A DNA stretch of 64,000 nucleotides, taken from contig NC_042999.1 of the NCBI RefSeq assembly GCF_006345805.1, positions 61,814,001 to 61,878,000 of the forward strand. The letters run 5' to 3'. Source of the stretch: Octopus sinensis. Its lineage: Eukaryota. Made by a program: the position numbers and the translations under genes. Shown piece by piece: positions 1 through 64,000 of the stretch. Within the stretch, counting starts at the first letter, position 1. The number at the start of each line of letters is the position of its first letter. Below the pieces are notes generated by a model that was given only the letters and a program-made list of their open reading frames with translations, ran no database searches and had not been told where the DNA came from.

Positions 1-242
1 CACCTTACAAGAAGCATAATGAACAGTCGAGCTTGTTAGGGAGACACCTCTTGAGCGTTTGACCACGCTATAAATAGCAACCAAATGTTCCTCAAATCAC
101 ACACAAACGTTTTAGAACATGAAAGCACACGCAAAATGACGTTGTCCAAGAAACTCTAAATAAACAAGGGAATAAAAAGCAACTAGAATGTCGTTGACGA
201 TTGACCTGCTCGATATGAGACAACTTGGAGTGAAAAAACAAC

Positions 243-297
<55 letters not shown>

Positions 298-428
298 TGC
301 ACACATCCTACGCAGAACACTTTCCATACAATAACCATCAGAGCATCACAACAAATCACAGCACATACCCAAGGCACACAGAGCTGCGCTCGGTAGTGAA
401 GTGAAAGCACGCTATAAAAATAAAACTA

Positions 429-431
<3 letters not shown>
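298..431 (+). mobile_element. 5'-truncated 3' end of R4/Dong-type LINE, flanked on both sides by (TAA)n
   Basis: Nearly identical to 4327-4454 (tgcacacatcctacgcagaacac...aaaactactg). Preceded by (TAA)n 244-297 and followed by (TAA)n 432-510. Confidence 0.9.
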
Positions 432-510
<79 letters not shown>

Positions 511-512
<2 letters not shown>

Positions 513-3500
513 CGGGGACTTTTAAGATGTAAGAAGGAAAATACAGAACTCCGAAATCTATCCACAAACATCGAAAACAAGGACACCCTATGGAGCCAAA
601 GATTTACTAACAAAGAATTGGACTATATCCGAGTAAGTAATACTAATTGAAATTTATTACTATTTTCGAAACGAAATGATGTATTTTGACTCGATATTAT
701 CTCCACCTCTAACACAACACATGTAAACATGCGTGGAACAACACGATCATCCCCGACCTCAAACACCATGTACAAAGGAACTACGAAGAAATTAAATGCC
801 ACCGATACTATTCAACCCAAGAATAACAATCGAGCGGTACGTACATTAAACCTACAACAAAAAATGTACGAAAAACTACACGTGCGAAATAATGTGACAA
901 CAGAAATACACGGACCGGTACCCTACGAAAATGACGACCGTCAAAATAATGGGCCGGACGTTGTACCTCATGTCCTGCAAATAAAACCCAAAAGACGTAA
1001 ATGGACACGTGAGGAATACATTTCTATCTTACACGCATACTTCACAGCAGTACTCTACCCAAAAAATGAAAATACAACAACACATACATATAAAATATGG
1101 AAGGAAAATAATAGAGATATAGACTTGGATACAGCAATGAACCCTAATAAATTAGCTAACGTACGAAGATACATTCTCAACACAAAAAAAATATCAGAAA
1201 TAGAAATAGAACACCTAAAAGAAAACATACACCAGGAAAATGTAGATAGAAGCCACACAACAATGCCCAATAATATAAACACTGAAACTGTAAAACACGA
1301 AGACAATCGCAACATTCCCAACAAACACGATGTAAACAACGAAGGGGAGCCTAATGATTATGATAATATAAAAAATAAAATAATCAAAGAACTGAAAACC
1401 ACAGAGCCCAAAATGGACCACCGACCATACCTCCCAAGAATAAAAATAAACGCAATAACAACACCTATTATAAACAACATAAACCTAGCCGTCACTGAAC
1501 TAGCCACTGAAACAAAAAAAAGTGATATCACTGAGCTAAATGACTTGATATACGCAGCAGCCACTGCAGCCACAAAAGAAGCTGGATACTCACCCAAACC
1601 CGCCCAAACAGGAGTACCACCACCCAAACAAACCCTGTGGATAAATAACATCCAAAACAAAATTTAAAAAATTAGAAAAGACCTGTCGATTCTTAATGAA
1701 ATCAGCAAACAAGCAACGCTACTAAGCAACAAAAAGAGAACAAAAATACTCCGCAAATACAACATCACAGAAAAAGATTTGCCGGAGATAAAAGAAAAGC
1801 TGAAGCAAGATATCCTTGCCAAAGCTCAAAGGATCCGCCGGTACGAGAAACGCCAACGCTTCTTTGAACAGAAAAAAAGTTCAACTCCGACCCCAAAAAG
1901 TTCTACCAAGAACTGGGCAAAAATAAAATAGAAGTCACTGCAGCACCAACGGCAGAAGAATTGGAAGAATTCTGGAGAGAAATATGGTCGGCGAACGAAC
2001 AGCCAAAAAAAAGGAGTATCAGAATAACAAACTCGGCATCTGAACAACTTTGGACCCCCATAACAACTGAAGAGGTCACCCAGGCACTGCAAAAACTAAG
2101 CAACTGGAAGGCACCTGGGCATGACAAGATCCCCAACTTCTGGTTGAAATATCTAACAGGAATGCACAAAAAGCTGGCTGAAAACTTTAACAACGTACTA
2201 GCAGAGCCAGAGACAATGCCTGAATGGCTCACGAAGGGGAAAACCATCTTAATTCCCAAATCAAATGAAACAACAAAACCAGAAAACTACAGACCAATAA
2301 CCTTCCTCCCTACTATGTTCAAGGCATTTACTGCAGTGATATCGCAAAGGCTGAACAAGCACCTGGACGAAAACAAACTGTTCCCAGAAGAGCAAAAGGA
2401 TGCCGCAAAGGCTCATATGGCTGTAAAGATCAACTAATGATTAATAAAGCCGTAACTGAAGACAGCCACAGAAAGAAGAAAGGCCTCAGTATGGCCTGGA
2501 TTGACTACAAAAAGGCGTTTGATAGCATCCCCCACACATGGATCCTCGAAACTCTAGCCATTAACAAAGTAGCACCAACAATCATAAAATTCATAGAGCA
2601 CTCTATGAATAAATGGCAAACAGTCCTACACCTCCAAACAAAAGAGGGACTCATGAAAACCAAAGACATGCCCATTAGAAGAGGAATATTCCAGGGAGAC
2701 ACGCTCTCTCTCACTCCTTTTCTGCTTGGCACTGTCACCTCTATCTGATATGCTAAATAGAACTGGATGCGGATATAAATGTTACGGCAAAACGATCAGC
2801 CACCTTTTATATATGGATGACCTAAAACTATACGCTGCAAATGACAAACAGCTGGAAACACTATTAAGACAGTTCATGGATTTACCAAAGAAATAGATAT
2901 GAAATTTGGATTAGAAAAATGCGCCAAAGTAACCATGAAAAGAGGAAAACTAGTTAAGAGTAACAACATCACACTAGATAAAACCAATGAAATAAAAGAA
3001 TTAGACCAAAGCCAAACTTACAAATACTTAGGAATCCATGAACTAGATAAGACACAACACACACAAGTGAAAGAGAAAATAAAAAAAGAATATTATAGAC
3101 GAGTTAGATCAATACTAAAAACAGAGCTCAATGCTAAAAACAAGATAATAGGTATCACACTTTAGCTGTCCCAGTTATAAGTTACAGCTACAATATCCTT
3201 AACTGGACACGAAATGAACTGTCCAAAATAGATAGGAAAACAAGAAAAAAATACTGACAGGATCTAGGATGCATCACCCAAAATCTGACATAGAAAGACT
3301 ATATATCCAACGTATAGAAGGTGGTAGAGGCCTTATACAGCTGGAAAACTACTATAAAATAACCACCATAGGACTGCAAAATATCTACTTCAGAAGGAAG
3401 GAAAACTGATCCAGATAGCGGCAAAACACGAGCAAAACAAAAAACTGTTCTCAGTATTTAAGGAAGCTGACAAATACAAACAAGAAATCATACCACCTAA

Positions 3501-4454
3501 TAAACATGAAGAAGAAGAAGAAGATGATGAAGAAACAACAAAAGCTATAAAACAAATGAAATCCAAACTAAAAATAGAACAGCAACGAACCATGATAAGA
3601 CGATGGCAAGAAAAGCCCCTTCATGGTAAATACTGGACTAAACTAAACGCAAAAGAAATAGACAAAGAAAATCCCAGCAATGGTTGAGAAGCTCAGGACT
3701 CAAAGCAGAAACAGAGGGATTTTTAATTGCAGCACAAGACCAAGCCTCCCCACCAGAAATACCAAAAACATGTAATGAAAAGAAATATTACAAGTAACTG
3801 CAGAATATGTGGAGATGGACAAGAAACAATAAATCATATTATCTCTAGCTGCCCAGTCCTGGTTAAGAAGGAATATTTCACAGACATGACAGAGTTGGAA
3901 CCTACATACATTGGAAGCTATGCCAACATTATGGAATAACAACAGAAAAAGATGGTATGGCACACACCAGAAAAGGTCACAGAAAACGAGAAAGCAACCA
4001 TACTCTGGGATATGCCGATACACGAAGACAGAGAAATTAAGGCCAACAGACCAGATATAGTTGTCAGAGATCATGAAGAAAAAAAATGCTTTCTAATTGA
4101 TGTATCAATACCGGCTGATGACAACGTGTCTCTAAAAAAATGGAGAAACTCTCAAAATACAAAGACCTGGAAATAGAGGTAACTAGAATGTGGAACCTGA
4201 AAACAGAAACAATTCCTATCATAGTAGGTGCATTAGGCATGATAAAAAAATATTCAGACAAATACATAACAAAAACACCAGGACTTACAAACACATATAA
4301 CATACAGAAAATTGCATTACTAGGCACTGCACACATCCTACGCAGAACACTTTCCATACAATAACCATCAGAGCATCACAACAAATCACAGCACATACCC
4401 AAGGCACACACTTCGGTAGTGAAGTGAAAGCACGCTATAAAAATAAAACTACTG
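511..4454 (+). mobile_element. Near full-length R4/Dong-clade non-LTR retrotransposon (single ORF, RT plus restriction-like endonuclease)
   Basis: Starts immediately after (TAA)n and ends ...ctactg followed by (TAA)n 4455-4531. Contains Myb-like, RT, CCHC and REL motifs. Confidence 0.9.
729..4364 (+). pseudogene. R4-type polyprotein, broken by several stops and frameshifts
   Basis: KRRKWTREEYISIL (Myb-like); WKAPGHDKIPNFWLK; YRPITFLPTMFK; WIDYKKAFDSIPH; RGIFQGDTLS; LYMDDLKLY (gatgacctaaaactatac ~2815); CRICGDGQETINHIISSC; RPDIVV..CFLIDVSIP..KYKDL (PD..D..K). In-frame TAA at 1665-1667 and several frame changes. Confidence 0.9.
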
Positions 4455-4473
4455 AATAATAATAATAATAATA

Positions 4474-4530
<57 letters not shown>

Positions 4531-4533
<3 letters not shown>

Positions 4534-4633
4534 GTTTCAAATTTTGGCACAGGTCCAGCAATTTTGTGTTAATTACATCGACCTCAATGCTTGGCTGGTA
4601 CTTTTTTATCGACACCGAAAGGATGAAAAGCAA
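4531..4633 (-). mobile_element. Old fragment of SINE family A (3' part)
   Basis: Reverse match to ttcatcctttcggggtcgataaa..aagtacc and to the tail ...gtgccaaaatttgaaacca. Confidence 0.65.
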
Positions 4634-5399
4634 TGATAATTTAGGTGGGAAATGAACAAGAATGTAGAGTCGAAAGAAAAGCTGCTAAGCATTTTGTTCT
4701 ACCAATTAGCAATTCTTCCAACGTCATATACATAGTATACGATGTTATGAATTATATCGTTGCTTAGCGCCAGTTTAGCTCCGATTAATGGTAATCTAAC
4801 GCATTTATTATTTCAGACATTGTATATCTAGGAACCGATTCCTTGATGTATTCTTCCTCTCTTAAATCAATAGGTACGGTTGATGTGATCAGTGGATAGA
4901 TATTTAAGCAGCTATTTCTTGTAGGTGAGGAGACCTGCTCAATAAAGTTTGTTTATCTGTGCAGACTGCAAATGTCAGTCGTTAGAGCGCAGGATGCAAT
5001 ATCCTGTGTAGTGGGGGACGGATTGCTATTCTTTACATTCGGAACGCATGAATAAATAAAGCACAAGTGAAATGTAGAAGGATTCTTCTCTTATTTGCGG
5101 ACAACTCTTTGTAAATCAGCTTGAAAAATAGGAGTAACGCATTTGATAACTTAGGATAGCATAGTCGTACATATCCCCAAAATTTACGGAACTTCAAAGA
5201 GAATTTGCCTCCTTGAAATTCTGCTGATGAAAGCATCACGTGACCACAGGTTACTATGATCGTCTTATTATCAGAAACACTCTGTACCCAGAGATAAAAT
5301 GTACGCATGTGTGTGTAAGTTTTATGCACATGGGGTAGTAGTGAGGATTGTTTAGGTATGTGCGTTACATTTTCCAGTGTGAATCAAGTTTTATTAATG

Positions 5400-5776
5400 T
5401 TGGTTTCAAATTTTGGCACAAGGCCAGCAATTTCAGGGAAGGAGGTAGGTCAGTCGATTACATCGACACCAGCACTCTGCTGGTATTTATTTTATAGACC
5501 TCGAAAGAATGAAAGGCAAAGCAACCTCGATAGAGAAGTATTATTTATATTTAAAAAAAAAAATTAAGGCGGCGAGTGGCAGAATTGTTAGCGTATCGGA
5601 CAAAAGACTTAAAAGAATTTCTACTGGTCCTTTACGTTCAAATTGCGCCGAGGTTGACTTGACCTCTTATCCTTTTGCGGAGCGGGTGATAGAATAAGTA
5701 TCAGTTGAGCACTGGGGCTGAAGTAACGATTTGTTCCACTCCACTTAAAATTGCTGGCCTTGTGCCAAAATTTAAA
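5400..5776. mobile_element. Two SINE family A copies, minus 5400-5530 and plus 5567-5776
   Basis: ggcggcgagtggcagaa head at 5567 and ...ggccttgtgccaaaattt tail, with a reverse copy just upstream. Confidence 0.7.
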
Positions 5777-5779
5777 ACA

Positions 5780-5813
<34 letters not shown>

Positions 5814-5873
5814 GTACGCTTATCAATTCCCTTTGCAAGATTCCTTTTGTGAAATAGTGTGTTGAAACAGATA

Positions 5874-6296
5874 GTGTTGTATTTCGGGACGGTCATTTTT
5901 GTTTTTGCCAAATAAACACACGCACTATATATTTTTTCTTCACTCGTTCATTACTGTTCATATATTTCATTATTTAAACTCCTATCTATATTCCGGAAGT
6001 CTTTCGTTACACATCTGTGATTTCTTCAGCGAGACTTTTCGCTTTCGCGCGTGTTCTTGCTCCACTAATTCCATTCTCTTCCATCACAAGGCACAGAATG
6101 GAGTAAGTGGACCAAGAACACACACGAAAGCGAAAAGTCTTGCTGAAAAAGTCACAGATGTGTGAAAAAAGACTTCCGGACAATGGATAGGAGTTAAAAT
6201 AATGAAATCTATGAACAGTAATGAACGAGTGAAGAAAAAAATATATAGTGCGTGTGTTTATTTGGCCCCAAAAATAACCGTCCCAAAATACAGCAA
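5874..6296. mobile_element. Foldback MITE, ~200-bp inverted arms around a ~20-bp loop, TA-flanked
   Basis: Left arm gtgttgtatttcgggacgg...ccactaattccattct is the reverse complement (some mismatches) of agaatggagtaagtgg...ccgtcccaaaatacagcaa. TA at 5872-5873 and 6297-6298. Confidence 0.8.
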
Positions 6297-6456
6297 TATA
6301 TATATATGGTCAGACGCAGGCTCGCATCTAAACATGTTTTCGGATTTAGTCCCATTACGCAGCACCTTGGGCAAATGTCTTCTATTATAGCCCCGAACCG
6401 AGAAGTGTCTTGTGAGTGAATTTCGAAGGCGGAAACTCTGTGGGAGCCAGTTGTGT

Positions 6457-6566
<110 letters not shown>

Positions 6567-6958
6567 AATGACAACTGCTTCACACGGAAAGTGATTTCCA
6601 GCAGGACTACAGAATAGTTAACTGTTACGCTTATTAAAACAGCTCATTTCCTTATGTTAATGTCAAATTAAATGTATCATACTGATTCCGGAGTTTTGAG
6701 TGCTTTTGCAAAGATTTCTGAAATAACGAAATAACCTGCATTTTTCTTTTATTTCTTTTGATGTCACCTCCTTGTACTTGTGCTACGGTGCATATAACGA
6801 ACAACACGAACTCAAGATTTCTTTGCAGTCTAATGACGAATTCATTAAATAACCACTGACTTCAATGAGCAAATGACTTCCAAAAACAACTGCAATCAAG
6901 CAACGCAAAAGAGGACATGAGCTTGTCATCATTAACGTTACAGTAAACAGTGGTGGGT

Positions 6959-7125
6959 GGAGGCGCAATGGCCCAGTGGTTAGGGCAGCGGACTCGCGGT
7001 CGGAGGATCGCGGTTTTGATTCACAGACCGGGCGTTGTGTGTGTTTATTGGGAGGAACACATACGCCATAGAAACCGGGAAACCGGGCCCATGAGCCTGG
7101 CTAGGCTTAAAAAGGGAGCATAAAT
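6959..7125 (+). mobile_element. tRNA-derived SINE family C, short copy
   Basis: ggaggcgcaatggcccagtggttagggcagcggactcgcgg head; the same head occurs at 51556 (+) and 32565 (-). Confidence 0.8.
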
Positions 7126-7369
7126 AATAAAAAAAAAGCAGTAGTGGAGTAGAACAATCATTAGAGTGTCCAAAAAATGCCTTGAATTGTTTCTTCCAAC
7201 TATATACTCTCTAAGTTCAAATCCGTCGAGGTCAGCTTTGCTCTTCCTTTTTTCACGGTCGATAAAATAACAGTGAAGTCCTGAGTTTGAGGTAAACTAC
7301 AAATACTATTCTTTTAAGACTTTCGACTGGTACCTGCATTAGAAACATTATTAAACTTATTGTATCGAA

Positions 7370-8390
7370 GGCGGCGAGCTGGCAGAATCCTTAGCACGCC
7401 GGGAGAAATGCTTAGCGGTATTTCGTCTGCCGCTACGTTCTGAGTTCAAATTCCGCCGAGGTCGACTTTGCTTTTCATCCTTTCGGAGTCGATAAATTAA
7501 GTACCAACTACGCACTGGGGTCGATGTATTCAACATAATCCCTTTGTCTGTCCTTGTTTGTCCCATCTATGTTTAGCCCCTTGTGGGCAATAAACAAATA
7601 AGAATAAGCACCTGCCATTTAAAAAGGGTGGGATAAGTACTGGAGTCGATTTGTTTGACTAACCCCTTCAAGGCGATACCAAAACATGGCCAAAGTTCAG
7701 TTTCAGTAACGAGAAAAAGGAATCAAAGAAAAAGAAAAGGTGATAACACCTTTTAGATCAGAAGATCGAATGTTTGGACAATATCTGTCTGTCTCTCTAC
7801 ATAAACACCCCCACACACACACGCGCGCGCGCGCGCGCACGTGGGTAGTAAAGACATAGGTATTTCGTCTGCTGTTATGTTCTGAGTTCAAATTCCACCG
7901 AGGTCGACTTTGCCTTTCATCCTTTCGGGGTCGATAACTTAAGTACCAGTTATGCACTGGGGTCTATATAATCGACTTAATCCGTTTGTTTGTCCTTGTT
8001 TGTCCTACCTTGTGGGTAGTAAAGAAATAGGTATTTCGTTCTGACTTCAAATTCCGCCGAGGTCGACTTTGCCATTTATCTTTTCGGGGTCGATAAATTA
8101 AGTACCAGTTGCGTACTAGTGTCGATCGAATCGACTGGTCCCCTCCCTAAAAATTTCGGGCCGTGTGCCTAGAATAGAAAAGAATCGTTAGCACGCCGGA
8201 CAAAATGCTTAGCGGTATTTCATCCGTCTTGTTCAAATGCTCTGAGTTCAAATGCTACCGGCGTCGACTTTGCTTTTCACACTTTCGGGATCGATACATT
8301 AAGTACCAATCAAACACGGTATCGATATAATTGACTAGCCACTTCCCCCAAAAATTCCAGGCCTTGTGCCGATAGAAGAAAAGATTTTCT
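7370..8390 (+). mobile_element. Cluster of SINE family A copies, including head-less tandem bodies
   Basis: A-box-like ggcgagctggcagaa, B-box gagttcaaattcc, and a central domain gtcgactttgcctttcatcctttcggggtcgataaattaagtacc resembling the Deu/Nin SINE domain. Confidence 0.85.
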
Positions 8391-9104
8391 TTACTGTATC
8401 TAGTGGTGGATAGAAACAAATAGATAAAGCATCGATAATATACCTTGTATTTCTATGTTCAAATTCCACCAGGGTCAACTTTATATTTAATCCGTCTGGG
8501 TTCAATAAGTAGAACTGTAGTCACGTATTGGAAGTGATTCAATCGACTAACCTTCCGCCCCCACCAATTTATGGCCTTGTACCGAAGTTAGACAAAACCA
8601 TTTTCATTACAATACATGTAACCTTTGCTATTTATGTGGATGAGGTTATGCTTCTTGAAGTTATTTTCGTTGCTGAAGCTATTCTTGTTGTCGAGGTTGT
8701 TGTTGCTACTCTTCTGCTCGTCGATATTATAGTCTTTGTTGTTGGTGTTGTGAAACTCCATAATTTCCCACTAGATTAGAAGTATTAGATTATAAAGGTA
8801 AAACCATGGATCAACAACCTCCGCTTGATCGTCTCTCACATTCTTCCCTCAACGGTCGACGAACCTTAGAAAAATTAATCAATAATAGAATGAATATGAA
8901 ACTGAATAATGATTAAGTTTACATCGATATATCATACGATGATATTGGTATTAAAATTATATTTCTTAGTCTCTTAGCATTTGCACCGAATGGTTTCCAA
9001 TAACCGCAAGCTATGCAAGTAATCTGAATCAATTCTCAAGATAATTGCAATGCAATGCGCTATAACATGTCTTATTTCAAATTAGTTATCTGACAATATA
9101 CGTA

Positions 9105-9626
9105 TGTGCATGTATGTATGTATGTATGTATGTATGTATGTATGTATGTATGTATGTATGTATGTATTATGTATGTATATATGCATGTATGTATGTATGT
9201 ATTTACATGTGTGTATAAATGTATGTGTGTATATACGTGTGTGTATATATGTATGTATATATGTATGTATATACATGTGTGTATAAAAGTATGTGTGTAT
9301 ATACGTGTGTGTATATACGTGTGTGTATATATGTATCTATGTATGTATATAAATGTGTGTATAAATGTATGTGTGTATATACGTATGTGTATATATGTAT
9401 GTATGCATGTATGTATATACATGTGTGTATAAGGTATGTGTGTATATACGTGTGTGTATATATGTATGTATGTATATGCATGTGTGTATATATGTATGTA
9501 TGTATATACATGTGTATATAAATGTATGTGAGTATATACGTGTGTGTATATATGTATGTATGTATGTATATACATGTATGTATAAATGTATGTGTGTATA
9601 TACGTGTGTGTATATACGTGTGTGTG

Positions 9627-9660
<34 letters not shown>

Positions 9661-9790
9661 TGTATGTATGTATATACATGTGTGTATAAATGTCTGTGTG
9701 TATATACGTATGTGTATATATGTATGTATGCATATACCTGTGTGTAAATGTATGTGTGTATATACGTGTGCATGTATGCATATATGTATA
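9105..9790. repeat. Compound (ATGT)n / (AT,GT) microsatellite-minisatellite
   Basis: Recurring gtgtgtatatacgtgtgtgtatatatgtatgtat units; source of the Y/I/H/T-rich spurious ORFs. Confidence 0.95.
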
Positions 9791-10165
9791 CACACATTCA
9801 AACTCACACGTATATATGCGTGTATATGTGTTTGTGTGTATGCGTGCGTATGTACACACACAAACCCTCACACATATATATGCGTGCATATATGTTTGTG
9901 TGCATGCGTGCGGAAGTCTATAGGAACACGTATATGTGCGTGCAGGTATTCTGTAAACGTTTATGTAGGCGTTAAATAATTGCTGTGAATAATACCCTTG
10001 ACGGAGTAAACCAATGAAATTTATGCAATTAAAATGACACGCTTCGTATTAGCAGAATTATTTCCTAAATACCAAATTCTCGTGTTAAAAAAAGGCAGGA
10101 AGACAAATCAGAAATGTGAAGTAAATGGAAAAAAATACATATGAAATGAAGTATCCCTCACATTT

Positions 10166-10187
10166 TTAGTAGTAGTAGTAGTAGTTT

Positions 10188-10238
<51 letters not shown>

Positions 10239-10265
10239 ATGGTGGTGGTAGTAGTAGTAGTAGTA

Positions 10266-10299
<34 letters not shown>

Positions 10300-10300
10300 G

Positions 10301-10341
<41 letters not shown>

Positions 10342-10357
10342 TGTTGTAGTAGTAGCT

Positions 10358-10392
<35 letters not shown>

Positions 10393-10420
10393 TGTTGTAG
10401 TAGTAGTTGTAGTAGTAGTA
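10166..10420. repeat. (GTA)n / (GGT)n trinucleotide repeat
   Basis: Direct reading of the sequence. Confidence 0.95.
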
Positions 10421-10474
10421 GTGTGACAATGTCTTGGTCTCTTTCGAACTCATCAAGGATACTTGATCTAATTA

Positions 10475-11626
10475 CGAGGGGCGTTCAATAAGTAATGCCT
10501 CTGACGCACTTCCCATAGCAGTAGAGCAACGAAACTTGGCACAGTTATTAGTCTTTTTCTACATAGGAACCACTCAGAGTTACACATTTCTCCCATAGTT
10601 TGATGCAACTCTGGAGACCGTTTTTGTAGAAGACCCCAGCTTGGTCCTCCGACCACGACGTGACTTCAGAAATCAAGGCTGCATCATCTGGGAAACGCTT
10701 TCCTTTCAAAAACAACTTCATGGCTGGGAAGAGCTGAAAATCAGAGGGTGCAAGGTCAGGAGAGTAGGGGGATGGGGGAGGAGTTCATAGCCGCACGCCT
10801 GTGCTTCTGATCTGGCGACACGCGAGTTGTAGACCAGAGCGTGTCCTGCAGGAGGAAGATGCCTTTGCTGATCTTGCCCCGCCTCTTGATTTTGATAGCT
10901 TCTCTTAATTTCCTCAAAAGTGAAGCATAATAGGCTCCTGTAATTGTGGTACCCTTTGCCAGGAAATCTGTCATCACAACTCCGTCCTGGTTCCAGAAGA
11001 CTGTGAGCATGACCTTGCCAGCGGAGGGCTGCACCCTTGCCTTCTTTGGAGGAGGTGAGTCACGGTGCTTCCACTGCATTGACTGGGCTTTGGTCTCTGG
11101 ATCATAGTGATGGACCCAGGTTTCATCCGGTGTAATCAGTCTTTTGAAAAATTTTGACTCATCTTCTTGGCACATCTCCAAATTCATCCTCGAGCACTCG
11201 ACGCGTTCTTACTTCTGGAAAGGTGTGAGCAACCTGGGAATCCATCTGGCAGACACCTTTTGCATATGCAAATGGTCATGAATGATAGTTTCCACAGACC
11301 CGGTACTAATCTTGACCTCATGGGCTATTTGGCGAATAGTTATGCGTCGATCTTCCAAAATGGCAGCCTCAACTTGACGGACAGATGCCTCATCAATGGT
11401 AGAAGGGGGGCGACCAGATCTGGGAGCTGTTTCCACAGAGTTCCAACCATGTTTGAATTCACGATGCCAGCATTTTACAAGGTCGTATGATGGGGCATCA
11501 TCACCATAAGTTACTTTCATTTCATCAAAAGTCTCCCGTGGTGTGCGTCCTTTCAAATACAAAAACCGGATCACTGCTCGACACTCAACAGGCTCCATTT
11601 CACACTTGACTCAGTTCAAACACTCG
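10475..11626 (-). mobile_element. mariner (DD34D) transposon, one intact TIR, other end collapsed
   Basis: TA|cgaggggcgttcaataagtaatgcc at 10473-10499. The opposite end shows only ctcg|TA at 11623-11628. Confidence 0.85.
10548..11598 (-). pseudogene. mariner transposase, frameshifted
   Basis: MEPVECRAVIRFL (HTH), RSGRP, ARWIPRLLT, TPDETWVHHYDPE, LLQD, PHPPYSPDLAPSDF (10750-10790 reverse), ending ...SYVEKD stop at 10548-10550. Confidence 0.92.
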
Positions 11627-12730
11627 TAAATTTCATGACACACAACATGGACCAAATTTCTTCTTAAGAAAAAATATATATTCAAATAAATAAAACATAA
11701 TATCATGAATAGCGATAGCGAAACCGGTCGATATATTAAAAATTATATTAAAACTATGTAAGTGTGCGTATTTTCCTTTTTTAATTTCTTATATACATTA
11801 CAACTCACCATGTGGGGATAATCGAACTTCCTCTTTTCTGTTACTACTATATATATATATATATATATACATATCATCTGGGTTAATAACTTTATAGCTT
11901 GTTTTCCAAAGCTAATCTGCGGTTATCAATTACCAGATGTTGTCATACAATAGGATTTCTATTACAGGATATACATGTGGAAATCTGCAAGTATCAGTAG
12001 AGTAGATACAAAATAATTTCAATACCAGAAGATAGAATGAACGGTCTTCATTGCTAATCATTACTTTTGTTTCGGCATTTATAGTTGGTAATTAGTGAAT
12101 TTTACATATACTCTACACATTATTACATTAATATGATCCATCAATTGCTATATACGCGCACGTCTTCAAATGAGTAGTGTCCAAAACACTGCTAGATCAT
12201 CTTTAATTTCTTTCTAATTTATACCCACACCATTATGTTATTTTTAGCATTCCGTTGAGAAAGAACAACGCAGAAATACAAAGAGATACAAATGAGAAAG
12301 ATGCCAAAAATAAATTAATGGAAATAATATAAAAACTATAAAGAAACCCCTTATTCACTCCATCCTTAGCCACTGACCTGTCTTGGCTTTCAGGAAAATA
12401 AAAGAACGTTCTAAGTTAATAATATCATAAAAAGATAAACTTGAACAATTACCTGTCTCTTGTGTCTGTTACCGTTCCTTTTCAAAGGAAATCTCTGGCT
12501 TGTGATCACTTCCTTTGCACGACAGGAGACCAAAATCTCTCGGCTTATCGACTTAGATTTGACTACATAGCTTTACTATCGCGGCTTTGTCACGGTTGCT
12601 TTACAAGTCGTTAAGAGAGTCTTTTAAACCAAGAAGATATACTCGCACGCACCTTTAAACATACATATATATACACACACATACATACGTAGACATTTAT
12701 TTAACACTATGGACATATAGATGCATACAC

Positions 12731-12817
<87 letters not shown>

Positions 12818-12823
<6 letters not shown>

Positions 12824-13191
12824 GGAGTGGCTGTGTGGTAAGTAGCTTGCTTATCAACCACATGGTTCCGGGTTCAGTCCAACTGCGTGGAACCTTGGGC
12901 CGACCGAAGCCTTGTGAGTGGATTTGGTAGATGGAAACTGAAAGAAGCCGTCGTATATATGCATATATATATGTGTAAGTGTGTGTCTGTGTGTGTGTCT
13001 GTGTTTCTCCACCCAATATCGCTTGACAACCGATGCTGGTGTGTTTACGTCCCCGTAACTTAGCGGTTCGGCAAAAGAGACCGATAGAATAAGTACTAGG
13101 CTTACAAAGAATAAGTCCTAGGGTCGATTTGCTCGACTAAAGGTGGTGCTCCAGCGTGGCCGCAGTCAAACAAGTAAAAAAGTAAAAGAGT
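12818..13191 (+). mobile_element. tRNA/CORE-like SINE family B with internal microsatellite
   Basis: Head gagtggctgtgtggtaagtagcttgc, B-box gggttcagtcc, CORE-like ccttgggcaagtgtctt (deleted in this copy, present in others), internal (AT)(GT) tract, tail gtgctccagcatggccgcagtcaaatgactgaaacaagtaaaagag. Confidence 0.85.
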
Positions 13192-13201
13192 GTATATATA
13201 T

Positions 13202-13237
<36 letters not shown>

Positions 13238-14031
13238 CCTAAATATACACTCACATTTTTCACTCTCATAATGCGTATATTTCCATGCTACTCTACTTAT
13301 AAACCTCCACATATGTTCCTATATGAACACTTTTTTTCTATGTTTATATCCATTCATTTAGAATTTTGAGTTTATACTAAAAAAAAGAAATATAATACCT
13401 ACTTAGTTCAATATATCGTGGTATGTCCATTCGCATAAAATAACGTTGCTATGCATGCAATATCCATTCTATAACCAAGTATACATATATTCTTTTCCTA
13501 ACTTGAGCTTCTTTCTTTTTGATCTACCACACAGATCACACGCATTCTTCTCTGTCCTCTCGCCTATCTCTTTTCTCTTGTCAAAGCATGTTCTTCCAGC
13601 GTTCGCCACCTCACCTCGTTATGGTTTAGCAGCCCTTACTGTTTGTTTTCACTGTCCTGTTTTTGTTACCAACTTTGACCCAAATTTTATTTTGCTTTGC
13701 AGCAAGTTTTCTCGAAGACACATCTTGTCGTAATTGCTCGAAATGTGGAGGAGTAGTTAAAACAGCCGACAACTGAACAATGTAGTCAGCCAAAGAACAA
13801 TTTTTTGTTGTAAGAATTCAGATGAATATGGTACTTAAGTTAAAGGCGCCTGTTGGCAAATGAAATAGGGATAAGAATGTGCATTGTCCGTTTAATTGGA
13901 AAATTCTATAAGTGGCTGAAGATTGCTCGACATTTTAGAACTGATGTAATACCTACAGTGTTTTATAAAATGAAGTAGCATGAAACAATTGTACTACTCT
14001 GCCTTAGATATACTTGTTGCATATTTTGATT

Positions 14032-14094
<63 letters not shown>

Positions 14095-14840
14095 CAACAA
14101 AAATTGTTCTCTCGCTGTCTACATTATCTCAAAGATCAAAGTTTCTCAACCATTTTTTACCCTATGGACTCGTTTGATTCCTGTTTCTCTCGATTGGTCC
14201 TACGTAGCCATTGGCTGTATATAAAATATATCTTAGTGTATTTTCATAATTAAATATCATAAGAAAATGTACAATAAAAATATTAAAATATTTTGTGATA
14301 TTCTAGTGGTATAATTAATTCATTGCACATAAATTTAACAACAAAATTTATTATGAAACCCAAAGAACTATATGTGTTCCCAAGAGCCATAAGGACCCCA
14401 GTTGAAAACCTCTGTCCTAGATTTAAGCTTAGCCATACTTATGCCACTATATTACTCCCTCACGTCACTCCATTCTGTTAACAACCAAATACTTCTCTAT
14501 TATTTTCTTTTAGCATTTAATAAAAAAAAATTATTTTCTGTTTCCTTTATGAATTTCCCTCTATATCAGCGTGGCTGTACGGTAAAAAAGCTTGCTTTCC
14601 AACCAAAGGATTCCGAGTTCTGTCCCACTGCGTGGAAGATTCGGCAATTATCTCTTCTACTACAGTCTCGGGCCAATCAAAGTCTAAATGCTTAACCAAA
14701 TGAAATAAAAAATCGATTAGTTAGTTGGATATTTAACGAAATGACTATAATTAAGAAGTGGAATTGAACCAGTGCGTGTGTTAATAATATTGGCATAACG
14801 ACCCTCCCTAGACACAGCAAAATATTTTATAGCACGTGTT

Positions 14841-15004
14841 AAGTAGCTTGCTTACGAACTACATGGTTCCGGGTTCAGTCACACTGCGTGGCACCTTGGG
14901 TATGTGTCTTCTACTATAGCCTCGGGCCGACCAAACCCTTGTGAGTGGATTTGGTAGGCGGAAACTGAAAGAAGCCCGTCGCAATATATGCTTATATATA
15001 TATA

Positions 15005-15037
<33 letters not shown>

Positions 15038-15039
15038 CA

Positions 15040-15070
<31 letters not shown>

Positions 15071-15308
15071 TGTGTGTGTATGTGTGTGTGTGTGTCTGTA
15101 TTTGTCACCCCAACATCGCCTGACAACCGATGCTGGTGTGTTTACGTCCCCGTAACTTAGCGGTTCGGCAAAAAAAGACCGATATAATAAGTAGTAGGAT
15201 AACAAAGAATAAATCCTGGGGTCGATGTGCTCGACTAAAGGCGGTGCTTCAACATGGCCACAGTCAAAAATGACTGAAACAAGCAAAAGAGTAAAGAGTA
15301 TAAAGAGT
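14841..15308 (+). mobile_element. SINE family B
   Basis: Colinear match to other family B copies. Confidence 0.85.
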
Positions 15309-15662
15309 CTTGCAAATTTGATACATAAATGATATATATATGTATATACCAAATCATTTGTGAAATAAGTTTCTGCTAACTACTTTTGCTGATTCAATCT
15401 CGCCGTCTGCTTCTCGAAGTAGATTTAAATATTATCTGCTGGTTTATGTTAGTATCTTTCTCAATTCACTTTAGCGACCAGATTCCTTTCTGTCGAGCAT
15501 TTTCTATTTCTTTTCACTTAAATCTATTACGTGTGGCCAATTCCTACTAAACACCCATAGCTTTTATACAGACACACACATACATATAATACGGTGTAGG
15601 AACGCATATGTGTGGTCTGTGTGTACGTGTATATTTATGTACAGATATACACATACACATAC

Positions 15663-15717
<55 letters not shown>

Positions 15718-15722
15718 ATATA

Positions 15723-15766
<44 letters not shown>

Positions 15767-15917
15767 TATATATAATATATATAAACACGTAAGCGTCTCT
15801 AAATACATTTGAGTATCTGTTCACATGCCTATATATGTATATGTTTGTGCATGTATTTATGCATATACATAGATATGTATGTCTGTGTATATATATACGT
15901 ATATATAATAGACATAA

Positions 15918-15984
<67 letters not shown>

Positions 15985-15990
15985 ATATAT

Positions 15991-16060
<70 letters not shown>

Positions 16061-16719
16061 TACTTTTACTGTGTCTATCTGTTGTACTCGTGTATATAAA
16101 AGTTTGCGGCGTGCACACAACAGACGTTTCCATTTCTTCTATCAGCGTATCATTTCCACACCAATTAAATGTCCTTAAAGTTTACTAGTATAATTTACAA
16201 CTTGAGAATTTTGTATTTGTTATTACACGGAACGAATCTCTCTCGGTGGCTGTCTCTGTAAAGTGAAGATTTATGTGTATGATTCATTGCAGTTGTACAC
16301 GTTAATAGTTCTATGTGAGTATAAAGTGTTGTTTAAGTGTGTTAGAAGCTAACCAAATACAGAGAAGTTTCGTTTTAAATGGAGATTCTCCCCCAAGGCT
16401 AATCTTTAAAGTATGCACTATCAGCGGAATGGGCATATCCAATTAATGCGGTTAGCACAATTACAATTGTTGACATCCCTCAGGCTTCTGAAGTTACATT
16501 GATAATGTTGTTGCTTGCTCTTGCTTTTCTTCATGTTATAGTTGTTGCTGTTGCTGCTGCTGATACTATTGTTGTTGTTGTTGTTCTCTTTTTCTTGTTG
16601 TCTATTTGTTAATATTATTGCTATTTCTGTTATCAATTTGGTCATGGTTGTTATTTTTCTTTTTCTTTTTTTGTACTGTTATGCCGTGGTCGTCACAGTT
16701 AAAACTGTTATGTCATTTT

Positions 16720-16724
<5 letters not shown>

Positions 16725-16796
<72 letters not shown>

Positions 16797-16830
16797 GGTT
16801 GTGGTGGTGGTGGTGGTGGTGGTGGTGGTG

Positions 16831-16883
<53 letters not shown>

Positions 16884-17120
16884 TTAAATAATAATAATGA
16901 TAATAAAGATGATGATAATTATAGTGGTGGTGGTGGTGATGGTGGTGGTGGTGGTGGTAGTAGTAGAAGTAGTAGCAGTAATCTTGGTTGTGGTGGTCGT
17001 GGTAGTGGTGGTCGTCGTGGTGGTCGTGGTCGTCGTCGTGGTCGTCGTCGTCGTCGTGGTGTTGGTGCCGGTGGTGCCGGTGGTGGTGCCGGTGGAGGTG
17101 CCGGTGGCGGCGGCGGCGGC
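16725..17120. repeat. Compound CAG/TAG/TGG/TCG/CGG trinucleotide repeat
   Basis: Direct reading; successive changes of triplet motif. Confidence 0.9.
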
Positions 17121-17734
17121 GTCAGCTTTGTTTGGTTTCCTGATGCTCTTAATTACCATTCTCCTAATTTCGGCTGATAACGTTGCCAATGCCTCTGGTG
17201 AATGGAGAATGTTAGTTTTGATGTGAACGTGATAGTGGTGGAGAGGAGTTAAGAAGGTGACGATCATAGCCACTGCCACCTCCGTCAACGTACACTATCA
17301 TCATAATTATCCGCCATTATCATTATTACCGTACGACGCCGGTAGGTTCTTGTTTGGTAGAAATTACAGCCTGGTTTCCATTCTCTTTACTCTAGTAAAG
17401 GCTCCATTTACCGAACTGAAGATAAAGCTAAGTAGAAAGACTCAGGATACATAAAACCACGCATCTCTCTGCTCTGTTCTGTTTTCTTCTTTCTTTCTTT
17501 TTCTCTTTTCTTTTTCTGCTGTTCAAACTTCCAGAATTCATGCTCTATGTATTATCAAAATATCAACCTCCTTCTTTCCCTCCTCTCATCCCTCTCATCA
17601 CCCTTTCCACCACTACGCCTCATCTGAAAAATCGCCCTCATTATTCTCATCATCATTGACCTTATCGTTAACCTCCTTATTACCAGCTGCAACGGTATCA
17701 TCACCATCATCAGCATAGTCATCATCATCAGCGA

Positions 17735-18530
17735 GATGGCAGAATCATGAGCACGCCGGGTAAAATGCTTACCGGCATTTCGTCCGTTTTTACGTTCTGA
17801 GTTCAAATTCCGCCAAGGTCTATAAATTAAGTACCAGCAAAAACTGGGGTCGATATATTCGACTAGTCCCCTCCCCCAAAATTTCAGGCCTTGTGCCTTT
17901 AGTAGAAAGGATTATTATTGTTAAAGCGGCTACCTGGCAGAAACGTTAGCACGCCGGGCGAAATGCGTAGCCGTATTTCGTCTGCCGTTACGTTCTGAGT
18001 TCAAATTCCGCCGAGGTCGACTTTGCCTTTCATCCTTTTGGGGTCGATAAATTAAGTACCAGGTACGCACTGGGGTCAATGTAATCGACTCAGTTCGTTT
18101 GTCTGTCCTTGTTTGTCGTCTATGTGTTTAGCCACTTGTGGGTAGTAAAGAAATAGGTATTTCGTCTGCCGCTACGTTCTGAGTTCAAATTCTGCCGATG
18201 TTGACTTCGTCTTTCATCCTTTCAGGGTCGATAAATTAAGTACCAGTTGAGTACTGGGGTCGATTTAATCGACTAGTTCCCTCCCACAAAATGTCCGGCC
18301 TTACACCTTCAGTAGAAAAGATTATTAAGGTGGTGAACAGCACCCTAGACAAAATAATTAACTGCATCTCTTCCGCTTTATAATCTGATTTCAAATTCCG
18401 CAGTGGTCGATTTTGCCTTTCATACCATCGGGGTCAATGAAACGAGTACCAGTTAAGTCCGATGTAACAGATTACACCTTTCCTTCAAAATATCAGCTTT
18501 GTGCCTATAGGAGAAAGGGATTAAGGATTA
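17735..18530 (+). mobile_element. Tandem SINE family A copies
   Basis: Heads at ~17735 and ~17925; a head-less body joined at aaagaaatag|gtatttcgtctg ~18155. Confidence 0.85.
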
Positions 18531-19660
18531 AAGCGGCAAGGGGAGGAGGAGTTGTTATTGCAGTAACAATCGAAGCTCTCTGTACTTTCAGTGGCAAGAT
18601 GTAGGTGAGTTTGTGATAAATCAGTTTTGTTTTATTTTAGTTATTTATTCCTTTCTAGAGTCGGAGATAATACTTCATGACCTCAACGTAGCTTAACTTA
18701 GTTGTTTCACAAAGTTGTGATCTAATATAAGATGACAAATTAATTCTGCATACTATATCCGCTAGAAATCTACACACAAACCTTCCTTAAAATATACTGT
18801 AGCGTTTTTCACATCAGATCATGTATTCAAGATTAATTATGCCTGAAATACCGTGGAAATGTCTTTCATCAACAGCCTGCTCAATTATGATTGACCTGGG
18901 GCTAAATAAACAAGATGAATGAAAGCCACACATTGTATAGTATAGTCCTAGATGCATTATGTCTGAAAAACGACGCAGATGTTATGGCTTGTTCACCTTT
19001 GATCTTAAGTCTGTCGATCAAGTTTGACGTTAGAAAATGTTGCCTGAGATTCATTATGTTGGACAAAAAAGTTCGCAGTTGTGGCTTTAATCATACGTCT
19101 GCTCGATCAGACCCTAGGTTAAACAACAATAACTACAACAAAAACAACAGCAGCAACAACAACAGTGATAATAACTAGGAAGGCATTTTAAGTGTTTCTA
19201 CGTTTGTGTCGGAAAAAAGAGATAATGATCGTGCCTTGAGCGTCATAATTCTGTTTGATCCTTACTGACCTGGTGTTAAACAACAACCACAAGTGCCTTC
19301 TTGTGAATACAATAACAGGCAAATATAAATGTAATGAGTTACGTGAAAATTTGTGTCAAGCCTCCTAAATGTCTTTCAAGGAAAGTTATTTAAATTTAAA
19401 TTCAATAATCTATAAGCGACTGAAGGGCGCAGTACTCCCGCTTTGAGTAGGAGACCATTCCATTGCAGGATTAGCCTCATTTGCTGAGACTCAATCTCAG
19501 CTTAATGGACTGGAGTAATGTAAATTTAATTGTTTTACTCAACAACGCAAGACTTTGCTCGGTCTGTGAATTGAAATCACGACCTCGCGATCATGACTCA
19601 AACACCTCTAATCACAAGGTCACGCGGTTTAACAAGCTACAAGGTTTTCTCTCTTATGCC

Positions 19661-20063
19661 CTTTTATTTGTTTCAGTCATTTGACTGTGGCCATGCTGGA
19701 GCACCGCCTTTAGTCGAGCAAATCGACCCCAGCACTTATTCTTTGTAATCCTAGTACTTATTGTATCGGTTTCTTTTGCCGAAATACTAAGTTACGGGGA
19801 CGTAAACACACCAGCATCGGTTATCAAGCGATGTTGGGGGGGGAACAAACACAGACACACAAACATATACACATGCATGCATTATATATATGTGTATATA
19901 TATATATATATAAACATATATACGATGGGCTTCTTTCAGTTTCCGTCAACCAAATCAACTCAAAAGGCTTTGGTCGGCACGAGGCAATAGTAGAAGACAT
20001 TTGTCCAAGGTGCCACGCAGTGGGACTGAACCCGGAACCATGTGGTTCGTAAGCAAGCTACTT
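19661..20063 (-). mobile_element. SINE family B body, split from its 5' head by the two ORF1-only insertions
   Basis: Reads ...accatgtggttcgtaagcaagctactt and stops; the missing accacacagccac reappears at 24393-24405. Confidence 0.9.
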
Positions 20064-22389
20064 TATTTCATAACATTTGCCATAAAGGCAGTACATAGAG
20101 TAAGTTAGCTTTGCGGGCTGGACGAGGACATTAATGAAATGAATGATAATGAAAGAAAGATGATGGGGATGGGAGAAGACAAGAAGCGCTCGCGACTTCT
20201 GCTTCTCTAAAACATTGTTCTTTTAAAAACAAACACAAAACGAGGTATTAAACCTCTTACAATTTTTACAACTTTTCAATTTTTGGACTTAACAGTCCAT
20301 TACTAACAACAATATAGTTCAATAATTACATATGATATAAATACAATACACAAAGCCCCTCCTCCCAGACCTGGCTTAGACTTCCCTTAGGAATGCGCCA
20401 GCTCTAGGTCGGGGCCCCTCAAGTCGTATCACAATTTATGACTCGTCCTCAAAATAACTTGTGCCCGCATCCTCCACCATCCACCACGCCTCCCTCAGAA
20501 TGTAATCGAGTTCCGAGTTAGCGTCGCCCGCGACCAAGCTATAATGCTCATTGAGCTCCTTCAGCCCAAGCGTCACGTCGAACGCCACGGCCTCCACAGC
20601 TACCTGCGGTGGCCATTCAGGGTCCTGTGTGAAGGCTAAAGGTGCTCCCTTGTGGTGCTTTTCCATCACCTTTTCAATCTCTCCGCCTCTATGGAAGAGG
20701 ATCAATACATCGTTTTTGCTCGGGTGCGGGATATTCAATTCTTTCGTTGGCGGCACAGTTCCCGCCAACGGTGTTTCTTCTCCTGTCGGGGGCACAACCC
20801 CAACCGACGCAGTTCCGGGACATTCAGGTACTATGTCACCGACTGCCGGTAATGTCCCGTTTCTCTTCTTTTTCTTTTCTTTCTTTTCAACTGAGCGAGG
20901 GTGCGTCTCCTCTGTAGCCGGAAGATTCGCCTTTCCCTCCTCATCCCTAGTATCATTTGGTGAGCACCCATTGTTGCTCACCTTCCTCTTTCGGCCTCTG
21001 TTTGAGGAGTCCTCCGCTTCCTCGGCCGTTTTCATTCCCTCTTCTACAGGGGTTTCACTTAACTGTTCCGAGATCCTATTTTGTTCCCGGGGACAGTTCT
21101 TCTTTATATGGCCGGACTCCAAGAACCGATGACACTTAGGGGTGGCGACCCTCAAGCATCACCGGGTACCTGCACCCGGCCATTTTAAAAAAATCTGGAA
21201 GAACCAGATTGGTTGATTGGGTCCAAAGGGTCAAAATTGCTTTTGACCCAACCCAAGCAGCCGCAGGAAGAACTTTCACATTAAGGAGCTTAGTTTCGCT
21301 GCTACCCAGACCTCGGCGGATAGTCTCCTCTATCCACTCGGGTTTTATCCCGGGTGGCAGCCCGCAAATCCATGCTTTCGTCAGTCTCTTTTTTTGGTAC
21401 GTGGGCAGGAATAAAATTTCCTTACCCTCCAGGGGTTTACTAGCAAATTTGCAAGCCTCTTCAGGGGTGTCAAATAGCAACCACACCGTTGCATATTTGA
21501 CACCCCTGGAAATGAATTTAATTGTTGGCAAATACTCTGCCAACTCCTTTTCAATTGCCGTCTTTTCGAATAGGGCGATGGTGTCGAGTGCCTTGGAGTA
21601 GGTTCTCAACACCAACGTCCTATCTTCACGGTCTTTTAACCACTTTTTAGGCGGTATGATCTCCCATTCCAAAATTTTGTCATTTTTCATTGCCATGTTT
21701 TTTTTTAAATATATTCAAATTAAACTTAAAAAGCGAGAAGAAAAAAAGTTCAAAAGTCCAAATAAAATTTGATAGATTTTTGAAAAAAAAAGGGGAAAGC
21801 ACAACAGAAGGGAAGAAATCAACGGAAAGTCGCAATAAACAAAAAAAAATAAAAGGGGGAGTTAAATGAAGTTCAGAAGAAAGTTAATAAACAGAAAAAC
21901 ACAACAAAAATCTTCTGGCCTTACGGTACTCCCGGCCTGAGTTGAACCTGGAACGCCGCAACTGGAACACAACCTCCACAAAAATGGGTCCAAAAGGTAA
22001 TCCAAAAGTGGTTTATTCTTATAATTTTCTTGCGAAATACTCCGACAAAGGAATAAATTCAACAAACCCAACCACAGCACTGGCCACCGCCAACGGTAAT
22101 TTTAACAGTAACTGTATTGGGTTCCGAGGATACGCCCCTCCACTGTTTTTTTTTTCAATAAACACAAAAACAGCAGCCGCCGAGAGCAGGCGTAATTTTC
22201 TCAGAGTTGGACACAACTTACTGAAATAATAATTAGCACGCAATAAATTAAGCCCAACTCACAATAAACAAAATCACTCACCTCGACAACTTTCTGTTTT
22301 TGGTCTTTTTTCTATAATTGGACGGAGCTCGTTAACTCACGTCCACTCTGGCTCAACAGGAAGCAACTGACTAACTGCGCATGTGTGTT
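20064..22389 (-). mobile_element. ORF1-only non-autonomous non-LTR retroelement, copy 1 (Tx1/L1-like gag, no RT)
   Basis: Bounded by agcaagctactt at 20052-20063 and 22390-22401. 3' end ...gttatgaaata; T-rich 5' UTR; single gag-like frame; no room for ORF2. Confidence 0.8.
20436..21696 (-). CDS. Gag/ORF1-like protein (RRM-like region, degenerate zinc knuckle, basic linker, unknown C-terminal domain) in two frames joined by a +1 shift at ~21140
   Basis: ORFs 21136-21696 and 20436-21155. WICGLPPGIKPEWIEETI...LPDFFKMAGCRYPVMLEGRHP / KCHRFLESGHIKKNCP fits Tx1/L1-type ORF1 architecture. Clear homology to 22613-23814. Confidence 0.7.
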
Positions 22390-22401
22390 AGCAAGCTACT
22401 T

Positions 22402-24381
22402 TATTTCATAAGATTTGCCACTAGAGCAGTACATAGAATAGCTGCGGGCTGGACAAAAAACATTAATGAATGATGGTGATGGACGAAGATGGTGATGGGA
22501 GAAGACAAGAGCGCCCGCCGACCCTCGCTTCTCTAAGACATTGTTCCTTTTTTTTTTAATTTCACAAAATTTTCAAATTTTCTTTTTCAATTCAATATAA
22601 TGTTCAATAAGTCTATGTTACCCGGCCGACCAGCGCTCTTGCCTCAACGAAGCAATCATCGCTGGTCAGGTCGTGGTCTAGAGGTATAATTTGAAATGTG
22701 TCCATCGGGAAGGAATGCGTGATCCTTCCCAGATTACCCCTCCCTATGACCTCCGCAGCCAGCTGCGAAGGCCACTCGGGGTCCTCCGTGCAGGACCGAA
22801 GTCCCTCCCAATGGCCCCGCTTTCTCATTTTACTCATCTCACCTTCCACTGTTCCACCTTTAAAAAAGAGGACCACAAATTGTTCCACAAGTTGTTCCTC
22901 AGGCGGAACACCCGCCTGAGAAGACTTGGGAGACGCCGTCTGCGTATCACAATCCGCCGGCGGCGTCCCGTTTCTCCTCTTCCTTTTCTTCTTTTTACCT
23001 TGGGCTGCGGGAGGTTGAGGTTGAGGTATTGCACACAACGGGTTCTCTTCTTCTCCCGCAGCTTCCGGGTCTTTTGGTGGGTCGCCATTGCTCCCCACTT
23101 TTCTCTTTCTCGTTGAAGAAGTCGTCGCTTCCCCGCTCTGTTTCTCTCCCTCCATGGCGGGGCGGCAGGGAGAGGCTCCGATATCAACTGCTCCAGGATC
23201 CTACTTTGGTCCCTGGGGCATTTTTTTTAATATGGCCGGTCTCCAGGAACAGGTGACACTTGGGGGGGGCGTCCCTCAAGCATCACCGGATACCTGTACC
23301 CGGCCATCCTCAAGAAGTCCGGCAAAACCAGACTTTTGGCTGATTGGGTCCATAGGGTCAAAGTAGCTTTTGACCCCTCCCAATCAGCCGCAGGCTGTAC
23401 TCTTACGTTTAGGAGCTTGGCGCTGCTACCACCCAGACCCCGGCGTATAGAGTCCTCTATCCACTCGGGTTCAACGCCGAGTGGTAAGCCGCAGATCCAA
23501 GCTCTCAACAATTTTTGTCATTTGTAATTAGGGAGGAATAATATCTCCTTGCCCTCAATGGGCTTGCTTGCAAAGTCGCAAGCTGCTTTAGGGGAGTCAA
23601 ACAGCAACCAAACCGTTGCGTATTTGACTCCCCGTGCGATGTATTTAACGGCTGGCATATAGTCTGCCAGCTCGTTAACAATAGTGGCCTTTGGAAAGAC
23701 AGCTATGGTGTTGAGCGACTTTGAATAAGTCCTCAACACCACGGTCTTGTCCTCTAGCTCTTTCAGATATCCTTTGGGAGGTGTCAACTCCCATATGGTG
23801 AACTCCTTTGCCATAACAAAAGTTCAAGAAACAGTTCAACGTGATAAAATAAAATAGACAAAAAAGGAGAATAAAAAACAGAACAGAAGGGAAGAAACAA
23901 AATTCGAAACAGTAGTTCAAAAAAGTTTTTAAAATAAAAGATAGCAGAAGAGAGTTCAAAATCCAGGCAAAGGAATTAATTTTTTTCTTTTTCTTTTTTC
24001 CCCGGCCAAAAAGGTATTCCAGGCCACTGGTAATTCACTTGTGAAAATAATCCCTGGTACTCCGTTGGTAAATCCGAAGACAAAGGCAATTACACACGTT
24101 AATTTTTGAGGTGGGGCTACGCCTCCTCAAAAAAACACAATTCTCACTACAAAGTGAGTCTTTATATTCGACCACAGGCAGAAAAAATGTCTGGAGCAAA
24201 GTGGAGTTTATTACCCGCTAAAAAATATTAAATGCTAAAAAACATTAAATGCAAGCAATAAACTTCACTAAGCTCCTAAAAATACAAAACGCCTACCTGC
24301 AGTCGAGTCAAAAGTTCAACAATTCACGTTGAAACACGTGACAACTGGAGCAGCAAAAAAACACGTCTCAACACGTCAGTG
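22402..24381 (-). mobile_element. ORF1-only non-autonomous retroelement, copy 2 (diverged, more decayed)
   Basis: Bounded by the target repeat at 22390-22401 and gcaagctactt at 24382-24392. Same 3' tail as copy 1. Confidence 0.8.
22613..23814 (-). pseudogene. ORF1-like pseudogene paralogous to 20436-21696
   Basis: RGVKYATVWLLFD, WICGLP, LPDFLRMAGYRYPVMLEGRPP, KCHLFLETGHIKK, DPEWPSQLAAE. In-frame TGA at 23518-23520 and several homopolymer frameshifts. Confidence 0.8.
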
Positions 24382-24405
24382 GCAAGCTACTTACCACACA
24401 GCCAC
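24382..24405 (-). other. Target-site duplicate plus displaced 5' head of the SINE at 19661-20063
   Basis: gcaagctacttaccacacagccac is exactly the continuation seen in intact copies (e.g. 46286-46306, 49577-49598). Confidence 0.85.
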
Positions 24406-24444
24406 AGTGAAGCTTGTAAAAGACAATGTACGGCATGAATGAAC

Positions 24445-24770
24445 TTTACCTTTCATCCTTTCGGGGTCGATTAATTAAGTACCAGTTACGCACTGGGGTC
24501 GATGTAATCGACTTAATCCCTCTGTCTGTTCTTGTTTGTCCCCTCTGAGTTTAGCCCCTTGTGGGTAGTAAAGAAATAGGTATTTCGTCTGCCGTTAAGT
24601 TCTGAGATCAAATTCCGCCGAGGTCGACTTTGCCTCTCATCCTTCCGGAGTCGATTAAATAATTACCAGTTACGCACTGGGGTCGATATAATCGACTTAA
24701 TCTGTTTTTCTGTCCTTGTCTGTCCTCTGTGTGTTTAGCCCCCTATGGGCAGTAAAGAAATAGGTATCAT
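24445..24770 (+). mobile_element. SINE family A, two tandem bodies
   Basis: Repeated ttcatcctttcggggtcga...gtagtaaagaaataggtat. Confidence 0.85.
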
Positions 24771-25472
24771 TATTTTACTCAGAGTTAGTGGTGAGAGAAA
24801 CCTGGGGGGATGGACACGTCTCGGAGAAGGTTGGTTATATCCACACCCGGAGACCACGGGCGGGTGAGTCTCTCCGTGTCTCCCACTGCGCCCGGCTACG
24901 ATGGCCCGCGGTCGAAGGAGCGGTGCGTTGACTCGGATGATAACATTCAGGTGTGGGCCCACTACCGTGGCCACTCTTCGGATCCGACCCTTCGGCCAAC
25001 TCATGAAACTGCATAGGCACCGTTCTCTGGACATGATGTAGAAACTTATTTATTAATGTAATGTGCTGTATCTTGCTAATACATGAATGGCACGAGCAGT
25101 TGTAGCTTCGTAATGTTCTCGATGAGTTCTCAAACCATCTCCTTACAATAAATCCAACATGGAATAACCGGGAAGCAAAAGAAAAATGTTTCTTTCCTGA
25201 ATTGTTGTTGTTGTTTTTGTTGTTGTTGTTCTTCTTCCTCTTCTTGCTGCTGCTGTTGTTGTTGTTGTTGTTGTTTTTGTTAATAAAGACAATGTTAATG
25301 ATGTTCTTCATCTTGTTATTTTATCATTCTTTTTGACATTGCTGTTGTTTTTCTCGTTACCTTTGTTCGTTCTTGCTCCTGCTGTCGCTTAGCTCCGGAT
25401 CAGTTCTGATCAAGTCGGGCTATGAGAAATAAATTCAATCCTTCAACATTTTTTTCTTTCCAACACCACATC

Positions 25473-25903
25473 GGCATAGAAGTGGCTGTGTGGTAAGTAG
25501 CTTGCTTACCAGCCACATGGTTCCGGGTTCAGACCTACTGCGTGGCACGTTGGGCAAGTGTCTTCTACTATAGCCGCGGGCCGACCAAAGCCTTGTGAGT
25601 GGATTTGGTAGACGGAAACTGAAAGAAGCCCGTCGTATATATGTATGTATATATATATATGTGTGTATGTGTGTGTATATGTTTGTGTGTCTGTATTTGT
25701 CCCCCCAACATCGCTTGACAACCGATGCTGGTGTGCTTACGTCCCCGTAACTTAGCCGGTTCGGCAAAAGAGACCGATAGCATAAGTACTAGGCTTACAA
25801 AGAATAAGTCCTGGGGTCGATGTGCTCGACTAAAGGTGGTGCTCCAGCATGGCCACAGTCAAATGACTGAAACAAGTAAAAGAGTAAAAGAGAGTAAAAG
25901 AGT
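25473..25903 (+). mobile_element. SINE family B, full length
   Basis: Head through the gtaaaagag tail. Confidence 0.88.
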
Positions 25904-26208
25904 ATAGGGCCACGTAACCCAATATGATTCCTTAGCTAAGAGAGTGGATTCGCTGGATTGCTAGAATATATTTGTTCCGGTTCTTTAGCGTTCTGAATTG
26001 TTTGTGATGCTAAGTCATCAGCTGGTTTCAACCACCATCAGGTTCCTTGGTATCTTTAAGAGGTATAGTTTTCACAGAAACTTCTTCTTTCCACACAAGT
26101 TAATGACATTCAACAAGGAACAAGAAATACTCACACTGATATATTGATCAAATACCTAGAACTGTACTATTACTGTACACACAAGCATGCGAAACTACAT
26201 GCTTATTA

Positions 26209-26379
26209 CTTATTGGCAAATGTTCACTACTGACTTATTGGTCAAGGTTCACTACTGATTTATTGGCAAATGTTCACTACTGACTTATTGGCAAATTTTC
26301 ACTACTGACTTATTGGCAAATGTTCACTACTGACTTATTGGCAAATGTTCACTACTGACTTATTGGCAAATGTTCACTA
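26209..26379. repeat. 25-bp minisatellite, ~7 copies (cttattggcaaatgttcactactga)
   Basis: tgttcactac recurs at 26221, 26246, 26271, 26296, 26321, 26346, 26371. Confidence 0.92.
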
Positions 26380-27135
26380 ACACCAACATATCACAATCTC
26401 TACATTGTAGCTGCACAGTCATGTCTCTCCTCGTTGCTTCTTTTACTGCTATTACAGAAGCCCCTGCGTTTTCAGCTAGCGTTCTGTTGCAAGAATTTGA
26501 CTCAGGTTTCCCGTCTGAGAACTCTCTCCTTTTCTTCTACCATTCACAGAGACCTTGGTGTAAAACAACGTGGGTGAGATTTGTGGAAAACATTTGGCTG
26601 TCAGTTCTAGCAGGTAGAGGCTTATCTGTGTGTTCTTACATAGCGGCCAATGAAGTAACAAAATGGCGGAAAAGAAGTTATTATTTGAACTTTTCAAAGT
26701 GAGAGGCTTTAATTTGTAATCACCAACAGCTTTTATCGTTGGTGATTAATGGCAGGTAAAAGGGAGGAGAAATTATCAGAGAGAAAATATATTAATGAGG
26801 GTTCATAAAGACAAAAAAAAAAGGAAATATATTTAGAGGTGAGATTTTAAATCAGGGGAAAATTCAGAAGAGATTACAGATTAAATGCAGATTATGACGA
26901 GAAAAGATTAGTGACGAAAGTGGGAATATTTTGCCGTTTTTGTCAGTTCAAAGGAAGCAAAGATTAGACAAGTTAAACACTAAGAACGATTTATGGCAGA
27001 TGAACATAAAGACAGAAGATATTTATAAAACTGAAAGAAAAAAGATTAAAGTGAAGAGAGCCTGGAGACAGATTAAAGACATTAAAAGAAGGTATTAAAG
27101 ACAAACTAAGAAACGAGTTTGAAGGGCAAAAACAG

Positions 27136-27207
<72 letters not shown>

Positions 27208-27839
27208 TAATAATAATAATAATAATAATATTTTACAGTAACGTAAAGAGAGTTAAAAGCAGAATTAGGCACAAAAGATGAAAATAGATTAGGGAAATAC
27301 TGTAGATTTTAAGTCATACTTCGACATAGTCTGTAAACTTGGTATAGAAAGATTACACAGCTTGGACACAGATTATATGCTTTGCTACCTATGGTCATTA
27401 CTGAACCGTTTATTTATATACACTCTTCAATGATAAATCAAATATTTTGAAACTTTAGGTCTCAATCAGTTGCTATATCAGGCTAACTCTGTCGAAATCA
27501 CTTTACAAAAAGAGATATCACACTAAAAAAAAAAGAATAAGAATTTAAATGATAACAAATAAATAAAAGTGATATCATACACAGTTGACTTATAAAACGA
27601 ATGCAACATTTTTTAAAACGTCATCTTTTTTTTTTTTCCTGATATGGCAAAATTATTTATTGAAATATTCAGACGGTTTTTGTGCTTTTTCTTATAAATT
27701 TTTTTGTATAACTTATTGTTTAGCCAACACATCTTCTTTCCCTCCTTATTTTCAATCTCATTGTAACTTCGGATGGCAATAAACGAACAAAAGGTTTTAT
27801 TGAACATTTCCCAATAAATTCGTTCTCAGGGCATAATTA

Positions 27840-31270
<3,431 letters not shown>

Positions 31271-31444
31271 TATGTTTGTGTATGAGTGATTGTTAAAAAA
31301 TCTTCGCTTCAAAATCATACCATTCCGGGTTCGATCCTATTGCACTGCACCTTGGGAGTGCCACTCACCTAGTGCCTGAAGGAATTAATAAATTCACCAA
31401 TATTTGACACAGTCAAAATTCGGTGAATTTGGAAACTTGACAAA

Positions 31445-31680
31445 TATTTCTTTCGTCGTTGCCCACAAGGGGCTAAACATAGAGGGGACAAACAAGGACA
31501 GACAGAGAGATTAAGTCTAATATATCAACCCCAGTGCGTAATTGGTACTTACTTAATCGACCCTGAAAGGATGAAAGACAAAATCGACCTCGGTGGAATT
31601 TGAACTCAGAACGTAGCGGCAGACGAAATACCGCTCAGCATTTCACCTGACGTGCTAACGATTCTGCCAGCTCGTTACCC
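31445..31680 (-). mobile_element. SINE family A
   Basis: Reverse complement of the family A consensus seen elsewhere in the window. Confidence 0.85.
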
Positions 31681-31999
31681 TGAAACTTGACAATTTTTTA
31701 AATACTTCTAAAACTAGTGAAAATTCTAAGCGAAGAAATACTAAAACATACATCCTACTTCTATGCACAATCTCAAAACTTCTTGAAAGGCTCTGCATTT
31801 AAATTGACGTAATGATTACATTGTTCAATTAAATGGAGTTGCTTGAAACGATGGTACTGCATTACCTCTGGATATCCTTGTTGCTTATTTTGATATATAT
31901 CAATATATACATATGTGTGTGTGTGTGTTTGTGTGTGTGTATCGATTTTTTATTTGGTGTGCAAGATTCTTTATATGAGTTCGTGTGTTGAAGCATATT

Positions 32000-32222
32000 C
32001 TGTTGTGTCTGGGAAGAGTCATTTTCTTTTTTGTGCCTTATAATGTAACACACTCACTGGTAAAAATTCCACTTATTTCTTATTTAGTCAAGATTATTGA
32101 AAAGGTTGCAAGACGCAACGAATATTTTAGGAAAATAAAAATAAGAAATAAGTGGAAATTTTACCGCTAAGTGTATTACATTATAAGACACAAAAAGAAA
32201 ATGACTCTACCCAGACACAACA

Positions 32223-32223
<1 letters not shown>
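32000..32223. mobile_element. Small MITE with ~58-bp TIRs
   Basis: ctgttgtgtctgggaagagtcattttctttt..tgtgccttataatgtaacacac versus gtgtattacattataagacacaaaaagaaaatgactctacccagacacaacag|TA. Confidence 0.75.
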
Positions 32224-32255
<32 letters not shown>

Positions 32256-32259
<4 letters not shown>

Positions 32260-32565
32260 CGTGATCACCGTGACCGACCAGGCTATCAGATCTCGCTACA
32301 CATCGCCGGTCACAATGCACTTCGCATTGTTTTAGCCTTCAAATGACGCCACCCCGCCGGCTAAGCGAGCAGGCCAACAGAAGAAAGAGTGAGAGAATGT
32401 TGTGGCTAAAGAGTACAGCAGGGATCGCCACCACCGCCTGCCGGAGCATCGTGGAGCTTTTAGGTGTTTTCGCTCAATAAACACTCACAATGCCCGGTCT
32501 GGGAATCGAAACCGCGATCCTACAACCGTGAGTCCGGTGCCCTAACCACTGGGCCATTGCGCCTC
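32256..32565 (-). mobile_element. SINE family C, tail abutting (TA)n
   Basis: Same head as 6959 and 51556, different 3' tail. Confidence 0.85.
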
Positions 32566-32791
32566 ACACGCACACACACACACACAACACATATATTATA
32601 TATTATATATATATTATATATATATATTAATTAATATATATATATATAATATAAAATTTATAAATTGTTATAAATTTAACCTTTAAAGGTATTTTTTAAT
32701 ATGCTGGCTATTGATAGATATTTTTTCGAAAAATGTTATCCTACATTAGATATATATATATATATAAATGTATGTATATATATATATATAT

Positions 32792-32930
32792 ATGACAGAG
32801 TATACTGAAAAGTTCCTGACTGTGAGTGAGAGAACATATTCCCCTCACAGATTCACACACCTATTGCAGCGGTCCTTCAATTTTTACTAAGCCCTGTAAA
32901 AGAACTCGGAATGTTGGGCCTCCAACCAGG
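32792..32930 (-). mobile_element. mariner 3' terminal remnant
   Basis: TIR-like ctgaaaagttcctg; the reverse strand reads approximately EFFYRGLEKLKDRCNRCVNLRGEYV with indels. Confidence 0.55.
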
Positions 32931-33014
32931 CCTTTCGCGACACCCTTAATACAGAGTAACAAAGGTCGGCCTTCTGAAATACAAGTCCTAATCAGTTTTG
33001 CCAGCTTAGGGACT

Positions 33015-33122
33015 GGAGCAACGTGAAATAAAGTATCTTGCTCAAGGACAAAACGCGCCACGGGGAATTGAACTCCCGACCTTGTGATCCTGAATCTAAC
33101 ATCCTAACCACTAAGCCACTCA
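33015..33122 (-). mobile_element. Old tRNA/CORE-like SINE head (family D)
   Basis: tcttgctcaaggaca..aacgc...gaattgaactc...ctaaccactaagccac. Confidence 0.55.
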
Positions 33123-34275
33123 CCTTCCATTTTGATAGCATACCACACATACCATTTTAAATAACATCAACGTCAGCAAAGATTTAGTTGTGTCTTTTAT
33201 TGTCTTTCATCTTTTAATATCAGCCAACCACTTTTGCTTTAGGTCGAATTAGAAATAAATTCCTTATTCTATTTATTCTGTGTATAAGACCTAGCTTTCT
33301 GGTTAAGAAACTCGCTTTGTCACCACGTGGTTTCGGATTTAGTTTCACTGCGTGGTACCTTGGGCAAGTGTCTTTTATCTTCTATAGCCTCGGACCAATT
33401 CCTTGTGAGTGGGTTTGGATATGCTGTTTAATATCTTCCAACCACTTAAAGTATTTCAAATTTTCACTCGATTATTTTCAAAAAATTTAGTTTTGGTTTA
33501 GTTAACGGAAGCTTTCGATTGGCTAAAATAACAGAATTTTAAATGCTTGTAACTCCTTTGCTACCATTTTCGAGGAAAAAATGAATGCAACTTACGCCAG
33601 CAGCGTGCAAAAACGACATCAAAATAACAATTTTTTGCAAATGACCTGTTAACAATTTGAAATTCTTCAAGTGACTGGAAAGAAAGAAATTTAACAGAAT
33701 CCGAATGTGGTAGAAGGAAATTGTGTGCAAGCCGAGCGTGTGTGTATGTGTGTGTGCGTGCGTGTGTGTGCGTGTGTGTACGCGTGTATGTATGTGTGCA
33801 TCTGTGTGTGCCTTTGTGTCTGTGTTTGTTCCTCTGGTACCCATGCTTTCAAAGAATACTCAGCACCTCCTTAAAAAGCACGCAAAGTGATGCCTAGCAA
33901 ACGACTTGTTATGCTCCCAAGGTCCATGTTGTTCACAATAACAACACTTCTAAAATAAGTAATTTTCCCGAACGGAATATTACAAGAATACCTCCGTATA
34001 CAGTCTTCTTAACTATACTTGTACGGTTTCTTTACATCTCAGCAAAGCATTTTAATAAACTCTCGTAAGTATGGAATCTCACTTACATCATCACAGCTTA
34101 CTCGAGATAGTGTTGTCCTTATTGTAATGATACGAAACTAAAAGCACTTAGCTTCACATTATTAAATACGTTGTCGCGGATAAAAGGTGGTTAGCTCGGT
34201 GTCTGGGATAGACGGCAGTTGAATAGACAACAACCATTCTGTATCGCGTTTTTGTAGTGCTTGCATGGCACAATA

Positions 34276-34287
34276 TGGTGGAAGCGG
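34276..34287 (+). promoter_or_regulatory. Putative primer-binding site tggtggaagcgg
   Basis: TGG motif 3 nt after the inferred LTR end and present only after the 5' LTR copy; tRNA identity not established. Confidence 0.4.
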
Positions 34288-34531
34288 TAAAACAAGATAA
34301 ATATATTGAATCGAAACTAATCGCATTACCAGCACAATATTATCATTAGACATTGTTCAACGCTTCCAATGTACTAGTATCGTCAGTGAACGCAACATGA
34401 CACAAAACAAAAGAACAAGAAGGAAACAGATATACAGTGACAAATTACAAGAATGCACATACACACGGAGTTCACATATTTAGCTGGAGGCATTGCTACA
34501 AATGTATATACACAAGACTATTGTTATCATA

Positions 34532-35541
34532 TCATATCTATAAAAGGGAGGATGTGTGTGCGTGTGTGTGTGTACGTGATTGTAATTTATGCACATCCAC
34601 AAATTAGCACCCATGTCGCTCCAATTTTAGGAGGACATTTGTCAACTTATTTTTCCCCGAGGCACCCGTGGGTAGCGTAAATATCTATTTTCAGACATAG
34701 CTTTTAGCCACGAAAAATATCAGCCTTGGCTTTTTTGATGGCATCTAACAGAAAAAAATAATAAGATAAGAAAAGTGGAAGAAGGAGGCAGAGTGTTTCA
34801 CGGGAAAGACAAAGTGAGAGAGGGAGAGAGACAAAGTAAATGACAACGTTCATAAACAGCCTTAACTTTTTTGCCAGCGTCTAACAAAAAAAAAATAAGA
34901 TAAAAAAAAGTGGAAGAAGGAGGCAGAGAGTTTCACGGGAAAGACAAAGTGAGACAGGACGAAAGAGAGTAAGTTATGACGTTCATAAAAAATAAAATGT
35001 AAAATTTTTGTTTTCTGTTTTTGAAAGTCACTATATTTTATAATCATAGTATATATACTTTAGTGAAAATCGTGTGAGTGTTAATCTACAAATTTAACGT
35101 TTTTTTCATTCACTTCTGTTTATGAACATGTATGCGTGCACAAAACATGCAATAGGTGTACGTACGTGTGTGTATGTGTGTTCGTGTCTGTTGCCCATAT
35201 ATATATTTATATTATATTATATATATATAATATATATAATATATATACCCTGTGATAGCCTGGGCTTCAGAGGCCCACAGCTCTTCAATATCCTCCCGAA
35301 GAACCTGAGAGACCTGTATGGGGTGGATGCATATGTCTTTAAAATAAAACTGGATCTCTTCCTGTCAGGTGTCCCAGATGAACCAACTTCACGACAGGAG
35401 GTGCAGGTGAGGACAGCTGCATCGAACTCTCTCATGCACCAAATGGCAATTGCTAAAAAGCATTCGTAAAGTAAAATCATGTAGCAACACCAAATGGCGG
35501 TGCCCCAGCATGGCCACAGCTCGTGAGCTGAAACTAGATAA

Positions 35542-35609
<68 letters not shown>

Positions 35610-35736
35610 CATAACTAATTTCAACGGATTTCGCCCAAATTTGACGTCTATATTACTTAGTTTGGTTTGAAATAAAGAACTTGATTAGCTTAATAATCGT
35701 AACTTTATCCCGGGCAAGGCCGGGTTATACTGCTAG
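34532..35736 (+). mobile_element. Non-autonomous Helitron nested in the gypsy 5' UTR
   Basis: A|TCatatctataaaagggagg start; 3' hairpin cccgggcaaggccggg then CTAG|T. Termini resemble the element at 60731-61129. Internal ~125-bp direct duplication at 34766-34985. Confidence 0.7.
35248..35545 (+). mobile_element. 3' end of a CR1/L2-like LINE nested in the Helitron
   Basis: CDSLGFRGPQLFNILPKNLRDL...FKIKLDLFLSGVPDEP...NSLMHQ is typical of the CR1-group ORF2 C-terminus; flanked by (TA)n. Confidence 0.75.
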
Positions 35737-35816
35737 TCGGCTATATAATGCGTATTGTACCACAGAAAATAATCAAATCATACAGTGTTGTATTGCACAA
35801 GAAAAACAACAATAAT

Positions 35817-36569
35817 ATGGCGACATTTCGCATTCCCAAAATGCAGTGGCATACAGACAATGCAGCCGAAGCCCCACAAATATTCAAACAAAACATCATG
35901 CACTATTGTGAAGATGAGGAAATTACAGAACCAATGAAAATAGCCTTAAAAATATTAAGAGGCACTGGAAATGAAGGACTCAAACGTCTAAATGCATCTA
36001 GTTTATTAGATGCTGACAAGAAAATTCCAAATAAACTGTGGGAATTGTTCGGAGCACGAGTCAAGACAAACATCAATTTCAGAGTACATCGCCTTAAACT
36101 GATAGAATGGAGACAGTAGAATAATGAGACAGTTGACGATTTTGTTACAAGAGCACGAACGATAGCCAAAAATATGAGTTAGAAGAAAAACAGCTTGAAC
36201 AGCGGAGCATTGAATTATTGATTGCTTCAACTTCCATTGAAGCCTTCTAAAAGGAGCTGCTTGGGAAGGGGGAAAGACTACAAATTTGAAGATTCCCTAA
36301 CAGAGGGTAAAAAATTTGAAGCTATTCTTGCTGAAAGAAGTCAGATACAACAACTTGCAAGCGCAGAACCAAGCAATGTAGATGCTGTCAAGCATTCATG
36401 TGGAAATTGTGTACGAATGCACCCACCAAGAAAGTGCCCTGCATACAATGATTCCTTCAACTTCTGCAACAAAAGGGACACTGGGAAAATTCTGTTGTCA
36501 ATGGAACAAACAAGACAAAACAAAACAGAAAAATGGCGATTGGAAAAGAACACACAAAAAGTTCCATGA
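35817..36569 (+). pseudogene. Gypsy gag remnant
   Basis: MATFRIPKM..., FRVHRLKLIEWRQ*NNETVDDFVTRAR, CGNCVRMHPPRKCPAY (knuckle); stops and frameshifts. Confidence 0.75.
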
Positions 36570-36573
36570 TACA

Positions 36574-37056
36574 GGCGTAGAAGTGGCTGTGTGGTAAGTA
36601 GCTTGCTTACCAACTACATGGTTCTGGGTTCAGTCCCTCTACATGTCTTCTACTATAGCCTCGAGCCGACCAAAGCATTGTGAGTGGATTTGGTAGACGG
36701 AAACTGAAAGAAGCCCGTCGTATGTATGTATGTATATATATATATATATATTGTGTGTGTGTGTTTGTTTGTGTGTCTGTGTTTGTCCCCACTCCCAACA
36801 TCGCTTGACAACCGATGCTGGTGTATTCACGTACCCGTAATTTAGCGGTTCGGCAAAAGTGACCTATAGAATAAGTACTAGGCTTACAAAGAATTAGTCC
36901 TGGGGTCGACCCCAGTGCGTAACTGGTACTTATTTAATCGACCCCGAAAGGATGAAAGGCAAAGTCGACCTCGGCGGAATTTGAACTCAGAACGTAACGG
37001 CAGACGAAATACCGCTAAGCATTTCGCCCGGTGTGCTAACGTTTCTTCCAGCTCGC
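36574..37056. mobile_element. SINE B (+, 36574-36908) fused to SINE A (-, 36904-37056)
   Basis: Junction ctggggtcgaccccag; both copies are truncated at their shared domain. Confidence 0.85.
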
Positions 37057-37192
37057 AGCGTAAAGCATTCGTCTAATGGCATGCAAATCAAATGCTTGGG
37101 ATCAATACATTTTCAGCTTTGCTCAAGCGGCAGCGAATTCCATGATGCCAAATTCTGTGTGGTAGATGTGGACGGACCACCAATCATCGGAA
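37057..37192 (+). pseudogene. C-terminal half of gypsy aspartic protease
   Basis: NGMQIKCLGSIHF...KFCVVDVDGPPIIG matches the retropepsin flap and ILG motif; the catalytic DTG half is missing. Confidence 0.6.
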
Positions 37193-37796
37193 ACCACTCT
37201 GCATCGCGTTATTGTAGTGCTTGCATGGCACAATAGTACTCACCCGTTGCTTCGTCGATTGATGATTCAGCAAAGCACATCTACTAGGTCTCTGTAAAAA
37301 CACCATCACGCTATTGTCGCCTGTGTGTTGGGTCAAAGCTAAAGACTTCCATTAAAAGCATTTACATGTCCCCGTCTTCTCTTTTCCTATCGCCATTGGA
37401 CTTGTGAAGAAAGTGTGATGGTGTTGGCGCTGGTGTCTTGGTTTACTGAACAACCTGCATGATGAATATTATAATAATGGACATGGTTTATGCAGAGCCA
37501 GTCCCAATCTCTCGTTCTTCAAAGTTACATTGGTCTGGTATAACAAGCGCCACGAGCCCATTAGTTAAGATGCAGGAACTATATGAAATTACTTTCCCTT
37601 AGATGAACACCAAAAGAGCTAACGAGTCACACCTATCCTGGGTTCGTTGGGATGTCTGTGAGTGTCCATTTCATCTTTTGAAATGGCTTTCTTGTCAGTT
37701 TCGCCTTCTCTTCAAAGCAAAAAATTCTTGCTGGGCTTTTACTTTTTACGAGAAACATGGATCATAATTATTCAAATGCCTTTATGTTCTCTGCTT

Positions 37797-38310
37797 GCCG
37801 ACTGCTGGCAGAAACGTTAGCATGCCGGGGGAAATGCGTGACCGTATTTCGTCTGCCGTTACGTTCTGAGTTCAAATTCCGCCGAGGTCGACTTTACCTT
37901 TCATCCTTTCGGGGTCGATAAATTTAGTACCAGTTACGCACTAGGGTCTATGTAATCGACTTAATCCGTTTGTCTGTCCTTGTTTGTCGCCTCTGTGTTT
38001 AGCCCCTTGTGGGTAGTAAAGAAATATATTTAATATCAATTTTAATGATTAGAAGTCGGTTATGTAGACGTAAACATATTATTCATATAAATGCCCCAAA
38101 ATTTGGTACAAGGCCAGAGATTTTGGGAAGGGGATACACGATTTCATAGACCACACCACCACCACTGTGTTCAACAGGTACTTATTTAATCGACCCGAAA
38201 GGATGAAAGGCAAATTCAATCTCGGTGATTTTAAACTTAGAACGTAAAGGACCGGAAGAAATTCTGTTAAGCATTTTGTCCGACGCGATATCCTGCCAGC
38301 TTGCTGCCTT
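37797..38310. mobile_element. SINE family A copies (+ 37797-38025; - 38091-38310)
   Basis: Match to the family consensus. Confidence 0.8.
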
Positions 38311-39182
38311 ATTTGCATATATAATTAATATCATTAAATTATCAAGTTTCCGTTTATATGTTCACCTGCTGTTGTCTTTCTTGCTTTAATTAAATATTGT
38401 TGCTGTTTACTTCTGTCTATTATTCAAACTCTCACCAACCATGTTACTGTCAGCCTTTCTCACTCACAACCACACCTGATTCTGAAAATGTTTCATCATT
38501 CTTGAAAAAGTTCTAAGTTCTAAATGAACGAAGACAGCGTTTGACTCGGGAAAGGAAGACTAGACAAAGAATACCCGAAAGAGAATCTCAGAAAATAGCA
38601 AAACGTTATTTGGCCCTTTTCAAATATATAATAGATAATTTCAGTTCATACATAACAAAAACAAAATGTCAGTCACAGAGAAACTACTCTACTTTGAACT
38701 GTAAAAAGTCAGCAATTAACACGAGATGATATGAACGTGAGTTGAAAGAAAAGAAGAGTTGCAAAACGATCGCAAGGAACACAAAAAGAGACAAAAGCAA
38801 GAAAGTAGAAAATAGAACTAACCAAAATATAAACACAAAAACAAGGGAATGGCTTAAAAAAGAAAGATAATAAATAATTCAAGTCAGCAAAATGAAAATG
38901 CCGACGAAGATCAAAAAGATTATTTTATTTAGATAGATAAGGGACTTCTGTTGCCAAATAGAAAACAATTAAAGGAAATTATGTCAACAGAAAACTTAGG
39001 AATGGTAATATTGTCCTAAATTGAAAATATTCAAGATAAAACAATCAATTATGAAAATTTACTGCGACATTTACGTGAGGCGATTAATATTCTTCACCAG
39101 CTTTTACTGTCAGCCATATTTTAACAGGCCGTCTCGTAAATAGCAATTTTAACATTGGAAACTCATACCTGAAACTCTAGAT

Positions 39183-39860
39183 CAGGGGTGAGAAACTCAA
39201 ACGTACTTCAGGTTGCACACTTTATTTCGTTGGCCGAACAGGATAAGCATTTATTGAACAGACTAAAACTTTTTGAACATGAACATGTATCGAAACAGAT
39301 GGTATATAATTTCATTCCAAAAATAAATTAACTTTAACTTAAATTATATAAAATATTTTGCTCTGCATAAAAATATCTCCTGTCAAAATTATTAAAAATT
39401 TAAAGTAAGAACATGTTGCAAAGAAAAAAAAGAAAATATAAATTTAAAAAATGTAGTTTTAGTGGAAATTAAAATGATAAATCAAAACTTTCAATTTTCT
39501 TTATGCAATTTTTTCCAAGCTACATACTTGACACCTTTTCTTGGCAACGAGTTCATCGATGTTCGGGGCAAGGTTCTATGTGATTGAGACTCTCAGGATG
39601 GATTGCTGATGTTCATCTGTGAGACGACTCCTATGTGACGTTTTATTCATCTCCATCACAGAGAACAGCTTCTCGCACAGATATGTGCTTCCAAACAAAG
39701 ACAGTGTTCAAGCTGAATGTAAGCGGAGCTGGGGCATTGCTTTAGGTATAAAGCGAATGAACTTTGCGGGGTCCAGAATCGCACTTTGCTTTTAATATGC
39801 CATCACACTACAAAGCTATCAGCTCCATTTGAATCTGTACAGTTGCAGTTTCCACATTCT
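39183..39860 (-). mobile_element. hAT (Charlie/SPIN, GTF2IRD2-like) transposon 3' remnant
   Basis: ctctagat (NTCTAGAN target) at 39175-39182 then cagggg. The reverse strand encodes LFGSTYLCEKLFSVMEMNKTSHRSRLTDEH...NIDELVAKKRCQ with stops. Confidence 0.8.
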
Positions 39861-40115
39861 TTTCTACTCTAGGCACAAGGCCCGAAATTTTGGGGGAGGG
39901 GCCAGTCGATTACATCGACCCCAGTATGCAACTGGTACTTAGTTTATTGATCCTGAAAGAATGAGAGGCAAAGTCGACCTCGGCGGAATTTGAACTCAGA
40001 ACATAAAGACAGACGAAATACCGCTAAACATTTCGCCCGGCGTGCTAACGTTTTTTACTTCTTTATTGCCCACAAGTGGATAAACATAGAGGGGACAAAC
40101 AAGGACAGACAAAGG
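39861..40115 (-). mobile_element. SINE family A
   Basis: Reverse match; truncates the hAT remnant. Confidence 0.85.
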
Positions 40116-40783
40116 CATTTTGAACGAATTTTAAAATTATTTCTCGCTAAATTCTAAATACAAAAGTTCTATAATTTTCTGTTGGTGGTTTGTGCCTCGG
40201 ATCTGCCCTAATCAAAGAAACTGTTTCATCCTTACGTTGGAATATTTTCAGAGACCGAGCCCCTTCTTACTGAAAGTTTTAGTAAATCAGATAGACTGAA
40301 TTTCGCATATAACAAATTTTTGACAGAAAAATTACTTAGGAAATTATTGATATGTTATTAGATTTTAACTGTCTTTCAATTATATAGTATATTAAAAGAA
40401 ATATTTATTGATTTTAGTTAGCACAGGATATTATATACAAATGTAAGCACCATGCTTTGTATACAAAATATTTGTGAATAGAAAGAGTTTAGCGACACTG
40501 TCTAAGGATTTTTATCTTGTTTATCTGAGTCCCTTGCAGTATAAGATTTATAAGTAGTCTCCATAAACAGCTAAATTGAATACTCAGTCATTGATCAAGC
40601 CCAACACTAGACTATAACTACTCGTCTAGCAGATGTGTTTTTTTTCTTTTTTATCTACGAAGATATTGAATACAAATTAAAGTGTTTACAGCTGTCTATT
40701 ACACGCAAAGTTGGCAAAATCTATGGTTTTATTCAGCTGTAGAGTATGACATTAAAGCAAAACAATGTTAACGTACAGTAATT

Positions 40784-40833
<50 letters not shown>

Positions 40834-40897
40834 GGGACTGTATGTACGTATGTATGTATGTATATGTACATATATATACTTATATATATATATATAT

Positions 40898-40939
<42 letters not shown>

Positions 40940-41041
40940 ATTGGAGGGTTTGTGGAGTATGTGTGTGATATATGCTTGTATATAAATAATATCTTCTCAC
41001 ATACGACCCATACATATATACACGCATATATATACATTTAT

Positions 41042-41115
<74 letters not shown>

Positions 41116-42927
41116 ATCGTTGATACATACACACATACATATACAGCTTAATTGAATTAGTGTTTGCGGTGCCATTAATCATAATGCTTCGAATAATGAC
41201 TACAGAAAAAGGCCGACCTATTGTTTGTAACAAGTCATAATATTACCTCTATTAATTATTACTCTTAGTATAGAGTGTGGTGGCTGCGAATTATACACTC
41301 TTGTGTGTTTGTTTTAGATTCTACTATGTGTATTTGTAAGTTAATGTTCATTGATACGATTGTAAAAGTGTCGATATTTTGTAAAATACGAGTCCGCATA
41401 TCATTATATCTATATAAATATTATCTATATACTCCATTGAACTTTCAAACTAAAATCCTGCCATCAACTTATACATACATACGTGCATATATGAATGTTT
41501 ATATATACATATGTATGTATGTATATTTACATATATATATATACACACACAAATAAATATATATACATATATATTTTTGTGTGTATATGTACATGCATAC
41601 GTGTGTGTGTTCTAATTTAGGTGGTTATAAGTATACAGCAACATTATTCATCAGATTATCTGCTGGCGTATTATATAAACTTACATTACAGATGTGTGAC
41701 GCGTTACTTTTTATATGTTTGTTGATATACGAACCTAACTAGACACCCTCTCCGTGGTTACACAATCTTCTTACTATTGCCACCATATCTTCCCCAAAAC
41801 CACACCGCATTCTTTTAATAAATGAAGAAAATATTGGCTTACGTAGTCAAAAATACGCTGTGTCCAGCGAGGTGGTCATAAGAAGAACGGTCTCTATTAT
41901 AGTTTCTTTGAAGCGGAAGAACCTGGGACTAAACAACATTAGGAATTATTAGTAAAACTTTTATCTACACATGTTAGTGGAGAACGTTCCGTTAATTCCT
42001 TCAAAATACACAATTTAGCATAATGCATCAATATTATATAAAAACTACATTCCGAAGAAACATGAACTCCCTCAAATTAGTCAACTTAAATCACTCGGAA
42101 CAAACTTATCAGCATCTGGAAATTGTTAATATCATATTGTAATTGTTAAACCTTAATGTTTTTAGCTGTTTGTAATGGTGCTGCGTTAGGCTACAGAATG
42201 TTTACTACGGTTAGGACGTTTATCAAAGGCTGAGATACATCGTATATCTTATTACAGTGTGTTGATCCTGTGAATTGCTTTTAAACGTTTGATTGACTAC
42301 AACGTTGTTTGTTCATCAATGAGAACCAAACTGGAGCTCTGTAGGAAAACCTGCTTAGATACTTTGGCGAATACACACACAGACACACACACACACACAA
42401 ATACATGCATACACATATATGGGGCTGCATATGTGTGGCGGGAAGAGACACAATTACCGATAAATAGTGAGGACAAATAGTAGACAACAAACGAAAACAA
42501 TATCTCTTATCACCTGTCTATTCAGGGATTTTCGCACATTCAACGCCCGAGAGCAGAAGCGGTGATCGTACAGGCTTCAAAAGTAATCCGCCATAGTTCT
42601 TGGAGATTCAAACAGAAAACGTGAAACATAAAAGATAAGAAAAATAAATTAGGTCTCATCGGCTAATACACAACAACTGAAAGGACGCACAAAAATAAAT
42701 GGCAAAGCCTTAACGATTAGGACAGAATAAATACAAACATACTTCCTCCTGCCACTCCCTTATTAGCCACTCAGCTCTCTTTCTCACTTTAGTTTACCCA
42801 ACGACCACATCCATTATTTGTTTCATTGAACAGTACACACAACCATTTCAATTTTCTTATGTAGTCGGACACTTGTTCGTTTTTATCAAGTATTCTTTCG
42901 GTTTTTATATTATTTTAGTCGTAAAAT

Positions 42928-43488
42928 AAGGCGTCGAGCTGGTAGAGTCGTTGGCACACTGTGCAAAATGCTTATCAGTATTTCGTGTCTTTACATTCTG
43001 AGTTGATATCCCGCCGATGTGAATTTTGCCTTCCGTCCTCTCAGGAGCGATAAATTAAGTATCAGTTGCATACGTGGGTCGATCTAATCGGCTGGCCCAG
43101 CTCCACTAAAATTTCAGGCCTTGTGCCTGTAATTTAAAGGATTATTTTAGTTGTAAAAGACTAATGTTCTCCTTTTACTTTAAATTAAATTTACGAAAAG
43201 CATCTACAAACTTACCAGATGGCCAATCCACCACTTTTATTAAAAGCTTTCATTTTGATTTCTCAAAAGACGATAGCAAACAACATTAACTGATTACGGA
43301 ATATGCTGTACAAAATTGATACTCTATTCTTTTATTCTTTTATTCTTTTAGTTGTTTCAGTCATTTTTACTACGGCCATGCTGGAGCACCGCCTTTAATC
43401 GAGAAAATCGACCCCAGGACTTATTCTTTGTAAGCCTAGTACTTATTCTATCGGTCTCTTTTCGAACCACTAAGTTACGGGGACGTAA

Positions 43489-43490
<2 letters not shown>
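42928..43490. mobile_element. SINE A (+ 42928-43140) and SINE B 3' half (- 43327-43490)
   Basis: Match to the family consensus. Confidence 0.75.
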
Positions 43491-43556
<66 letters not shown>

Positions 43557-43584
43557 AATCCAAACGGGAAAACAAAAAAACAAC

Positions 43585-43684
43585 NNNNNNNNNNNNNNNN
43601 NNNNNNNNNNNNNNNNNNNNNNNNNNNNNNNNNNNNNNNNNNNNNNNNNNNNNNNNNNNNNNNNNNNNNNNNNNNNNNNNNNNN
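43585..43684. other. Assembly gap (~100 N)
   Basis: Run of N; order and distance across it are unverified. Confidence 0.98.
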
Positions 43685-43784
43685 TAAGAGAAAGCGAGGG
43701 GAGAGTCCGAGAGAAAAGAAAGTAAGAGAGTGGGAAAGTGAGAGAGAAAGGAGAGAGAAACAAGAGAAAAACAAAGAGGAGAAT

Positions 43785-44095
43785 CATCATCATCATCATC
43801 GTTTAACGTCTGTTTTCCGTGCTAGTACGGGTTGGACAGTTTGACCGGGGTCTGGGAAGCCAGGAGGCTGCACCAGGCTCCAGTCTGATCTGGCAGTGTT
43901 TCTACAGGTGGATGACCTTCCTAACGCAAACTACTCTGTGAGTGTAGTAGGTGCTTTTTTCGCGCCGCCGGCACAGGTGCCAGGGGGGCTGGCAGCGGCA
44001 ACGATCGGTTGGTGCTTTTTACGTGCCACCGGCACAGAAGCCAGTCAAGGCGGCGCTGCAATCGGCCACGTTCGGATGGTGCTTTTTACGTGCTG
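43785..44095 (-). mobile_element. 3' end of an RTE-related retroelement with (ATG)n tail
   Basis: catcatcatcgtttaacgtctgttttccgtgctag...ggatgaccttcctaacgc; internal ggtgctttttacgtgcc repeats. Family assignment from recalled resemblance only. Confidence 0.5.
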
Positions 44096-44315
44096 AAAGG
44101 AAGCAACAGAAAGTAAGAACCACACTCTTACCCGCGCGTAGAGCAGGTCACCTTCAGCTAGTATATTATATATATATATATATATTATATATTCTAAATG
44201 ATTAATGCTGAAGACAGAGTGTACTAGACATTTTATTTACGACAACGATCGTTTCGGCTTACTTCTATACTGCTCCCTAGTGGGTGGGGAACGTTGAAAT
44301 GGAATTGAATGTATC

Positions 44316-44359
<44 letters not shown>

Positions 44360-44418
44360 TATTTTTTCCGTAATGAGAGATAAAAACCAGGTTGTGTAGA
44401 ATTTAGAATATTTATAGA

Positions 44419-44462
<44 letters not shown>

Positions 44463-44598
44463 TAGATAGACAGACAGACAGATAGATAAAAAATAGAGAG
44501 AGAGAGAGAGAGAGAGAGAAAAGAGAGACAGATGTAGATGTATGCACACATGCATACACATATACATACATATATCTATATCTACTTATATGTAAATT

Positions 44599-44636
<38 letters not shown>

Positions 44637-45870
44637 CATATGAACTTATACACCGTTTATATGGGAGTGGAAATACATTAATATTATATGATAGTTATAT
44701 GTGTACGCATGTGTGTGTTTGCGCCTATGTCTGTGCCTGTATATACAACAAAAATGTATATGGAATTGTGAGTGTATGTGTGTGTGTGTGTGTGTGTGTG
44801 GTTTGTGTGTGCGCGTGCGCGCGTGCATTGCGCTGCCAAACAGTTATTTCCAATAGTTTCTCACCTTAAACTCCATCAAGGAAATACTTTGCGACTAAAT
44901 TACATTTTGTTTTACCACCAACCTTCAATACATTATTTATTTGTCTTGGTATCTTTCCGCTGGCTAGGAAGGCATCTCAAGTTATAAACGTCTGTTGTTT
45001 CAATACAGACTGCCCTAAGTATTTCTATTACTAATTCTCCTACTTAACATTTGAAATGCATTATGTAAATAGTCTTATCTGCAACTGTGTTCTTCGATGA
45101 TTAGAGCTCACGGTTGTTAATATAAGGAGTCGCATATATATTATCCAGTTCACCGAGGATTTCGCTGGTAAACAGACTTTCCTAGAAGCTATATATTATT
45201 TGCACAGATGGTTAGCTAATTTGACGCGGCGAATGAAGCCCTGAAGTGTTCAGTTACTTAACAATCAGGCGGAATCAGCGAGAATACATACGGGCTATTG
45301 ACGGATTTATTTATCTTGTTGGCGTCAGTATTGTTACTGTTTGGCGAAGTTCTTTCCAGCTTACCGAGTGAATAATGTGAAATTATATGTTTGAGTGTGT
45401 GAGCTTCTATTAAATTTGAAGTGTACAAACGAAAGTGCATCGATGTGCACGAGACAAATAATGTCAAGTATTATAATGTAAATAATTGGTAAAAATTAAA
45501 CGTATAAATATACTGTTGGCCGGCTGAGTTCGGCTAATATTCCTTCCTCTGTGGGTGAGCACTTATGCACATGCATATATGTGTGTGTGTGTGTGTGTGT
45601 GGTGTGTGTGTGTGTGTGTGTATTTCTACAGGAATACATACAACCAGAAATAAAAACACAGTCACACACTAATACACCAACGCAAACAAAATGAGTGAAT
45701 ATGGCAGCAGTCGGAAGGAACATACACGGTTACGGTCCATCCCTGTACTGCAGACATTCTTTTAGTGTACCCATTTATCTGTGTATGTTTACACTATAAA
45801 CACACATACACACGCATGCACGCACATACACACGCGCACATACACACACATACACACGCACACATATACG

Positions 45871-46090
45871 CTTTACTCTTTTACTTGTTTCAGTCATTTG
45901 ACTGTGGCCATGCTGGAGCACCGCCTTTTAATCGAGCAAATCGACCCCAGGAATTTTTTATTTGTAAGCCTAGTACTTATTCTATTGGTGTCTTTTGCCG
46001 AACCGCTAAGTTACGGGGACGTAAACACACCAGCATTGATTGTCAAGCGATGTTGAGGGGTGGGGGACAAACACAGACACACAAACATAT

Positions 46091-46123
<33 letters not shown>

Positions 46124-46316
46124 AATATATATATATACATATATACGACGGGCTTCTTTCATTTTCCCTCTCCCAAATCTACTCACAAGGCCTTGGTCGG
46201 CCGGTCGGCCCGAGGCTATAGTAGAAGACACTTGCCCTAGGTGCCACGCAGTGGGACTAAACCCGGAACCATGTGTTTCGTAAGCAAGCTACTTACCACA
46301 CAACCACTCCTACGCC
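45871..46316 (-). mobile_element. SINE family B, full length
   Basis: Intact head gcaagctacttaccacacaaccactcctacgcc. Confidence 0.88.
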
Positions 46317-47480
46317 TATATATATATATAAAATAAACTGTTAATATGTACATACAAACATACATACATGTATACACATACATAATACATACATACATAC
46401 ATACATACACATACATACATACATACATACATACATACATACACTTACATGTATACAGTGATACCATAACTTTGTATACAGAGTAATAAGGCAACGTTAA
46501 TTTAACTTGTAAAAACTTCATGAAAAATTATCCAAAATAAATGTACGTTTTTCTCAGTATTTCAGATGCCTTTTGGTGCATATCACTGATTCCATCCGAA
46601 TAGGCATGGGTTTGATTAAATTGTTAATTAAAAACTGAGCCAGCTTTACCCACCATTTAACTCTGTAATTAATGAAACCATCGATGTTCTCATGCATATT
46701 CTATTAGATTTAGTATCGGTGCTTTGGGCAAATCATTTCAGTTATTCCATTCCATGAGATTTTTCCAGGCTTGTAATCCATGGAGATAAACCTTCCTGAA
46801 AATGGGTAATTTTCTTATCAATTCCAAAATTAAAGTTGACTGAATAATAAACACTTTTCAAATATTTAGCAGTATTTTGAACATTGGAAATGATTTGCGT
46901 GGAAATTAGCTCTGAGTTGCCTGTCTCACAAACACTTTTCCCCTATACAATGCCTCCAACTCTTTAATATTTAACTGTTTCTTGCAAACAATCTGGCTCC
47001 CTAGAGTGAAAAAATGGCTGAATATTCTTTCATCGTTCATTGTCAGAAACTTTCTCCTGCTCCTTAGGTCCCGTTTTTAACGATAGCAATGCCTCCTCCA
47101 ATCCACCGCTCTGTTATATCATTCACTATTTCATAATTGATACCGTAAATTTAAACTATTTCTCGATTGGGCTTTCCACATCAATATTAGCTGATCACTT
47201 AACGATGTATAAGTTCATCGATATCCTTTTTCATCAATGGTTTTCATTGTTGTTGTTTTTTTATCAAATTAAATTTGCAATTAATCCAAGAACGCAATTT
47301 AAATTCTCACATTTATCTACAAAGAAGATAAATCGTATCTTAGAAAAAGAAAGTGGAAAAAATCAATGAGTGGTTAAAATTTCTTTCGCAGGCACCTGTG
47401 CATGTGTGTGTTTGTATGTGTGAGTGTGCGTGCATGTGTGTGTTTGTGTGTGTGTGTGTACGTGTGTGTGTGCGTGTGTG

Positions 47481-47564
<84 letters not shown>

Positions 47565-47885
47565 ACTTTCTTTATTGGCCACACAGGGCTGAATACAGAG
47601 GGGACAAATACAAATGTAGAGCTTTTCTTTTCGAAGATGGAAAAAGAAAAAAAGGAAACATATGTAAAATTCCGATCAAAAGGGATCGGGAAAAAAGGAA
47701 GAAAAGAAGGAGAAAAAAAAAGGAAAGAAAGAAAAAAGGAAAAAAAGCGATCAAAAGGGATCATGTGTCACAGAAACAATTTTTTTTTTACAGTAAGAAA
47801 CAATATTAGCTTCATCCGTGGGAAGAAAAGCCTACAGAAAAGACCACGGTAGATATATAGATAAACAGATGGATAGGTAGGTAGG

Positions 47886-47982
<97 letters not shown>

Positions 47983-47983
47983 T

Positions 47984-48056
<73 letters not shown>

Positions 48057-48499
48057 GTTATCTGCTCTTTTTTTCTGTTACGTGAAATGTTTATTCTATT
48101 TATTAATTTTTTTTTAAATTTTTTTTTTTGCTTTTGCTTTTAACTATTTAGTCTTCTAGTTTATGTTGGTGCATTGTATATTTCGCAACATTACGTTGTT
48201 TACATAACCTGAAATGTGCAAGCATACAAACATACACACAGAGAATAGTTGAACTCACTTGTATCACTGGTTACGAGTAAGTTATGCTTCTTTCTGTACA
48301 TTCTTTATTATGCTCTTTAATCTAGAACGTTACATAACAGCTGTTTTATTTTTTTTTTATAATACTGTAATATATCTATTCATACAAGTTACTTTGACAT
48401 GTTGTTTAGCCTCGATTCATCTCTAAGCGAGTACTTCTAAAATCAGTGTATTTCTATAATGACTGTCCAAATGTTTTGCTTTTTCTAAACACACTATAT

Positions 48500-49150
48500 G
48501 TAGGACTTTTATGTCAGGTCACTTTCGAGTGCTACTGGTAACGTGAAACCCAGTACAACCTGTTGCATGGTCGGGTCGTCGGCGACTAAACCGGCAACAC
48601 CACCAAGCTTGCTTGGTGAGGAGGGTGTTTATTGGACACCCCGCGGGATGAAAAACAAAACCCGTCAAAGGGCGGAGGAACTCTTGAGAGTCAATGGCCA
48701 TTCGATAAATGTCTTAAGGATGTATCATGCGCGGAGACATAGAAATAATCGGACTGAATACCCGATCGCGCGGTTAAACCATTGGGAGTGAAGGACTCCT
48801 AGCCTTCGCTAGGGCATCCTTCTAGGAGACGGTAACTCAGGTAACTGGAATAACTCTGACATAAAACCTGCGGCTCAGTGGTTACCGGTGAGGTTGACTT
48901 GTTCTTCTTTTCGGATTATGGCTGCTGTTGCTTAGTGAGTGGGATTGACTCAGTGTACAGCCTTTCCTCACTTTAAAAAAAATCTTCTTGCACAGGCATT
49001 GCACGATAACAACATTGATTAAGCTTCGTGCAATGGCCATACTCGATAACGAGGGAGCAGCCACCATATGTAGGACGTCATCATTCCCAGGTTAGAAGTG
49101 ATTAAACAGATCTATAACCAAAATTAACTACCCCATCCATCTCTTGGACG
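48500..49150 (+). mobile_element. Probable 5' UTR and start of an RTE-like LINE
   Basis: GC-richer island with gggcatccttctaggagacggtaactc and taaaacctgcggc, resembling RTE 5' UTR motifs; decayed AT.VRT-like start near 49060. Confidence 0.4.
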
Positions 49151-49165
49151 CTGTGTACCTAGGGC

Positions 49166-49389
49166 TCTTTACTCTTTACTCTCTTTTACTCTCTTTTACT
49201 TGTTTCAGTCATTTGACTGCGACCATGCAGGAGCACCGCCTTTAGTCGAGCAAATCAACCCCAGGATTTATTCTTTGGAAGCCTAGTACTTATTATATCG
49301 TTCTCTTTTGCCGAACCACTAAGTTACGGGAGCGTAAACGCACCAGCATCGGCTGTCAAGTGATGTTGGGGGGGACAACAGACACACTA

Positions 49390-49442
<53 letters not shown>

Positions 49443-49607
49443 TACGTCGGGCTTCTTTCAGTTTCCGTCTACCAAATCCACTCACTAGGCTTTGGTCGGC
49501 CCGAGGCTATAGTAGAAGACACTTGCCCAAAGCGTCACGCAGTTGGACTGAACCCGGAACTATGTGGTTGGTAAGCAAGCTACTTACCACTCAGCCACTC
49601 CTGCGCC
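49166..49607 (-). mobile_element. SINE family B, full length
   Basis: Colinear reverse match. Confidence 0.88.
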
Positions 49608-50109
49608 TATGACTACGTTATCTAATATTTCTCTTGTGTTTCCAAGACAAGAGACCGTCATTTAAATTATGCTTGACTACTGATTCTAGAAAAGAAATCG
49701 ACTCTATAGATTCTCACTCGTTTGTTTATTTGCTGGCGGTCCATTATGTTTATATGTATCATCAACTTCTAGTTTACATCTTACGGATTATTGTTGAAGT
49801 CTTACATCAGCACAATTAGTATCTTCTCTTAATTTAGTTGAAATCTGATAACTTTCATTTCAATGTTCCGTACTTGTAACACAAGCAATACAAAAACTGT
49901 TCTTACACTACTTATCGGTAACATTGTTATTATCTTCATTATTAATAGTGTCACCATTATTGGCATTAACATCACCTATTCGCAGAAGCATCAAATAAAT
50001 TTCATCACACTCTTAATAGCTATGAATTCTTACTATGTCACTAAGTCAACTAATACCCGCTGATGGAGTACGTCTATTACCTCTATGGTATAGAGTCCCC
50101 GACATTTTA

Positions 50110-51152
50110 ACATCTCCCAGGCCGAACTCTCATAAAACCGGTTGACAAGGGTAGAGCTATTGTGGTGTAGCCCGCAGATCTCTACAAGGCTGGAGCTCTC
50201 CGCCAACTTCAAAACACCTCCTATTGGCCTCTGCCCTTCAACCCCACATCTAACTACCAACAGACCGTGTCCTCCATTATCTATGACCTCATCTCCTCCT
50301 ACTGTCTCCCTTCCACCGCCTCCAACCTCATTGTCCGCACTCCATGCACCCCCACCATTTACTTCCTTCCCAAAATCCACAAGCCCAGCAACACTGGTCA
50401 CCCCATCGTCTCCGCTTGTAACTGCCTCACGGAACTCATCTCAAAATACCTCGTCCGTTTCCTTGCCCCCCCCCCCGGGTGGCTTCCATCCCCTCCCACA
50501 TCCACGACGCTAACCATGCTCTCCGTCTCTTCAACTCTTTCTCTTTCCCTCCTGGACCCCCTAAACTTCTTTTCACTCTGGATATCAAGGGTCTATATAC
50601 GGTGATCCCACACAGCGAAAGACTTCATGCATTCAAACATTTCTTAGACCTTCGACCCAACCGCCAACCTGACATATCCACACTTCTTCCTCTGGCCGAA
50701 CTTGTTCTCTCCCTCAACTGCTTTTTATTCGCGGGCAGTTTTTACCAATAGATTTTGAGAGTGGCCATGGGAACGAGAATGGCCCACAACTATGCGAATC
50801 TGTTCGTTGGCTACGTTGAGGCCCAAATATTCTCACGATCCACTAGTCCAGCTCCCGAAATATACCGTCGTTATATTGATGACTGTATCGGTGCGACCTC
50901 ACTCTCCCGTGAACAACTAGACTCCTTCCACTCTTCTGCCCAATCCTTCCATCCTGCCCTCGAATTCTCCTGCACTATTTCCAGCACCTCCGTTGCACTT
51001 CTTAACATTTCGGTCAACATACACAACTCCGCTCGCACTACTTCCATCTACTACTAAGACACCGACTCACACTAATACGTTAACTTCTCCTCCTCCCACC
51101 CTACCCACACCAAGCTCTCCATCCTCTACTCCCAATTCCTCTGTCTGCGTAC
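50110..51152 (+). pseudogene. Penelope-like (GIY-YIG PLE) reverse transcriptase fragment
   Basis: IKPVDKG, YFLPKIHKP..GHPIVS, FTLDIKGLYTVIPH, VAMGTRMAHNYANLFVGYVE, YRRYIDD, SSHPTHTK..I.YSQF.LR; several stops and frameshifts; ends in (GT)n. Confidence 0.88.
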
Positions 51153-51158
51153 GTATGC

Positions 51159-51196
<38 letters not shown>

Positions 51197-51555
51197 AGTA
51201 TGTGTGTGCGTGCACGTGCATGTACATACTGAGAGTTTATCGCTTCAAGTAGCAAATCGTTCGTAACTTTAAATAAATTTTGTAACTCTGCAGGATTCAG
51301 CATCGAAAATTACATCAAAATGATAGATTAAAAAGTTGTTTTTTAAAATGTCGACATGCAGTAACGGTAACCACAAAGATCTGTTCTGCATTTTTTAGCT
51401 ATATTGAGTACTTAATCGGAAGTGGTCTTCTATATTCTTTAACACACAGTAATTTTGATATATGTGTATAAGTGAGTATGCAATTATGTACGTATTTAGG
51501 GTGCGTGTCCGTGTATATTCGGCTACATACGTGTGCCTTTTATCTTCTTTTCTGT

Positions 51556-51940
51556 GGAGGCGCAATGGCCCATGGTTAGGGCAGCGGACTCGCGGTCGTA
51601 GGATTGCGGTTTCGATTCCCAGACCGGGCGTTGTGAGTGTTTATTGAGCAAAAACACCTAAAGCTCCATGAGGCTCCGGCAGGGGATGGTGGTGATCCCT
51701 GCTGTACTCTTTCACCACAACTTTCTCTCACTCTTACTTCCTGTTTCTGTTGTACCTGTATTTCGAAGGGCCGGCCTTGTCACTCTCTGTGTCACGCTGA
51801 ATATCCCCAAGAACTACGTTAAGGGTACACGTGTCTGTGGAGTGCTCAGCCACTTACACGTTAATTTCACGAGCAGGCTGTTCCGTTGATCGGATCAACC
51901 GGAACCATCGTCGTCGTAACCGACGGAGTGCTTCCATTCC
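51556..51940 (+). mobile_element. SINE family C, long-tail variant
   Basis: Head shared with 6959 and 32565. Confidence 0.85.
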
Positions 51941-52602
51941 ATCTTCTTTTCCAACACACAAGTGGATGTAGTATATAGTGTAAACATGTTTTTTAGACAT
52001 GCAAACATCAACACTCTTTCATAACCCTGCTGCAGTTCATACGGAATTTTTGGTCTACCAAATTCGTCGACCTATTTTCGGCTGTAAGTTTTGATCTCAA
52101 AGATTCGACTTGTATGCCGGAAAACGCGGTATGTTAAATAAAATTTGGCTACTATCTCTATCAGCTCATATGACCACGTGTGTGCGTGTATGCTCCCATT
52201 TGGCTCGCTGCCAACGTTGTCGTAGTCAACGGCGTCATCGCCTGATGTGTCTTTGCCATCGTTGTTCATTACTACCATCATAATCATATGATTCATTGAT
52301 CTCATACGCATCCTCTTTCTTCCGTGTTCTCATCTTTATCACTCTAATTATCAACGTAGAGATGACTGCTGATATTACGGTCAAAAATAGTAACGCCCTA
52401 CGATATGTTTATGTATCGTATTATTTGTTATCTCTCCAATATCCGTATTTCAAGCGCCACTTCGTTTACAGTGTGATAATGGCTAGGTTTATTGACCTAC
52501 TATTCATATCCCATGAGGAATAATGTGTGTGTGAGTGTCCATGTATGTATGTATGTATGTATGTATGTATGTATGTATGTATGTATGTATGTATGTAGTA
52601 TG

Positions 52603-52653
<51 letters not shown>

Positions 52654-52719
52654 TATTTATTTATTTATATTTATATATATGTATATATATATATATATAA
52701 ATACATATATACATATATG

Positions 52720-52770
<51 letters not shown>

Positions 52771-53523
52771 TATATATATATTCATAAACATAATTACACG
52801 CATGAGTTGATATATATGTGCGTGTATATACATATATACATACATGTGTGTGTGTATTGGATGCATGCATGCATGTATACATAAATATATCACGTGTTAT
52901 CTGAATATGCTTTCCTTTTTTTGTTTTTTTTTTTTCATATATTTTCATTTCTGCAACTTCACGTTCAATAGATAACATTGTAGGTTGATGTGTTGGTCTT
53001 TAATGTCGTTTTACATCAATAGAAAAGTGCCTCTAGCGTCTCATTAAATCCCCGAACGAATCACGAACAGAAAAAACAAAACTAGAACGTCGTATGAGTA
53101 TACACATATGTAAATGTAAATGCATGCGTGTGTATGTACGTGCGCATAAATGTATACAGGAATGTATATGTGCGCATGTATAGACACACAAATACACACT
53201 TTATGTGTGTATATATATTTGTTTTCGTTCGGTTTCCTTGTATGTCTCCTCTGTCCTGTTTTTGTTCCCAACTTTGACCCTCCATAAATCCAAAATTTCA
53301 TTCTGGAATTTATGAGAGCAACTGTCTTCGAAGACTCCTATTGTCGTTGAATGCTCGAAACGAGGGATAGATAGACAGCCGACAACTGATGACGGGTCGT
53401 TAGTAACATCCTGATAAATCATTATATATGTTTCTTTATAAAGTAATTTTTGAACAAATCCCCTTTATACTTAAAAACTGTATGAAGTAATTTTCACAAA
53501 GACTTTCAAATATGTGTGTATAA

Positions 53524-53970
53524 GCGCAGGCCTGGTTGTGTGGTAAGAAGCTTGCTTCCCAACCACATGGTTCCGGGTTCAGTCTCACGGCGTGGTACCT
53601 TGGCAGGTGTCTTCTGCTATAACCTCGGCCTCGGGCCGACCAAAGCCTTGTAAGTAGATTTCGTAGACGGAAACTGAAAGAAGCCTGCCATACGTGTGTG
53701 TGTGTGTGTGTGTTTGTGAGTGGGTATGTATGTATATGTGTATGTATATGTTTGTGTATCTGTGTTTGTCCCCCCACCATCGCCTGACAACCGATCTTGG
53801 TGTGTTTGCGTCCTCGTAACTTAGTGGTTCGGCAAAAAAGAACCGATAGAATAAATACTAGGCTTACAAAGAATAGGTCCTGGATTCGGTTTATTCGACT
53901 AAAAGCAGCGCTCCAGCATGGCCGCAGTCAAATGACTGAAACAAGTAAAAGAATAAAAAATAAAAGAATA
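53524..53970 (+). mobile_element. SINE family B
   Basis: Colinear match. Confidence 0.85.
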
Positions 53971-53990
53971 TATACATTTATGTGTATATT

Positions 53991-54897
53991 GGCACTCGGC
54001 AAGGTTGCATCCAGTCACCAGCAGCCTTCAACATGTACGCTGAAAAGGCCATGAGGAACGCAGGCCTGGAGGATAGCAGCATTGGAGTGAGGGACTGGAG
54101 GAAGAAATATTAATAACCTTCGCTATGCAGATGATACAACCCTGCTGACGGAGAGTGGTAAGGATCTGGAGGATCTTGTCCTGCTGGTCAAGAAAGTGAG
54201 TGAGAAATTTGGGCTGTACCTCAATGTTAAGAAAACGAAGATCATGTCAACAGCAGCCACAACAAACATCAGCATCAAGATTGATAATGAAGAGATTGAA
54301 ATGGTTGATGATTTCATCTTCCTTGGCTCCAAAATAAATCGAGATGGTGACTGCACTCCAGAAATAAGACGGCGGATAGTACTAGGCAGAGAGGCAATGG
54401 TCAGCATGAGCAGGGTATGGAAGAGTAGAGACATCAGACTCGCTACCAAATGCAGGTTGGTGAATGCAATTGTTTTCTCAATAGCAACATATGGATGCGA
54501 GACCTGGACACTAAAGAAAGCTGACCAGAAGAGAATTAATGCATTCGAGCTTTGGTGTTGGAGAGGACTTTTGCGGATTCCATGGACAGCGAGGCTCACC
54601 AATGGAGAAGTTCTTAAGCAGATAAGGCCGAAAATGTCGCTAGAAGCTGGGATCACCAAGCGTAGTTTGGCATATTTCGGTCATATTATGCGGAGAGAAT
54701 CCCTGGAGAAGGACATCATGCTCGGAATGGTCAGTGGCAAGAGGGGAAGAGGCCGACCAAGAACCCTCTGGCTTGACACCATCAGGAGTGATACCGGAAT
54801 GGACATGGCCAATCTGAAGGAAGCGGCCCAGGATAGAACTGACTGGATGACACTGATCCAGCGAGTGACCGAGAGTCGACTTCGACTGAGCGGATAG
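53991..54897 (+). pseudogene. 5'-truncated RTE-clade LINE (RT C-terminal half)
   Basis: RQGCIQSP, NINNLRYADDTTL, GLYLNVKKTKIM, YGCETWTLKKADQKRINAFELWCWR, GKRGRGRPRTLWLD; one +1 shift near 54092. Confidence 0.92.
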
Positions 54898-55053
54898 AGA
54901 GAGATATATAATGAGTTGATAACTTCCATACATGTATGTGTGTATCTGCATGAATAAGTATGCATTTATGTAAGTATATGTAAGTGTGCATATATATATG
55001 TATATTAGTAGGTACATTTATATATGTGTGTGATGATGTGCTGTGTGTGTCTG

Positions 55054-55094
<41 letters not shown>

Positions 55095-55317
55095 GAAATA
55101 TTAAAATAACTAATCTCTCTAAAAGAGAACAGCGGCGGCCAGCGTCCCGGAAAATAATAGTTATCGCCATACTAATATGGCATTCTTATAAAAATAAGAA
55201 AAAAGCTGTCCGCTTATTAGCTCCATGAGGCCATCGCCTTAAGTTAGCTATTTGATACACACAATGTATCCATATAACCTTCGAACAAGGGAGGTCAATC
55301 GCTCCACACTACATACT

Positions 55318-55379
55318 GACCCGGCAGCTACAGACGACGCGTTCGGGGTATTGCCCCTTTTCAATGCGCGTAGCCAGCC
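55318..55379 (-). ncRNA. Damaged copy of the same hammerhead
   Basis: GAAC instead of GAAAC, a 3-nt duplication and a 1-nt loss in stem I (decay or assembly error). Confidence 0.6.
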
Positions 55380-55677
55380 AGTAGGTGTCGCTTCCGACAA
55401 TCTCTGTTCGATGTTTTATTTACCTAGTTTCGGTGGAATATATCCACTTGTTTTCAATAATAGAATATTAAAATAACTAAGTCTCTCTAAAAGAGAACAG
55501 CGGCAGCGTTCCCGGAAAATAATAGTTATCGCCATACTAATATGGCATTCTTATAAAAATAAGAAAAAAACTGTCCGCTTATAGCTCCATGAGGCCATCG
55601 CCTTAAGTTAGCTATTTGATACACAAACTGTATCCATATAACCTTCGAACAAGGGAGGTCAGTCGCTCCACACTACT

Positions 55678-55737
55678 GACCGGCAGCTACAGACGCGTTT
55701 CGGGGTATTGCCCCTTTTCAATGCAGCGTAGCCAGCC
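55678..55737 (-). ncRNA. Type I minimal hammerhead ribozyme, U3:A8 variant (intact copy)
   Basis: Minus strand: ggctggc tac GCTGCA TTGAAAA GGGG caata CCCC GAAA cgcg TC^ TGTAGC t gccggtc. Stems I and II and the GAAA core pair; palindromic ACGCGT stem III; predicted cut between 55692 and 55691. Confidence 0.8.
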
Positions 55738-56035
55738 AGTAGGTGTCGCTTCCGACAATCTCTGTTCGATGGTTTTATTTACCTAGTTTCGGTGGAATAT
55801 ATCCACTTGTTTTCAATAATAGAATATTAAAATACTAAGTCTCTCTAAAAGAGAACAGCGGCAGCGTTCCCGGAAAATAATAGTTATCGCCATACTAATA
55901 TGGCATTCTTATAAAATAAGAAAAAAGCTGTCCGCTTATTAGCTCCATGAGGCCATCGCCTTAAGTAGCTATTTGATACACAAACTGTATCCATATAACC
56001 TTCGAACAAGGGAGGTCAGTCGCTCCACACTACTT

Positions 56036-56095
56036 GACCGGCAGCTACAGACGCGTTTCGGGGTATTGCCCCTTTTCAATGCAGCGTAGCCAGCC
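56036..56095 (-). ncRNA. Type I minimal hammerhead ribozyme, U3:A8 variant (second intact copy)
   Basis: Identical to 55678-55737; predicted cut between 56050 and 56049. Confidence 0.8.
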
Positions 56096-56310
56096 AGTAG
56101 GTGTCGCTTCCGACAATCTCTGTTCGATGGTTTTATTTATATGTAGCTGCCGGTCAAGTAGTGTGGAGCGACTGACCTCCCTTGTTCGAAGGTTATATGG
56201 ATACAGTTTGTGTATCAAATAGCTAACTTAAGGCGATGGCCTCATGGAGCTAATAAGCGGACAGCTTTTTTCTTATTTTTATAAGAATGCCATATTAGTA
56301 TGGCGATAAC

Positions 56311-56355
<45 letters not shown>

Positions 56356-56364
56356 ATATATATA

Positions 56365-56585
56365 TTGGTAAAAACGGTAAGGTAACAAAAGAAAAAAAGA
56401 GACCTCAATATTATGTAAATAGAGGAATTTATCTGTAAATATAATATGTGACAATTATTCGGTAGCTAAGATAAAACTCTGAGTTTCGGATGCCGAGGTG
56501 GAAATCCACACCACCATCTCTTCAATTATCCGGCCGGTGGTGTTTTATCTTGGTTACCGAATAATTGTCACATATTATATTTACA
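56365..56585. mobile_element. Second hammerhead-bearing repeat family, head-to-head pair in (TA)n
   Basis: Homologous to 63037-63323; minus copy 56365-56535, inverted piece 56542-56585. Confidence 0.7.
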
Positions 56586-57879
56586 TATATATATATATTA
56601 TATATATATATATATATAATATATATATATACGCACACACAAATACATAAACACACACATATATATATACATATATACATGTATGTTATTATACATGTGT
56701 GTTATTTAACGGTTTAAGACCGCCGTAACTTCCCTTTGAAATTGTGGAGTATTAAAAAATACAGTATACTTGCGAAACGTTTAACAACACGCATATATTA
56801 AGTCTGTGACAGTGATATTCTATGTTCATGTATGCATATGCAGACAGACAGAGAGATAGGCAGGCAGGTAGGCATGTAGGCGGGCAGGCAGGTAGACGGG
56901 CATAAGTATATAAAGAAACGCGTGTTATACTTTTACTTTTTAATTTAGTATTAATAGAGAAAGATATCTCTATGTTACTTCTCTTTTCAACAGGTGATCT
57001 TTCCGTATGCAGTAGTTTGAAAGCGCAAGTAAAAATTTACGCAAGTGGTTAAGGAAACGGTTATGTGGTAAAGAAATTTTGTTCCTTAGCTTTATGGTTT
57101 CATGTTCGATTCTACAGCACTGACGAATAATCCCTGCTGCACTAGGTTCAATGACCTAACTCGTTACAAGCCCCCACGGTCTCATTTGTGGTATCCCATC
57201 CAGTATTGGAACCGTTGAAGCCATTTCTGTATTCCCAGCATAACCTCTAGCAAGTTTCAAGATCCTTGAAATACGTTATGGGCGCTGATCTTCCCCTTCT
57301 GATAAATCCATTAAAACCGAATTCAGGTCCATACCACGGTTTCATACAGATGTCTGAGGCGATACTTCTCAACGGCAATGAACGTCAAGTATAGCAGTTA
57401 TCCACTTGGATACCTGAGCAAATAAACATAGACATTTAATCACTTTCACCTGCATCTAGATATCACAATCACAGATTCAATACACTTCACCATAATTGTG
57501 CCGTGAGCGATTTGATGCTTACGCATGCGTACAAACACATGTTATTTATTTACAAGCATGTACATACGTGTGTGTGCCCGTGTGCATGTGTGTGAGAACG
57601 TGTATGCTTACACACACTAGGCTGTGTTTTATTTAATTTTATAGCTAATTGACCAGTGTCTTTTTATATATATTTTTAGTCACTTGCTTTAGCTTCACTT
57701 CCTTTCTTTATCCTCGCTTAGTTTTTCCCGCTCTTTTTCCCTGACTCCAGTATATTTTACGGGTTTTTTTGACATTGTACGCATTTCTTACATTCATGAT
57801 TGCCGACGCACGCAGCCAAGTATTCTCGTACTCTGTGTTACAAATGTGGGTGTGCGTGTGTGCACATGTGTGCATATCT

Positions 57880-58132
57880 GTGAGTGGGTGAGTGGGTGAG
57901 TGAGTGAGTGAGTGAATGAGTGAGTGAGTGAGTGAGTGAGTGGGTCAGTGAGTGAGTGAATGAGTGAGTGAGTGAATGAGTGAGTGAGTGAGTGAGTGAG
58001 TGAGTGAGTGAGTGAGTGAGTGAATGAAAGAGCGAGTGAGTGAGTGAGTGAGTAAGTGAGTGAGTGAGTGAGTGAGTGAGTGAGAGAGTGAGTGAGTGAG
58101 TGAGTGAGTGAGTGAGTGAATGAGTGAGTGAG
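57880..58132. repeat. (GAGT)n tetranucleotide repeat
   Basis: Direct reading. Confidence 0.95.
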
Positions 58133-58539
58133 CGAAACTGGTACTTTATTTATCGACCCCGAAAGGATGAAAGGCAAAGTCGACCTCGGCGGAATTTGAA
58201 CTCAGAACGTGCATATTTATATATGTATATGTCTTTGAGCCTGTGTTGGTTCCCCCAACACTGCTTGACAACCGGTGTTGGTGTTTTTAAGTCTGTGTAA
58301 CTTAGCAGTTCAGCAAAAGCGATAAATAGAATAAGTAGTAGGCTTTAAAAAGTAAGTCCTAAGGTGGATTTCTTCGACTAAAATCCTTCGCGGTGGTGCT
58401 GCAGCATGGCCGCAGTCAAATGACTGAAAGAAGATAGAAGATATAAGATTATTCTGTCCCTGTTTTCACCTTCGAACACTGATTCAGGACGGGACCGGAA
58501 TCGCTGACATATCTTCGATAAAATGCCAGTATTTATTTA

Positions 58540-59789
58540 GGACGGCGAGCTGGCAGAAACGTTAGCACGCCGAGCGAAATGTGTAGCCGTATTTCGTCTG
58601 CTGCTACGTTCTGAGTTCAAATTCCGCCGAGGTCGACTTTGCCTTTTATCCTTTCGGGGTCGATAAATTAAGTACCAGTTACGCACTGGGGTCGATATAA
58701 TCGACTTAATCCGTTTGTCTGTCATTGTTTGTCCTCTGTGTTTAGCCGCTTGTGGGTAGTAAAGAAATAAGTATTTCTTCTGCCGTTACGTCCTGAGTTC
58801 AACTTCCGCCGAGGTCGACTTTGCCTTTTATCCTTTCGGGGTCGATAAATTAAGTACCAGTTACGCACTGGGCTCGATATAATCGACTTAATCCGTTTGT
58901 CTGTCCTTGTTTATCCTCTGTGTTTAGCTCCTTGTGGGTAGTAAAGAAATAAGTATTTATTTAGGAAATCAGGTGAACAATGACGGCCATCAATGAAGCT
59001 ATTGTGCTGTGTGGCTGTCGATTAGTCTCTTCTTCAACAACTCTACAAAGGCAGTAGTGCATAAGATTTGGTATCACATGATTGTAAAGATTGTCTGACA
59101 TCATTTCTTGGGCTATGTGGGCTCTCTTAGAAGGTACTGAGTCTTTTTTGAAACACTCATGGTCTTCTACTGTGTACTTCATTTATCCAGGCCTTAACAA
59201 CTGTCACCAACTCTTCAACGTTTTCAGCATCATTAATTCTTCTAAGATCCTGTGGAAAGATGCGATGTAGCACAATATGACGTTCGTTAGAAGAAGAAGA
59301 AGAAGAAGAAGAAGAAGAAGAAGAAGAAGAAGAAGAAGAAGAGAAGAAGAAGAAGAAACGCGAATTTCATAAAGAAATTATTAGTATATTTATTTCTTTA
59401 TTGCCCACAGGGAGCTAAACATAGGGAGGACAAACAAGGACAGACAAACGGATTAAGTCGATTACATCGACCCCAGTACGTAACTGGTACTTGTTTATCC
59501 ACCCCGAAAGGATGAAAGGCAAAGTCGACCTCAGCGGATTTTGAACTCAGAACGTAACGGCAGACGAAATACCTATTTCTTTACTACCCACAAGGGGCTA
59601 AACACAGAGAGGACAAACAAGGACAGACAAACGGATCAAGTCGATTCCATCGGCCCCAGTGCGTAACTGGTACTTAATTTATCGACCCCGAAAGGATGAA
59701 AGGCAAAGTCGACCTCACAACGTAACGGCAGGCGAAATACCGCTTAGCCTTTCGCCCGGCGTGCTAACGATTCTGTCAGCTCGCCGCCT
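58540..59789. mobile_element. Tandem SINE family A multimers (+ 58540-58956; - 59392-59789)
   Basis: Head plus repeated bodies with the aaagaaata(g/a)gtatttc junction. Confidence 0.85.
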
Positions 59790-60373
59790 AAATAATAATA
59801 TATTAGTTTTCACTTGCTTTAATTAATTATATCAAATCAAAATTAACAATTAATAGATTAATCAAATGATGATTTTTATAGTTATTTCCTTTGAAATCTC
59901 TTGCATAGTTTTGTTTTTGCGTTTTGCCTTTTGTCTTGTTTTTTTTTATACTTTACGTTCTTTTTTCTACTTCTATATTCAACTTTGTGGTTGATTTGTC
60001 GAAGAGAATTTTCTCCGTGAGATTTTTGTCCGAAGGAGTTTCTTCCTATAAGCTTTTGTGAGACTTGTAATAGACTTAAAGACTGTCCTTAATTATCCTT
60101 TTCTCCACCGATTTACAACCAGTGCTGGTTTATTTACGTCCCCGTGACTTTGCTAATCAGACGTTGCAACTCAGAATCCGACAGAGTAAGTTCCAGAGTT
60201 AAAACAAAAATTAGTATTGAACGTGATTTGTTTCTTCTAAAGCATTCGTGACGATGCCCCAGCCTGACCGCAGTCCAAAGACTGAAACAATTAAAAGATA
60301 AAAGGTGTGTGTGAGAGAGAGAGAGGGGTGGATAGAGAGATGAGGGAAAGTAAGATGAAAGTAAAGATACGTA

Positions 60374-61146
60374 GGCGCAGGAGTGGCTGTGTGGTAAGTA
60401 GCTTGCTTACCAACCATATGGTTCCGGGTTCAGTCCCACTGCGTGGCACCTTGTACAAGTGTCTTCTTCTATAGCCTCGGGCCGACCAAAGCCTTGTGAG
60501 TGGATTTGGTAGACGGAAACTGAAAGACGCCCTTCGTATGTGTGTGTGTGTGTTTGTCCCCCCAACATCGCTTGACAATCGATGGTGGTGTGTTTACGTC
60601 TCCGTAACTTAGCAATTCGACCCGAGACCGATAAAATAAGTACTAGGCTTACAAAGAATAAGTCCTGGGGTCGATGTGCTCGACTAAAGGCAGTGCTCTA
60701 GCATGGCCGAAGTCAAATGACTGAAACAAATCTTTATATATAAAAGAGAGGTTGTGTGCTGTCTGTCTCCTACGATTTAGATTCCTAACTGCTACCACAT
60801 TTTGCGGTGCAGTTTAACCAAAACCGGGTATCTTATAGTCGTGATTCATATCGAGCCCTTCTGGGTATTAGCGTGTGTCTACGATGAATCTACGATTTTA
60901 AAAATAATTTACCATCAATTTTTCTCATTTTTAATGCATTTTTGGCATATATAAGGGAAGTAACTCTCTAAAAATTTATTACTAAATCTCAGAACGTAAA
61001 AAGCTACAGTAACACCCCTCTTCCTTTGTGGTTAGCCATATTGAGATGGCTATTATACTTTACATCTCTGAAAATGCTTATATAGTTATTTCCCTTACAA
61101 ATCCGAGCAACGCCGGGCGATACTGCTAGTAAAAGAATAAAAGAAT
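60374..61146 (+). mobile_element. SINE family B with its tail split by a Helitron
   Basis: ...gactgaaacaaa (60730) resumes as taaaagaataaaag (61130). Confidence 0.85.
60731..61129 (+). mobile_element. Non-autonomous Helitron, 399 bp
   Basis: A|TCtttatatataaaag ... ccgagcaacgccggg hairpin-like, CTAG|T; no TSD; inserted between A and T of a SINE tail. Confidence 0.8.
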
Positions 61147-61490
61147 ATAATGCACACGAAATTAGTTTTTACACGCTCCAACGGCATGCTAGAAATAGCA
61201 GCCAAATCGCTTTCAAATTAATGTCTCGTGTCTAAAAGAAAAGAGATAAGATAGTGGATAATATTGTCTGGGGAAAAAAAGGCAGGATGGTCACGACTAG
61301 AATACCTCCGAACATGTCCCTTCAATGCCCTGATCTAAGCAACAAATTAGATCTAAACAATGCACACAGATGTATATAACAGAAGTTATCGAGAAACAAA
61401 ATAAAGTTTAAGTTAAAGAAATCGATAACTATACAATGGTGACCTTAACTTCAACTCTACTTCTGCAGAATATGTGTGGGAGGGAAGAGA

Positions 61491-61548
<58 letters not shown>

Positions 61549-61999
61549 CAGGGAGGATGAATGTAAAGAAAAACAATATTTATTCTGTGGATGCAGAGTT
61601 GAATTTGCGGTCACCGATGTCCAATAACAAAACACAATGGAAAAAAAAAAAGAGATGAAATGAATGAGAAAATTAAATGGAGAAAAGGAATGGTATGAAA
61701 GCCCCACTGGCTCTGAACTACTAAACCAATTTCTAAATGACGCTATAAACTACATCTAACATCGTAGACATTGCTGGAGAGTGAATGTTTGTCAGATAAT
61801 GGAATTAGGGCGCAGAGGAGTTGAGGTGTATACAATAAAAGTTCAATGCGAAGATGGAAACTAATATGAAGTAGGGCACAAGCATAGCGGGATGGTTCAG
61901 AAGCACACTTTGCAACCACATGGATTTCAAGTTCAATACTCCTAATCGGCACTTTGAGCAAGTTTTTTTTCTAATTTGAAGGCAAGTTTTTTCTAAGTT

Positions 62000-62430
62000 G
62001 GAGGCAGCGAGCTGGCAGAATCGTTAGGATGCCGAGCGAAATGCTTAGCGGAATTTCGTCTGCCGCTACGCTCTGAGTTCAAATTCCGCCGAGGTCGACT
62101 TTGCTTTTCATCTTTCGGGATCGATTAAATAAGTACCAGTTACGCACTGGGGTCGATATAATCGACTTGATCCGTTTGTCTGTACTTGTTTGTCACCTCT
62201 ATGTTTAACACCTTGTGGGCAATAAAGAAATAAGAAACGTTAGCACGCCGGGCGAAATGCGTAGACGTATTTCGTCTGCCGTTATGTTCTGAGTTCAAAT
62301 TCCGCCGAGGTCGACTTTGCCTTTCATACTTTCGGGGTCGATAAATTAAGTACCAGTTGAGGACTGAGGTCGATCGAATAGACTGGGCCCCATACCCCAA
62401 AATTTCGGACCTTGTGCTTAGAGTAGAAAA
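62000..62430 (+). mobile_element. Tandem SINE family A copies
   Basis: Match to the family consensus. Confidence 0.85.
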
Positions 62431-62803
62431 GAATATATCCTAGATCGATCAATGCAAGACTGAAATATTTCCTCCAGCACGCGCTTGCTCTCTTAGAAGC
62501 GGTTAAAAAAGAATTAGAATAAATTATCTTTTATCTTTTACTTATTCCAATCATTAGGCTGCAGCCATGCTGGAGCAGCACCTTGGAGAACATTTCCCTT
62601 TTAGTCGAAAGAATCTACCCAAGTACTTAGTTTCTTAAAATCTAGTACTTATTCTATAAATATATTTTGACGAACAGCTAAGTTACGAGGACGCAAACAC
62701 ACTAGCACCGGTTATCAAACGATGCTGGGAAACAGAGACATAAAGAACCATAGACGCACGCACACACACACACATTTATTGAAATATGAATGAGAAGCAG
62801 CCC

Positions 62804-62854
62804 AACTCGGAGTTTTATCATGGCTACCGAATAATTGTCACATATTACATTTAA

Positions 62855-62940
<86 letters not shown>

Positions 62941-63003
62941 TATCGAACACATATACACGAACTGGCAAAACGCATGGCTTGTGTATTGTGTATGTGTTCG
63001 ATA

Positions 63004-63043
<40 letters not shown>

Positions 63044-63322
63044 TTAAATGTAATATGTGACAATTATTCGGTAGCCATGATAAAACTCCGAGTTTCGGAT
63101 GTCGGGGTGGAAATCCACGCCGCCATCTCTTCAATTATCTGACCATCGGAAAAAGTGGTATGAAGATGGCCGGATAACTGAAGAGATGGCGGCGTGGATT
63201 TCCACTCGGAGTTTTATCATGGCTACCGAATAATTGTCACATATTACATTTACAGATAGATTCCTCTATTTACATAATATGGAGGACTCTTTCTTTCTTT
63301 TGTTGTTTTACCATTTCTATCA

Positions 63323-63323
<1 letters not shown>
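62804..63323. mobile_element. Three alternately oriented copies of the second hammerhead family forming nested foldbacks in (TA)n
   Basis: Plus 62804-62853, minus 63037-63144, plus 63164-63323; inner palindrome gtaaacaatatcgaacacata / tatgtgttcgatattgtttac. Confidence 0.75.
63073..63144 (-). ncRNA. Type I hammerhead-like fold with GUU cleavage triplet
   Basis: GATAA TTGAAGA gatg..gtgg attt ccac..catc c GAAA ct cgg a GTT^ TTATC. The sister copy at 63178 has canonical CTGAAGA. Confidence 0.55.
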
Positions 63324-63388
<65 letters not shown>

Positions 63389-63389
<1 letters not shown>

Positions 63390-63568
63390 TCAAAATGTGA
63401 CCGCGTGTGTACCGTTGGCGATTACTTTCCTCCGTCTTCCCTTCTTTGAATCTTTCCTTTTCCTATGTTTCTGACGAAGAGCTCCACTCAAAACGTTAAA
63501 TCCTCCTTCTTTCCTGAGCGTCCAATAATGCTATACTTGTTCCACGTCCTCGCGTTGTCGTGTTTTCT

Positions 63569-63573
<5 letters not shown>
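63389..63573 (+). mobile_element. Short (TA)n-embedded repeat resembling a Penelope pseudo-LTR with a decayed minimal hammerhead
   Basis: ctgacga a gagc tcc actc aaaa cgtt a at 63471-63498; (TA)n on both sides. Confidence 0.45.
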
Positions 63574-63639
<66 letters not shown>

Positions 63640-64000
63640 ATATATGCTTATAATTATTTGAACCCGAATTTACCATGCCAGACAAAAATACTTAACGGCA
63701 TTTCTTCCGACTTTACATTCTGCGCTTAAATGCTGCCTGGGTCTACTTCGCCTTTCATCAATAAGTACTAGTTGAGCAATGGGGTCTTCCCTGATAATCT
63801 GGCTTTGTAGCAAAATTTGAAACCAATTATCATAACCCACTTATTGTAATTTATTAATATACTTGACCCGAAATTTCTAGATAATCTAAATCCTACTATT
63901 ACTCACCTACAGTTATGCGTTGTTGCATGCTTTTTGTTATACAACTTCTCTTTGTATTTTGTAGAAAGAAAATACTACTCGCATAGAGTTCTCAATTTTA

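What the first reader, a model, noticed from the sequence alone, without database searches (positions are those of the whole stretch)
20052..24405. Two RT-less, ORF1-only retroelements inserted in tandem at the same base of a SINE tRNA head
Seen: in SINE sense the locus reads gtggctgtgtggt-AAGTAGCTTGC-[copy 2]-AAGTAGCTTGCT-[copy 1]-AAGTAGCTTGCTtacg. The target motif occurs three times (20052-63, 22390-401, 24382-92), both elements end at the same nucleotide, and both are co-oriented with the SINE. The copies are clearly diverged, so these are two separate insertions rather than a duplication. Each encodes only a Tx1/L1-type gag. Known: Tx1-clade LINEs are often sequence-specific, some for tRNA or snRNA loci; ORF1-only parasites exist (HAL1, HeT-A). 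Inference: a site-specific non-autonomous family that targets the head of a very abundant SINE just after its A box. It would be a parasite of a parasite, likely disabling the SINE's Pol III promoter while using it as a safe harbour. I do not recognise this as described.
Basis: partly seen in the sequence, partly recalled or inferred. Interest (0 to 1): 0.88.

Follow-up and report, generated by a model that had tools for sequence, protein, structure and literature searches.

The report
Gag-only retroelements targeting an octopus SINE
Two diverged copies of a small retroelement that encodes only an RNA-binding "gag" protein (no reverse transcriptase) sit head-to-tail at the same 12-base site inside an abundant octopus SINE; this is a new example of the known habit of some LINE lineages of landing at one precise sequence in another repeat.

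Summary
On the minus strand the locus reads SINE head, AAGTAGCTTGC, copy 2, AAGTAGCTTGCT, copy 1, AAGTAGCTTGCT, rest of SINE. Joining the flanks rebuilds an intact SINE. The copies are two insertions, not a duplication: their 5' UTRs barely align, and the ORF differs mainly at third codon positions (dN/dS about 0.2). Two non-orthologous Octopus sinensis copies have the same 5' junction in the SINE head, so four of four 5' junctions and two of two 3' junctions agree. Each copy encodes one decayed protein of about 420 aa, with tandem RRM domains, a CCHC knuckle, a basic linker and a C-terminal domain. There is no EN or RT, LTR or TIR. The protein's distant relatives are ORF1s of complete octopus LINEs of the L1/Tx1 group. 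Those LINEs are themselves target-specific and form head-to-tail arrays. The principle is not new: Tx1-type elements and their dependants are known to target other transposons, with tandem insertions sandwiching the target-site duplication. The autonomous partner was not found, and the genome-wide specificity could not be measured. New in passing are a conserved 20-bp RNA hairpin inside the ORF and a recurrent +1 frame offset.

The parts
24393..24409 (-). 5' part of the host SINE head (…CACTGTGGCTGTGTGGT), including the A-box-like TGGCTGTGTGG
   Evidence: Matches positions 10-33 of the SINE head consensus at 100%. Aligns with seven other SINE copies in the window.
24382..24392 (-). Target motif, copy a (AAGTAGCTTGC, 11 nt), upstream of copy 2
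22402..24381 (-). Copy 2: ORF1-only element, 1980 bp, the more decayed of the two (several frameshifts, one in-frame stop)
   Evidence: Alignment A1, blastn, tblastn pieces in three frames.
22390..22401 (-). Target motif, copy b (AAGTAGCTTGCT), sandwiched between the two elements
   Evidence: Part of the 54-nt direct repeat D6.
20064..22389 (-). Copy 1: ORF1-only element, 2326 bp. It comprises a 5' UTR of about 690 nt, a coding region of about 1260 nt and a 3' UTR of about 370 nt.
20052..20063 (-). Target motif, copy c (AAGTAGCTTGCT), continuous with the rest of the SINE
19645..20051 (-). Rest of the host SINE (TACGAACCACATGGTTCCGGGTTCAGTCCC…), with the B-box-like GGTTCAGTCCC now about 4.3 kb from the A-box-like motif
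   Evidence: Positions 23-171 of the head consensus at 94%. About 400 nt match SINE copies in L002.
21136..21696 (-). Copy 1, open frame for the tandem RRM module (186 aa), ending at CCC TAA
   Evidence: AlphaFold model pLDDT 89.8. Best PDB matches are tandem-RRM proteins such as SFPQ/NONO and hnRNP A1 UP1.
20436..21155 (-). Copy 1, +1 frame: CCHC-type knuckle (KCHRFLESGHIKKNC, second Cys replaced by Phe), K/R-rich linker and C-terminal domain (…DPEWPPQ…)
   Evidence: No Pfam match.
22613..23814 (-). Copy 2 coding remnants: 23518-23814 (RRM1), 23227-23511 (RRM2), the knuckle near 23220-23264, and 22613-23155 (linker and C-domain)
21462..21508 (-). 20-bp RNA hairpin inside the RRM1 coding sequence of copy 1. 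The equivalent in copy 2 is at 23589-23635.
   Evidence: Inverted repeat I2. MFE -34.7 and -30.9 kcal/mol with z about -7. 95% of cells paired, two pairs changed on both sides and three sense-strand G-U pairs across four copies.
20064..20224 (-). Conserved 3' tail of copy 1, 77% identical to 22402-22550 of copy 2. It ends in a 4-bp hairpin followed by AAATGTTATGAAATA.

Best explanation
Shown: the locus records two independent, sequential insertions of two diverged subfamilies of a non-autonomous, ORF1-only non-LTR retroelement family of octopods. Inferred: the family descends from, and is mobilised in trans by, a target-specific LINE of the L1/Tx1 group. Mechanism, inferred from established target-primed reverse transcription: a sequence-specific AP-type endonuclease nicks the bottom strand of the SINE head at GGT^AAGTAGC, that is 5'-…CTACTT^ACC-3' on the bottom strand. 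The element RNA, which ends in …UGAAAUA, is reverse-transcribed from that nick. The top strand is cut 12-13 nt downstream, after GCT(T), which produces the AAGTAGCTTGCT target-site duplication. Each insertion regenerates the target on both sides. A second element can therefore land in one of the duplicates, giving a head-to-tail pair that sandwiches the 12-mer. The element supplies only its own tandem-RRM/CCHC RNA-binding protein, which was under purifying selection while the lineages were active. It must borrow endonuclease and reverse transcriptase. Both window copies are now dead. The insertion separates the A-box-like and B-box-like motifs of the SINE by 4.3 kb, which should inactivate that SINE copy (inferred).
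For: Anatomy and an intact empty site.

Independent insertions. The 5' UTRs are about 50% identical with 145 gap columns. Differences in the N-domain by codon position are 0.19/0.14/0.42. dS is about 1.0 and dN/dS is 0.17.

Site specificity. L001 (O. sinensis CM016886) reads GGCTGTGTGGTAAGTAGCTTGCT|TCCTGTGCATGCG. L002 (CM016865) reads GCCGTGTGGTAAGAAGTTTGCT|TCCACTGCGCATG. The flanks are not orthologous to the window. By contrast, 18 SINE heads in the 220 kb held are uninterrupted.

No EN or RT in the elements, and no LTR or TIR.

ORF1 nature. The model is a tandem RRM fold. An intact CX2CX4HX4C knuckle is present in the L002 copy, and Pfam zf-CCHC is found in relatives.

Lineage. An exhaustive profile search gives 56 relatives, and all named ones are octopod proteins. 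Those whose loci were fetched are ORF1s of full LINEs. L003 has Exo_endo_phos and zf-RVT ORFs, L004 has ORF1 followed by long ORFs with EN- and RT-like sequence, and L005 has an ORF2 carrying EN, RT and zf-RVT.

The same behaviour in the relatives. The L003 LINE is flanked on both sides by (ATT)n. L004 and L005 hold head-to-tail arrays of three to five LINEs with a repeated junction motif.

Precedent. SINEU-3, mobilised by Tx1-Mar, inserts into Mariner-N4_AMi, with tandem copies sandwiching a TSD that were read as sequential insertions (PMC4494074).
Against: Only four copies of the family could be examined, and both O. sinensis copies have lost their 3' ends, so 3' junctions come from the window alone. 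No EN+RT element with this target or this tail was found. The sequence similarity of the 3' tail to the tails of the full LINEs is not above shuffles (146/2000 and 381/2000); only a 4-bp hairpin is shared. Tx1 versus L1 could not be decided, because the element has no RT. The C-terminal domain shows no constraint between copy 1 and L002 (dN/dS 1.0). All copies carry frameshifts, so it is not proven that the full 420-aa protein was needed.
Confidence: 0.75

Rival explanations
1. A single insertion was followed by tandem duplication through unequal crossing-over on the 12-mer or on the element, and the two halves then diverged neutrally.
For: The arrangement is a direct tandem with a shared junction motif.
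Against: Neutral decay would affect all regions and codon positions equally. Instead the 5' UTRs are essentially unalignable, while the ORF is 75% identical with a 2-3 fold excess of third-position changes and dN/dS 0.17. Copy 1 is closer to an O. sinensis copy at another locus (79%) than to its neighbour (75%).
Confidence: 0.02
2. The shared 5' junction reflects descent rather than targeting. The SINE head would be carried as part of the element, by 5' transduction from a master copy sitting in a SINE or by template switching onto SINE RNA, so most copies start with a SINE head wherever they land.
For: In L001 and L002 only the 5' junction survives and no SINE remainder is seen downstream. 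5' extensions and 5' additions of small-RNA sequence are documented for Tx1-mobilised SINEU (PMC4494074).
Against: In the window the sequence after each element's 3' end continues the SINE exactly, with a 12-nt duplication. The piece between the two elements is only the 12-mer and not a whole SINE head, so at least these two events are insertions into that site. The L001 and L002 elements are visibly truncated: L001 ends inside the C-terminal domain coding region and L002 ends just after the stop codon.
Confidence: 0.08
3. There is no discrete ORF1-only family. Each 2-kb unit would be an independently and internally deleted copy of a full-length SINE-targeting LINE.
For: No intact master copy was seen. 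All four copies are decayed. Internal-deletion derivatives of LINEs are common (PMC4494074).
Against: Copy 1 and the L002 copy end the ORF at the same stop (…EDAGTS…*). Copies 1 and 2 belong to subfamilies separated by dS of about 1, yet both go from the same C-terminal domain into a homologous 3' tail with no ORF2 remnant. Independent deletions would not share these limits. The exhaustive protein search found no closer ORF1 attached to an ORF2.
Confidence: 0.12
4. The target choice is made by the element RNA rather than by a dedicated endonuclease. Transcripts from master copies in SINE heads would read through into the downstream AAGUAGCUUGCU… and anneal to SINE heads nicked at TT^A by an ordinary L1-like endonuclease. 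Homology would then guide priming.
For: The bottom-strand nick site CTACTT^ACC contains the TT^A core preferred by L1-type endonucleases, and the element has no poly(A) tail. No partner with this target was found. From established knowledge, read-through target sequence helps precise priming in R1- and R2-type elements.
Against: There is no direct evidence. The related full LINEs each show their own distinct targets, which fits endonuclease-encoded specificity as shown for Tx1L (cited in PMC4494074).
Confidence: 0.08

Closest known systems
Tx1-clade target-specific LINEs and their dependants: Tx1L in the Tx1D piggyBac element of Xenopus, and Tx1-Mar with SINEU-3 in Mariner-N4_AMi of crocodilians (PMC4494074)
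   Same: An AP-endonuclease LINE lineage inserts at one precise sequence inside another, abundant transposon. Non-autonomous elements share the target. Tandem copies sandwiching a TSD arise by sequential insertion. The TSD is 12-16 nt.
   Different: Here the target is the head of a SINE rather than a DNA transposon. The dependant is a 2-kb protein-coding ORF1-only element rather than a short non-coding SINE-like unit. The host is a cephalopod. Tx1-clade membership is untested, because there is no RT and the partner is unknown.
HAL1 (half-L1) of mammals (own knowledge; mentioned in PMC5753468)
   Same: A non-autonomous LINE derivative that keeps ORF1 and lacks ORF2, propagating as a family of its own.
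   Different: HAL1 ORF1p is the coiled-coil/RRM/CTD type without a knuckle. HAL1 ends in poly(A) and is not site-specific.
HeT-A of Drosophila telomeres (own knowledge)
   Same: A gag-only non-LTR element with a dedicated landing place. It forms head-to-tail arrays and depends on reverse transcriptase supplied in trans.
   Different: HeT-A belongs to the Jockey clade. It attaches to chromosome ends without endonuclease nicking or TSDs, and it has a host-beneficial role.
tRNA-gene-specific non-LTR elements: NeSL-1_TV (tRNA-Pro), and LIN15_SM and LIN25_SM (tRNA-Arg, tRNA-Glu) (PMC4640811)
   Same: Insertion at a fixed position inside a Pol III-transcribed tRNA-type sequence.
   Different: Those elements carry restriction-like endonucleases in a single ORF, are autonomous, and target real tRNA genes. 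Here the target is a degenerate SINE head that tRNA detectors do not recognise.

Membership tests
Non-LTR (LINE-type, TPRT) retroelement | Target-site duplication flanking a unit with a fixed 3' end, and no LTRs or TIRs | tested here: met
   A 12-nt duplication occurs three times. Both 3' ends are identical (…TTATGAAATA). No terminal direct or inverted repeats are present.
Non-LTR (LINE-type, TPRT) retroelement | Encodes a reverse transcriptase | tested here: not met
   tblastn with a related octopus ORF2 finds nothing in 20052-24405, and Pfam finds nothing. The element is therefore non-autonomous.
LINE ORF1p of the RRM + CCHC type (L1/Tx1 group) | RRM fold(s) followed by a CX2CX4HX4C knuckle | tested here: met
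   The model has pLDDT 89.8 and matches tandem-RRM structures. The knuckle is intact in the L002 copy and degenerate in the window copies. zf-CCHC is present in relatives.
LINE ORF1p of the RRM + CCHC type (L1/Tx1 group) | Homologues sit upstream of an APE-endonuclease/RT ORF2 | tested here: met
   In L003, L004 and L005 the ORF1 relatives (tblastn E 1e-15 to 1e-25 against the copy-1 protein) are followed by Exo_endo_phos, RVT_1 and zf-RVT.
Tx1 clade | RT-domain phylogeny places the element within Tx1 rather than L1 | not testable with these tools
   The element has no RT. No named Tx1 reference sequences were available, and hits to the related ORF2 carry no clade names. Published repeat annotations list 'L1-Tx1' in octopus (PMC13282606, PMC8967140).
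Sequence-specific retrotransposon | Independent copies share the same target nucleotide | tested here: met
   Four of four 5' junctions and two of two 3' junctions agree, at three non-orthologous loci in what are probably two species; the window's species is unidentified.
Sequence-specific retrotransposon | The majority of all genomic copies lie in the target | not testable with these tools
   No octopus genome can be searched by DNA here. Two metagenome scans found nothing.
HAL1-like ORF1-only non-autonomous family | Multiple copies share one ORF1-only architecture with common ends | tested here: inconclusive
   Copies 1 and 2 share ends and architecture. L002 shares the stop codon. L001 and L002 are truncated. 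The sample is four copies.
HAL1-like ORF1-only non-autonomous family | An autonomous parent or partner with matching 5' and 3' ends exists | tested here: inconclusive
   None was found. The nearest ORF1 is only about 30% identical, and the tail similarity is not significant.
tRNA-derived SINE (host element) | The head is recognisable as a tRNA | tested here: not met
   ARAGORN finds no tRNA in the window. Rfam gives no tRNA match at E<=1 over 19000-26000, a range that includes an intact head. A-box-like and B-box-like motifs and an acceptor-stem-like complementarity were seen by eye only.

The most novel reading that the evidence does not exclude
The gag-only family may be more than a passive hitch-hiker. 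It may carry its own cis-acting apparatus, and through it may redirect a borrowed LINE enzyme to the SINE head, so that a non-autonomous element determines its own landing site. That apparatus would be a 20-bp sense-strand RNA hairpin embedded in the RRM1 coding sequence, which is absent at that strength from the autonomous relatives, and a possible programmed +1 frameshift at CCC-UAA-G between the RRM module and the knuckle.
Probability: 0.12. Interest if true: 0.8.

Novelty: new variant of a known kind. Interest (0 to 1): 0.5.

Why it matters
Target-specific LINEs are the natural models for how a retroelement can be aimed at one DNA sequence, and the Tx1 group is the least studied of them outside vertebrates. 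Three things would follow if the family is confirmed.

- SINEs would join the list of "safe-harbour" targets, which so far holds rDNA, snRNA and tRNA genes, microsatellites and DNA transposons.
- It would show that an ORF1-only parasite can persist under selection within a target-specific system.
- It would be a TE-on-TE interaction that inactivates copies of the most abundant repeat class of octopus genomes, where SINEs make up about 12% of O. vulgaris (PMC13282606).

The related full LINEs seen here, with their several different precise targets, suggest a radiation of endonuclease specificities in octopods that could be mined for programmable insertion.

Tried and rejected
- Pfam on five ORF pieces gave no match. 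A PDB sequence search gave nothing meaningful.
- The word-indexed protein search, with a single sequence and with a profile, found only two O. sinensis proteins.
- A metagenome DNA pattern scan and a protein-guided metagenome scan both found nothing.
- The first AlphaFold run, on 419 aa with a 3-sequence alignment, was useless (pLDDT 33). It was replaced by a run on the 212-aa N-terminal part with 49 sequences.
- Looking up the window's 186-aa ORF in public assemblies gave no record, so the window's species remains unidentified.
- One ORF2 relative (L007) lies in a genome without this SINE and was uninformative.
- The C-terminal domain was tested as a possible remnant of ORF2. It has no similarity to the ORF2s of L003-L006.
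- The tail was tested for sequence similarity to the LINE tails. It is not above shuffles, so I do not claim a shared tail, only a small shared hairpin.
- A 5'-truncated SINE next to the L005 array was checked as a possible second target case and rejected, because it has the opposite orientation and a different break-point.
- The tandem-duplication explanation was rejected on codon-position evidence.


Full report
**1. The observation**

Read on the minus strand, the locus is as follows.

- Host SINE head, …CACTGTGGCTGTGTGGT (24409-24393).
- AAGTAGCTTGC (24392-24382).
- Copy 2 (24381-22402, 1980 bp).
- AAGTAGCTTGCT (22401-22390).
- Copy 1 (22389-20064, 2326 bp).
- AAGTAGCTTGCT (20063-20052).
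- Rest of the SINE, TACGAACCACATGGTTCCGGGTTCAGTCCC….

The 11-mer with up to one mismatch occurs 13 times in the window against 1.07 expected by chance. Outside the locus, the exact matches are all in heads of the same SINE family. Joining the two flanks in a script gives a continuous SINE collinear with seven other copies in the window. Both elements end in …TTATGAAATA immediately before the motif, and both have the orientation of the SINE. There are no terminal direct or inverted repeats. The upstream motif copy lacks its last T. The "tRNA head" label is not backed by ARAGORN or by the Rfam tRNA model; it rests on A-box-like and B-box-like motifs read by eye.

**2. Two insertions, not a duplication**

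The copies align at 75% over about 610 nt of coding sequence and 77% over the last 160 nt. Their 5' UTRs of 550-690 nt are about 50% identical with 145 gap columns, which is effectively unalignable. In the N-terminal coding region the differences fall 0.19/0.14/0.42 on codon positions 1/2/3. Nei-Gojobori estimates give dS of about 1.0 and dN/dS 0.17. Most of the divergence therefore accumulated while the protein was under selection, that is in active lineages before insertion. Copy 1 is also closer to a copy at another locus in Octopus sinensis (79%) than to its neighbour.

**3. What each unit encodes**

Each unit has one conceptual ORF of about 420 aa, broken in every copy by frameshifts or stops. 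Pfam finds nothing in the window pieces.

An AlphaFold model of the first 212 residues, built with a 49-sequence alignment, has pLDDT 89.8. Its best PDB matches are tandem-RRM proteins such as SFPQ/NONO, hnRNP A1 UP1 and IMP3 RRM12.

A knuckle follows. It is an intact CX2CX4HX4C in the L002 copy (RCYRCLESGHIKKNC) and has one Cys replaced by Phe in the other three copies. Next come a K/R-rich linker and a conserved C-terminal domain (…DPEWPxQ…), which has no detectable relatives.

A related octopus ORF2 finds no EN or RT similarity anywhere in 20052-24405. "RT-less, gag-only" is correct.

**4. Relatives and lineage**

The word-indexed search found only two O. sinensis proteins. An exhaustive profile search of 1.84 billion representatives found 56 relatives. 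The next best after the family itself is at 1e-19, and all named relatives come from octopods: O. bimaculoides, O. sinensis, O. vulgaris and Argonauta hians. Their loci show what they are.

- In L003 the relative is followed by Exo_endo_phos and zf-RVT ORFs.
- In L004 and L005, ORF1 relatives that are 25-32% identical to the copy-1 protein (tblastn E down to 5e-25) precede long ORFs with EN- and RT-like sequence. The database relatives of the intact 1132-aa ORF2 of L005 carry PF03372, PF00078 and PF13966.

This is the ORF1 + APE-EN/RT/zinc-finger layout of the L1/Tx1 group. I could not separate Tx1 from L1. Published octopus repeat annotations list "L1-Tx1" families (PMC13282606, PMC8967140).

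**5. Site specificity**

The two O. sinensis copies of the family itself both start in a SINE head at the same place. L001 reads …GGCTGTGTGGTAAGTAGCTTGCT|TCCTGTGCATGCG…, and L002 reads …GCCGTGTGGTAAGAAGTTTGCT|TCCACTGCGCATG…. Their wider flanks match the window only through dispersed repeats, so the loci are not orthologous. Both have lost their 3' parts. Thus four of four 5' junctions and two of two 3' junctions agree to within 1-2 nt. The 5' ends of the elements themselves are related (CCACTGCGCATG…), so these are full-length copies with a defined start. In the 220 kb of octopus DNA I held, 18 other SINE heads span the site uninterrupted.

The related full LINEs behave in the same way, each with its own target.

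- The L003 element is flanked on both sides by (ATT)n.
- L004 and L005 hold head-to-tail arrays of three to five LINEs, whose junctions repeat a short motif such as …ACTGAATACTCGTCAT.

**6. Mechanism**

Shown: a 12-nt target-site duplication, a fixed 3' end, near-fixed 5' ends, the same site in independent copies, and tandem copies sandwiching the duplication.

Inferred from established target-primed reverse transcription:

- The bottom strand is nicked at 5'-…CTACTT^ACC-3'.
- Priming takes place on RNA ending in …UGAAAUA.
- The top strand is cut 12-13 nt downstream.
- The duplicated target is then re-used by a second element.

This is the interpretation given for tandem SINEU-3 copies in Mariner-N4_AMi, mobilised by Tx1-Mar (PMC4494074). 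The enzyme must come in trans, and I did not find the partner. The 3' 160 nt are the best conserved non-coding part, which fits a recognition role. However, the tail's sequence similarity to the tails of the full LINEs is not above shuffles. Only a 4-bp hairpin just before the terminal A-rich stretch is shared, with two pairs changed on both sides across 12 tails. Splitting the A-box-like and B-box-like motifs by 4.3 kb should silence that SINE copy (inferred).

**7. Rivals**

- Tandem duplication is excluded by the codon-position evidence.
- A carried-along SINE head, through 5' transduction or template switching, could explain L001 and L002. It cannot explain the window, where the SINE continues exactly after the 3' ends and only 12 nt separate the elements.
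- Independent internal deletions of a full LINE are unlikely, because two subfamilies separated by dS of about 1 share the same limits. With four copies this is not closed.
- RNA-guided homing through read-through target sequence is possible and untested.

**8. Comparison and novelty**

It works like Tx1-type target-specific LINEs and their dependants. In its coding content it resembles HAL1, and in being a gag-only element with a dedicated landing place it resembles HeT-A. I did not find a description of a SINE head as the dedicated target, of an ORF1-only member in such a system, or of this octopod family in the papers searched. The searchable library is incomplete and Repbase could not be consulted. 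I rate it a new variant of a known kind, of moderate interest.

**9. Seen in passing**

(a) A 20-bp hairpin with a 6-nt loop lies inside the RRM1 coding sequence in all four copies. Its MFE is -35 to -19 kcal/mol and its z-score is as low as -7. 95% of cells are paired, two pairs changed on both sides, and three G-U pairs exist only on the sense strand. The homologous stretch of the autonomous relatives folds weakly.

(b) In three of four copies the knuckle is in the +1 frame relative to the RRM module, at the same codon boundary. In copy 1 the context is CCC-UAA-G. Skipping one base restores the EGRxP-xC spacing of the in-frame relatives. Whether this is a programmed frameshift or a set of homopolymer indels is open.

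(c) A second SINE type in the window forms head-to-tail dimers in 6 of 11 cases, and its tail clearly resembles the tails of the L004/L005 LINEs.

Noticed in passing
window 21462-21508 (-) and 23589-23635 (-); L001 10189-10235; L002 16626-16672: A 20-bp RNA hairpin with a 6-nt loop is embedded in the RRM1 coding sequence (…RGVKYATVWLLFDTP…) of all four copies. Its MFE is about -35 kcal/mol with z about -7. Two pairs show compensatory double changes, and three G-U pairs exist only in the sense strand. The homologous region of the autonomous LINE relatives folds much more weakly. It could be a cis-acting signal or a small-RNA precursor.
   Followed up: yes
window 21135-21147 (copy 1), 23260-23271 (copy 2); L002 about 16985-17000; L001 about 10553-10565: The CCHC knuckle is in the +1 frame relative to the tandem-RRM module at the same codon boundary in three of four copies. 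Copy 1 reads CAC CCC TAA G, a slippery Pro codon followed by a stop. Only the L001 copy, with one C fewer, is in frame. Skipping one base gives the spacing seen in in-frame relatives. Programmed +1 frameshift versus homopolymer indels is unresolved.
   Followed up: partly
window 24431-24764, and tails ending at 8029, 18155, 58769, 58951, 62232 (+) and 59574, 59391 (-): A second SINE type has a unit of about 185 bp (GGTATTTCGTCTGCCGTTA…GTGGGTAGTAAAGAAATA). In 6 of 11 cases its tail is followed directly by the 5' end of another unit, giving head-to-tail dimers, and most tails are followed by GGTAT/AGTAT. Its tail closely resembles the 3' tails of the full LINEs in L004 and L005, which are likely partners.
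   Followed up: partly
L003 9700-15370; L004 2470-20850; L005 4440-19200: Full L1/Tx1-type LINEs of O. sinensis and O. vulgaris show precise targets. One is flanked on both sides by (ATT)n. The others form head-to-tail arrays of three to five copies from related families, with a repeated junction motif: ACTGAATACTCGTCAT and GATGTGATATAATGA in L004, and AGGACGTTACTTTGAC in L005.
   Followed up: partly
window 22377-22387 (copy 1 5' end); L001 9494-9503; L002 15742-15752: The first 15-25 nt of the elements contain a GCGCATGCGC-like palindrome, which resembles an NRF1-type Pol II promoter motif. It could be an internal promoter at the extreme 5' end. This rests on my recollection of the motif and was not tested.
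   Followed up: no
L002 10001-36638 (protein P0002); L001 10001-10846 (protein P0001): Two O. sinensis RefSeq gene models are built on decayed copies of this element. P0002 is a chimera of 46 residues of this ORF1 with an integrase (rve) fragment from another element. These are probably annotation artefacts.
   Followed up: no
window 729-2437 (+), 54196-54897 (+), 10756-11187 (-): The window holds other transposon remnants. There are LINE ORFs with RT-like sequence at 1961-2437 (30% identical to the L005 ORF2), an RT C-terminal fragment at 54196-54897, and a mariner-like transposase fragment at 10756-11187. The last two were read by eye from the translations.
   Followed up: no
window 20052-24405 versus the SINE heads at 25473, 49607 and 60374: Neither ARAGORN nor the Rfam tRNA model recognises any head of this SINE family as a tRNA. 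The head does show GCGCAG…CUGCGU acceptor-like complementarity by eye. The parent tRNA is unknown, so whether real tRNA genes carry the 12-mer could not be asked.
   Followed up: partly
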